Source: Leucoraja erinacea
Taxonomy: Eukaryota
Direction: 5' to 3'
Length of the DNA: 64,000 nt
Assembly (NCBI RefSeq): GCF_028641065.1
Contig: NC_073407.1
Span: forward strand, 124,001-188,000
How positions within the stretch are numbered: the first letter of the stretch is position 1; each line of letters opens with the position of its first letter. Made by a program: the position numbers and the translations under genes. The notes under the pieces are model-generated. The model was not told where the DNA came from and made no database searches. It saw only the letters and a program-made list of their open reading frames with translations. Positions 1-64,000 of this stretch are shown in pieces.

Positions 1-2365
1 GTTGGAGACGAGGCAAAAATACCTTAGGAATTGACAAGATCATCCAAGGAATTTGCAGAAAGTCAGCCTGAGAAAGGCTCTTTATCATTTGGTGTACATT
101 ATTCCAGGGCAGAATGAAGTCATATGAGAGAAGCCAGAGAAAATTCTGCCGAGAAAATGCCGCTCTTCAGGAAGCAAAGCCACAGCTTGCAGCAACTGGA
201 AGAGACACAGATCACCACATAAGTAGCAACAATCAGTGCGAGCAGCATTGTTGATGGTTCCCCATTTTACTCAAATCGGATAGCTGGAAGCACCAGCACA
301 TTTTAGTATCCTAGAAGGGAACCTGCAGGCTTTGAACACCTTTACGCCAAAGCACTGATCAATGCACAAAGAAACTGTCAATCAAAGTCTCCATTTGCAA
401 TGTGCTCCCATTGGTTTCAGCACCTTGAGATCTGGCTTCATGCCTTCAATACATAAGTACGAGAGAAGCTGAGAAATGGAAAAACTGAAAGTTGAAAGCT
501 CTGCTCGTTTAGCAGCAAATATATTCTAATATTTTGCAAAAATGTTTCTTGGATCGTACAAAATTGTACTGTGAACACTAATCAAAGCATTTAACGATCA
601 AACATTGATTTTGGAAGCTTCTATTACTGAAAAATTATTATTCAGTTCCACCAGCCCATTAGCTTATTTTTCACATGCCCTGTATACGTATAAAATGACA
701 CAACTTTCCTTTCAGTTATAATTTCCTGATATGAACAGCTTGGATGTTGTTTGCTCCTTTAAACAAGTGACTGTCATATGAGGAAAGATTGAAAAGATTA
801 GGCTTGTAGTCACTGGAGTTTAGAAGGATGATGCGGGATCTTATAGAAACATATAAAATTATAAAAGGACTGGACACGCTAGATGCAGGAAAAATGTTCC
901 CAATGTTGGGTGAGTCCAGAACCAGGGGCCACGTCTTAGAATAAAGGGGAGGCCATTTAAGACTGAGGTGAGGAAAAAACTTTTCACCCAGAGTTGTGAA
1001 TTTGTGGAATTCCCTACCACAGAGGGCAGTGGAGGCCAAATCACTGGATGGATTTAGGAAAGAGATAGATAGAGCTATAGGGGCTATTGTAATCAAATAC
1101 GGGGAGAATATGGGGAGAAGGCAGGCATGGGTTATTGATTTGGGACGATCAGCCATGATCACAATGAATGGCGGTGCTGGCTCGAAGGGCCTAATGGCCT
1201 CCTCCTGCACCTATTTTCTTTGTTTCCAACCCTGTATATGAGGCCATACTGAAGATCCATTCTGACATGACGCATGGGCCATTGCTACTGGAGTCTGTTT
1301 ACAGGCCATCCAATCCAACTGGCCACATGATGTTTGAGGAATTAGATATAAAACTTAATACTTAAGTCCCGCGGACTCCGATCAAACATCTATTCTGGTA
1401 ATTTCATTATTCAGTTTCATCAGCCTGTTAGCTTATTTTTAACATGCCTGTTATACCTATAAAATGAACAGCTATCTACGGGGAGACGTCAAAGCACTGA
1501 ACCATCCAGAAAGTAAATTAGCAGTTGTAGAAAGGGCAAAAATACATGTAGAGCTGCAATAACTATCCAATGATCAGGCATATTAAAGTTGTCAGGGAGA
1601 ACCTTAGGCCAGGTGGCAATTTTGTGGGAGAATCTGGCAGGCTAAATCATGATGGCAAGAACAACACAGTGCAAGTACTGGGTGGCCCTACAGCATTCAA
1701 TTCATTGGAGAGAGGAAGAAACAAAATTGTTAGAGATGAGGCAAAAAAGCTTGGAGGTAGCAAGGCTTCCAAGGAAGTGATACAGCTTGAGAATCACTCC
1801 GTGTCATTTGGAGTACATTATTCCATGGCTGAATTCAGGAAAATAAGAAAAGCAAGAGAACCTCCTGCCTAGAGAATGCTGCTGTTCAGGAAGTAAAGCA
1901 ACAGTTTGCAGCAACTGAAAGAGACACGGATGAGCACATAAGAAACAACAATCAATGAGAGCAGCATCAAAGACAGGTCACCATTTCACTCGAATCCGAT
2001 AGCTGGAAGCACCAGTGCATTAGTTTCATACAAGGAAACCTGCAGTCTTTCACCACCCAACGCCAAAGCTCAGCTCACAAAGGAACTGTCAATCAAAGTC
2101 TCCATTTGCAAAGTATTCCCATTGGTTTCTGGAATTGTGGAATGTTTGTACTGTGGAAAATTGTGGAAAATTGTACTGTGAACAGTAATAAAAGCATTTA
2201 ACAGTGCTTTCAGTTGTAATTTCCTGACGTGACAAGGGTGGAGGTTGATCTTATAATCAAATGAACACAGTTTTAATTTAGCCTCACTGCACCTGGGGCC
2301 ATCCTGTCGGATCTATTGTGAAATCATGTATAGGCCATTGCCAAATTAAGTCTGCTTTACGGGTC
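1..2365. repeat. Diverged tandem duplication of an unidentified ~1.2-1.3 kb unit
   Basis: 1-760 aligns with ~1729-2250 and 1241-1310 with 2296-2365; 637-700 also recurs at 1407-1467. Confidence 0.8.
769..1227 (+). mobile_element. CR1 LINE 3' fragment
   Basis: LSYEERLKRLGL...NLWNSLPQRAVEA plus a CR1 3' UTR ending cctattttct. Confidence 0.9.
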
Positions 2366-2389
2366 TATATAAATGTAGTCGGGCGAGCT

Positions 2390-4065
2390 GGCCTCTATCG
2401 CTCTGAGACCAGGTGCCAATTGTCGAACACTTCCTCTTACTTATCCTTGGACCATGACCCCACAATGAGCACCAGGCCATAATATCGCAGACTATTTTTG
2501 ATTTTATCACTTCTGGCTGTCTGTCCTCCACAGCACCCAACGTTATCATTCCCCAGCCCTGCATGGCCTGGTGTTACTTTCTCCCCCAAATCCATAAACA
2601 GAACTGCCATGGCAGAGCCATTGTTTCTGTCTGCTTCTGTCCCACTGAATTCATGTTTGCACACCTCGACTTGACCCAATTCCTCCCATCTTATGTCCAA
2701 GCCACCTCACGCCCTTTGTTTTTTCAATGCTTCCATTTTCCAGGCCCCCACTCCCTCATCTTTACTATGGACATTCAGTAACTCGACACCTCCATTCCTC
2801 ACCAGGAAGGCCCCAAAGCCATCTGTTTCCTCATCAATCGCAGAACCAGCCAATTTCCCTCTACCAACACTCTCCTCGACCTAGCCGAGCTGGTCCTCAC
2901 TCTCAACTTCTCCTTCGACTCCTTCCACTTCCTCTAAATCCAAGGTGGAGCGATGGGCTCCATATGGACCTCATGGACCTCAGCTCTGCCTGCCTCTTTA
3001 TATGGTAGTCGAACCATTCCTATTCCACCTGTACACTGGTCCTATCCCTGAACTCTATCTCTGCTACATTGACGACTGCATCGGGGTTACCTCCTGCGCC
3101 CATGCAGAACACATGGACATCATTAACTTTACTACCAATTTCCATTCCGCACTCAAATTCAGTTGGACCATGTCCGACATCTCCCTTCCAATTCTTGATC
3201 TCAGTCTCCTTCACAAGAGATAGACTATCAACGGACATCTATTATAAACCTACTGACCCACAGCTATCCAGAGTATACTTATTCATATCCTTCCTCCTGC
3301 AAACACTCTATGCCTTACTCCCAATTCCTCATCCTTGATGAGGTGTTCCATACCAGGAAATCTGAGATGTCCTCATTCTTTAGGGAATGGGGAGGTTCCA
3401 CTCTTCCATCATATGGGTCCTCACATGGGTCTCCTCGGTAGCTCATAGCTCTGCTCTTGCTCCCTTTCCCTGCAGTTGCAACAGGGCCTGTCCCCCTATT
3501 TCTCACCTTTCACCCCATTAGCCATCATATACAGCACTTAATCCTCCGATATTTTTTGCAACCTCTTGGATCCCACCACTAGCCAGATATTCCCATGCCC
3601 ACCCCTTTCCGCTTTCCAGTGGAGATGCAACACCTGTCCCAGAACCTCCTCCCTTGAATCCATTCAAGGAACCCGACAGTCCTTTCGGGTGAGACGGAGG
3701 TTCATTTGCACATTCTCCAACCTCATCTACTGTAACTGCTGTTCCAGGTGTGGACTATATATCGATGAGATCAAGCGCAGAATCAGCAAACGTTTCACTG
3801 AACACCTCCACTCAGTCCGCGTAGGCCTACACGATCTCCCGGTTGCTAATAACATTTACTCCATCTCTTAATGGCATATTGACCTTTCTGTTCTGGACTT
3901 CCTCCACTGCCAGAGTGAGGCCCAATGCAAATTGTTGGAAGAGCACGTATTTCACTTGGGATACTTACAACCTGAGATGAAGAAGGGTCTTGACCCAAAA
4001 TGTCACCTATTCCTTCTCTCCAGAGATACTACCTGTCCCGCTGAGTTACTCCAGCATTTTGAGTC
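2390..4065 (+). mobile_element. Decayed Penelope-like retroelement (RT + GIY-YIG)
   Basis: YFLPQIHKQNCHGRAIVS, YIDD and LYIDEIKRRISKRFTEHL in shifted frames; PLE tail at ~3975-4065. Confidence 0.88.
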
Positions 4066-4239
4066 GATATCAGCGGTATTAATATTACATTTTCTAACTT
4101 GCTTGCTATCCTTGCTTGTCCTCCCTCTCCGTTCATCCCCCACCCTAGTTCTCCAACAAGTTTTACTGTCCTTCTGATTAATTTTACTGATTGTATGCCT
4201 CCTTGCCACCTTCCCCTCAGCTGACATTCTACATGAAAT

Positions 4240-6638
4240 TCAGTATCTTGAAACAGAAGATGTGGAGTTAGTATGGATAGAACTAAGAAATTGTAAGGGT
4301 AAAAAGACCCTAATGGGACTTATCTACAGGCCCTCAAACAGTAGCCTGGATAGGGACCGTATTAGAAACCTGGAGCAGCAGCTCGATGACCTCTGCCTGG
4401 TCAGGGAGAGTGAGGAGGTCATAGAGAGGAGTTATAGAGAGGTGGTCACTCCAAGACCACGGGAGGCAGACAAGTCGGTCACGGTTAGGAGGGGCAAGGG
4501 GCAGAGGCAGGGACTAGAGAGTACCCCAGTGGCTGTACACCTTGGCAATACTGTTGAGTACTGTTGGGGAGGGGCCAGCCTACCTGGGGGTAGCGACAGC
4601 GGCAGGGACTCCGGCACAGAGACCGGCCCTGTTGCTCAGAAGGGTAGGGAAAAGAAGAGGAGGGCAATAGTCATAGGGGAATCTATAGTTAGGGGGTCAG
4701 ATAGGCGATTCTGTGGATGCAGTCAGGAGACCCGGATGGTAGTTTGCCTCCTTGGTTCCAGCGTCTAGGATGTGTCTGAATGTGTCCAAGATATCCTGAA
4801 ATGGGAGGGAGAGAAGCCAGAGGTTGTGGTACATATAGGTACCAATGACATAGGTAGAAAAAGAAAAGAGGTCCTGAAGGAGAATTTAGGGTGTTAGGAA
4901 GAGACTGAGAAATGGGAAAGGTGTAGCAAAACTTATAGGGGTGTATAGGGGTGTGCTATAGACCGCCTAATGGGGAGCGAGAATTGGAAGAGCAAATATG
5001 TAAGGAGATAGCAGATATTAATAGTAAGCACAAGGTAGTGATTGTGGGAGATTTCAATTTTCCACACATAGACTGGAAAACACATTCTGTAAAAGGGCTA
5101 GATGGTTTGGTACTTAAGGAAGTAGCTCCAGAAATAGTGGATGCATTAGTAATAATATTTCAAAACTCTTTAGATTCTGGAGTAGTTCCTGAGGATTGGA
5201 GGGTAGCAAACGTAACCCCACTTTTTAAGAAGGGAGGGAGAGAGAAAACGGGGAATTACAGACCAGTTAGTCTAACATCGGTAGTGGGGAAACTGCTAGA
5301 GTCAGTTATTAAAGATGTGATAGCAGCACATTTGGAAAGTGGTGAAATCATTGGACAAAGTCAGCATGGATTTACGAAAGGTAAATCATGTCTGACGAAT
5401 CTTATAGAATTTTTCGAGGATGTAACTAGTAGCGTGGATAGGGGAGAACTAGTGGATGTGGTGTATCTGGACTTCCAGAAGGTCCCACATAAGAGATTAG
5501 TATACAAACTTATAGTACACGGCATTGGGGGTTCAGTATTGATGTGGATAGAGAACTGGCTGGCAAACAGGAAGCAAAGAGTAGGAGTAAACGGGTCCTT
5601 TTCACAATGGCAGGCAGTGACTAGTGGGGTACCGCAAGGCTCAGTGCCGGGACCCCGCTATTTACAATATATAATAATAATCTGGATGAGGGAATTGAAG
5701 GCAATATCTCCAAGTTTGTGGATGACACTAAGCTGGGGGCAGTGTTAGCTGTGAGGAGGATGCTAGGAGACTGCAAGGTGACTTGGATAGGCTGGGTGAG
5801 TGGGCAAATGTTTGGCAGATGCAGTATAATGTGGATAAATGTGAGGTTATCCATTTTGGTGGCAAAAACAGGAATGCAGACTATTATCTAAATGGTGGCC
5901 GACTAGGAAAAGGGGAGATGCAGCGAGACCTGGGTGTCATGGTACACCTGTCATTGAACGTAGGCATGCAGGTGCAGCAGGCAGTGAAGAAAGCGAATGG
6001 TATGTTAGCTTTCATAGCAAAAGGATTTGAGTATAGGAGCACGGAGGTTCTACTGCAGTTGTACAGGGTATTGGTGAGACCACATCTGGAGTATTGCGTA
6101 CAGTTTTGGTCTCCAAATCTGAGGAAGGACATTATTGCCATAGGGGAGTGCAGAGAAGGTTCACCAGACTGATTCCTGGGATGTCAGGACTGTCTTATGA
6201 AGAAAGACTGGATAGACTTGGTTTATACTCTCTAGAATTTAGGAGATTGAGAGGGGATCTTATAGAAACTTACAAAATTCTTAAGGGGTTGGACAGGCTA
6301 GATGCAGGAAGATTGCTCCCGATGTTGGGGAAGTCCAGGACAAGGGGTCACAGCTTAAGGATAAGGGGGAAATCCTTTAAAACCGAGATGAGAAGAACTT
6401 TTTTCACACAGAGAGTGGTGAATCTCTGGAACTCTGTCGCAGAGGGTAGTCGAGGCCAGTTCATTGGCTATATTTAAGAGGGAGTTAGATGTGGCCCTTG
6501 TGGCTAAGGGGACAGGGGGTATGGAGAGAAGGCAGATACGGGATACTGAGTTGGATGATCAGCCATGATCATATTGAATGGCGGTGCTGGTTCGAAGGCC
6601 CGAATGGCCTACTCCTGCACCTAATTTCTATGTTTCTA
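4240..6638 (+). mobile_element. Composite CR1 (APE pieces, ORF1 esterase fragment, RT, 3' UTR)
   Basis: IYRPSNS; AIVIGESIVRG (SGNH-like ORF1); VGDFNFPHIDW; NYRPVSLTS; (TTTCTATG) tail. Confidence 0.9.
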
Positions 6639-6755
6639 TACCAAGTGCTACTCCCCACTCCCACCACAGTAAAGATCGCCGAAAGACCAACGTGGGTACA
6701 TGTAACACACTGTAAATGGACAAAAACCATCTTGGAACAAGAGGAGGAGGAGTAG
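6639..6755 (+). pseudogene. pol: Retroviral integrase C-terminus remnant
   Basis: YQVLLPTPTTVKIAERPTWVHVTHCK matches the gamma/epsilon-retrovirus IN C-terminal motif and lies directly upstream of env. Confidence 0.8.
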
Positions 6756-6759
6756 GAAT

Positions 6760-8648
6760 TAAACAACGGCTGACGGCCTGTATAGGCCCAGTAACGATTG
6801 ATCCCTGAGAAATCTTCCCTCCAGATTGCACCCACGAATGGCAGCTATAATTGTGTCATTACTGATAGTCAACTGCCTGATAGACGGGGCTCTGGGGAAT
6901 ATGTCATCCGACTGAAGGAGGGGGGGACCAGTACATTCCGAGTTGACCCTTGTCAAGACTATGGGAGAAAGTGTGCTGACCGGGGAGACGCCACAGATGG
7001 GACATACGTGTGTCGAGCCCCCTGCACAGGATGGGCCTATGTGTTCCAACACTCAGAATGCGGGGGTTATAAGGATAGGAATGCAGAACAAGGGAAAAGG
7101 TGGTCTCTGATTAAACCCTCTACCCCGCACCACCGCCCCGGTTGGCAAACATTCGTAACAATAAAACAAATAAGTAAAAAGTATCTGGGGAATTATTATC
7201 TATGCGTTGATAAGGCGCTGGCCCAAGATAGGTGCTGTCAGTTCACACTAGAGGTGGAAGACCGGACTGAACTTAAAGCCACCCTAGAGCCGGATCCCAG
7301 CTTCGGCGATAGTAAAACCAGAAGAGCAGGCGATCAAAATAATCCCAGTAAAAGACCTGAAAAAATCCCTGGAAATCGAAACTGGGTATGCAGACGAGAA
7401 TGCTTGGCTGGAGTGGATGCGATATACAGCTAAGACTTTGGGGCAAAAGGATTGTTACGCCTGTGCTTCAGCCAAGCCACAACTCATCCCCACCCCATTT
7501 CCCCTTAAATTTTAGTAACTCGCCAGAAGGGGTCACATGTTCCCTGTTCATGGGGAAGGAAGCACCAAAGTATAAAAGCTGCTCAGACCTACATTATCTG
7601 TTCCCGGCAGTACTGAAGGACATGATCCCACCACCATTCACCATCCCAAAAAGGGCAAGATTTAATTGCTTCTCTGGGTGGAGTGAAGAAGGAAAGTTCT
7701 TGGGCCACTTGGGGAACTGTGTAGCTAGAGTAAAAATTTCCGGAGTCAAACCAGCAAGTCCCCTGCTGGGATTAGACGTCAACAGAAAGTTGTGAGGTCA
7801 GATGTATGGTGGTATTGTGGAGGTAGAATATTAAGAATAAAGCTACCCCAGAATTGGAAGGGAATGTGCGCAATGACGCAGCTGATAATGCCCTTCACCC
7901 TAGTAACCCTAAGGAGAGGCGAAGGAAGAGAGGACCCAGGAGAGATGGGATCAGGGAAGAGAATAAGGCGGGAACTAATTAAAGGATCGTTCGACGCCCA
8001 CATCTACATTGACGAGATCGGGGTCCCAGATGAGTTCAAGGCCCGAAATCAGATAGCCGCCGGATTTGAGTCAGTCGTTTTCTGGTGGTCAACCACTAAT
8101 AAGAATGTAGACTGGATCAACTATCTGTGCTACAATCAGCAGCGGTTCATTAACTACACAAGAGACGCCATAAAAGGCATGGTCGAACAATTGGATCAAA
8201 CTAGCTTAATGGCCTGGCAAAATCGGATGGCCTTAGACATGTTATTAGTGAATAAAGGAGGCGGGTGTGTCATGTTTGGGCCATCGTGTTGCACCTTCAT
8301 TCCAAATAACACTGCCCCGGACGGCTCAGTCTCCAGGGCCTTGGCTGGGTTAAAATCACTGGCAGAGGAGCTGGCCGAGAACTCCGGGGTTCATGGACAG
8401 GGTTCCTTGAAAGCTGGTTCGGGAAATGGAAAAATATTGTAATTTCTGCACTAACATCCTTCATAGTGATTACAGGAATATTGGCCGGATTGGGATGCTG
8501 TATAATTCCCTGTGTTCAAGGGTTGTCTCAAAAACTAATAGAAACAGCTCTTACAAAAAAAATGCAGATGGAATACGAGTTGATTCCTCAGAAGGGGATT
8601 GAGGAAGAAGAAGTGGACATTGACCTAATAGATACCTTCATGGCCTGA
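6760..8648 (+). pseudogene. env: Class I (HERV-I/gamma-epsilon-like) ERV env, frameshifted
   Basis: ETGYADENAWLEW and SU CxxC (CYAC); furin site RIRR; IGVPDEFKARNQIAAGFES; ISD QNRMALDMLL; CX6CC (CVMFGPSCC); TM anchor GCCIIPC. Split over several frames. Confidence 0.92.
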
Positions 8649-8748
8649 ACGGACCACCGTAGATGAACAGATTGCAGGAAGTCAAGAGAAAGTGCAAAGT
8701 TGTGAGCGAACCAGGGGACGCGGGAATTTTTGGAAATTGTTAATAAAT

Positions 8749-9220
8749 TGTTAGAAAATTGTATAAATAGGAGGAAAATGCTAGAAAAAAATCATTCCTA
8801 TAGCTATCGGGGACTGTACCTTTAAGAAAAATGTTTCTGCAAGCAGATGCTTGTTTGTAGACATTGCTCATCGCTAGTAACCGCCGACCCCGAACTATTT
8901 ACTCAGACAAGCAGCTGTAGTTTATCTTGTAGACATAAAGTTTACTGCTATTGCTGATTGTAGTTTGCACTTTGTACGACCTTGTTCGATATTATGTGCT
9001 GACTGTGGGTTTTTACTTTGCTTGACCTCATGAAAAGATAAGATTGTAGTCAAGACCTCCTTGTTTACTCCACTGTATAAAGGACATGCGTGGGGAGCTG
9101 CTTCGGCAGAGAGACTCCTGCAGACTTTTGTACACTGTGTGAATCTCTCTCATGTATTAAACATTCAAGTTATATCCTAATTACTGTGGCTGTCGTTTGT
9201 TGGGAAAAATATTTCTAACA
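8749..9220 (+). mobile_element. ERV 3' LTR
   Basis: Inverted termini TGTTAGAAA...TTTCTAACA, TATAAA near 9076, ATTAAA near 9156. The left boundary could be ~20 bp further upstream; no clean PPT seen. Confidence 0.7.
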
Positions 9221-9771
9221 CCACTCACTCATCTCCCCACTGCCGTCAGATAGAAGGTACAGGAGTCTGAAATCTGCAACATCCAGGTTCAGGAATAGCT
9301 ACTTCCCCACAGCCATCAGGCTTTTGAATGTTCAGGAACTCAATTTATCAATGAATAAAACTATTTTGAACATTAATAGCCCATGCACTTCATCCTATTG
9401 CTGTATTTATGCTTATTTTATATATATATATAGTCTATCTGCAACATCCAGGTTGTACTTATCAGGCTATATATACTCTATANNNNNNNNNNNNNNNNNN
9501 NNNNNNNNNNNNNNNNNNNNNNNNNNNNNNNNNNNNNNNNNNNNNNNNNNNNNNNNNNNNNNNNNNNNNNNNNNNNNNNNNNNNNNNNNNNNNNNNNNNN
9601 NNNNNNNNNNNNNNNNNNNNNNNNNNNNNNNNNNNNNNNNNNNNNNNNNNNNNNNNNNNNCACTGATCTGTTCTGTATTTATATGTCTACTATATTCTGT
9701 TGTGCTGAAGCAAAGCAAAAATGTCATTGTCCTATCTGGGACACAAGACAATAAACTCTCTTGAATCTTGA
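9221..9771 (+). mobile_element. Rex1/Babar LINE 3' end (spans assembly gap)
   Basis: LPSDRRYRSLKSATSRFRNSYFPTAIRLLN; AATAAA plus (TCTTGAA) tail. Confidence 0.7.
9483..9660. other. Assembly gap (178 N)
   Basis: Run of N. Confidence 1.
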
Positions 9772-9780
9772 GATGAATCT

Positions 9781-10060
9781 AGGATATTGCAGCAGGACCT
9801 TGCACCATGCCACACATTAATAATAGCGATCCAATGTTTCCAATAGAAGGAGATACGTTTATTGGACTGGCCTGGCAACTCACCTGACCTGAATCTGAAT
9901 GTGAATTTGTGGTCAATTATCAAGGAGAGACTGAAAGGAACTGATTTTACCACAGGACAGAAGCACATCAAGGCCTTATCTGTGATATTGGGATGAAAAG
10001 AAATCTTCAGAAATTGTTAGGACCTGGTTGATCCCATGCCAACTCACGTCAAAGACTTTA
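9781..10060 (+). mobile_element. Tc1/mariner transposase remnant
   Basis: ILQQDLAPCHT and LLDWPGNSPDLNLNVNLWSIIK correspond to the Tc1 QQDNAPCH and WPxxSPDLNPIENLW motifs. Confidence 0.8.
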
Positions 10061-10229
10061 CAAAGAACTGTGGTACACATATAATCTACGAAATACACAA
10101 AAAATACCATGAGAATGAATAAAATATATTCCTGTGACATGTATGTTGATGTTATATCCAAGTGTATGCATGATTCAATGAGTTTCCACATCGACCACTC
10201 ACATCTTTCGCACTTTCACATCCACTACC

Positions 10230-10398
10230 TCCACGCTAAGGGCAATTTACAAATGGCAATTAACTTACAAACCTGCATGTCTTTGGGATGTGGGAGGAAA
10301 CCAGAGTGCCTGGAGGAAACCCACATGGTAGCACCCGAGGTCCGGATCAGTCCCAGGTCACTGGATGTGAGGCAGAAACTCTAACTGTTGTGCCACCC
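10230..10398 (-). mobile_element. HE1/V-SINE, decayed
   Basis: Reverse complement has a tRNA-like head (ggtggcacaacagttagag) and the V-domain gtttcctcccaca. Confidence 0.75.
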
Positions 10399-10819
10399 AC
10401 TACTTATGTTCGTATATTCAGCATGCCAAATCATAGGATATTTAAAATTGCAATGGTTACGAGGGGTTTAGATGCTCTAATACCTATAATTGTCCTTGGA
10501 TAGTGAATTGGAAGTGTTCCCCTGAGAATAGTGAAAATCTGACAGAAAACCCGAGCAGATGCGACTCCAGCTCTTCTATTGAAACAGGACTAAATGAGAG
10601 ATTATGAAGTTTCCAATGACATGAATAATTCGTATCTATGAGGGTTTGGTAGGTACTGCATTGTGTTCCTTGTTGCTGATTTAAACCAAGGACTCCTGAT
10701 AGCCAAACAAAAATTGTTGCATTAGATATTATTGGTTTATTACTGTCATATGTACCGAGATACAGTGACAAACTTGAGTTTTGTGACAGCTTGTCCCAGC
10801 TAATAATTTATATCAGATA

Positions 10820-13744
10820 TCTATATTACCAAAACAAAGATCTTGATCACTTTCTGACTCTGTTTCGTGATTTCTCCTATTTCAGAATTCCAAAAGTGAG
10901 GAGAAATGACGGTAGATAGAAGCGAGAGCTGAAGGGACAACAACAGCCAAAGTGCTTGGCGAACATTGGCCGTGCAGATATCGAGATTGAAAATGTTGGT
11001 GAAGTGTCTCGTTTGCTCACTGCATTTCATCAACAGTAATAATAATAATAATAAATTTTATTTATGGGCGCCTTTCAAGAGTCTCAAGGACACCTTACAA
11101 AAATTTAGCAAGTAGAGGAAAAACATGTAAGGGAATGAAATAAATAGTAGAGACATGACTAGTACACAAATTAAAGACAGAATTCAGTTCAAAACACAAT
11201 ATGAGGCAATTCAAGCACAGATGAAAAGGGAGGGGGACGTGGGGCTAAGGATAGGCAGAGGTGAAGAGATGGGTCTTGAGGCGGGACTGGAAGATGGTGA
11301 GGGACATGGAATTGCGGATCAGTTGGGGGAGGGAGTTCCAGAGCCTGGGAGCTGCCCTGGAGAAGGCTCTGTCCCCAAAACTGCGGAGGTTGGACTTGTG
11401 GATGGAGAGGAGACCGGCTGATGTGGATCTGAGAGACCGTGAGGGTTGGTAGGGGGAGAGGAGGTCAGTGAGATATGGGGGGGCCAGATGGTGGAGGGCT
11501 TTGTAGGTGAGGACCAGGATGTTGTAGGTGATCCGGTGGGAGATGGGAAGCCAGTGAAGTTTGTTGAGAGTGATGTGATGCCAGGATTTGGTGTGGGTGA
11601 TGAGTCGGGCGGCTGCGTTCTGGACCAGTTGGAGTCGGTTGATGTAGGTGGAGCTGATGCCAAGGAGAAGTGAGTTGCAGTAGTCCAGTCGGGAGGAGAT
11701 GAAGGCATGGATGAGTCTTTCAGCAGCGGGAGGTGTGAGAGAGGGTCTGATTTTGGCGATGTTGCAGAGGTGAAAGAAGGAGGTTTTAATGACAGGGCGG
11801 ATGTGAGGCTCAAGGGAGAGGGTGGAATCAAAGATCACGCCAAGGTTGCGGGCCTGGGGAGATGGGGAGATAGTGGTGCCGTTGATGGTGAGAGTGGGGT
11901 TATTGATTTTGCTGAGTGTGGATTTGGAGCCTATGAGAAGGAATTCTGTTTAATCGCTGTTGAGTTTGAGGAAGTTATGTTGCATCCAGGTTTTTATAGC
12001 TGACAAACAGGAGTTGATATGGGGGGGAGGGGGGTTGTGAAGGGATTTGGTGCCGAGGTAGATCTGGGTGTCATCAGCGTAACAGTGGAAGTCCAGGTTG
12101 AAGTGGCGGAGTATCTGACCAAGGGGGAGGATGTAGATGATGAAGAGGAGGGGGATGAGTACGGAGCCTTGGGGAACTCCTTGAGTGACTGTGGCTGTAG
12201 CAGAGGTGTGGTTGTGGAGAGAGATGAAGTGGGATCTGTTGGAAAGGTAGGAACGGAGCCAGCTGAGTGCAGGACCTTCAATGCCGAGGTCTTTGAGTCT
12301 GGTGAGCAGGATGTTATGGTTCACTGTATCGAAGGCTGCGCTCAGGTCGAGGAGGATGAGGATGTTGAGGGAACCAGTGTCAGCAGAGGTGAAGAGGTCG
12401 TTGAGGACTTTGAGGAGAGCAGTTTCTGTGCTATGGAGGGGGCGAAAGCCAGATTGGAGGGGTTCAAAAAGAAAAATCTGGCTGTAAAATTTTAAAATCA
12501 CCCATGGTTCTGAAGTGGGTTTTTACATGCAAAAAGAAAACGCTTCTGAAGCTAAATATTTCATTAAAAATCTCCAGACTTACGAGTGGTGTGTGGAAAA
12601 GTACGTTTTCTATCATTATGCTATTGAGATGGATATTTTGGGAAATAATAAAATGTCCTGAAAGCTTAAACACCCACTCCCTTTCAATAGGATATTGTCA
12701 AATTGCTGAGGTTGATTATGTCCATTTAACAGCTAACAATTATGCCATTCCTTGGCTTGCATCTGAGTAAAATGCAATTCAAACCCCACGTATGGTTTGC
12801 AAATTTTTTAATGATAAATTTTGCTTCAGTGGCGTTGTAAAAACCCACTTGAGAACCATGGGCGATTTTAAAATTTTACAGCCAGATTTATCACTTCTGA
12901 AACTTTTTAGATGTCAAAGCAATCAAGAAAAAACACAAATAATATCTTACTGTTGATGAAACGCAGTGAGCAAACGCGATACTTCACCAATATTTTCAAT
13001 CTCGATATCTGCACGGCCAATGTTCGCCAAACTTTTTAGATACCAAAGGAAGCAAGAAAAAACACAAATAATGCCTTACTGTTGCTACGCTATGCAAACT
13101 GGAGTACACGTGATGAACTGCAGGTAAGCACTTACCATTGTTTCCAGCGCTCGCCAAGCACTTTGGATGTTATTGTTCCTTCAGCTCTCGCTTCTAGCTA
13201 CCGTAATTTCTCCTCATTTTTGGAATTCTGAAGTAGGATAAATGTCTCTCACGCTTATCCCGATTTCCATAATTATTTATAGTGCAAAAATTGACCATTT
13301 CGGCGGATTTTAACGGGCCCGCTACGCTGGAAACAATGGTAAGTGCTTACCTGCAGTTCATCGCGTGTACTCCAGTTTGCATAGCGCAGCAACAGTAAGG
13401 CATTATTTGTGTTTTTCTCTCTCTCTCACAGAGGCTGTCACCTGTTTTGGGCAGAATTTATGGCAGGTTCTCAACTGCCAGCCTGCCAGGTCTGAGTGAC
13501 GGTACTGCCAGGCCTCGGTGATTGAGCTGCCAGCCCAATAATCCATTTGGCCCACAATGTCAATACTAGCCCTCTGGAAACCAGTCCCTTCGGCCCACAA
13601 CACCCATACTATTGCAACAGAAAGCCCTCCCCCCCACCCCCACACTGGCCAGCAATATTGGAATTGGTGGAGAGGTGGAATATTGCGTTGGGTTACCAGC
13701 CCTCCCGTGTGATGTTGGGACCAAACGGGTCTCACTTAGTCTAG
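10820..13744 (+). mobile_element. Non-autonomous Helitron with nested inverted repeats and an L2 insertion
   Basis: A|TCTATATTACC start; subterminal hairpin gggacc...ggtctc followed by CTAG|T; AT target with no TSD. Confidence 0.75.
11039..12463 (-). mobile_element. L2 LINE, 5'-truncated
   Basis: QSGFRPLHSTETALL, LDLSAAFDTV, YADD, HAFISSRLDYCNS; (ATT)n tail. Confidence 0.93.
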
Positions 13745-13762
13745 TACTATAAAAGTGCAATC

Positions 13763-13817
13763 CATTTTCTCTTTAACTGTAACACTAAAATGTAGTGTTA
13801 CAGTTAAAGAGAAAATG
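13763..13817. repeat. Perfect 25-bp inverted repeat with 5-nt loop
   Basis: cattttctctttaactgtaacacta-aaatg-tagtgttacagttaaagagaaaatg. Confidence 0.95.
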
Positions 13818-13832
13818 TCCAATATCTACAAT

Positions 13833-14029
13833 GAAAGGTAGACAAAAATGCTGGAGGAAACTCCGCGGGTGAGGCAGCATCTCTGGGGAGAAGGAATAGG
13901 CGATGTTTCGGGTAGAGATCCGAAACGTCGCCTATTCCTTCTCTCCATAGATGCTGCCTCACCCACTGAGTTTTTCCCTGCATTTTTGTCTACCTCCGAT
14001 TTTTACAGTATCTGCAGTTCATTCTCAAA
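13833..14029. mobile_element. Palindromic mini-element built from two inverted PLE tails
   Basis: Arms 13836-~13911 and ~13918-13995; 13-bp TSD caatatctacaat at 13820-13832 and 14030-14042. Confidence 0.85.
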
Positions 14030-14179
14030 CAATATCTACAATCAAATAGGTTGTTAAGATCGGGACTGTATCCTATCTTAACAGGGAAGTCTGATAATAG
14101 AGCTGAATAAGCTATTAGTCTGGTGGTGGAAGGGGAAGCTGTGGAAGGATTGGGTAGCTGTACATATATACCTTATAAC

Positions 14180-14522
14180 GTATAACCATATAACAATTAC
14201 AGCACGGAAACAGGCCATCTCGGCCCTTCTAGTCCGTGCTGAACACTTACTCTCACCTAGTCCCATCTATCTGCACTCAGCCCATAACCCTCCATTCCTT
14301 TCCCGTCCATATACCTAACCAATTTATTTTTAAATGATAAAATCGAACCTGCCTCCACCACTTCCACTGGAAGCTCATTCCACACAGCAACCACTCTCTG
14401 AGCAAAGAAGTTTCCCCTTATGTTACCCCTAAACTTTTGTCTATTAATTCTCAAATCATGTCCTCTTGTTTGGATCTTCCCTACTCTCAATGGAAAAAGC
14501 TTATCCACATCAACTCTGTCCA
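14180..14522 (-). mobile_element. CR1 (HER1-type) 3' fragment
   Basis: FFAQRVVAVWNELP; (ATATGGTT) tail. Confidence 0.9.
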
Positions 14523-17135
14523 TCCTAATTGGTGTTATCTACAGACCCCCAAATAGTAGCCGGGATGCAGGGTGCAAGTTGCAGCAGGAGTTAAAACTGG
14601 CATGTAACAAAGGTAATGTCACTGTGATGGGGGATTTCAATATGCAGGTAGACTGGGGAAATCAGGTTGGTTCAGGACCCCAAGAAAGAGTTTGTAGAGT
14701 GCCTCCGAGATGGATTCTTAGAGCAGCTTGTAATGGAGCCGACCAGAGAAAAGGCAATTCTGGATTTAGTGTTGTCCAATGAACCAGATATGATAAGAGA
14801 ACTCAAGGTAAAGGAACGGCTTGGAGGTAGTGATCATAATATGATTAGATTTAATCTGCAATTTAAGAAGGAGAAGGTTAAATCGGAAGTGTCAGTGATG
14901 CAGTTGAACAAAGGGGACTATGAAGGCATGAGAGTTCAAGGTAGACTGGAAAGGGATCCTAGCAGGAATGACGGTGGAACAGCAAAGGCAGGAATTTCTG
15001 ATCATAATCCAGAAGACGCAGGATCATTTCATTCCAAAAAGGAAGAAAGATTCTAAGGGGAGTAGGAGGCAACTGAGGCTGACAAGAGAAGTTAGGAATA
15101 GAATAAAACTAAGAGAAAAGATGTATAACACAGCAAAGAGTAGCCGGAAGCCAGAGGATTGGGAACCTTTCACAGGACAACCGAAGGAAACAAAACTGGC
15201 AATACGGGCTGAAAAGATGAAGTACGAATGGAAAATGACCAGGAATATAAAGGACAGAAAAAGCTTCTTTAGATATGTTAAGGGAAAAAGAGTAGCAAAG
15301 TCAAACGTGGGTCCCTTGAAGGCAGACACGGGTGAAATTATTATGGGCAACAAGGAAATTGCAGGAAAGTTGAATAGGTACTTCGGATCTGTCTTCACTG
15401 AGGAAGACACAAACAATCTCCCAGATGTACTGGAGGACAGAGGATCTAAGGAGGTAGAGGAACTGAAAGAAATTTTCATTAGGCGAGAAATAGTATTGGG
15501 TAGGCTAATGGGACTGAAGGATGATAAATCCCCTGGGCCTGATGGTCTGCATCCCAGGGTCCTCAGGGAGCTGGCTCTAGAAATGGTGGATGCATTGGTG
15601 ATCATTTTCCAATGTTCAATAGATTCAGGATCAATTCCTGTGGATTGGAGGATAGCTAATGTTATCCTACTTTTCAAGAAAGGAGTGAGAGAGAAAACGG
15701 GGAATTACAGACCAGTTAGCCTGACTTCGGTGGTGGGAAAGATGCTGGAGTCAATTATTAAAGAGGTAATAATGGGGCATTTTGATAGCAGTAAAATGAT
15801 TAGTCCAAGTCAACATGGATTTATGAAAAGGAAATCATGCTTGACTAATCTTCTGGAATTTTTTGAGGATGCGACAAGTAAAATGGATGAAGGGGAGCCA
15901 GTGGATGTAGTGTATCTAGACTTTCAGAAAGCCTTTGATATGGTCCCGCACGGGAGACTGGTGACTAAAATTAGAGCACATGGTATTGGGGGTAGAGTGT
16001 TGACATGGATAGAAAATTGGTTGACAGACCGGAATCAAAGAGTAGGAGTGAACGAGTCCTTTTCAGAATGGCAGGCAGTGGCGAGTGGAGTGCCATAAGG
16101 CTCGGTGTTAGGGCCACAACTGTTTACCATATATATTAATGATTTGGAAGATGTAATTAGGAGCAACACTAGGAAGTTTGCGGATGACACAAAGCTGGGT
16201 GGCAATGTGAGCTGTGAAGAGGATGTTAGGAGGTTGCAGGGTGACCTGAACAGGTTGAGTGAGTGGGCAGATGCGTGGCAGATGCAGTATAATATAGATA
16301 AATGTGAGGTTATCCACTTTGGCGGCAAAAACAAGGGGGCAGATTATGATCTCAATGGGGTTAGATTACGTAAGGGGAAGGTGCAGCGAGACCTGGGCGT
16401 CCTTGTACACCAGTCTTAGAATAAAGGGGAGGTCATTTAAGACTGTAGTGAGAAAAAACTTTTTCACCCAGAGAGTTGTGAATTTATGGAATCCCTGCCA
16501 CAGAGGACAGTGGAGGCCAATTCACTAGATGGATTTAATAGAGTTAGATAGAGCTCCAGGGGCTTGTGGAGTCAAGGGATATGGGGAGAAGGCAGGCACG
16601 TGATATTGATAGGGGACGATCAGCCATGATAACAATGAATGGCGGTGCCGGCTCAAACGGCCGAATGGCCTCCTCCTGCACCTATTTTCTATGTTTAAGA
16701 TCTTTAAGGTCTTTATTCTTTGGAGCACAGAAGGTTAAGGGGAAACCAGATAGAGGTCTTTAAAATTATGGGAGGGATAGACAAAGTTGATGTGGATAAG
16801 CTTTTTCCATAGAGAGTAGGGAAGATTCAAACAAGAGGACATGATTTGAGAATTAAGGGACAAAAGTTTAGGGGTAACATAAGGGGGAACTTCTTTACTC
16901 AGAGAGTGGTAGCTGTGTGGAATGAACTTCCAGTGGAAGTGGTGGAGGCAGGTTCGATTTTATAATTTAAAAATAAATTGGATATGTATATGGATGGGAA
17001 AGGAATGGGGGGGGGGGGGGGTTAATGGGCTGAGTGCAGAGAGATGGGACTAGGTGAGAGTAAGTGTTTGGCACGGACTAGAAGGGCCGAGATGGCCTGT
17101 TTCCGTGCTGTAATTGTTATATGGTTATAAGGTTA
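14523..17135 (+). mobile_element. CR1 ORF2 (APE-RT) followed by a second CR1 3' fragment
   Basis: IYRPPNS, MGDFNMQVDW, SPGPDGLHPRVL and FADD in the 376-aa ORF and neighbouring frames. Confidence 0.92.
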
Positions 17136-17149
17136 TACTCCAACGGTAG

Positions 17150-17370
17150 ACTCGGCGATCATTTTGCTGAACACTTGCACGCAGTCTGCCAAGGCCTGCT
17201 CGTTCTCCCATATGCTAACCTTTGAACTCCCCTTCCAATTCCCATACTGACCTTTCTGTCATGGGCCGACTGCCAGAACGAGGCCACAGTCAAAGTCAAG
17301 GAGCAGGACCGCTTGTTCCGCTTGGGTAGCTTACTACCGAATGAGCATTTGAATTCTACAATTTTTGGTA
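17150..17370 (+). mobile_element. PLE GIY-YIG fragment
   Basis: RRLGDHFAEHL...LFRLGSL remnant. Confidence 0.65.
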
Positions 17371-17744
17371 AGTTACCTAAAATCTAGAACCCCCCTGCAT
17401 GTAATCTATCTATGTTTTCCAAAAATGTTGCCTGACCTACTAAGTTACTTCAGCATCTTGTGTGTTTTATTCTCAAGCAGCATCTGCAGTTCTTTGGCTC
17501 TACAAACAAAGTGGCAAACCCATTTGCTTTCCCAACAAGCTGTATTTACCCTTTGTTTACTAGCTTCTACAGTTCAGTCTATTCATAATTACAATTAACT
17601 CAAATAGTAATAACGAAAGATTAACGAAAGAATAGAAATATTAATCATGTTCCTATAAGTAAATTAGCTTAATCTCACCCACTGCAAATGCGCATGCCTT
17701 TCCCTGTCATTAACATGAATGTTTTTGAGTCATGATGGTCTGTG

Positions 17745-20700
17745 TTTTTATGGAGAAGGTCAGAACTGGACCTAGGGTTGAGATTTTTGATTGGAGAAAG
17801 GCTAACTTTGATGAGATGCGAGATGATTTAAAAGGAGTGAACTGGGACATTTTGTTTTATGGGAAAGATGTAGAAGAGAAATGGAGGATATTTAAAGGGG
17901 AAATTTTAAGAGTACAGAATCTTTATGTTCCTGTTTGGTTGAAAGGAAACAGTAAAAATTGGAAAGAGCCATGGTTTACAAGGGAAATTGAACAAGATGG
18001 CGCCGATGTCTATGGCTGCCCGTCTGTTGCTCTCGCTGTTTTTTGTGTATTCTGTTGGTGTTATACAACTAAAGTCTCTGCTGGTCTACGACCGTACATC
18101 TCTAATGGACATTCAGCGTAATGTCGGTGCCTTTGTTTACTGCGGACATACTACACTGCCCCCGTTCCTCTTGGGAATCCAAACTCGCCTGGAGTGGGTT
18201 TTAAGCCCGAGGAAGCGTCGCCGTCGCCGTGGCAAACGTAGCGGTCGACTGGTGAAGTCTAAACTGGGTGGGCCAGGAGGTGGGAATCTCCTCGAAAGCC
18301 TTGAGCGTCGGGAACACCTTGCTCAGGGACATCTCCGGGGCCTTCAGCCTGGTGCTCTTCAACTGTCAACGGACAATCTCCTCCCCAACGATCGGGAGCG
18401 CTGTCCACCTGCTGCAGCACGGAGAACTGGCCTGGCTCACCGTCTCGGTAGGAGGAACGAAGGAGGTCACCTGGTACACCAGCTCTTCCAGGTGGATCCC
18501 TTCGCCCCCACCCCTTCCTATGTTCAGGAGCTGTGGCGAGACGGGCCACGCCTCCCATGTTCTCCTCGGCCCCGCCACCGCGGGGTGAATCCCCGGAAAC
18601 TGAGGACTCTGCACCGGGCTCAGCGATCAGCTGATTCTGGTGAGTCCATCCCCCTCCAGGATTGATTTAGTGAACGCCAGATCCCTGGCAAACAAAACTT
18701 TTATACTGAGGGATCTCTTCTGCTCACATGGACTGGATTTCCTCTGTGTGACTGAGACTTGGATGGGTCCAGGTGAGTGCAGTGTTCTTGTTGAGCTATT
18801 GCCGGCTGGCTGCTCTTATTTCAACTCACCGCGGATATCGGGCCGTGGACGAGGAACAGCGGCTGTTTATAAAAATAACTTTAAGTGCAGGCAGTGCCCA
18901 CTATCATCTTCTTTCTCCAGTTTCGAAGCAACTTTATTTGAAGTGGGCCACTCCAACCCGGTGCTTTGTGCGGTCATCTACTGACCTCCCAAGTATAATA
19001 AGGACTTTGTAAATTAATTCTCTGATTTTCTGGCTGGGATCATGCCCAACTATGATCGTGTCCTTTTGGTTTGGGACTTTAACATCCATGTGTGCTGTCC
19101 TGATAAGCCGTTAGTGAAGGACTTTTTTAACCTTGTTGACTCTTTTGATTTTGTCCAGTGTGTGTCTGGTCCCACACACGAACATGGACATACACTGGAC
19201 CTTGTTCTCTCTCATGGCTTGTCTGTGTTGAATTTGGAAATCTCTGATAGTGTGTTTTCTGATCATATGCCTGTATTATTTGATGTCAATTTCTCCTGTG
19301 AAGCAATTATACCTGTGGTGTCTGCTCGGCGCTGTCGGTCTTTTAACCCTTTTACTGCTGGCAAGTTCTCTGCTGCTTTCGATCAGCTCTGCGCACCCTC
19401 TGCGTCCACTCCTCTTGGTACGGAGGAGATTAGTTCGTGGTTTCATTCTTCCTGCAGGACTATACTGGACTCTGTGGCTCCGTTAAGATCGTTGAAGCCG
19501 AGGGCTAAACCTGAACCCTGGTTCAGTGCCGTAACTCGTACAGCTCGGCGGGAGTGTCATAGAGCTGAGCAAAAGTGGAGGAAGGACAGGCTACAGGGTT
19601 CACTTCAAATTCTCAGGGACTGTTGGCGTCACTACCAAAACAGTGTTAAAAAGGCCAAGAGAGAGTACCTGCCTAAAATTATTGTGTTGAAGTGTAACAA
19701 CCCACGTGTGCTATTTGAAATCATTGACTCTGTTCTAAATGCCCTGCAGCCTGTCTGTCTGGAAGCTTCACCTGAAATGTGTAATGACTTCCTGCACTTT
19801 TTTGTTGATAAGGTTGTTTCCTTAAGGGCTCTCATTTCAGCTCCTGCCTCTGACCCTTCTGTTTCGGTCCCTTGCCTGGTGGTATTCGACAAGTTTGAGC
19901 CTGTGACAATATCGTATTTAAAGGATGTGGTTTCCCATATTAAGCCATTGGGTTCTCCTTGTGATGCGGTCCCTCCGCATCTTTTTTAAAGAGGTTTTCC
20001 CTAGTATAGGGCAGTCGGTTCTTACCATTATTAACAGCAGCTTGTGTTCTGGGGTTGTCCCCGTGAGTTTTAAACATGCGGTAGTGCAACCACTACTTAA
20101 GAAACCTGGCCTGGATCAATCTGTTCTGGCCAATTTTAGACCCATCTCGAAATTGCCTTTTATTTCTAAATTACTGGAGAGAGTTGTTTATGCTCAGCTG
20201 AAACTATTCCTGGAGGAGCATGATATTCGGGAGGTCTTCCAGTCTGGATTTAAAACCATGCACAGCACGGAGTCAGCATTGCTAAGGGTTTTTAACGACA
20301 TCCTCCTGGCTAATGATTCTGGGGATTGTGTGGGTCTTGTCCTGCTGGACTTGTCTGCCGCCTTTGATACGGTGGACCATAATATCTTATTATCTCGGCT
20401 ACAGCAGTTAGTGGGCATCTGCGGCACTGCCCTGGGATGGTTCAGGTCCTATCTGGCGGACAGAACCATGTGCGTTAGCCTTGCTGGGTTTGAATCCTCT
20501 TCCGCTCCCCTGTCATATGGGGTTCCACAGGGTTCGATTCTGGGGCCCCTGCTTTTCTCGCTATACATACTTCCTCTGGGTTCCATCCTTAGAAAGCATG
20601 GCATCTCTTTCCACTGTTATGCAGATGATACCCAGCTTTATTTGCCGCTGAGGGGGGAAGACGCCTTTTCTGTAAAATCGCTTCTGTCTTGTCTTGATGA

Positions 20701-23636
20701 CATTAAGTCCTGGATGGCCCTAAACTTTCTTGGATTTAATGAAAAGAAGACAGAGGTGATTTTATTTGATCCCAATGGCTGCCGTGAACCTCCATTTGTT
20801 GATTTAGGTCCATTGTCAAGGTACGTGAAGCCAACAGTTGTAACCTGGGTTTTAGGATGGACAGTGACTTTAAATTAGATCGCCAAATATGCGCGGTGGT
20901 TAAGTCCAGCTTCTTTCACCTAAGGAAGCTGGCGAAGGTGAAGCCCATTCTCGAGCGGCAGCATTTTGAGACAGTGATCCATGCCTTTATTACATCTAGG
21001 CTGGATTATTGTAACGCGCTCTATTTTGGTGTTGCTCGTTCTTCACTGGCTCGTCTCCAGTTGGTTCAAAATGCTGCTGCTCGCCTTTTAACAGGGACTC
21101 GAAAGAGGGAGCACATATCGCCAATTCTGGCCTCCCTACACTGGCTCCCTGTGCACTTTCGAGTTCATTTTAAGATACTGTTATTTGTTTTTAAATCTCT
21201 GAATGGGCTCGCCCCGCCTTACCTTTCTGAGCTGCTCCACCCATACGCTCCTGCCCGGTCCCTCAGGTCAGCTGGTCAGCTGCTCCTGGAGGTACCGAGG
21301 TCTAATCGGAGGCTCAGAGGGGATAGAGCCTTCTCTGTTGCTGCTCCGGCACTCTGGAACACCCTGCCGTTGCACATCAGACAGGCCCCCTCACTGTCCA
21401 TCTTCAAATCCAGTGTTAAGACACATTTGTACTCCCTGGCTTTTGACCATGCCTGAGACTTTGCTTTTGTTCTTGGTGTTTTTGGTGTTTCTTTATTTTA
21501 CATGACTTTTCCTACTATTTCTTTTGATTGTTATTTTTGGTGTGTATTAACTTTTTTGTCAATGATTAGTGATAAACAGCACTTTGTTGCAACTATGATT
21601 GTTTTTAAAGTGCTCTATAAATAAAATTATTATTATAATTATTTATTATCTTGTTCGGAAAAAGAGGGAGATCTACAATAATTATAGACAGCATGAAGTA
21701 AATGAGGTGCTTGAGGAGTATAAGGAATGTAAAAAGAATCTTAAGAAAGAAATTAGAAAAGCTAAAAGAAGATATGAGGTTGCTTTGGCAAGTAAGGTGA
21801 AAGTAAATCCAAATAGTTTCTACAGCTATATTAATAGCAAAAGGATAACGAGGGATAACATTGGTCCATTGGAGAGACAGAGTGGGAAGCTATCTGCAGA
21901 GCCAAAAGAGATGGGGGAGATATTGAACAATTTATTTTCTTTGGTATTCACCAAGGAGAAGGATATTGAATTATGTGAGGTAAGGGAAACGAGTAGAGTA
22001 GCTATGGATACTATGAGTTTCAAAATAAAAGAAGTACTAACACTTTTGAAAAATATAAAAGTGGATAAGTCTCCAGGTCCTGACAGGATATTCCCTAGGA
22101 CATTGAGGGAAGTTAGTGTAGAAATAGCCGGGGCAATGACAGAAATATTTCAAATGTCATTAGAAACGGGAATAGTCCCCGAGGATTGGCGTACTGCGCA
22201 TGTTGTTCCATTGTTTAAAAAGGGTTCTAAGAGTAAACCTAGCAATTATAGACCTGTTAGTTTGACTTCAGTGTGGGCAAATTAATGGAAAAGATACTTA
22301 GAGATAATATATATAAGCATCTGGATAAGCAGGGTCTGATTAGGAACAGTCAACATGGATTTGTGCCTGGAAGGTCATGTTTGACAAATTTTCTTGAATT
22401 TTTTGAAGAGGTTACTAGGGAAATTGACGAGGGTAAAGCAGTGGATGTTGTCTATATGGACTTTAGTAAGGCCTTTGACAAGGTTCCTCATGGAAGGTTG
22501 GTTCAGAAGGTTAAACTGTTGGGTATAAATGCCGGAATAGCAAGATGGATTCAACAGTGGCTGAATGGGAGAAGCCAGAGGGTAATGGTGGATGGCTGTT
22601 TATCGGGTTGGAGGCAGGTGACTAGTGGGGTGCCTCAGGGATCTGTGTTGGGTCCTTTGTTGTTTGTCATGTACATCAATGATCTGGATGAAGGTGTGGT
22701 AAATTGGATTAGTAAGTATGCAGATGATACCAAGATAGGGGGTGTTGTGGATAATGAAGAGGATTTCCAAAGTCTACAGAGTGATTTAGGCCATTTGGAA
22801 AAATGGGCTGAAAGATGGCAGATGGAGTTTAATGCTGATAAATGTGAGGTGCTACACCTTGGCAGGACAAATCAAAATAGGACGTACATGGTAAATGGTA
22901 GGGCATTGAAGAATACAGTTGAACAGAGGGATCTGGGAATAACCGTGCATAGTTCCTTGAAGGTGGAATCTCATATAGATAGGGTGGTAAAGAAAGCTTT
23001 TGGTATGCTAGCCTTTATAAATCAGAGGATTGAGTATAGCAGCTGGGATGTAATGTTAAAATTGTACAAGGCATTGGTGAGACCAAATCTGGAGTATGGT
23101 GTACAATTTTGATCGCCCAATTATAGGATGGATGTCAACAAAATAGAGAGAGTACAGAGGAGATTTACTAGAATGTTGCCTGGGTTTCAACAACTAAGTT
23201 ACAGAGATAGGTTGAATAAGTTAGGTCTTTATTCTCTGGAGTGCAGAAGGTTACTTGATAGAGGTCTTTAAAATGATGAGAGGGATAGACAGAGTTGATG
23301 TGGACAAGCTTTTCCCTTTGAGAATAGGGAAGATTCAAACAAGAGGACATGACTTCAGAATTAAGGGACAGAAGTTTAGGGGTAACATGAGGGGGAACTT
23401 CTTTACTCAGAGAGTGGTAGCGGTGTGGAATGAGCTTCAAGTGGAAGTGGTGGAGGCAGGTTCGTTGGTATCATTTAAAAATAAATTGGATAGGCATATG
23501 GATGAGAAGGGAATGGAGGGTTATGGTATGATTGCAGGCAGGTGGGACTAAGGGAAAAAAGTTGTTCGGCACGGACTTGTAGGGCCGAGATGGCCTGTTT
23601 CCGTGCTGTAATTGTTATATGGTTATATGGTTATAT
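17745..23636 (+). mobile_element. CR1 (HER1-type) ORF2 interrupted by an L2
   Basis: WFTREI stops at ~17990 and resumes as LVRKKRE at ~21645; RT with YADD; (ATATGGTT)n tail. Confidence 0.9.
17991..21642 (+). mobile_element. Near full-length L2-clade LINE (single long ORF with a few lesions)
   Basis: 5' AACAAGATGGCG; RRRRRGKRSG; APE motifs NARSL, CVTETW, DFNIH; RT YADD; tail tgctctataaataaa(att)n. Confidence 0.9.
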
Positions 23637-24679
23637 GTTGGAAGGTTCTCAATGCAGGTTTCACCAGCGACTGTATCCAGGGATTTTAAAAAAAGGTAAA
23701 TGCGGTAGACAATTAGGATCATGAACTTTCAATACCATGCCACTTCATCTATATCCTCCACTGAGGGAATGCATTTGATAACTACAACAAGGCAAGGGAA
23801 TACAGTAAAGTGAAGGCCATTGAGCAATATAGAAGAGTGTTTGTCCACATATCCTTAAAGGTACCAGTACAGATGGTTGAAAAGACAGAATGTTATTAAC
23901 TGAATTAAAATATAAGAGTAAGGAGGTTAAGCTACTTAAATGGCAGAAAAACTAGCAAACACTCTAGCATTTGTTGGATAGAGGTGGCGTGGGAGGAATT
24001 ATCAATATTTCGGGTTGAGAGCTGGAATCAGAACTGAGTGATGAGGGAAGTTAGCCAAAATAAAGAGAAGGGGGGAAGCGAGTCAGGGACTCTTGGCTGA
24101 TAGGTGGACCAAGGCGTAGTGAAAGTTGATGGGCGGATCTATTACAGGAAAGATCCTCTCCTGGGCAGAGACAATGGAAGTTACTGCTTATGTGATTGCC
24201 TTTCAACATATACCACAAGACAGAAATATCTCAGTGAAAATTAGGTCAATACTTTATCTCACATGCCTACATGCATGTGTGGAAGAATGCATTACAGGGA
24301 ATGGTGGAGAAATGGGATGTGGTTATTTTAAGCATCAGCATAGACTTAACAAGCCAATTGCAGCCTCCTGTGCAGAAAATAATGCAAAATAAGTGGCCAC
24401 AGAGGGCAGTGGAGGCCAAGTCACTGAGTGGATTTAAGAGAGAGTCAGATAGAGCTCTAGGAGCTAGTGAAATCATGGGATATGGGGAGAAGGCAGGCAC
24501 GGGTTATTGATTGGGGATGATCAGCCATGATCACAATAAATGCTGCGCTGGCTCGAAGGGCTGAATAGCCTCCTCCTGCACCTATTTTCCATGTTTCTAT
24601 ATTACTTTTCCATCATGCGTGGGCATAGAGATGGGGTGTGAACTTGGAGTAGGGGTTAGTTTATCATGAAATATAAATT

Positions 24680-27320
24680 TGGTGGGAAAGATGATGGAGT
24701 CAATTATTAAAGATGCATTTGGATAGCAGTAAAAGGATTAGTCCAAGTCAACATGGATTTATGAAAGGGAAATCATGCTTGACTAACCTTCTGGAATTTT
24801 TTGAGGATATGACAAGTAAAATGGATGAAGGGGTGCCAGTGGATGTAGAGTATCTAGACTTTCTGAAAGCCTTTGATAAAATCCCGCACGGGAGACTGGT
24901 AACTAAAATTGGAGCACATGGTATTGGGGGTCGGGTGTTGACATGGATAGAAAATTGGTTGGCAGACTGGAAGCAAAGAGCTGCAGTGAACGTGTCCTTT
25001 TCAGAATGGCAGGCAGTGGCGAGTGGAGTGTCGCAAGGCTCGGTGTTGGGGACGCAACTGTTTACCATATATATTAATGATTTGGAAGAGGGAATTAGGA
25101 GAAACACTAGCAAGTTTGCAGATGACACAAAGCTGGGTGGCTGTGTGAGCTGTGAAAAGGATGTTAGGTTGCAGGGTGACCCGGACAAGCTGAGTGAGTC
25201 GGCAGATGCAGTATAATATAGATAAATGTGAGGTTATCCACTTTGGCAGCAAAAACAAGGGGGCAGATTATTATCTCAATGGGGTTAGGTTAGGTAAGGG
25301 GGAGGTGCAGCAAGACCTGGGCGTCCTTGTGCATCGGTTATTGAAAGTTGGCTTACAGGTACAGCAGGCAGTGAGGAAAGCTAATGGAAAGTTGGCCTTC
25401 ATAACAAGAGGATTTCAGTATAGGAGTAAAGAGGTTCTTCTGCGGTTGTATAGGGCTCTGGTGAGACCACATCTGGAGTATTGTGTACAGTTTTGGTCTC
25501 CTAATTTGGTCTCCTTGTGATTGAGGCACATAGGTTCACGAGATTGGTCCCTGGGATGGCGGGACTGTCATATGAGGAAAGATTGAAAAGACTAGGCTTG
25601 TATTCACTGCAGTTTAGAAGGATGAGCGAGGATCTTATAGAAACATATAAAATTATAAAAGGACTGGACAAGCTAGATGCAGGAAAAATGTTCCCAATGT
25701 TGGGCGAGTCCAGAACCAGGGGCCACAGTCTTGGAATAAAGGGGAGGTAATTTAAGACTGAGGTGAGAAAAAAAACATTTTCACCCAGAGAGTCGTGAAT
25801 TTATGGAATTCCCTGCCACAGAGGGCAGTGGAGGCCAAGTCACCGGATGGATTTAAGAGGGATTTAGATAGAGCTCTAAGGGCTAGTGGAGCCAAAGGAT
25901 ATGGAGAGAAGGCAGGCATGGGTTATTGATAGGGGACGATCAGCCAAGATCACAATGAATGGCGGTTCTGGCTCGAAGGGCCGAATGGCCTCCTCCTGCA
26001 CCAATTTTCTATGTTTCTATGTTTCTATGTTTCTATTGCTGACATAGTTTGTTGCCTGATTTTAGATGTGTATTGCTCACATGTATCAGGTTAGTGGTGC
26101 ACTTGTGGTGATGTGGATGTGGATGTGTATCTGCCCACGACTACCCGTGTGAGGTAAAGGATCTCCTAGCAGTGGAGACCTCGTGATCAGACATGTCTTT
26201 GGTGGCAAAACCAAAGGATAATTGTTTGCCAGTCAAATGAGCTGCTTTGCACTGGGAATTGACAGTGCTGATAGAGCTGCATTAATCCTAGTCAGAGTAG
26301 CCCATCGCATTTCTGCGTGGTGGAGAGGCTTTAGGTAGCGATGTTACAAAATTTTGAGATTTTAAAAATCAAGTCTGCAATTTATCCCAAGTTTGCGGAT
26401 GACACAAAGCTGGGTGGCAGTGTGAGCTGTGAAGAGGATGTTAGGAGGTTGCAGGGTAACCTCGACAGGTTCAGTGAGTGGGCAGATGGATGGCAGATGC
26501 TGTATAATATAGATTAATGTGAGGTTATCCACTTTGTCGGCAAAAACAAGAGGGCAGATTATTATCTCAATGGGGTTGGATTAGGTAAGTGGGAGGTGCA
26601 GCTAGACCTGGGCGTCCTTGTACACCGGTCAATGGAAGTTGGCTTACAGGTACAGCAGGCAGTGAAGAAAACTAATGGAATGGTGGCCTTCATAAAAAGA
26701 GGATTTCAGTATAGGAGTAAAGAGGTTCTTCTGCAGTTGTATAGGGCTCTGGTGAGACCACATTTGGAGTATTGTGTACAGTTTTGATCTCCTAATTTGA
26801 GGAAGGACATCCTTGTGATTGAGGCAGTGCAGCATGGGTTCACGAGATTGATCCCTGGGATGGCGGGACTGTCATATGAGGAAAGATTGAAAAGACTAGG
26901 CTTGTATTCACTGGAGTTTAGAAGGATGAGGGGTATCTTATAAAAACATATAAAATTATAAAAGGACTGGACAAGCTAGATGCAGGAAACATGTTCCCAA
27001 TGTTGGGCGAGTCCAGAACCAAGGGCCACAGTCTTAGAATAAAGGGGAGGTTCATTTAAAACTGAGGTGAGTAGAAACTTTTTCATCCAGAGAGTTGTGA
27101 ATTTATGGAATTCCCTGCCACAGAGGGCAGTGGAGGCCAAGTCACTGGATAGATTTAAGAGAAAGTTAGATAGAGCTCTAGGGGCTAATGGAGTCAAGGG
27201 ATTTGGGGAGAAGGCAGGCACGGGTTATTGATAGGGGACGATCAGCCATGATCAGAATGAATGGCGGCGCTGGCTCGAAGGGCCAAATGGCCTCCTCCTG
27301 CACCTATTTTCTATGTTTCT
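24680..27320 (+). mobile_element. Two tandem 5'-truncated CR1 copies (24680-26035, 26389-27320)
   Basis: RT motifs and (TTTCTATG)n tails. Confidence 0.9.
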
Positions 27321-28008
27321 ATCAGCCATGATTGAATGGTGGAGTAGACGTGATGGGTCGAATGGCCTAATGCTGCTTCTAAAACTTAGGAAATCATATT
27401 AATTCTTAGTGTGAAGGAAACATTATTAGAAAAAGCAGTTCGATTGCACAGATGCATTAACTGCATTCATTCTGAAAAAATATTTGACTTACAGAAAGTG
27501 GGAAGGAAAGAACAGGCAAAGATGAAAGGAGATAGATCAGCTAGAAATGTAGGTGCAGAAGTGGTAGACAGAGTTTAATTGAGACAAAGTGTGAGCGATT
27601 GTGCTTTGAGAGGTTCCAGGGCAAGATGAAAGTGTTCAGTGAATGGTAGTGCCCTTGGAAAAACATATGTAAAGAGGTATCCTTGGTGCAAGTCCATTAT
27701 TCCCTGAAAGTGGCAACACAAGTGGATAGGAAATTGAATATGGCTTACGGGATTGCTTGTCTTCAATAGTCACGGCATGAGTACAAAAGACAGAAAGTTA
27801 AATATCAAATGTAATTCAATACTGAGAAATGAGGAAGTGCACTCGAGAAGGAGATAAAAGACAAGGAAATCGACAATAACTAACAGAATTTGAGTGTAGT
27901 GACAGAAGGGTACTGAGAAGATTTACGAAGATGTTGCCAGAACTGGAGGGCAACAGGGAAAGGTTGAGTCGGCTGGGTGACAACGCAGGATGATGAGGGG
28001 TGATCTCA

Positions 28009-28320
28009 TCTCTATACCTGTAAAAGTCTGATCTTTTGTCTGTGTGTGTGTGTGTGTGCGTGTGCGCACGCACGCGCGCGCCTGTCTGTCTGTATTCATT
28101 GTATCTTCCTCAAAACGCTACGTGCTAGATTTTTACAAGTTCTTACTCATATTTGTCCCCTCCACGACCTCATCAGGTTCACCAGATTTCATTCTCTATT
28201 TCAAAAGTTATTTGTGATTAAAGTTAAAAAAATAAAGCCAAAAACCACTTCTCACAGAGAGTCTTTTTCCAGCAGCTTCAAATGATGATGTCACAATGCC
28301 ACTTACCGTGAACCAATCAC
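28009..28320 (+). mobile_element. Probable Helitron 5' fragment inserted in an old CR1
   Basis: A|TCTCTATACC...GATCTT start resembles the one at 10820, followed by (GT)n. No CTAG end found. Confidence 0.45.
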
Positions 28321-29445
28321 AATTGGCCCTTAAGCTGCCCACTGCCACAATGACATCCTAACCGCAGCAGAAGGAGAGGTTGCCAAAGGCAGGCCCTGTC
28401 AGAGAGGGGGCAACGAGTGCCATTTGGCATGAGCCTCATGCCTGTCTGCTTCAAAGGGATCTTGATTTGGGGGCCTCTAAAATGGAGGGGCCTCTGCTTG
28501 ATCTTGGTTTGGGGGCCTCTAAAATTGAAGTTCCTCCATGAGAGGGCCTGGCCAAAGCTGCCATAAAGGGAGGAAGGGAGAGGGACAGGGGTGGAGAATG
28601 TTGCACATGGCCTGTTCATGCGCTCGTCGGCCTTCTGAGTTTTTTGTGGCGATGTAGAGACCATGTTCCATGTGTATATGGAGTGTGTGAGGTTACTTCC
28701 CCGGTACGAATATCTGAAGGGGCTGCTCCACAAGTTCTGGTTCCATTTTAGTCCCACGATCCTGGTGTTTGGACACAAGCAGGGAGTGATGGGGGGGGGG
28801 GAGGAATCTCCGCTGGTCTGTTCCTGGGCCTGGCCAAGATGACCATTCGCGGGTCCCCCCCCTCGGGCTCCCACACCCCCCTCCCATCGCCCCTCCCCAC
28901 CCCTTGGCCCCCACAACCCTCCGCTGCCCCCTTGCAACGTGGGGACAATTGATTGATTTGCCTCGGTGGGTGATGACTCTGGGTGGCGCCCGTTCCTTGG
29001 TGAACGCCGACGCAGCGATCCCTTTACCCACCGCAAGGACCAGAGGGCGCCCGTCTAAGGTGGGTGAACGCCGAGGCAGATTTTTCACACAAAGGGTGGT
29101 GGGTGTATGAAACGAGCTGCCAGAGGAGGTAGTTGAGGCACGGACTATCTGAACGTTTATGAAACAGTTAGACAGGTACATGAATAGGACAGGTTTAGAG
29201 GGATATGGGCCAAAAGCAGGCAGGTGAGACCTGTGTAGCTAGGACATATTGGCCAGCGTGGGTACGTTAGGCTGAAGAGCCTGTTTCCATGCTGATAGCA
29301 TCTATAACAGTGGAACCCGGAGTTTAGATCCACAGATCTTCCCAGGATCAATAAGATGGTTAAAGGCCAAAAAACAATGTATCTATTTCGAAGCTTGTAT
29401 ACAGTAAGAAGGAACAAGGCTATAACCATACACAACATGGTCTTT

Positions 29446-29758
29446 GGCGGCACGGTGGCGCAGCAGTAGAGTTGCTGCCTTAAAGGCTTGCAGCATCAGA
29501 GAATAAGGTTCGATCCAGACTATGGGTGTTGAATGTATGGAGTTTACATGTTCTCCCCTTGACCTGTATGGATTTTCTCATTGATCTTCAGTTTCCTCCC
29601 ACACTCCAAAGATGTACAGGTATGTAGGTAAATTGACTTGGTAAATATAAAAATTGTCCCTATCTTGTGTGTAGGACAGTACCCAGTAGGATATGCGAGG
29701 ATCGCTGGGCGATGCGGACCCGTTGGGCCGAAGGGCCTATTTCCAGACTGTATCTCTA
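29446..29758 (+). mobile_element. HE1/V-SINE
   Basis: tRNA-derived head GGCGGCACGGTGGCGCAG with B box GGTTCGATCC, V-domain, CR1-derived 3' end. Confidence 0.9.
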
Positions 29759-29759
29759 C

Positions 29760-32700
29760 ACCCAGGTCTCGTTGCATCTCCCCCTTTCCTAATCGGCCAC
29801 CATTCAGATAATAGTCTACTTTCCTGGTCTTGCCACCAAAGTAGATAACCTCATATTTATCCACATTATACTGCATCTGCCCACTCACCCAACCTATCCA
29901 AGTCACCTTGCAGCCTCCTAGCATCCTCCTCACAGCTAACACTGCCCCCCCAGCTTCGTGTCATCCGCAAACTTGGAGATGTTGCATTCAATTCCCTCAT
30001 CCAGATCATTAATATATATTGTAAATAGCTGGGGTCCCAGCACTGAGCATTGCGGTACTCCACTAGTCACTGCCTGCCATTCTGAAAAGGACCCATTTAC
30101 TCCTACTCTTTGCTTCCTGTCTGCCAGCCAGTTCTCTATCCACATCAATATTGAACCCCCAATACCGTGTGCTTTAAGTTTGCATACTAATCTCTTATGT
30201 GGGACCTTGTCGTAAGCCTTCTGAGAGTCCAGATATAACACGTCCACTGGTTCTCCCTTAACCACTCTACTAGTTACATCCTCGAAAAATTCTATAAGAT
30301 TCGTCAGACATGATTTACCTTTCATAAATCCATGCTGACTTTGTCCAATGAATTCACCACTTTCCAAATGTGGTGCTATCCCATCTTTAATAACTGAGTC
30401 CAGAATTTTCCCCACTACCGATGTTAAACTAACTGGTCTGTAATTCCCCGTTTTCTCTCTCCCTCACTTTTTAAAAAGTGGGGTTACATTAGCTACCCTC
30501 CAACCCGCAGGAACTACTTCAGAATCTAAAGAGTTTTGAAAAAGTATCACTAATGCATCCACTATTTCTGCGGCTACTTCCTTCAGTACTCTGGGATGCA
30601 ACTTATCTGGCCCTGGGGATTTATCGACCTTTAATCCATTCAATATACCTAACACCACTTAAGATATGCCATTTATTGTCACTATACATGTACAGTGAAA
30701 CTGAAAGCTGCTCGTACTCAGTGCATACATACAATTTAGCACAAAAAACAAGAAACAGAAAAAAAAAAAAAAACTAGGGGGGTGCACAAATTCTGCGGCG
30801 CTACATACATATATACATATATACAGATGGAAGTCCGTGTTGGGCGGTGTAGTCAGTGCATGTGTGAATTTGAATTTATAGTAGATATAATTCTCGGAAA
30901 GCAACTATTCCTGAGTCTGTTTGTCCTGGATTTGATGCACCTATAGCGCCTTCCAGAGGGCAGCAGGTCGAACAGTCCAAACGCAGGATGGGAGCTGTCT
31001 TTGATGATCTTCTTTGCCCTGCTAAGGCAGCGGGAGGTGTAGAGGTCCATCAGGGAGGGGAGAGGGCAGCCAATGATCCTCTGCGCTGTCCTGGTTACCC
31101 TCTGAAGCCTCTCCCTGTCTGCCATGGTGCAGCTGCCATACCATGCTGTAATGCAGTATGTCAGCAGGCTCTCGATGGACGAGCGGTAGAAGGTCAGCAG
31201 CAGGTTAGAGTCCAGGTTGTGCTTCCTGAGGACCCTCAGGACGTGCAGCCACTGCTGAGCCTTCTTGATGACCGCTGTCGTGTTGTCCGTCCAGGAGATG
31301 TCAGCAGCGATATGGACGCCGAGAAACCGGAAGGTGTTGACCCTCTCCACACACTCGCCGTTGATGTGTAGGGGGGCTAACTCGGTGCTGTGCCTCCTGA
31401 AGTCGACAATGAGCTCTTTTGTTTTCCTGGTGTTCAGAGCCAGATTGTTTTCTGAGCACCAGGTTGTCAACTTCTTCAGAATTTAACTTCTTCAGCACTT
31501 CCCAGCTAACCTGGATTTCACTCAGTTCCTCCATCTCATTTAACCCCCGGTCCCTTGCTATTTCCGGCAGATTATTTATGTCTTAATGAAGACAGAACCA
31601 AAGTAGTTATTCAATTGGTCTGCCATGTCCTTGTTCCCCATGATCAATTTGCCTGTTTCTGATTGCAAGGGACCTACATTGAGTGCAGGCAGGTGGGACA
31701 AAGGGGAAAAAAAATTGTTCGGCATGGACTTGTAGGGCCGAGATGGCCTGTTTCCGTGCTGTAATTGTTATATGGTTACATTTGTTTTAACTAATCTTTT
31801 CCTCTTCACATATCTATAAAAACTTTTGCAGTCAGTTTTTATGCTACATCTTGGCAGGACAAATCAAAATAGGACGTACATGGTAAATGGTAGGGAATTG
31901 AAGAATGTAGGTGAACAGAGGGATCTGGGAATAACTGTGCACAGTTCCCTGAAAGTGGAATCTCATGTAGATAGGGTGGTAAAGAAAGCTTTTGGTCTGC
32001 TGGCCTTTATAAATCAGAGCATTGAGTATAGAAGTTGGGATGTAATGTTAAAATTGTACAAGGCATTGGTGAGACCAATTCTGGAGTATGGTGTACAATT
32101 TTGGTCGCCTAATTATAGGAAGGATGTCAACAAAGCGGAGAGAGTACAGAGGAGATTTACTAGAATGTTGCCTGGGTTTCAGCAACTAAGTTACAGAGAA
32201 AGGTTGAACAAGTTAGGGCTTTATTCTTTGGAGCGCAGAAGGTTAAGGGGGGGACGATAGAGGTCTTTAAAATGATGAGAGGGATAGACAGAGTTGACGT
32301 GGATAAGCTTTTCCCACTGAGAGTAGGGAAGATTCAAACAAGGGGACATGACTTGAGAATTAAGGGACAGAAGTTTAGGGGTAACATGAGGGGGAACTTC
32401 TTTACTCAGAGAGTGGTGGCTGTGTGGAATGAGCTTCCCGTGAAGGTGGTGGATGCAGGTTCGTTTTTATCATTTAAAAATAAATTGGATAGTTATATGG
32501 GCGGGAAAGGAATGGAGGGTTATGGTCTGAGCGCAGGTATATGGGACTAGGGGAGAATACGTGTTCGGCACGGACTAGGGTCGAGATGGCCTGTTTCCGT
32601 GCTGTAATTGTTATATGGTTATATGATTATGTACCCTGCCAGTTTTCTTTCATAATCTATTTTCTCTTTCCTAATTAAGCCCTTTGTCCTCCTCTGCTGG

Positions 32701-33860
32701 ACTCTGAATTTCTCCCAGTCCCCTGGTAGGCTGCTTTTTCTGACTAATTTGTATGCTTCATCTTTTGTTTTGATACTATCCCTTATTTCCCCTTTTTATC
32801 CACGGATGCACTACCTTCCCTGATTAATTCTTTGGCCAAATTAGGATGAACAATTGTTGTAGTTCATCCATGCAGTCTTTAGATGCCTTCTATTGCATAT
32901 CCACCGTCAACCCTTTAAGAATCAATTGCCAGTCTATCTTGGCCAATTCACGTCTCATACCCTCAAAGTCACTTTTCTTTAAGTCCAGGACACTTGTTTC
33001 TGAATTAACAATGTCAGTCTCCATCCTAGCGAAGAACTCAACCATATTATAGTCACTCTTGCCCAAGGGGGCACGCACAACAAGACTGCTAACTAACCCT
33101 TCCTCATTACTCAATACCCAGTCTAGAATAGCCTGCTCTCTCGTTGGCTACTCTACATGTTCGTTTAGAAAACTATCCTGCATACATTCCAAGAAATCCT
33201 CTTCCTCAGCACCCCTGCCAATTTGATTCACCCAATCTATATGTAGATTGAAGTCACCCATTATAACTGTTTTACCTTTGTTGCATGCATTTCTAATTTC
33301 CTGTTTGATGCCATCCCCAACTCCACTACTACTGTTAGGTTCTGTACACAACTCCCACTAGCGTTTTCTGCCCCTTGGTGTTTCGCAGCTCTACCCATAT
33401 CGATTCCACATACTCCAAGCTAATGTCCTTCCTTTCCATTGCGTTAATCTCCTCTCTAACCAGCAACGCTACCCCAACTCCTTTTCCTATCTGTCTATCC
33501 CTCCTGAATATTGAATATCCCTGAATGTTCAGTTCCCAGCCTTGGTCACCCTGGAGCCATGTCTCCGTGATCCCAATTATATCATATTCATTAATAACTA
33601 TCTGCACATTCAACTCATCCACCTTATTACGAATGCTCCTTGCATTGAGACACAAAGCCTTCAGGCTTGTTTTTACAACACTCTTACCCCTTATACAAAT
33701 ATGTTGAAAAGTGGCCCTTTTGATTTTTGCCCTGGATTTGTCTGCCTGCCACTTTTACTTTTCACCTTGCTACCTATTGCTTCTACCCTCATTTTACACC
33801 CCTCTGTCTCTCTGCTCGCACCCATCCCCCTGCCAAATGAGTTTAAATCCTCCCCGACAG
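29760..33860 (-). mobile_element. Long CR1 with nested Rex1 and two plus-strand CR1 insertions
   Basis: APE CLNARSIRNK...GITETW and RT pieces, interrupted at 30661-31470, 31681-31777 and 31843-32625. Confidence 0.85.
30661..31470 (-). mobile_element. Rex1/Babar LINE 3' portion with intact frame
   Basis: WCSENNLALNTRKTKELIVDFRR...FYRSSIESLLTY...LLPSGRRYR. Confidence 0.9.
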
Positions 33861-34406
33861 CAGGATTTAAACGTCTGCAACCATTGACGTTGTACACTGG
33901 TGAGGGTCTCTGAGAGGGATTTTATAAGTGGGTACAACGTCTCTTTTGGGCCCCCTTCCGACTCTGCTGGGTCCTTGTGCTCTCCGCCCCCCCACTGGGA
34001 AGACACATCAGTAGTCATGGGTCTTGCCCTTCCCCCTCTTTTAATCAGGTTACTACGACCACACACCCACTAGTTAAAATTCCCCGCTTTATTATGGAGC
34101 ATAATTGCTACCAATTACGATATATAAAACTATATAGACTCTCACAAAATGTGAATGCTGGTCTTCACAAAATGTATGGAAAGATTTTCTGAGATTTCAG
34201 GAAATTCCCGGCCCCCCTCCTTTGGCTTTCAGGCCCCCTTTTGGAACCCTGGCATGGGTACAATGTATTCCCTGCACCCCTGTCTCATAGGCCCTGACAC
34301 TAGTACACTCCAACTGGAAACCTACAGACCAAAAACAAAGCAATTTTCATTTCAAGGATGTAGATTACATTTGTTGAAAGGTGACAGGTAAAAATTGAGT
34401 ATCGGA

Positions 34407-35075
34407 AGGGCTTAACTTTTTTTCCCTGTTGCCAGCCGGGCAACCTTGGCAGCTTTTTAGGTTGCCAAATGACAGTTTAGGTGGTCGTTTAAGATGGCTT
34501 GCATGACGTGTGCGATAATGTGCTCGGACGAAGTGCGTAGTTACCAGTCGGAATTATACTCAATGAAGCATTCATATATTATTTCTGCTTCAAATAAAGT
34601 CACAAACTAAACATTCATCAATCAAGACATGATATATCCCATATCCCACAATGACATGCAGCAAAATTATAAGACAGTATCTCAACTCTTTTTACACATT
34701 GCAATGAATGCAATTTCCATTTGTTCTTCCCACTTCCAACAAAAATGTGGTTGGATTATTCAGCGTATGATCAACCTGTGACAATAAATCCTGGACCATG
34801 GTAACCTATATGCGTACGTATAGTTGTGAATGTTGCTCATTAAATCACTGATACTCCATATTAAGAGCATTGATTTGCCATTAAAATGAATTCTGTAATA
34901 ACGTGTCAACGGTAGCAGTGACAATCGAACACTGGGGTTTTAATGTTTCACATGTTCACAATTTAATTAATCCATCTTTATGGATTAAAACAAATAATAA
35001 CATTGGGAATTAAAATACATTTGATTGCATTCCATTATCAAACATAGTCAATGTTCGCTCTGAAGACATTTCAAG
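34407..35075 (+). mobile_element. Non-autonomous DNA transposon (hAT-like) end
   Basis: The first ~250 bp are the reverse complement of 44171-44425, which ends in a CAGGGCTC terminus. Confidence 0.6.
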
Positions 35076-35079
35076 GACA

Positions 35080-35875
35080 ATGGGGTCAGGGAGGGGGTGT
35101 GTGTGAATCAGTGTGGGGTGGGTAGATGGCGGAGGAGGAGGGTGGAGCTAGAAGACATTCGGTGCGGAATGGATGGATTGAGGCAGGTGAATTAGTACGT
35201 GTTGGTTGGAGTAGGTAAAATTGTGAGGGGTGAGCGCGGGGGATGTGAGTGGTGTTGAATGGGGGGGTTCAGTACGGGATGGATGGGGGTAGACAAAAGT
35301 GCTGGAGAAACTCAGCGGGTGAGGCAGCATCTATGGAGCGAAGGAAATAGGCAACGTTTCGGGTCGAGACCCTTCTTCAGACTGTTCCCCCCATTCTTCT
35401 TGAATGGGAGGATCAGTACAGGATGAATTGGGGGGGGGGGCGAGATCAGCACAGAGGGTCAGTACTGTGTGGATCGGAGGGTCTGTGGAGGATGAATGGG
35501 GGATCACTACAGGATGAATGAGGGGAAGGTGCAGGGTAAATGGAGGGTGCGTCAGTACGGAATGAATGCGTGGATTAATACAGTATGGATGGGGGATCAG
35601 TACAGGATGGTTGGAGGAGAAGTGCAGGATGGATGGGAAAGGGGTAAGTACAGGGTGAATTTGGGAACCAGTGTAGGATGGATGGGGGGGGGGGGGGGGG
35701 TAGCAGGAGAATTAATGCGAGGTGGATAGGGTGATCAGCGCAGGATGAATAGATTGGGGGGGGAGGGAAGATGGGGAGGGGAGCACAGGGGATGTCAGTG
35801 AGGACTGAATAGAGGCGGGAATGGGGATCAGTGCGGGATGGAGAGGAGACGTCCCAGGATAAGGGGGGGGGGGTG
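35080..35875 (+). repeat. Degenerate G-rich ~22-24 bp minisatellite (ATGGGGGGATCAGTACAGGATGA-like)
   Basis: Recurrent gatcagtacaggatg / gaatgggg units with G runs; contains a PLE tail at 35290-35384. Confidence 0.7.
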
Positions 35876-36067
35876 NNNNNNNNNNNNNNNNNNNNNNNNN
35901 NNNNNNNNNNNNNNNNNNNNNNNNNNNNNNNNNNNNNNNNNNNNNNNNNNNNNNNNNNNNNNNNNNNNNNNNNNNNNNNNNNNNNNNNNNNNNNNNNNNN
36001 NNNNNNNNNNNNNNNNNNNNNNNNNNNNNNNNNNNNNNNNNNNNNNNNNNNNNNNNNNNNNNNNNNN
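35876..36067. other. Assembly gap (192 N)
   Basis: Run of N. Confidence 1.
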
Positions 36068-36184
36068 GGAAGGAGGGTCAGCGCTCCTCGGACAACATCC
36101 GCTGCCTTGGCCGTTGGGATTTCCTCACCACCGCCTCCCTCCTCCGCCAGCCAACAGCAAGGTGTGGGGCCGAGCGGTGCAGCT

Positions 36185-36212
36185 CAAAGATCCTACAGCT
36201 ATAGGATCTATG
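36185..36212. mobile_element. 28-bp palindromic micro-MITE with 8-bp TSD
   Basis: gtgcagct-CAAAGATCCTACAGCTATAGGATCTATG-gtgcagct. Confidence 0.85.
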
Positions 36213-37514
36213 GTGCAGCTGCTTCAGAAGTGTTGCAGCGAATGACGACTCCCGCACAGCAGCAGCAGCATCAACTTAGAACAACAGCATCAGATCAACT
36301 TAGAAGACAGGTCAAGGAATGGCAGATGGAGTTTAACTGGGACATGCAAAGTGATGCATTTTTGGAAAGGAGCAGCATTTGCTGCTGTGTCAGGTGTACA
36401 TAGCGAATACAGATAGAGTATCCATTACAGTTTGAGGGAACAGCGCGATCATTCCTTTCCCGAATTATACTGAATTTACTTCACCCATCACCTGAGTGCT
36501 AATCTTGGTCTCAAAATTCTTATCCTAGATTTCAATCCCCTGTGTGGCCATCATAGTTCCAGGAATCACATCCCAATGTCAGGCACTACAATCACATCAC
36601 TACAATCAGGGAATTATCCTGTTGGTTGTCTCATTTAGGCATAGGGCATGGGAACAAACAATTTGACCACCACATCCACACTGAACAGTAGGCACCTTTC
36701 AAAATTAATCCCATCTAGCATTTGGACTCCAGCCTACAATTGCTGGCGATTCAAATGCTGGTCTGGACAGCTGTTAAATGCCGTAAGTAACTCTGCTTCT
36801 AGCATTCTTGTTGGCAGTGTTTTCCAGCTACTTGCCACTCACTGGGTAAAAAACGTCTCCCTCAAATCCCCTTTAAATCTCTCATCCCTTACCCTAAATA
36901 TGTGCCCTCTTGTTGTATTCACCTGTATAGGGAAATGTTTCCTGCAGTTTACTCTATCGATAATAAATACCCTTATAGGTTTATATACCTCAGTCTTTTC
37001 TCCTCTTAATCCCCTCTGGTCCAGGGAGAACTAACAATAACTGGAATATTGTTGAAGCTGGTGCAAAAGATGATTTGTTGAAAGTGGGAGCTGATGGGTG
37101 GAAGATGATGACCAGAGAAACTGTCATCATGTTCTGTTTAGGAGAATGGGCGATGGCAGAGATGCCGGAAACAACTAAGATACTCCCCAGGGTAGAAGGA
37201 AAGAAATGGCTCTGGAAGAAGGAAGGCCTCTCAAAAGCATCCGTGGGCCTGGCTCAGCACAGGCCTCCAATCAGAAAAACCTCATCACAACCACCTTTGG
37301 ACTCCTTCCTTCAGTTTAATTTTGAATCCAGTTGGCCAGCTCAACTGGAATTTCATGCAATTTAGAGTAGCCCAAACCTTGTCAAAATCCTTGCTGAATT
37401 CCATACAGCCAACATCCACCAAGCTTGTCCAATATTTCCTCCATGCTACCACTTTTCAGTCCTGACAAAGTCCTGTACTCCACCTTCAGTACAATTCCAC
37501 CATTCAGTACAATT

Positions 37515-38250
37515 CCACCATCTGAATGGTTGCCGATTAGGAAAAGGGAAGATGCAACGAGACCTGGGTGTCATGGTACACCAGTCATTGAAAGTAGGCA
37601 TACAGGTGCAGCAGGCAGTGAAGGAAGCGAATGGTATGTTAGCATTCATAGCGAAAGGATTTGAGTATAGGAGCAGGAAGGTTCTGCTGCAGTTGCAAAG
37701 GGCCTTGGTGAGACCACACCTGGAGTATTATGTATAGTTTTGGTCTCCTAATCTGAGGAAAGACATTCTTGCCATAGAGAGAGTACAGAGGTTCACCAGA
37801 CTGATTCCTGGGATGGCAGGACTTTCATATGAAGAAAGACTGGATAGACTCAGCTTGTACACGCTAGAATTTAGAAGATTGAGGGGGGATCTTATAGAAA
37901 CTTACAAAATTCTTAAGGGGTTGGACAAGCTAGATGCAGGAAGATTATTCCCAATGTTGGGGAAGTCCAGAACAAGGGGTCACAGTTTAAGGATAAGAGG
38001 GAAGTCTTTTAGGACCGAGATGAGAAAATCATTTTTTACACTGTGAATTCTCGGTAGTTGAGGCCAGTTCATTGGCTGGATTTAAGAGGGAGTTAGATGT
38101 GGCCCTTGTGGCTAAAGTGATACCCCCTTATGGAGAGAAGGCAGGTATGGGATATTGATTTGGATGATCAGCCATGACCATATAGAATGGCGGTGCAGGC
38201 TCGAAGGGCCGAATGGCCTACTCCTGCACCTATTTTCTATGTTTCTATGT
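37515..38250 (+). mobile_element. CR1 3' fragment
   Basis: QRDLGVMVH...LVRPHLEY; (TTTCTATG) tail. Confidence 0.9.
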
Positions 38251-39283
38251 CCAAGTGAATTAGTTAGAACTTATTGCACAGGAACAGGCCATTCCACTCG
38301 ACAATGATCGCCAGCAAATGCCAGCACTGGGTGCATAGTTGTGTTGGGGGGGGGGGGACAGACTACAGACTGTTAGAACATACACGGGATTGTTCCTATC
38401 CAAATTAAAAATGATAATTGGTCTCTGTGCTCGGACACATTTGACAGGTGGGTAGCACACTGGAGACCACATTAACAGAGAGGCCAGAATAAGCCGCTGG
38501 CCTCTGGAATAAGCACAATCAAACACTCAAAAGAATGGATATGTTTTCAGCAGTGGACAGGGGAATGGGGTGACTTGGATAATTAAAAATGAGAAAATAT
38601 CTGCTTTCTCAAGGTGATATGGATTCTCTTTCTCTCTCTCTCTCTCTATTTTACCACATCTTCCCACTATCCCTTCCACTGAATCGTGAATACTTTTGTT
38701 TTCTTACACAAGTCTGTTCCATTAGTCTGTTGTTTATGTCTCAATGACAAATCCTTTACCAGTCACACTCTCTCTCTCTCTCTGTTCACAACTCCCCCTC
38801 ACTAAAACAAGCTCCATCTGCACACCACCAGGGTGACATGACGATAGGTGGAGGGGCAGGTACTGTTGAGGAAGCAAGGAGTCCGCAGAAGGACTTGGAC
38901 AGGCTGGGGAAGAAGGCAAAGAAGAGGCAAATGGAAGACAACGCATCAAAGTGTATGGTCATGCATTTTCAGTAGGAGTAAAGGCTTAGACAGCTTTCTA
39001 AATGGGGAGGGGATTCAGAAATCAGAGATGCAAAGAGACTTGGGAGTGCTGGTGTAGGATTCCCAAAAGGTTTGCAGGTTGAGTTGGCAGCAAGGAAGGC
39101 ATATGAGTTTAGACGAATGAAGGGGGGGCCTTACTGAATCATACAGAATAGTGAAAGGGTGGATAGAGTGGATGTGGGAAGGAAGTTTCCACTAGTGGGA
39201 GAGTCATGGACTAGAGGTCATAGCGTCAGAATTGAAGGACGTTCATTTAGGAGGAGATGAAGAGAAATGTTTTTAGTAAGAGG

Positions 39284-39530
39284 GCGGGGAAGCCACGTGA
39301 CGCGGAGCGGGGATCGCGGGGAAGCCATGTGACGCGGACATCGGGCGTGTTGAGGACAAAGATCTTATCGCGAGCGATAAAATCTTTGGTTGAGGAGGTG
39401 ACGTTGGAGGGGGAATTGTATCACGCGCCCCCGCCCCGGGTCAGGTGACCCCGCGAGCGGGCGAAGCCGACACGTGCGCTGGGCGCGAAGGACGGTTTAA
39501 CGGTCGGGGATTGAAGGCGCGGTATTGGGC
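39284..39530. promoter_or_regulatory. CpG-island-like, promoter-like segment
   Basis: Very high CpG density, CACGTGAC/CATGTGAC E-boxes and a GCCCCGCCCC GC box. No linked gene seen. Confidence 0.4.
39357..39388. mobile_element. 32-bp palindromic micro-MITE with 8-bp TSD
   Basis: gttgagga-CAAAGATCTTATCGCGAGCGATAAAATCTTTG-gttgagga. Confidence 0.88.
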
Positions 39531-39560
39531 AAAGATCCTATAGCTCCTCTAGTATCTTTG
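39530..39560. mobile_element. 31-bp palindromic micro-MITE with 8-bp TSD
   Basis: gtattggg-CAAAGATCCTATAGCTCCTCTAGTATCTTTG-gtattggg. Confidence 0.88.
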
Positions 39561-39799
39561 GTATTGGGAGTTGAGGAGGAGAGTGGGAGGGAAGGGAAGG
39601 AGAGGGGGAACGTGAGAATGAACGGGAAAGGGAAGTATGTAGTTTGAAAGGCAACCGTGATGGGGAAAGAAATGGAAGCAAGGAAAGATACGAGAAAACG
39701 GAGGATGAAAAGAAAGGATAAAATGAAAAGAAAGGAAACTGAAGATATAGCGAAGGGGTGTCTGAATGAATGAAATAGCAAGAAGGAAGGAGGAAAATA

Positions 39800-42700
39800 G
39801 AATGTGCCATAGAGTGATACAGCGTGGAAGCAGGCCCTTCGGCCCAACTTGCCCACACCACCTGCCCACCCACATTAGTCCCACCTGCCTGTGCTTGGTC
39901 CACATGTCTCCAAACCTGTCATATCCATGCACCTGTCTGTTTCTTAAACGTCGGGGTAGTCCCAGCCTTAAGTACCTCATCTGGCAGCTTGTTCCATACA
40001 CCCACCACACTTTATGTGAAAAAGTAACCCTGGTCCTCTGGTCCTCGATTCCCCTACTCTTGGTGGGCAATGCTGTTGAGGGATGGAATTCAGTCCCTTG
40101 CGAGGGAAGACTTAGGGCATCCCAGGGTCCTCAGGGAGGTAGCTCTAGAAATAGTGGACGCAATTGTGATAATTTTCCAATGTTCAATAGATTCAGGATC
40201 AGTTCCTGTGGATTGGTACTGGAATTTTCTGGAATAATCATCTGGAATTTTTTGAGGATGTGCCAAATAAAATGGATGAAGGGGTGCCAGTGGATGTAGT
40301 GTATTTAGACTTTCAGAAAGCCTTTGATAAGGTCCAGCACAGGAGACTGGTGACTAAAATTAGCGCACATGGTATTGGGGGGTAGGGTGTTGACATGGAT
40401 AGAAAATTGGTTGGCAGACCGGAAGCAAAGAGTAGGAGTAAACGGGTCCTTTTCAGAATGGCAGGCAGTGGCGAGTGGAGTGCCGCAAGGCTTGGTGTTG
40501 GGGCCGCAACTCTTTACCATATATATCAATGATTTGGAAGAGGGAATTAGGAGCAACACTAGCAAGTTTGCGGATGACACAAAGCTGGGTGGCCTCACCA
40601 ATGCCTTGTACAATTTTAACATTACACCCCAACATCTATGCTCAATGTTCTGATTTATAAAGGCTAGCACACCAAAAGCTTTCTTTACCACCCTATATAA
40701 CTATATAATCATATAACAATTACAGAACGGAAACAGGCCATCCCGGCCCCTCTAGTCCGTGCCGAACACTTATTCTCCCCTAGTCCCATCTATCTGCACT
40801 CAGACCATAACCATCCATTCCTTTCCCGTCCATATACCTATCCAATTTATTTTTAAATTATAAAATCGAACCAGCCTCCACCACTTCCACTGCAAGCTCA
40901 TTCCACACAGCTACCACTCTCTGAGTAAAGAAGTTCCCCGTTAAGTTGCCTCTCATCATTTTAAAGACCTCTATCAAGTCCCCCCTTAGCCTTCTGCGCT
41001 CCAAAGAATAAAGACCTATCTTGTTCAACCTTTCTCTGTGACTTAGGTGCTGAAACCCAGGCAACATTCTAGTGAATCTCCGCTGTACTCTCTCTATTTT
41101 GTTGACTTCTTTCCTATAATTTGGCGACCAGAATTGTACACCATATTCCAGAATTGGCCTCACCAATCCCTTGTACAATTTTAACATTACATCCCAACTT
41201 CTATACTCAATGCTCTGATTTATAAAGGCCAGCACACCAAAAGCTTTCTTTACCACCCTATCTACATGAGATTCTACCTTCAGGGAACTATGCACGGTTA
41301 TTCCTAGATCACTCTGTTCAACTGCATTCCTATCATTTACCATGTATGTCCTATTTTGATTTGTCCTGCCAAGATGTAGCACATCACACTTATCAGCATT
41401 AAACTACATCTGCCATCTAGCAGCCCACTCTTCCAAATGGCCTAAATCTCTCTGTAGACTTTGAAAATCTACTTCATTATCCACAACCCCACCTATCTTA
41501 GTATCATCTGCATACTTACCAATCCAATTTACCACACCATCATCCAGATCATTGGTGTATATGACAAACAACAGTGTACCCAACACAGATCCCTGAAACA
41601 CCCCACTAGTCACTGGCCTCCAACCTGACAAACAGTTATCCACCATTACTCTCTGGAATCTCCCATTCAGCCAATGTTGAATCCACTTGCTACTCCACTA
41701 TTAATACCCAACAATTGAACCGTCTTAACCAACCTTCCACGTGGAACCTTGTCAAAGGCCTTATTGAAGTCCATATACACAACATCCACCGCTTTACCCT
41801 CTTCAATTCCCCTAGTAACCTCTTCAAAAAATTCAAGAAGATTAGTCAAACATGACTTTCCAGGCGCAAATCCATGTTGACTGTTCCTAATCAGACCCTG
41901 TTTATCCAGACGCTTATATATATTATCTCTAAGTATCCTTTCCATTAATTTGCCCACCACAGACTTCAAACTAACACGTCAAAATTGCTAGGTTTACTTT
42001 TAGAACACTTTTTAAACAATGGAACAACATGCGCAGTACGCCAATCCTCCAGCACCATTCCCGTTTCTAATGACATTTGAAATATTTCTGTCACAGCCCC
42101 TGCTATTTCTACACTAACTTCCCTCAATGTCCTAGGGCATATCCTCTCAGGACTTGGAGACTTATCCACTTTTATACTTTTCAAAATTGTCAGTACTTCC
42201 TCTTCTTTGATCCTCATAGTTTCCATAGCTACTCTTCTTGTTTCCCTTACCTCACATAATTCCATATCCTTCTCCTTGATGAATACCGATGAAGGGAAAT
42301 TGTTCAATATCTCCCCCATCTCTTTTGGCTCTGCAGATAGCTGTCCACTCTGACTCTCTAATTGACCAATTTTATCCCTCATTATCCTTTTGATATTAAT
42401 ATAGCTGTAGAAACCCTTTGGATTTACTTTCACGTTACTTGCCACAGCAACCTCATATCTTCTTTTAGCTTTTCTAATTTCTTTCTTAAGATTATTTTTA
42501 CACTCTTTACTCCTCAAGCATCTTATTTACTCCATGCTGCCTATAATTATTGTAGATCTCACTCTTTTTCCCAAACCAAGTGTCCAATTTCCCTTGAAAA
42601 TTATTACTATTTCCTTTCAACCGAACAGGGACATAACATTCTGTATTCTTAAAATGTCACCTTTAAATGTGCTCCATTTCTCTTCTACATCCTTCCCATA

Positions 42701-43138
42701 AAACAAAATGTCCCAATTCACTCCTTTTAAATCCTTTCGCACCTCCTCAAAGTTAGCCTTTCTCCGATGAAAAATCTCAACCCTTGGTCCAGTTCTGACC
42801 TTCTCCATAATTATATTGAAACTAATGGTATAGTGATCACTGGACCCGAAGTGCTCCCCAACACATACCGCCGTCACCTGACCCGTCTCATTTCCTAACA
42901 GGAGGTCCAGCACTGCCTCTTCTCTTGTAGGTACTGCTATGTATTGCTGCAAAAAACTATCCTGCACACATATTATAAATTCCAAACCATCCAGCCCTTT
43001 TACAGAATGTGTTTCCCAGTCTATGTGTCTACCTTATCTACATGAGATTCCACCTTCAGGGAACTATGCACAGTTATTCCTAGATCCCTCTGTTCAACTG
43101 CATTCCTCTATTCGCTACTATTTACCATGTACGTCCTA
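39800..43138 (-). mobile_element. CR1 cluster (main copy 40700-43030 minus; plus-strand fragment 40075-40593)
   Basis: APE LDLLLGNE/SDH, RT YADD, (ATATGGTT)-like tail. Confidence 0.88.
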
Positions 43139-44170
43139 TTTTGCTTCGGAGTCACGTGAGTGACTACGTGAAGAACCCCGCTTACGACGCATGCGTGTCA
43201 TATCGCTACACGCATTGCAACGAGTCGACATGGGGGGAGGACGTACCCCATTAACGGGAGAAGAAAAAAGCCGGCAGAAGGCAGGTAAGGGACTCTGCGT
43301 TTCTATCTTTAATAGGAGAAATGGACAGAGTAAGGAGAAAACGGACTGCGAAAAAACTGCCAGAGGTAAGTTGCGAAGGGATGGACATCGGGCAGAAACA
43401 GCATCCGAAAGCACAAGAGACCTCGGTGGAGGAGTCAGCTGTGCCGGTATTGGTTCCCGCACCAGTAAAAACGACTTCTCGGCCAGGCGGGAAGGTCCTA
43501 AGGAAGACTCACTATCTGGAAGACGAATCCGACTTGGAGCAGCCGCGGGCGGCCAGTATATATGAATACCGGGCCCGGGCTGAGCGGGTGCGTGAATCTG
43601 AGCACTCAGGAGAAAGCCGCTATGAGTGGGTGCTTGCTGCGGGACAAGGTCTAACTGTCCGAGAAACCAGTCGGGAACCAGTGGAGTACCGTGGAAGCGG
43701 CCAGGAACGTTCGCATAAGGGCCGGGCGGCCGGCTGCGGGAGACTGTCCGCAAACCAGTGCCCGTGAATACCGGGGATGGGAAGAGCGGGCATATGGGAG
43801 AGAGCAGCAGACTGCGGACCAGCTGCAGGAATGGGTGCAGCCGAGAACGTCTAGTGCCAGTGAGCACAAAGACCGTTTGGTGCAGTTGCTGGAGGAGCTC
43901 CTCCATGGTGGCAGTCCCAGAAATATGGAGGCTAGCCACAGTGGGCAAGAGGTAAGTCCCACAGCGGTACCCCATGTGGGGCCGCAAGATATTTCTTACT
44001 CCTCGGAGGAGAGTGTGCAGGACCAAATTTGGTCAGACCCTGACCAAGGCACAAGTTTACATAACCCTGAAGGAGGGGAGAAAGGAAAACTGCTTGATAT
44101 GGTGGCCGAGTTTTTTCAACCAAATCAAACTGGGGCAGATTTGGATTCTAGGATGGCAGCCAGTATAAAT
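43139..44170 (+). mobile_element. Probable DIRS-type retrotransposon 5' part (terminal repeat + gag-like ORF)
   Basis: T-run start then a CpG-rich leader; gag-like LLDMVAEFFQPNQTGADLDSRMAASIN; truncated by a hAT-like end. Confidence 0.5.
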
Positions 44171-44425
44171 TGCATGTCATTGTGGTATATACCATGTCTT
44201 GATTGGTGAATATGTTTCGTTTGTGACTTTATTTGAAGCAGAAATAATATGTGAATGCTTCATTTTGCATAATCCCGACTGGTATCTACGCAATTCGTAG
44301 AGCACATTATCGCAAGTGTCATGCAAGCCATCTTAAATGACCACCTAAACTGTCATTTGGCAACCTAAAAAGCTGCCAAGGTTGCCCGGCTGACAACAGC
44401 GAAAAATAATTAAGCAAGAGCCCTG
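44171..44425 (-). mobile_element. hAT-like non-autonomous transposon end
   Basis: Terminus CAGGGCTC; inverted copy of 34407-34660. Confidence 0.65.
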
Positions 44426-46729
44426 CAAGGTGTATGATATGTTGACACTGTAATAGGCCTTTCTTACATTTGCTGTCACAACGCACTGTAGTCTCTAAAC
44501 AACCCTTCAGTAATTTTCCTTGCCCTCCATTCCAGAACAATAGTGTTTTAAGCCAATAATCTACACTAGCACTGGCAATAAATAAATAAATAAAAGCGCA
44601 GCTTTCCAGCCCCTTATCTCATTGGCCACCCTAGGCTGCAAATCGGTGTCAATTTGGTGGACCATCTTCCTCTAGTCGTGAGGGTGGGGGATTGGGAAGG
44701 GCCTCACAAGTGGAACAGTTTAGGGCCTCTCTTCATCTAAATCCGGCCCTGGTGTTAGGCCACATACAACAGGCCCAATCTCTATTCAAATCATGCTGGG
44801 CCCAATGAATTCAGTCGCGGTTACTTCTTAAAGTATGTTGAATGGACCCAATGCGCCAAATGCAAACAAACAGAACGAGTCCAGAATGTGCGGCCCATTT
44901 GATTGCAACAGCTTCTGCTCCCTTACTCACGCACCCGCAAATAGCCGAAACTGAATTTAAGTGGAATCATAAACAGGGTGGATATCGGAAGCGAACAAAA
45001 GAGTTTTGATTTACAAGACCAATCTACCCGAACCAATTTACAATCGTTGGTGGAACGTGATCTCGGCTAATCCCAGATCCCGGATATGAGTTCGCAGTGT
45101 CTATACTTGTCCCTTGTTCATTCCGGATCTCGATCCATAAATTATTCCCACGTAATGTGTTCATTGTCTACCGGTGTGAAATAAATCAAGTACGCTTTCA
45201 TTATCTTGAAACTGTTTTTGTAAAGCTCTGCGGTAATATTAGAATGAATTATGATATCGATCACTATTTGGAGGATCACGCAATTCGGCACGACGTGCTC
45301 TTTGTTGCGCAAAGTACCCAAGAACAAGGTTGCGAATGTCACCTTTGCTGCTTTTTTCCACTGAAACGTTGACATTAAATGCACTCTGATCAGTTTAACT
45401 TTAACGTCATCGGACACCCGGGGCCATTGTGACTGTTCAACCGAAGTGATTCGTGTTCGAACATAGCCAGTGACGATTTGAGAAATTATATCTGTTAAGG
45501 AAGTAGTATAACCAGAATAAGTACTAAAGTGATGTAAAGGTAACTTCGAGAAACTAACACAGCACGCCAGGTTAGTCAATATATAGCTCAACTTTTATTT
45601 GTGTAACCACATAAACATTTTACAGAGAAGGTTTTATAAGCTTCACACAAAGTGGATAAAACATTTGTGTTCCTTACTGAGACCAGGTCAACTGAACATT
45701 TAGCTCGCTGACCAATTGCAGTGACCACGCGTGTCGGGGGATAAACGCAGAAATAAGGAAAGGACAACTGTGCAAAAAAGACGGGAATGGTGACTTGTTC
45801 ATACACGGAATAGTCGAAGAAGTTGGACTCTCTGGCATATATTTACACATGCGTTTACATTACATTGAATGTACAGGACATTGGTTAGGCCGAAAATAAA
45901 GTGTTGTGTGCAGACTTGATCACCCCATTGAAGGAATTATGGGGAGGCTTTGGAGAAAGAGCAGATGAGGTTTCATCGAATGCTGTATGAATTAGAAGTG
46001 CGGGTATGATTTTTACACTGAAAATATCGCGTGTCTGGGGCGCGCTTGCCATGGGTAGTGGAGGCAGACGCGGTAGTGACATTAGAAGAGTTTTATATAG
46101 GCACATGGATATGCAGTAAACAGCGGGTGTGAATCGCGTACAGTATAAGAGAATAGCTTTAACCTGGCATGCGGTTCGGCCCGGGCACTGTGCATCGAAG
46201 AGTCTGTCCCTGTATTGTAGTGTTAAATGATAAAGTCAGGACAGTATCAACACTGGCTTGGTGATGGGTGACAGGCGGCGTTGTTGCATAGATGATTTTT
46301 TTCCCGATTGAAAGTCTGCTACATGCTGTCCACCGCAGAGAGTGTTGGCCGAGGAACATTTTTGACGTCGTGGATTTTAAATTATGAGGTATGTTTTAAG
46401 TCTGTGGATGTCACAATAATTTTAGGTAATATGAATAGCGAAGAATGTTGTCTAAGGCTAACATACAACGGAATGCCCTGGAAGCATTGACGGATGAAAT
46501 TAAATCCGAATAAATCTGGAATTTGGGGAAGATTATGCTTTCTGGGAAGACAGATGGAGGTAGGAAAATTGCAGTAAATGTTGACAAGGAATGTTAATGA
46601 ACAGTGAGGCCTTCGTTTCCAATACCCCAATTTTCAGAAAGTGGCAAGACAGAACAACAACATGCTGAAGGAAGCACATGACATAGAATATAATGGTCGC
46701 GGTGTTATGTTGTAATTTTCTGAAGACAA

Positions 46730-48330
46730 TAGACAATAAGTGCAGGAATAGGCCATTCGGCCCTTCGAGCCTGCACCGTCATTCAGTGTGATCATGGCTG
46801 ATCAAACACAATCAGTAACCCCTTCCTGCCTTCTCCCCATATCCCCCGACTCCGCTTTCTTTAAGAGACTCCGCTATCTTTCACGTTCTCTCTTGAAAGT
46901 AACCAGAGAACAGGCCTCCACCGCCTTCCGAGGCAGAGAATTCCACTGACTTACAACTCTCTGTGTGGAAAAAGTGTTTCCTCATCTCCGTTCTAAATGC
47001 CTTATCCCTTATTCTTAAACAGTGCCCCCCTTGTTCTGGACTCACCCAACATCGGGAACATGCTTCCTGCCACCAGCGTGTCCAAACCCCCAATGAATTT
47101 ATATGTTTCAATAAGATTCCCTCTCATCCCTCTAAATACCAGAGCGTACAATGCCCAGCTGCTCCATTCTCTCAGCATATGACAGTTCCGAAATCCCGGG
47201 AATTAACCTTGTAAACCTACGCTGCACTCCCTCAATAGCAAGAATGTCCTTCCTCAAATTAGGGGACAAAAACTGCACACAATACTCCAGGTATGGTCTC
47301 ACTAGGGCCCCATACAACTGCAGAAGCACCTCTTTGCCCCAATACTCAACTCCTCTTGTTATGAAGGCCAACATCCCATTCGCTTTCTTCGCTGCCTGCT
47401 GTGCCTGCGTGCTTACTTCCATTGGCTGATGAACAAGGACCCCCCAGATCCCCCAAATCTGAGGAAGGACATTATTGCCATAGAGGGAGTGCAGAGAAGG
47501 TTCACCAGACTGATTCCTGGGATATCAGGACTGTCTTATGAAGAAAGACTGGATAGACTTGGTTTATACTCTCTAGAATTTAGGAGATTGAGAGGGGATC
47601 TTATAGAAACTTACAAAATTTTTAAGGGGTTGTACAGGCTAGATGCAGGAAGATTGTTCCCGATGTTGGGAAGTCCACAAGGGGGTCACAGAAGGATGAG
47701 GGGAAAATTCTTTAAAACCAAGATGAAAAACTTTTTTGGGTGAATCTCTGGAACTCTCTGCCACAGAGGGTAGTTGAGGCCAGTTCATTGGCTATATTTA
47801 AGAGGGAGTTAGATGTGGCCCTTGTGGCCAAGGGGATCAGAGGGTATGGAGAGAAGGCAGGTACGGGATACTGAGTTGGATGATCAGCCATGATCATATT
47901 AAATGGCGGTGCAGGCTCGAAGGGCCGAATGGCCTACTCCTGCACCTAATGTCTATGTTTCTATGTTTCTATGTTGTACTTACCCTTTTTCCAACTGCCA
48001 CAATTCGGATAATAATCTGCCTTCCTGTTTTTGCTACCAACGTGGATAACCTCGCATTTATGCACATTAAACTGCATCTGCCATGCATCTGCCCACTCAC
48101 CCAACCTGTCCATGTCGCCCTGCATTCTCATAGCATCCTCCTCACAGTTCACTCTGCCTTCCAGCTTTGTGTCATCTGCAAATTTTCAAATATTACTTTA
48201 AATCCCTTCATCTAAATCATTGATGTATATTGTAAATAGCTGCGGTCCCAGCACAGAGCCTCGCGGCACCCCACTAGTCAGTGCCTGCCATTCTGAAAGG
48301 GACCCATTCATCCCTACTCTTTGTTTCATG
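46730..48330. mobile_element. Minus-strand CR1 interrupted by a plus-strand CR1 (47450-47975)
   Basis: RT C-terminal motifs on both strands. Confidence 0.88.
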
Positions 48331-48409
48331 GTTAGACAGAGTATAATGTGGAACACTGCAGAATAACGATGTTGCCTAAAAGGGAGTGAAGAGGAACTTC
48401 AACTGGTCG

Positions 48410-48705
48410 GTAGACACAAACACCTGGAGTAACCCAGGCAGCATCTATGGGGAGAAGGAATAAGTGACGTTTCGGGTCAAGACCTTTCTTCAGACTGGTT
48501 AGGGATAAGGGAAACGAGCGATCTAGGCGATGATATAGAGAGATAAAGAACAATGAATGAAAGATGTGCAAAAATGTAATGATGATAACGAAAACAAGCC
48601 ACTTTTAGCTGTTCGTTAGGTGAAAACAATAAGCTAGTGCAACTTGGGTGGTGGAGGGATAGAGAGAGGCAATGCCGGGGCTACCAAAAGTATAAGAAAT
48701 CAATA
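48410..48705 (-). mobile_element. PLE 3' tail with hammerhead-like core at 48466-48493
   Basis: Reverse complement reads CTGAAGA-A-AGGTCTTGACCC-GAAAC-GTC. Confidence 0.7.
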
Positions 48706-49008
48706 AAACCCAAATTCAACACATCGGTGTTTGGATTAAAGATCTTTTGTTATAGGCGGAGCTTGGGTGCTTGGACTTGTTTGCCTACAAGCAGTGGAGA
48801 CTGATGGATGGCCTTGTAAACGTATCAATGAATGTGAGAGGCACAGATGTAACAGATTATCAAAATATTTCCCCACAGTATGGCTATGGACGACAAAAGC
48901 GATATGTTTGAAAGTGTTGGGAGGAATTTGATATCTAGCACATATGAGCTCGTGAGGAGCACGAATCAGGTTAAATTACTACTTTTTAAGGAACATAGTT
49001 AGATACCG

Positions 49009-49088
49009 ATTAGGAATGCATCTTTCTTTGCCCCGCCAGCATAGGCATGTACCTTTGTAAGCGGGGCAAATACAGATGCTTTCCTAAT
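49009..49088. repeat. 80-nt hairpin (28-bp stem, 3 mismatches, 24-nt loop)
   Basis: attaggaatgcatctttctttgccccgc ... gcggggcaaatacagatgctttcctaat. Confidence 0.9.
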
Positions 49089-49605
49089 GTAGGAAAAGCT
49101 GACATGGGTAAATGGGCAAAATGATCAATTATGTCAGTGCAGGAAGATTTAAAAAAAACACAGTGTGCAGGAAATAGCGATTCGGTGCGCTGGAGAATTC
49201 GAGCCCAAGATAGTTATTTTGCTGTTCGAGACCTGTTACCAAAAGTTCAGACAAATACGTAACGGATAATATATCCGAACATCATTAAGTTCATATTCTC
49301 ACTATAAACAACCTATTTGATCTACTTTCGAAAAACGACATTCAACATCGGAACGACAAGAAATATGACCCGCGCTAAAGTATGTAGATTGAGAACTTAT
49401 TTGCGCATGACATTCAGATTTAGATTTAAATAGTTTGGCACATTAACTATGTTCTAAAGGCATCCTAGGCTGCTTCAAACAATTCAAATTGACAGAATGA
49501 ATTATTGTTCATATTGTGCGATTCAGTTTGGCACATTTCCCTTGGCAGTAAATGGCGATGTCCAAACATCGACGAGAGGCACACGCGATTTCATACTTTA
49601 ACCCG

Positions 49606-49614
49606 TCACTTGAT
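49606..49614 (-). CDS. IGHM: Ig mu TM2 exon, coding part (IK-stop; cytoplasmic tail KIK)
   Basis: Strong acceptor ctctcttccttcacag then ATC AAG TGA, 135 bp after the TM1 donor. Equivalent to the KVK tail of other vertebrates. Confidence 0.88.
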   Translation of the reverse strand: MK

Positions 49615-49749
49615 CTGTGAAGGAAGAGAGCGAGAATTAAAGATATAGTAGCAGTCTGGGACTTTAATATCATAACCTCTACTGGGTACGCAAATTCAGA
49701 TTTACCCACTTTCTTCAATTAGGTGGAAAGGTAAGTGAAATTAACTCAC

Positions 49750-49877
49750 CTTCACCAGAGTGAGGACAGCGCTGTAGGAAATGCTGAGAAAGAACAGGAT
49801 GATGAATGTGCGAGCGGTTGTCCACATTTTGTCTTTGTCTTCCTCATAGTCCTCAATACGAATGATGTCTGCGAAAT
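49750..49877 (-). CDS. IGHM: Ig mu transmembrane exon TM1
   Basis: Absent from the ORF track; read by hand as DFADIIRIEDYEEDKDKMWTTARTFIILFFLSISYSAVLTLVK (acidic spacer, CART motif, YS). Acceptor tttccgtag, donor gtgagt, 128 bp. Confidence 0.93.
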
Positions 49878-50061
49878 CTACGGAAAGCGGGAAGTTTCAC
49901 AAGTTTTCAACATTAATCACGGATATTTTATATATTTTATTTATTATTTTCCATGATAACATTCTGTAGAGGATATTAATTTGGTATGACGTTTTTGCGT
50001 TCAGCTGACCATCCTCAATAATTAGATACGAACTCGTAGCCAGTTGCAGCAAAAGCTACGT

Positions 50062-50280
50062 GTAGGAAAGAACTATAGATGCTGGTTTAAACCGGTAGAC
50101 ACAAAATGCTGGAGTAACTCAGCGGGTCAGGCAGCATCTCTTGAGAGAAGGGTTGGGTGACGTTTCGGGTCGAGATTCTTCTTCAGAGTCCGAAGAATGG
50201 TCTCGACCCGACACGTCACCCATTCCTTCTCTCCAGGGATGCTGCCTGACCCGCTGAGTTACTCCAGCATGTTGTGTCTA
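50062..50280. mobile_element. Palindromic PLE-tail element (185-nt hairpin at 50096-50280)
   Basis: Two head-to-head copies of the PLE terminal segment. Confidence 0.85.
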
Positions 50281-51375
50281 GTAGCAACAGAGACTCTCAG
50301 TCATCCGCTTATAGTGAATTTTGGAGAAACTCGTGAGTCTGTTTTGTTTCAGAAAATGTTGTTAATTCTATAAACCTCCTGTTCCAGATAATATAATTCA
50401 TTAACTGGGATGGTACCCCAATTGGAGTTTGTTCAAGTATGCAATATTATGAAAGCACTCTTTATAGAAGGCGACCACAGCTCAACAGAGGAACTCACTG
50501 AATGCAAAACATCGGATCCCAGTAATTTGCTGTTATTCCACCCGGAAAACGGGTGCTTATTCCGGATATGGGATGAAAGAATACTGTGTGTGAGAAAATG
50601 AGCTTTACAGCTTAATGTATGGGCATCACCTTCTCTAATATGAAATATGGAGAACGAATGGCCTACAGATGAAATCTCCTCTTTACAATGTATGTGATTA
50701 CTGGGTAAAATATTTCAGTAGCTCTTCCGGTGACTACATAGACCCATATGCTTAAGTAGAGGTTTTCGTTAGACATATTGAACGTTTTGTACAGCTTCAT
50801 GTTTGTTTGTGTGCGCCCGCGTGTGTGTGTCCGCGCGTGTGTTTCTGTGCGCGGCTGCGAGCCTCCGCGTATGATTTCACATGATCTGCGTGTTTTGTTG
50901 GAATACATCAGTTTTAACGTCAATCAGCAATAGTGAATGAAAAAATAACGTTCTGATCCAATATAGCTGTTAATATGGTACACAAAAAAGCTGGAGAAAC
51001 TCAGCGGGTGCAGTTAATATGTTAATATGCATTGTCACAGGGATTTTGGTCCAAAAGTCCACTGGTATAAAAGAGAGCGCGTGGATGTGTTTCCGTTATA
51101 GGAATGTGAGTTTTCAGTGCAAATATGTGTATCGATGTAACCGTTCCTAACATGTTTGCATTTCAACGAACCATTGAACAATGATATTATTGGGTGGATT
51201 TCGTGTTTCAGTAGTTGTTTTAAAAGACATTTGGACAGATACATGGATAGAACATGTTTGGCAGGATATGGCCAAACGCTGGCAGGTGGGATTGTGAGGT
51301 GTGGTGCATGATGGTTGCGAACAGATTCCACTGTGTATGATTATGTACTCTGAGACTATTTACGACGTGCTGAAG

Positions 51376-54300
51376 TTGGTAAAGAAAGCTTTTGGTATGC
51401 TAGCCTTTATAAATCAGAGCATTGAGTATAGAAGCTGGGATGTAATGTTAAAATTGTACAAGGCATTGGTGAGACCAAATCTGGAGTATGGTGTACAATT
51501 TTGGTCGCCCAATTATAGGAAGGATGTCAACAAAATAGAGAGAGTACAGAGGAGATTTACTAGAATGTTGCCTGGGTTTCAACAACTAAGTTACAGAGAT
51601 AGGTTGAATAAGTTAGGTCTTTATTCTCTGGAGCGCAGAAGGTTAAGGGGGGACCTGATATAGGTCTTTAAAATGATGAGAGGGATAGACAGAGTTGATG
51701 TGGACAACCTTTTCCCTTTGAGAATAGGGAAGATTCAAACAAGAGGACATGACTTCAGAATTAAGGGACATAAGTTTAGGGGTAATATGAGGGGGAACTT
51801 CTTTACGCAGAGAGTGGTAGCGGTGTGGAATGAGCTCCCAGTGGAAGTGGTGGAGGCATGTTCATTGGTATCATTTAAAAATAAATTGGATAGGCATATG
51901 GATGAGAAGGGAATGGAGGGTTATGGTATGAGTGCAGGCAGGTGGGACTAAGGGGAAAAAAAATTTGTTCGGCATGGACTTGTAGGGCCGAGATGGCCTG
52001 TTTCCGTGCTGTAATTGTTATATGGTTATATGGTTATATGGTTTCGTGGACAGTATGCTTGTACACATCTGGGGGTGAGCAGGAAACGCATATGACTTTG
52101 ACTAATTCTCGGACCGGCTTGCCATTAAACATCGTGCCAGACCTGATATCTGGCTCTATGTTTGCACAAGACGCAAATATCGGTCATCCCCTCAATCGCC
52201 TGCACACTCAAGTTTGGTGACTATTTAATAACTGGACTCAACAGCTTTCTCGACCCAGACCGAAATGTGCCACGTTCATCGGAGCAATTTATCACGGCGA
52301 AATTTTATCCTTGTTCTCTATGTTCCACTTATTTGTACTTGTGGCTTTCACATCATTGATGTAAGATGTTTCTGCTCTCCCGCCCTGAATACACCGATCG
52401 AGCAAATCAAAGGAGTGATTAAATGCTCATTCTTGCCATAGAGGGAGTACAGAGAAGGTTCGCCAGACTGATTCCCGGGATGTCAAGCTTTCATATGAAG
52501 AAAGACTGGATAGACTCAGTTTGTACTCGCTAGAATTTAGAAAATTGAGGGGGGAATCTTATAGAAACTTACACAATTCTTAAGGGGTTGGACAGGCTAG
52601 ATGCAGGAAGACTGTTCCCAATGTTGGGGAATTCCAGAACAAGGGGTCACAGCTTAAGGATAAGGGGGAAGTATTTTAGGACCGAGATGAGAAAAACACT
52701 TTTCACACAGAGAGTGGTGAATCTGTGGAATTATCTGCCACAGAAGGTAGTTGAGGCCAGTTCATTGGCTATATTTAAGAGGGAGTTAGATGTGGCCCTT
52801 GTGGCTAAAGGGATCAGGGGGTATGGAGAGAAGGCAGGTACAGGATACTGAGTTGGATGATCACCCATGATCATATTGAATGGCGGTGCAGGTTCGAAGG
52901 GGCGAATGGCCTACTCCTGCACCTATATGGTGGCCGATTGGGAAAGGGGGAGATGCAGCGAGACCTGGGTGTCATGGTACACCAGTCATTGAAGGTAGGC
53001 ATGCAGGTGCAGCAGGCAGTAAAGAAAGCGAATGGTATGTTAGCTTTCATTGCAAAAGGATTTGAGTATAGGAGCAGAGAGGTTCTACTGCAGTTGTACA
53101 TGGTCTTGGTGAGACCACACCTGGAGTATTGCGTACAGTTTTGGGTCTCCAAATCTGAGGAAGGACATTATTGCCATAGAGGGATGTGCAGAGACGGTTC
53201 ACCAGACTGATTCCTCGTTGTGTCAGGACTGTCTTATGAAGAAAGATCTTGATAGACTTTTTTTATACTCTCTAGAATTTAGAAGATTGAGAGGGGATCT
53301 TATAGAAACTTACAAAATTCTTAAGGGGTTGGACAGGCTAGATGTAGGAAGATTGTTCCCGATGTTTGGGAAGTCCAGGACAAGGGGTCACAGCTTAAGG
53401 ATAAAGGGGAAATCCTTTAAAACCGAGATGAGAAGAACTTTTTTTTCACGCAGAGAGTGGTGAATCTCTGGAACTCTCTGCCACAGAGGGTAGTTGAGGC
53501 CAGTTCATTGGCTATATTTAAGAGGGAGTTAGATGTGGCCCTTGTGGCTAAGGGGATCAGGGGGTATGGAGAGAAGGCAGGTACGGGATACTGAGTTGGA
53601 TGATCAGCCATGATCATATTGAATGGCGGTGCAGGCTCGAAGGGCCGAATGGCCTACTCCTGCACCTAATTTCTATGTTTCTATGTTTCTATTTTCTCTG
53701 TTTCTATGTTTCTATAATTAATAAATGGCAGTTCCTCTCACGTCCCTTGTCTTTCTCTGCGGGTGTGTGTGTGTTTGTGTTCATGAGTTCTCGTGTAATT
53801 GTGTTAATATATGATCTGTATATGTCACTGTGTACATACTGAGGTGATGTGTAACTGTACCTATGCCTATTTACTACCTAAGCATGTAGCGCCACGTGTC
53901 GTATTGTTCCTATTTATAAATGCTTGGTTCAGGATCTGGTGTAGCTTTCCAAGGCGCCACAAGCCTCAATAACCGGTTGTGATTTTGATGTCGCTCATTA
54001 TAATCTGTGATGCTTCATGTGATATTTCAGATGTGTGTTCATAAAATAAGACACTACATTTGCATTTCAATCGACGTGTGAAAAAATAAATGTGTGTAGA
54101 AATCTGTGTGACAGTCACTCGGCAAATTGCACGTTCCTCTCATGCGGGCGGAGAAGGATGAGTTGCTATTTTTTCTGTGAGCCGCCGTCCCTACAATGTA
54201 TGTCAATGATTTTGATGTTGGGATTGAAGGCCTTGTGCCCAAATTTGCCGATGATTCGATAAGAGGAGGGACAGGTAGTATATGGAAACCAGGAACTCTG

Positions 54301-55145
54301 CACAAGGACAAGGACGGTTTGGGATATTGAGTAGAGAAGTGGCAGATGGAATACAAGTAGCAATGTGCCGAGTCATGCACTTTGAAAGTAGGAATAAAGT
54401 CGTAGACTATTTTCTAAATGGGGAGAGAATTCAAAAATCGAAAGTGCAAAGGAACTTGGGAGTGCTGGTGCAGGATTTGCAAAACGTTAATTTGCAAGTG
54501 GAATTTGCAAGGAAGACGAAAGGATTGCTAGCATTTATTCCGTGAAGATTAGAATACAAAAAAAAACAGAGAAGTAATACGTAGGTTTTAAAAGGCGCTG
54601 GTCAGACCGCATTTAGAGCATTGTGAGCAATTGTGCGGCCCATATCTGCGGAAAGATACGATCACGCTGCAGAGGGTCCAGAGAAGCTTTACGAGAATAA
54701 TCCCAGGAATTACTGATTTAACAAATTATGATCATTTCACGGCATTGGACCTTTACTCGCTAGAGTTTAGAAGATTGAGGGTGGACTTTATTGAAAATGA
54801 CCGAAAATGAAAGGCCTGGATAGAGTGGAAGTTGAGAGGATATTTCTACTGCTGGGAGAATCTAGGACCAGAGGCCATAGCCTCAGAATAAAAGGACTTT
54901 CGTTTAAGAAGGCGACGAGGAGGAATTTTATTTAGTCAGGGGGTTGTAAATCTATGGTTTTAATTGCAATAGTGGGCCGTGCAGGCGAAGTCAATGGATA
55001 TTTTGAAGGCCGAGATAGATATTAATTAGTAATGAGTGTCAGGGATTATGGAGAGAAGGCAGGATAATGGGATTGAGAGGGAAAGATGGATCAGCCATGA
55101 TGGTGGAGTAGACTAGGTGGACCCATGTCCTAATGCTGTTTCTAT
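51376..55145 (+). mobile_element. CR1 fragments in the CH4-TM1 intron (51376-52043, 52428-53712, old copy 54190-55145)
   Basis: RT C-terminal motifs and tails; all antisense to IgM. Confidence 0.88.
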
Positions 55146-55230
55146 AACCTATGAACGTACCGTATGAACATAAACAATGCCTTGCGTCTGCGATCCTGTC
55201 TCGGGTGTAAGTAGATTGGGAGGGGAGGAG

Positions 55231-55261
<31 letters not shown>

Positions 55262-55506
55262 GAAACGGAAACCAACAGATTTCCATCGCCCAGCAAGAGC
55301 AACAATGACGGTGTGTCCCAGATACCTGTATTAATGCAGCTGTAAATTATTTCCATACCCCTCATGCTGCTCGGCAGTGTGCATTGGTTTTACGTACATT
55401 TTAGCCGATATTGTCACCTATCTACGTTAATATATCTGTTCGTCGTTTTGGAAATATAATTAAATGGGCAATCATGGGTTCAACTCAGGATTGGGAGACA
55501 AAGGCA

Positions 55507-55522
55507 TTTATTCGTATTTATT
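55507..55522 (-). terminator. Tandem AATAAA poly(A) signals of secretory mu mRNA
   Basis: tttatt on + at 55507-55512 and 55517-55522, about 25-40 nt after the secretory stop codon. Confidence 0.85.
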
Positions 55523-55547
55523 TGAGTGAAATGCAGCCTCTTCATTC

Positions 55548-55939
55548 TCATTGACATGAATTGACAGTATCCATCAATAGAAGTGAAACATTCACAAAAC
55601 TGGGTTTACCACTGGACTTATTGACCGTTCTAACGATGGTCTTCATGGGTAGTGTTTCGTGTCCCACCACACAGGAGAACGAGGCTCCGCTCGCCCATTG
55701 CTCTGCCCCAATGGACAACAGGCTGTACATGAAGAAGGAGTTGTCGCCGTTCTCCGCCACCACCTCGGTGTTCCTGTAGTTGCTCGAATGCACCCGCTGG
55801 TTATCGACTGTCCATGTGACGAAGATCCTGCGAGGGGAGAATCCTCTCACAAAGCAGGTGAGGGCGATGGTCTTGTGATCGGAGACTTCTTCTGCCGGCG
55901 GCAGGAGAACCGAGACGGACGGTTCCCGGGGATGTGGAT
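55548..55939 (-). CDS. IGHM: Ig mu CH4 exon plus secretory tailpiece
   Basis: [14 protein letters not shown]...[10 protein letters not shown]...FFMYSLL...FSCVVGHE...NKSS then [20 protein letters not shown]-stop. The tail has the N-x-S sequon and penultimate Cys of elasmobranch secretory IgM. Acceptor ttgttccatag. Confidence 0.97.
55604..55612 (-). other. IGHM: Internal CH4 splice donor for the membrane form (G|GTAAAC; exon ends at 55610)
   Basis: Donor lies in the Gly-Lys codons at the CH4/tail junction, the canonical position. Phase 1 matches TM1. Confidence 0.85.
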
Positions 55940-56449
55940 CTATGGAACAAATCAAATGGCGTTTATTACACTTGAACATTAAAGCGATTTAAAGCTAGCA
56001 GGCATTTGATGGTTCTTTTCTGAATTTTAGTGAGTTTCAGAAGCGGTATTGATTCTGCTTCACCACAACCTCATTTGCAAGGCCTACCCATATCCCTGCT
56101 AATTGCCACACCTTGCAGTTTTTGAAAACGCTGCCCTCATCCACTATGCAATTGTGTGCTATTGACTGGAGCTCGGTCACAACATACCGACACAGGAAGC
56201 CTAGCCCGATATAATTGCCGATATTTCCATTGACCTGAACGCACTTCATATTTTCCGCAAATTATTTTCACTTTCTCTCTTTTCCAGTTAAGACCAAAGA
56301 TTTAATGAATTGTTAGCACTGCTTCTTTTTACATAGATATGTGTTCGTGGGCTCAGTGATCACACTCATTGATTTTTTCTCCAACCCAGAAGAAAAGTGC
56401 AACCGTCTCTTCCGGCCCACAGGACTCCTCTGCAGCTACCCCGGCTCAC

Positions 56450-56752
56450 CTGCCATCTTGTAGATTGATTTCGTTTTTGGAGTCGCCATATCATCATGGC
56501 TCACTACGCAATCAAACTCATCCCCACTCATCCAGTCACGCGTCGAGATGTTCGCTTTGCTCTCTACAACTTCTGCGTTTTCTGTGGACAGGATCTCTGA
56601 ATCCAAAGGCGTCTTTCCTCGACTCCAAGACACTTTGATCCCAACAGGTGCATTGGAGACTATGCAGGTTAAAGTCACGGTCATCTCCATTAACTCCTGC
56701 TGCACAGTTGGTGGGTGGATTGCAATCTTTACTTTGCGGCAGGAATCATCAT
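56450..56752 (-). CDS. IGHM: Ig mu heavy chain CH3 exon
   Basis: DDDSC...HPP...TVTLTCIVSNAP...VSW...NISTRDWMSGDEFDCVVSH. Acceptor tgccacag, donor gtgagc, 303 bp, phase 1. Confidence 0.95.
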
Positions 56753-57008
56753 CTGTGGCACAAAAATGATGTAAACACAAGGATTGCCTGGAGAAACCGG
56801 AATTTATGTTTGACACATTTCCTCCGAAGAGGGCAGGATCCCTTCTAGGCTTTGGGTCTATGAACTATGGTCCTAAATCGTCTTGAAATGAACTCTGAGC
56901 AGAGAACAACGTAAGAAATTGAATGAGAGTGTGCGTCATGGGCTGTCCCAATGTTCAATGAAGGGAAGTATTTACACTGATATCCGATACCATGGATGTG
57001 TTTCTTAC

Positions 57009-57320
57009 CTGGAGACCTGCTGATGTTTTGGCTCAGCCGATCCTCCCCTTGGTCGACCTGGCAGGTATAGATAGCACCTCCGAACCATTCTGAAGTTGGG
57101 AATGTCAACTGGCTGGTCGCTGAGAAGGTGCTGTTCAGCTTGAAGGCGGGAGAGGTGACGATGCCAGAATCCAGAGGCTCACCATTCTTCAGCCAGGTAA
57201 CGGAAAATGTCTGTGGGCCGATGTCGGTGAGCGAACACAAGGCAGTCGCTTTCGTGCTGCGTTTTAGTTCATCGTGTTCAGTCAGAGTAATGGCGATGAC
57301 TGGATGATGCACCATTTGAT
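57009..57320 (-). CDS. IGHM: Ig mu heavy chain CH2 exon
   Basis: DQMVHHP...ATALCSL...VTWLKNG...FSATSQLT...EWF...YTCQV. Acceptor tttcttcaag, donor gtaaga, 312 bp, phase 1. Confidence 0.95.
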
Positions 57321-57864
57321 CTTGAAGAAAATAAACTTCAATTAATAAACTTCAAAGTTCCAAACTACTACCCTTAATAATTAAAACAACTTGTAACATA
57401 GAAGACACTTCTCCTGAATAAATAGTCTCCCACACAGAATTATCAAGGCGTTGTTAAATCATAGGTTTCTCAAGGTGCATAACATACTGCTACGAAGTGG
57501 GAATATTATAGATAGGTACGTCATAGTTTGCCGTGACGATTTTCGGAACATGATTCCAACAGTCCACATTTAGCTCATAAGATGATTATTTCAGTGGCTC
57601 CCCTGTTAACGAGCTAAGCTTCTCCCAATTTACCACGGACGTGCTCCCGTGGTACATCACTGATGATCGCTCTTTTGAAGCTCACTCGGGTAAATTAATG
57701 GCTGTATAACCTTTAAACGATGAAAAGTCGCGCAGATTGAGGTACCGCGTCTCCTTCCTTCCCAACAGCACAGGCGGTGGATCGACTTTAAACATCGCCA
57801 CCATCCCACTGCCCTGTGGAAAAGAGTTGCTGTCCATGTTCTGACCTATTTTCTATGTTTCTAT

Positions 57865-59510
57865 ACTAGATGCAGAAAAAATGTTCCCAGTGTTGGGCGA
57901 GTCCAGAACCAGGGCCCACAGTCTTCGAATAAAGGGGAAGCCATTTAACCATATTACAGCACGGAAACAGGCCATCTCGGCCCTACAAGTCCGTGCCGAA
58001 CAAATTTATTTTCCCCTTAGTCCCACCTGCCTGCACTCATACCATAACCCTCCATTCCCTTCTCATCCATATGCCTATCCAATTTATTTTTAAATGATAC
58101 CAATGAACCTGCCTCCACCACTTCCACTGGAAGCTCATTCCACACCGCTACCTCTCTCTGAGTAAAGAAGTCCCCCCTCATATTACCCCTAAACTTCTGT
58201 CCCTTAATTCTGAAGTCATGTCCTCTTGTTTGAATCTTCCCTATTCTCAAAGGGAAAAGCTTGTCCACATCAACTCTGTCTATCCCTCTCATCATTTTAA
58301 AGACCTCTATCAAGTCCCCCCTTAACCTTCTGCGCTCCAGAGAATAAAGACCTAACTTATTCAACCTATCTCTGTAACTTAGTTGTTGAAACCCAGGCAA
58401 CATTCTAGTAAATCTCCTCTGTAATCTCTCTATTTTGTTGACATCCTTCCTATAATTGGGCGACCAAAATTGTACACCATACTCCAGATTTGGTCTCACC
58501 AATGCCTTGTACAATTTTAACATTACATCCCAGCTTCTATACTCAATGCTCTGATTTATAAAGGCTAGCATAACAAAAGCTTTCTTTACCACCCTATCTA
58601 TATGAGATTCCACCTTCAAGGAATTATGCACGGTTATACCCAGATCCCTCTGTTCAACTGTATTCTTCAATTCCCTACCATTTACCATGTACGTCCTATT
58701 TTGATTTGTCCTGCCAAGGTGTAGCACCTCACATTTATCAGCATTAAATTCCATCTGCCATCTTTCAGCCCATTTTTCCAAATGGCCTAAATCACTCTGT
58801 AGACTTTGGAAATCCTCTTCATTATCCACAACACCCCCTATCTTGGTATCATCTGCATACTTACTAATCCAATTTACCACACCTTCATCCAGATCATTGA
58901 TGTACATGACAAACAACAAAGGACCCAACACAGATCCCTGAGGCACCCACTAGTCACCTGCCTCCAACCCGATAAACAGCCATCCACTATTACCCTCTGG
59001 CTTCTCCCATTCAGCCACTGTTGAATCCATCTTGCTATTCCTGCATTTATACCCAACAGTTGAACCTTCTTAACCAACCTTCCATGAAGAACCTTGTCAA
59101 AGGCCTTACTAAAGTCCATATAGACAACATCCACTGCTTTAGCCTCGTCAATTTCCCTAGTAACCTCTTCAAAAAATTCAAGAAGATTAGTCAAACATGA
59201 CCTTCCAGGCTCAAATCCATGTTGACATTTAAGACTGAGGTGAGAGAAACACATTTTCACCCAGAGAGTTGTGAATTTGTGGAATTCCCTGCCACAGAGG
59301 GCAGTGGAGGCCAAAAGTCACTGGATAGATTTAAGGGAGAGTTAGATAGAGCTCTAGGGGCTAGTGGAGTCAAGGGATATGGGGAGAAGGCAGGCACGGG
59401 TTATTGATTGGGGATGATCAGACATGATCACAACGAATGGCGGTGCTGGCTCGAAGGGCCGAATGGCCTCCTCCTCTTCCTGCACCTATTTTCTATGTTT
59501 CTATGTTTCT
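57865..59510. mobile_element. Plus-strand CR1 with a nested young minus-strand CR1 (57949-59225) in the CH1-CH2 intron
   Basis: 309-aa open RT fragment; TSD catttaa at 57942-57948 and 59226-59232. Confidence 0.92.
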
Positions 59511-59773
59511 CCTGAGACTTTTACGGTTTTATAGTTACGTTGGGAACGAAAGTGTACACAGTGGTCCAGAGCTCCCGTACTTTCATATTTATCTAATGGC
59601 CTGAATTCCCTTTGCTTCATTCAGTGTTATACGGAAACTTAATGTCAATATGGCAAGGAGAACACAACAGCAAATCAACAACGTATACGTGGAATTTGAA
59701 CATATCTTCACCAATTGTTAAACCTCGTACTCGGAACTATACACTTCAAACCGGGACATATCCTAACACGTAC

Positions 59774-60070
59774 CTGGCATTTTTACGTTATTCACTTTAC
59801 CGCCATGCTGAACCACACAGTAGATTGTGCGCTTTTCCGCGTCTGCCTTGGCGATGGTCAATTGGCTGCTCCTCGTGTATGTTCCACTCTTGTTTTTTAA
59901 TGCCTGATACGTCTTCACTCCTGTGGTAATCGGCTCATTATCTTTTTTCCAGGAGAGCGTGGTGCCCATCGGGGTGTAGTCCATTGCCAAACAGCCGAAG
60001 GTGAATGAGTCCATGGAGCTGGGATCCACACAAGTGCGAAGAGGATAGAGGTTGGGGGCAGAAGGATCCG
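59774..60070 (-). CDS. IGHM: Ig mu heavy chain CH1 exon
   Basis: Translates ADPSAPNLYPLRTC...FGCLAMDY...SWKKDNEPITTG...SSQLTI...IYCVVQH, a C1-set domain with B/F-strand Cys, C-strand Trp and an N-terminal light-chain Cys. Acceptor tttctttcag, donor gtacgt, 297 bp, phase 1. Confidence 0.95.
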
Positions 60071-60165
60071 CTGAAAGAAAACAATTCAGTGAATAAATTA
60101 ACTCTTCATTGTTTCCTTGCCTCATATTCAACTAAAACAATGGATCAATATATAGCAAAATAGTT

Positions 60166-61389
60166 CCATCCGGCACTCCAATACACCTGGACCATTTCTG
60201 ACCCTTCCCTACCATTCCTTGACCTCACCATCTCCATCGCAGGGGACAGACTTCTGACCGACATACACTACAAACCAACTGACTCACATGGCTATCTGGT
60301 CTACATGTCTTCCCACCCTGCCCCCTGCAAAGACTCCATCCCCTACTCCCAATTCCTCCGCCTACGCCGCATCTGTCCCCAGGATGAGACATTCCATACC
60401 AGGGCATCGGAAATGTCCTCGTTCTTCAGGGAACGGGGATTCCCCTCCGCCACCATAGATGAGGCTCGCACCAGGGCCTCATCCATACCCCGCAACACTG
60501 CTCTCTCCCCCCATCCCCGCACTCGCAACAAGGGCAGAGTCCTCCTGGTCCTCACCTTTCACCCCACCAGCCGGCAAATACAACACATAATCCTCCGCCA
60601 TTTCCGCCACCTCCAACGTGAACACACCACTTGCCACATCTTCCCATATCCCCCTATGTCCGCCTTCAGCAAAGACCGCTCCCTCCGCAACTCCCTTGTC
60701 AATTCTTCCCTTCCCTCCCGTACCAACACCTCCCCGGGTACTTTCCGTTGCAACCGCAAGAAATGCAACACCTGTCCCTTCATCTCCCCCCTCGACTCCA
60801 TTCAAGGACCTAAGCAGTCGTTCCAGGTGCGACAAAGGTTCACCAGTATCTCCTCCAACCTCATCTACTGCATCCGCTGCTCTAGATGTCAGCTGATTTA
60901 TATCGGGGAGACAAAGCGGAGGTTGGGCGATCGTTTCACCGAACACCTCCGCTCAGTCCGCAATAACCTACCTGAACTCCCGGTGGCTCAGCACTTCAAC
61001 TCCCCCTCCCATTCCCAATCCGACCTCTCTGTCCTGGGTCTCCTTCATTGCCAGAGTGAGCAACACCGGAAATTGGAGGAACAGCACTTCATATTCCGCC
61101 TGGGTTGCTTGCATCCGGATGGCATGAACGTTAAATTCTCCCAATTTTGCTAACTGTCTCCTCCCTTTCCTTAACCCTCGAGCTGTCTCCTCTCATCCCC
61201 CCCGCCCTCGGGCTCCTCCTCCTCCCTTTTTCCTTCCTTCTCCCTCCCACCCCCTATCAGTCTGAAGAAGGGTTTCGGCCCGAAACGTCGCCTATTTCCT
61301 TCACTTCATAGATGCTGCTGCACCCGCTGAGTTTCTCCAGCACTTCTGTGTACCTTCGATCTTCCAGCATCTGCAGTTCCTTCTTGAAC
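60166..61389 (+). mobile_element. 5'-truncated Penelope-like element with intact GIY-YIG C-terminus
   Basis: SIPYSQFLRLRRIC...LIYCIRC...YIGETKRRLGDRFTEH; 16-bp TSD atatagc(a/g)aaatagtt at 60150-60165 and 61390-61405. Confidence 0.93.
61262..61289 (+). ncRNA. Minimal type I hammerhead-like motif in PLE tail
   Basis: CUGAAGA-A-GGGU(UUCG)GCCC-GAAAC-GUC with palindromic ACGU stem III; stem I is weak. Confidence 0.55.
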
Positions 61390-61518
61390 ATATAGCGAAA
61401 TAGTTTATCGGTTCATGAAACCGTCCATGAGTCCATGTCAGCACAACATTCCGTCTTGCTCAATTTACAGCGAAATTGTTTCCGCAATGTACAATTCCAC
61501 ATAAGTGTAAGGGGTAAC

Positions 61519-63220
61519 AGAAAGGAAAAAGGAGGAGGAGCCCGAAGGCTGGGGGATGGGAGGAGACAGCAGGGGGACTGAGGAAGGGGAGGAGATAGCA
61601 AGGACTAACAAAATTGGGAGAATTCGATGTTCATGCCCCCAGGATGCAGAATCCCCAAGCGGAATATGAGGTGCTGTTCCTCCAATTTCCGGTGCTGCTC
61701 GCTGTGGCCATGGAGGAGACCCAGGACAGAGAGGTCGGAGATGGAGTGGGAGGGGGAGTTGAAGTGCTGAGCCACCGGGAGGTCAGCTTGGTTATTGCGG
61801 ACCGAGCGGAGGTGTTCGGCGAAACGATCGCTCAACCTCCGCTTGGTCTCACCGATATAGATCTGCTGACATCTAGAACAGTGGATGCAATAGATGAGGT
61901 TGGAGGAGGTGCAGGTGAACCTCCGTCGCACCTGGAACGACTGCTTGGGTCCTTGAACGGAGTCGAGGGGGGAGGTAAAGGGACAAGTGTTGCATCTCTT
62001 GTGGTTGCAAGGGAAAGTGCCCGGGGAGGGGGTGGTACGAGAGGGAAGGGAAGAATTGATGAGGGAGTTATGGAGGGAGCGGTCTTTGCGGAAGGCAGAT
62101 ATGGAGGGAGATGGGAAGATGTGGCAAGTGGTGGGGTCATGTTGGAGGTGACGAAACTGACGGAGGAATACTTTTTGTATGTGACGGCTGGTGGGGTGAA
62201 AGGTGAGGACTAGGGGGACTCTGCCATTGTTGCGAGTGGGGGGATGGGGAGAGAGAGCAGTGTTGCGGGGTATGGAAGAGACCCTGGTGTGAGACTCATC
62301 TATGGTGGAGGAGGGGAATCCACGTTCCCTGAATAATGAGGACATTTCAAATGTCCTGGTGTGGAACGCCTCATCCGTGGAACAGATGCGGCATAGACGG
62401 AGGAATTGGGAGTAGGGGATGGAGTCCTTACAGGAAGCTGGGTGGGAAGAAGTGTAGTCCAGATAGCCATTGGAGTCAGTGGGTTTATAGTGGATGTCGG
62501 TCAGAAGCCTATCACCTGCAATGGAGATAGTGAGGTCAAGGAATGGTAGGGAAGTGTCGGAAATGGTCCAGGTGTATATTTGAGTGCCGGATGGAAGTTA
62601 GTGGTGAAGTGGATTAAGTCAGTCAGTTGTGTGCGGGTGCAGGAGGTGGCACCAAAGCAGTCATCGATGTAGCGGAGGTTGAGGTCGGGGATGGGGCCCT
62701 GGTATGTATTGAACAAGGATTGCGTGGCGTAACCGACAAATAGGCAGGCATAGCTGGGGCCCATGCGCGTGCCCATAGCTACGCCTTGTATTTGGAGGAA
62801 ATGGGAGGAGTCGAACATGAAGTTATTGAGGGTAAGGACCAGCTCCGCAATGCGGAGGAGAGTGTCAATGGCTGGGTATAGATTGCTTCTCTGGTCGAGG
62901 AAGAACCGGAGGGCTATGAGACCATCGTGGTGGGGGATGGAGGTGTAGAGTGAGTCCTTGCTATCTCCTCCCCTTCCTCAGTCCCCCTGCTGTCTCCTCC
63001 TATCCCCCAGCCTTCGGGCTCCTCCTCCTTTTCCCTTTCTTGTCCCCACCCACCCCCGCCCCCCCCCCCCCCCCCCCCACCCCCGATCAGTCTGAAGAAG
63101 GGTTTCGGCCGGAAACGTTGCCTATTTCCTTCGCTCCATAGATGCTGCTGCACCCGTTGAGTTTCTCCAGCTTTTTTGTGTACCTTCGATTTTCCAGCAT
63201 CTGCAGTTCCTTCTTAAACA
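61519..63220 (-). mobile_element. Penelope-like element with inverted terminal copy (pLTR) at 62950-63220
   Basis: GVAMGTRMGPSYACLF, YIDD, GIY-YIG; 62953-63040 is the reverse complement of 61519-61607. Confidence 0.92.
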
Positions 63221-64000
63221 TTCAGAATATGGAGTTCAGTTCTGGGAAAGATATTGTCAATCTTGAAACGGTTTAGAATAGATTTATGAGGATGTTTCCA
63301 GGATTAGAGGGTATGAGCTATAGGGGGAGGGGGGGGGGGGATGGGTTGAGTAACATAGAAACATAGAAAATAGGTGCAGAGGGAAGCCATTCAGCCCTTC
63401 GAGCCAACACCGCCATTCGTGATCATGACTGATCATCCCCAATCAATAACCCGTGCCTGCCTTCTCCCCATATCCCTTGATTCCACTAGCCCCTAGAGCT
63501 CAAACTAACTCTCTCTTAAATCCACCCAGTGACTTGGCCTCTGTGGCAGGGAATTCCACAAATTCAAAACTCTCCGGGTGAAAAAGGTTGTTCTCACCTC
63601 AATTCACAGCTCTCTGGGAGAAAACGTGTTTTCTCACCTCAGTAGGCTGGGTCTCTATTCCATGGAGCATAGGAGAATGAGTGGAAATGTTATAGAGTTA
63701 TACAAAATCATGAGAGGAATAGATCGGGTAGATGCACAGTCTTTACCCAGAGTAGGGGAATCGAGGAGCACAGGACATAGGTTCAAGAGGAAATATTTAA
63801 ATGGAATCCGAGAGGTAACTCGCTGCCAGAGGAGGTAGATGAGACCAGGACTATCCCATCGTTTAGGAAACGGTTGGACAGGTACATGGATAGGACGGGT
63901 TTGGAGGATTATGGAACAAGCGCAGGCAAGTGTGACTGATGTAGCTACATTATTGGCCAGTGTGGGCGAGATGTGCCGAAGGGCCTGTTTCCCCACTGTA
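63221..64000. mobile_element. CR1 fragments (plus strand, with minus-strand insert 63352-63640)
   Basis: CR1 3' motifs on both strands. Confidence 0.8.

Follow-up and report, generated by a model that had tools for sequence, protein, structure and literature searches.

Short palindromes between 8-bp duplications in the Leucoraja erinacea genome as probable excision scars of P-superfamily transposons

The window analysed here, a stretch of 64,000 nucleotides of the Leucoraja erinacea genome, holds three palindromes of 28-32 bp, each set between two copies of an 8-bp direct repeat, and the question which they raise is whether so short a unit is itself a transposon or what a longer one left behind. 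A preliminary description had proposed the former. The reading favoured here, to which we assign a probability of roughly 0.78, is that the three palindromes and their target site duplications (TSDs) are excision scars of longer transposons of the P superfamily, and not mobile units. The features concerned, as read from the sequence, are listed below; none of them is assigned a strand, and the stubs are those of terminal inverted repeats (TIRs) as they appear under this reading.

36177..36184, no strand: TSD of unit 1, left copy, exact repeat of 36213-36220
36185..36212, no strand: unit 1, 28 bp, probably two joined TIR stubs
36213..36220, no strand: TSD of unit 1, right copy
39251..39625, no strand: CpG island, putatively promoter-like, host of units 2 and 3 (GC 0.58, CpG o/e 1.3)
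39349..39356, no strand: TSD of unit 2, left copy
39357..39388, no strand: unit 2, 32 bp, probably two joined TIR stubs
39389..39396, no strand: TSD of unit 2, right copy
39522..39529, no strand: TSD of unit 3, left copy
39530..39560, no strand: unit 3, 31 bp, probably two unlike joined TIR stubs
39561..39568, no strand: TSD of unit 3, right copy

The three palindromes are present where they had been described, with exact 8-bp flanking repeats, GTGCAGCT for unit 1, GTTGAGGA for unit 2 and GTATTGGG for unit 3, and they stand far above the shuffle controls. The two-arm pattern yields 5 matches, which fall at 3 places; in 100 shuffles its matches average 0.08 and never exceed 2. An unbiased scan of the 64 kb, which accepts any termini provided that the insert measures 20-45 bp, that 6 or more of the 7 terminal bases are inverted and that the 8-bp repeat is exact, returns 3 matches, namely units 1, 2 and 3, and pairs of CANAG...CTNTG lying 12 bp to 20 kb apart between exact 8-bp repeats are likewise confined in the window to these units. 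A relaxed scan adds to them a fourth match at 14200-14241, whose repeat is mismatched and which corresponds to the null level of that scan (one match in 4 of 40 shuffles, none with more). By chance, an exact 8-bp repeat is expected at ~1.7e-5 per site, and three random points would fall within ≤3.4 kb of each other with a probability of 0.008.

Concerning the relatedness of the palindromes, the description holds in that all 6 arms start with CA(A/T)AGAT, and fails for the symmetry of unit 3, whose arms agree at only 12 of their first 17 bases; the CAAAGATC start together with near-perfect arms is found in units 1 and 2 only. Among the six arms, pairs have 10-15 of the first 17 bases in common. 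Since all 24 TSD base pairs across the three units are intact, these arm differences are not the product of decay after insertion, and the unlike arms go back to distinct ends or distinct joins. The TSDs all begin with GT (3/3), as had been noted, but match the 8-base fly P core at 3-4 positions only, and none ends in AC. The DNA folding z-scores of the units, -3.2 to -4.4, merely restate the palindrome. A search of Rfam with 30-46 kb of the window gave 0 matches, hence the units are not a known small RNA, and the motif scan found no RAG signal motifs adjoining them.

The Drosophila P element offers a frame for this anatomy. The fly transposase makes its cuts 17 nt in from either end, so that the chromosome keeps 17-nt 3' tails (PMC2895639; PMC7776569), and this stagger is named as setting P apart from other cut-and-paste elements (PMC7776569). 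In the repair junctions both 8-bp TSDs are retained around fused stubs (PMC2895639, Tables 1-3); in these three tables a 30-bp palindrome was recovered from 14, 5 and 7 independent isolates and a 32-bp palindrome from 5, 2 and 3, other junctions being blunt joins or carrying filler (PMC2895639). P prefers promoters and open chromatin and needs binding sites internal to its 31-bp TIR (PMC7776569). Its target consensus begins with GT (PMC2577343), as does that of Galileo, and within the superfamily TSDs of both 7 and 8 bp occur (PMC4168063).

In all three window units the TSD copies are intact around two TIR stubs and measure exactly 8 bp, and the unit lengths, 28, 31 and 32 bp, come from a scan open to 20 kb. 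The units contain no internal binding sites or subterminal repeats, as expected for scars. The TSD lengths, the termini and the length of the stubs lead us to infer a parent in the P superfamily, which the preliminary description had already named as a candidate. In the proposed course of events a longer element, whose termini read CA(A/T)AGAT..., would insert into open, CpG-rich germline DNA, duplicating 8 bp; its transposase would excise it by staggered cuts placed ~17 nt in from either end, so that the chromosome kept the two TSDs and, of each TIR, a single-stranded stub; and end joining would fuse the stubs, with 2-6 nt trimmed or annealed, to give 28-32 bp. On this scheme unit 1 would fit 16+16 with a 4-bp self-complementary overlap, unit 2 could be 17+17 with a 2-bp overlap or 15+17 joined blunt, and unit 3 could be 17+17 with a 3-bp overlap or 17+14, where any unit below 34 bp will of necessity give such an overlap (34 minus length), which is by itself no test. 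The earlier recognition of a transposon origin, with two fused TIR ends between 8-bp TSDs, stands, the structure being that of a P excision product.

The likeness to Drosophila P junctions extends to the retention of both 8-bp TSDs around joined TIR stubs of 14-17 bp, to joins that use 2-3-nt microhomology, are blunt or contain a short filler (PMC2895639), to the common lengths of 30-32 bp, and to recurring identical products, CA...TG termini and promoter preference (PMC2895639; PMC7776569). The fly junctions were made in the laboratory, in Rad51-mutant germlines, whereas the units here are natural, inherited and common to related species, and the 17-nt cut known from the fly (PMC2895639) is here a proposed one. 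The TIR described here departs from that of fly P beyond the first 2-3 bases and occurs in at least 2 or 3 end variants. The ends of fly P and of zebrafish Pdre2 begin with CAT and the six arms here with CA(A/T)AGAT, and CA...TG is a weak feature found in other families too. Among vertebrates, zebrafish Pdre/THAP9 is P-like and has 8-bp TSDs and CA...TG termini, but the 13-bp TIR of Pdre2 is unlike the one here in sequence, and the Pdre copies described are long or internally deleted and not 30-bp scars (PMC10983969). Galileo resembles the units in its 7- or 8-bp TSDs and its target consensus starting with GT, and differs in having TIRs of hundreds of bases (PMC4168063). The P-derived MITEs of Anopheles are also short and non-autonomous, but those named measure 205-2450 bp and keep subterminal sequence, of which the units here keep none (PMC1562414).

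The genomic setting had been described as GC- and CpG-rich for all units. This is true of units 2 and 3, which lie in a true CpG island, and applies less well to unit 1, whose flanks (GC 0.58, o/e 0.64) are moderately CpG-rich and which lies 110 bases from an assembly gap. The island spans 375 bp and its o/e of 1.3 tops 9 island-like stretches, the window as a whole having 0.47; a motif scan found in it three E-box-type motifs (39294, 39326, 39440) and a GC box at 39429, and we regard it as putatively promoter-like. That the insertions favour CpG-rich DNA is borne out by two of three units lying inside this one island, and the probability for two of three units in any island is, as a post hoc figure, ~0.006. 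The island also shows a near-tandem duplication of ~20 bp at 39286-39339, with an E-box-type motif in each copy.

Part of the stretch is contained in 20 of the 24 listed sequencing runs, and contigs over 36070-39900 were examined from X1, X3, X17 and X19; the contig tables are dominated by CR1-type LINE copies, and the results refer to the matches listed. Unit 2 is spanned by contigs in X17 and X19, and unit 1 is spanned gap-free by a contig of organism B (X3; record 25). Base 39381 changes from A to G in other samples (both letters in X1, G in X19), and with G the first 15 bases are identical in both arms of unit 2. Contigs of X1 and X17 stop at 39558/39559 and resume at 39531, the limits of unit 3. 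A 31-mer graph (k=31) would give breaks that fall exactly at unit 3 without its TSD if the 31-mer had other flanks elsewhere; the exact 31-mer of unit 3 is thus likely to be multi-copy. Identical junctions recur in independent fly excisions, so that multi-copy identity is also expected of scars, and a multi-copy 31-mer is compatible with a scar and with a mobile unit alike.

Length variants are seen around site 3. In organism B a contig at half depth lacks 7 letters, and a contig of organism F runs through the site with a net deficit of 28 letters; table end distances suggest that ~30 letters are missing in organism F somewhere in 39382-39631, as against the 39 letters by which an empty site 3 would be short. 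No empty-site or long-element allele occurs among the matches listed, a set dominated by LINE copies. Contig depth is raised in the bins that hold the units, and its source may be the units or neighbouring simple or LINE repeats. Over 36070-36325 the summed contig depth is very high in all four runs, with an excess left of unit 1 beyond what the unit alone would give; unit 1 may lie within an unrecognised repeat of high copy number.

Relatives of the terminal motif were found in metagenomes at 13 loci, using a two-arm pattern with bases 1-14 fixed, bases 15-17 free and 28-36 bp allowed; because of this range the metagenome lengths give no upper limit, whereas the window scan open to 20 kb does bear on it, with n=3. 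An exact 7- or 8-bp duplication is present at 6 of the 13 loci, of 8 bp at L028 and L029 and of 7 bp at L030, L032, L035 and L037, and one with a single mismatch at L034 and L039. The five loci without a duplication at ≤1 mismatch are L040, where it has two mismatches, and four loci with none at all, namely L031 and L036, which are one sequence filed twice, and L033 and L038, whose hairpin is also present among viral contigs. Among the control matches a duplication is carried by 0 of 27 viral cases (looser pattern) and 0 of 2 prokaryotic ones; the two-arm scan with gaps up to 30 gave 0 viral matches and 2 prokaryotic ones, both without duplication, and in a single-arm scan of viral contigs 0 of the 10 matches had a partner arm and a duplication. 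Contigs of giant-virus type (L018, L023, L033, L038) show a long perfect hairpin with a motif-like core and inverted flanks, also without duplication.

The 10 distinct metagenome units of non-viral type are 10 different sequences. In family B (L030, L034, L035 and L040; 4 units, 8 arms) the majority base has a share of 0.75, 0.75 and 0.88 at bases 15-17 and of 0.5 at base 18, and in family A (L028, L029 and L039) base 18 is common to 5 of 6 arms, so family A may have been cut at 18 nt. Within families, arm likeness stops near base 17. L032, L034 and L035 read 17+1+17 and L039 reads 17+2+17, and the junction centre of L037 is that of unit 2. Outside the unit these loci are unlike the window; they are mostly non-coding, with longest frames of 73-116 aa, one carries a hAT dimerisation fragment, and they would represent eukaryotic host DNA of other animals. 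Transposons of the hAT superfamily have a fixed 8-bp TSD and leave footprints without TIR sequence. The exact 7-bp duplications at 4 loci with the same termini, and the retention of TIR sequence, do not fit a hAT origin. Near its scar-like unit, L030 also carries, at 1416-1742, a hAT-MITE-like element of 327 bp, which has CAGGGC at its termini and is flanked by an exact duplication of 8 bp.

The search for a parent element covered the window and the metagenome loci. All six of the 14-mers with ≤3 mismatches from an arm are the unit arms themselves, which means that the window contains no lone end and no longer copy. No P or THAP transposase was found in the 96 frames from 26-50 kb of the window, nor in the 47 frames of 10 metagenome loci. 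The superfamily assignment is accordingly one from anatomy, as neither parent element nor transposase was found. A 150-aa frame at 45145-45594 (minus strand) was tried as the C-terminus of a P transposase, a reading which went unsupported: it has no Pfam family and no PDB match, its best Atlas value is 0.79, and 0 of 154 candidates were obtained among longer proteins. In the literature, no TIR text in the available portions of PMC1562414 and PMC3698922 matches the motif, and the word 'footprint' is absent from those of PMC3573991 and PMC8230255. The literature search, with subscription journals, Repbase and Dfam outside it, brought up neither a paper on natural P scars of vertebrate genomes nor one on this TIR motif.

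With this evidence at hand the alternatives can be weighed. It is unlikely that the units are themselves non-autonomous cut-and-paste elements, which a transposase moves whole by cutting at or near their ends, as the preliminary description had it. Fly P ends need internal sites beyond the 31-bp TIR (PMC7776569), and cuts 17 nt inside each end leave, by geometry, 0 bp of duplex in a unit of ≤34 bp, so that the units could not transpose under the P mechanism. The perfect TSDs and the absence of any visible longer parent would suit a mobile unit, yet the three window units differ from one another (10-15 of 17 arm bases in common) while their TSDs are intact at 24 of 24 base pairs, and no two of the 10 metagenome units have the same sequence, which speaks for a spread of junctions and not for a homogeneous family. 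The contigs of X1 and X17 that break at the limits of unit 3, with its 31-mer likely to lie at other sites, would also agree with mobility, but recurrent identical junctions in the fly make multi-copy identity expected of scars (PMC2895639). The mobility claimed for the 28-32-bp unit itself is therefore probably wrong; the unit matches a P excision and end-joining product, and P cuts would leave it no duplex. It is similarly doubtful that some scars, for example the multi-copy 31-bp unit 3, later turned mobile as a two-stub micro-element moved whole and cut at its ends. If true, such an element would be among the smallest eukaryotic cut-and-paste units, and would target CpG-island promoters in the vertebrate germline with a terminal motif common to distant animals.

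Rather improbable, too, is that a longer palindromic element, of P, hAT or another family with 8-bp TSDs, lost its middle through replication slippage or an aborted gap repair, no particular depth of cut being involved. Active excision would then be unnecessary, and the later changes of length at site 3 (-7 in organism B; about -30 in organism F, apparently within 39382-39631) would be in keeping with it. Slippage, however, leaves unexplained why 3 of the 3 units returned by a scan that reached 20 kb measure 28-32 bp, why the arms stop near base 17 and why 1-2 filler bases lie between 17-base arms. One metagenome TSD, GTCTAGAC, resembles a hAT target, but the 7-bp duplications with the same termini misfit hAT, whose TSD is fixed at 8 bp. 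Chance hairpins, local duplications or assembly artefacts are hardly credible. Unit 1 does lie only 110 bases from an assembly gap, and hairpins with similar arms do arise by chance in viruses (27) and bacteria (2), but chance hairpins with a duplication number 0 of 29; the shuffle controls also argue against chance, contigs from other runs show units 2 and 3 again, and one of organism B spans unit 1.

If the scar reading is right, P-type transposons completed both insertion and excision in the cartilaginous-fish germline, and the long staggered cut, so far measured for the fly enzyme only, acts there too. Zebrafish THAP9, the one tested vertebrate mobile P transposase, gave in cells excision with larger flank deletions and no integration (PMC10983969). 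The mechanism of excision and end joining is itself textbook. Such scars would form a natural and countable record of cut depth, of germline end-joining outcomes and of open chromatin; they are probably too short for the usual repeat finders, and each would alter promoter-like DNA by 36-40 bp. That unrelated host DNA in metagenomes carries the terminal motif suggests that the family is widespread or has moved horizontally, and the motif may help to search vertebrates for an intact P transposase.

Regarding the surroundings, the window is rich in LINE fragments, with RVT_1 and endonuclease matches. At 44200-46400 it has a non-LINE stretch in which CpGs appear, by eye, less depleted; the stretch includes the 150-aa frame discussed above, and near 44750 there is a possible hAT-type end. 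A broken endogenous retroviral env remnant is found on the plus strand at 6795-8648, in several frames (TLV_coat, E 8e-06). Four C1-set immunoglobulin exons lie on the minus strand at 55551-60131 (55.5-60.1 kb), likely representing a heavy-chain constant region within an Ig cluster of a cartilaginous fish, and beyond them, at 60.2-62.6 kb, there are two Penelope-like GIY-YIG frames, with one weak Pfam match.
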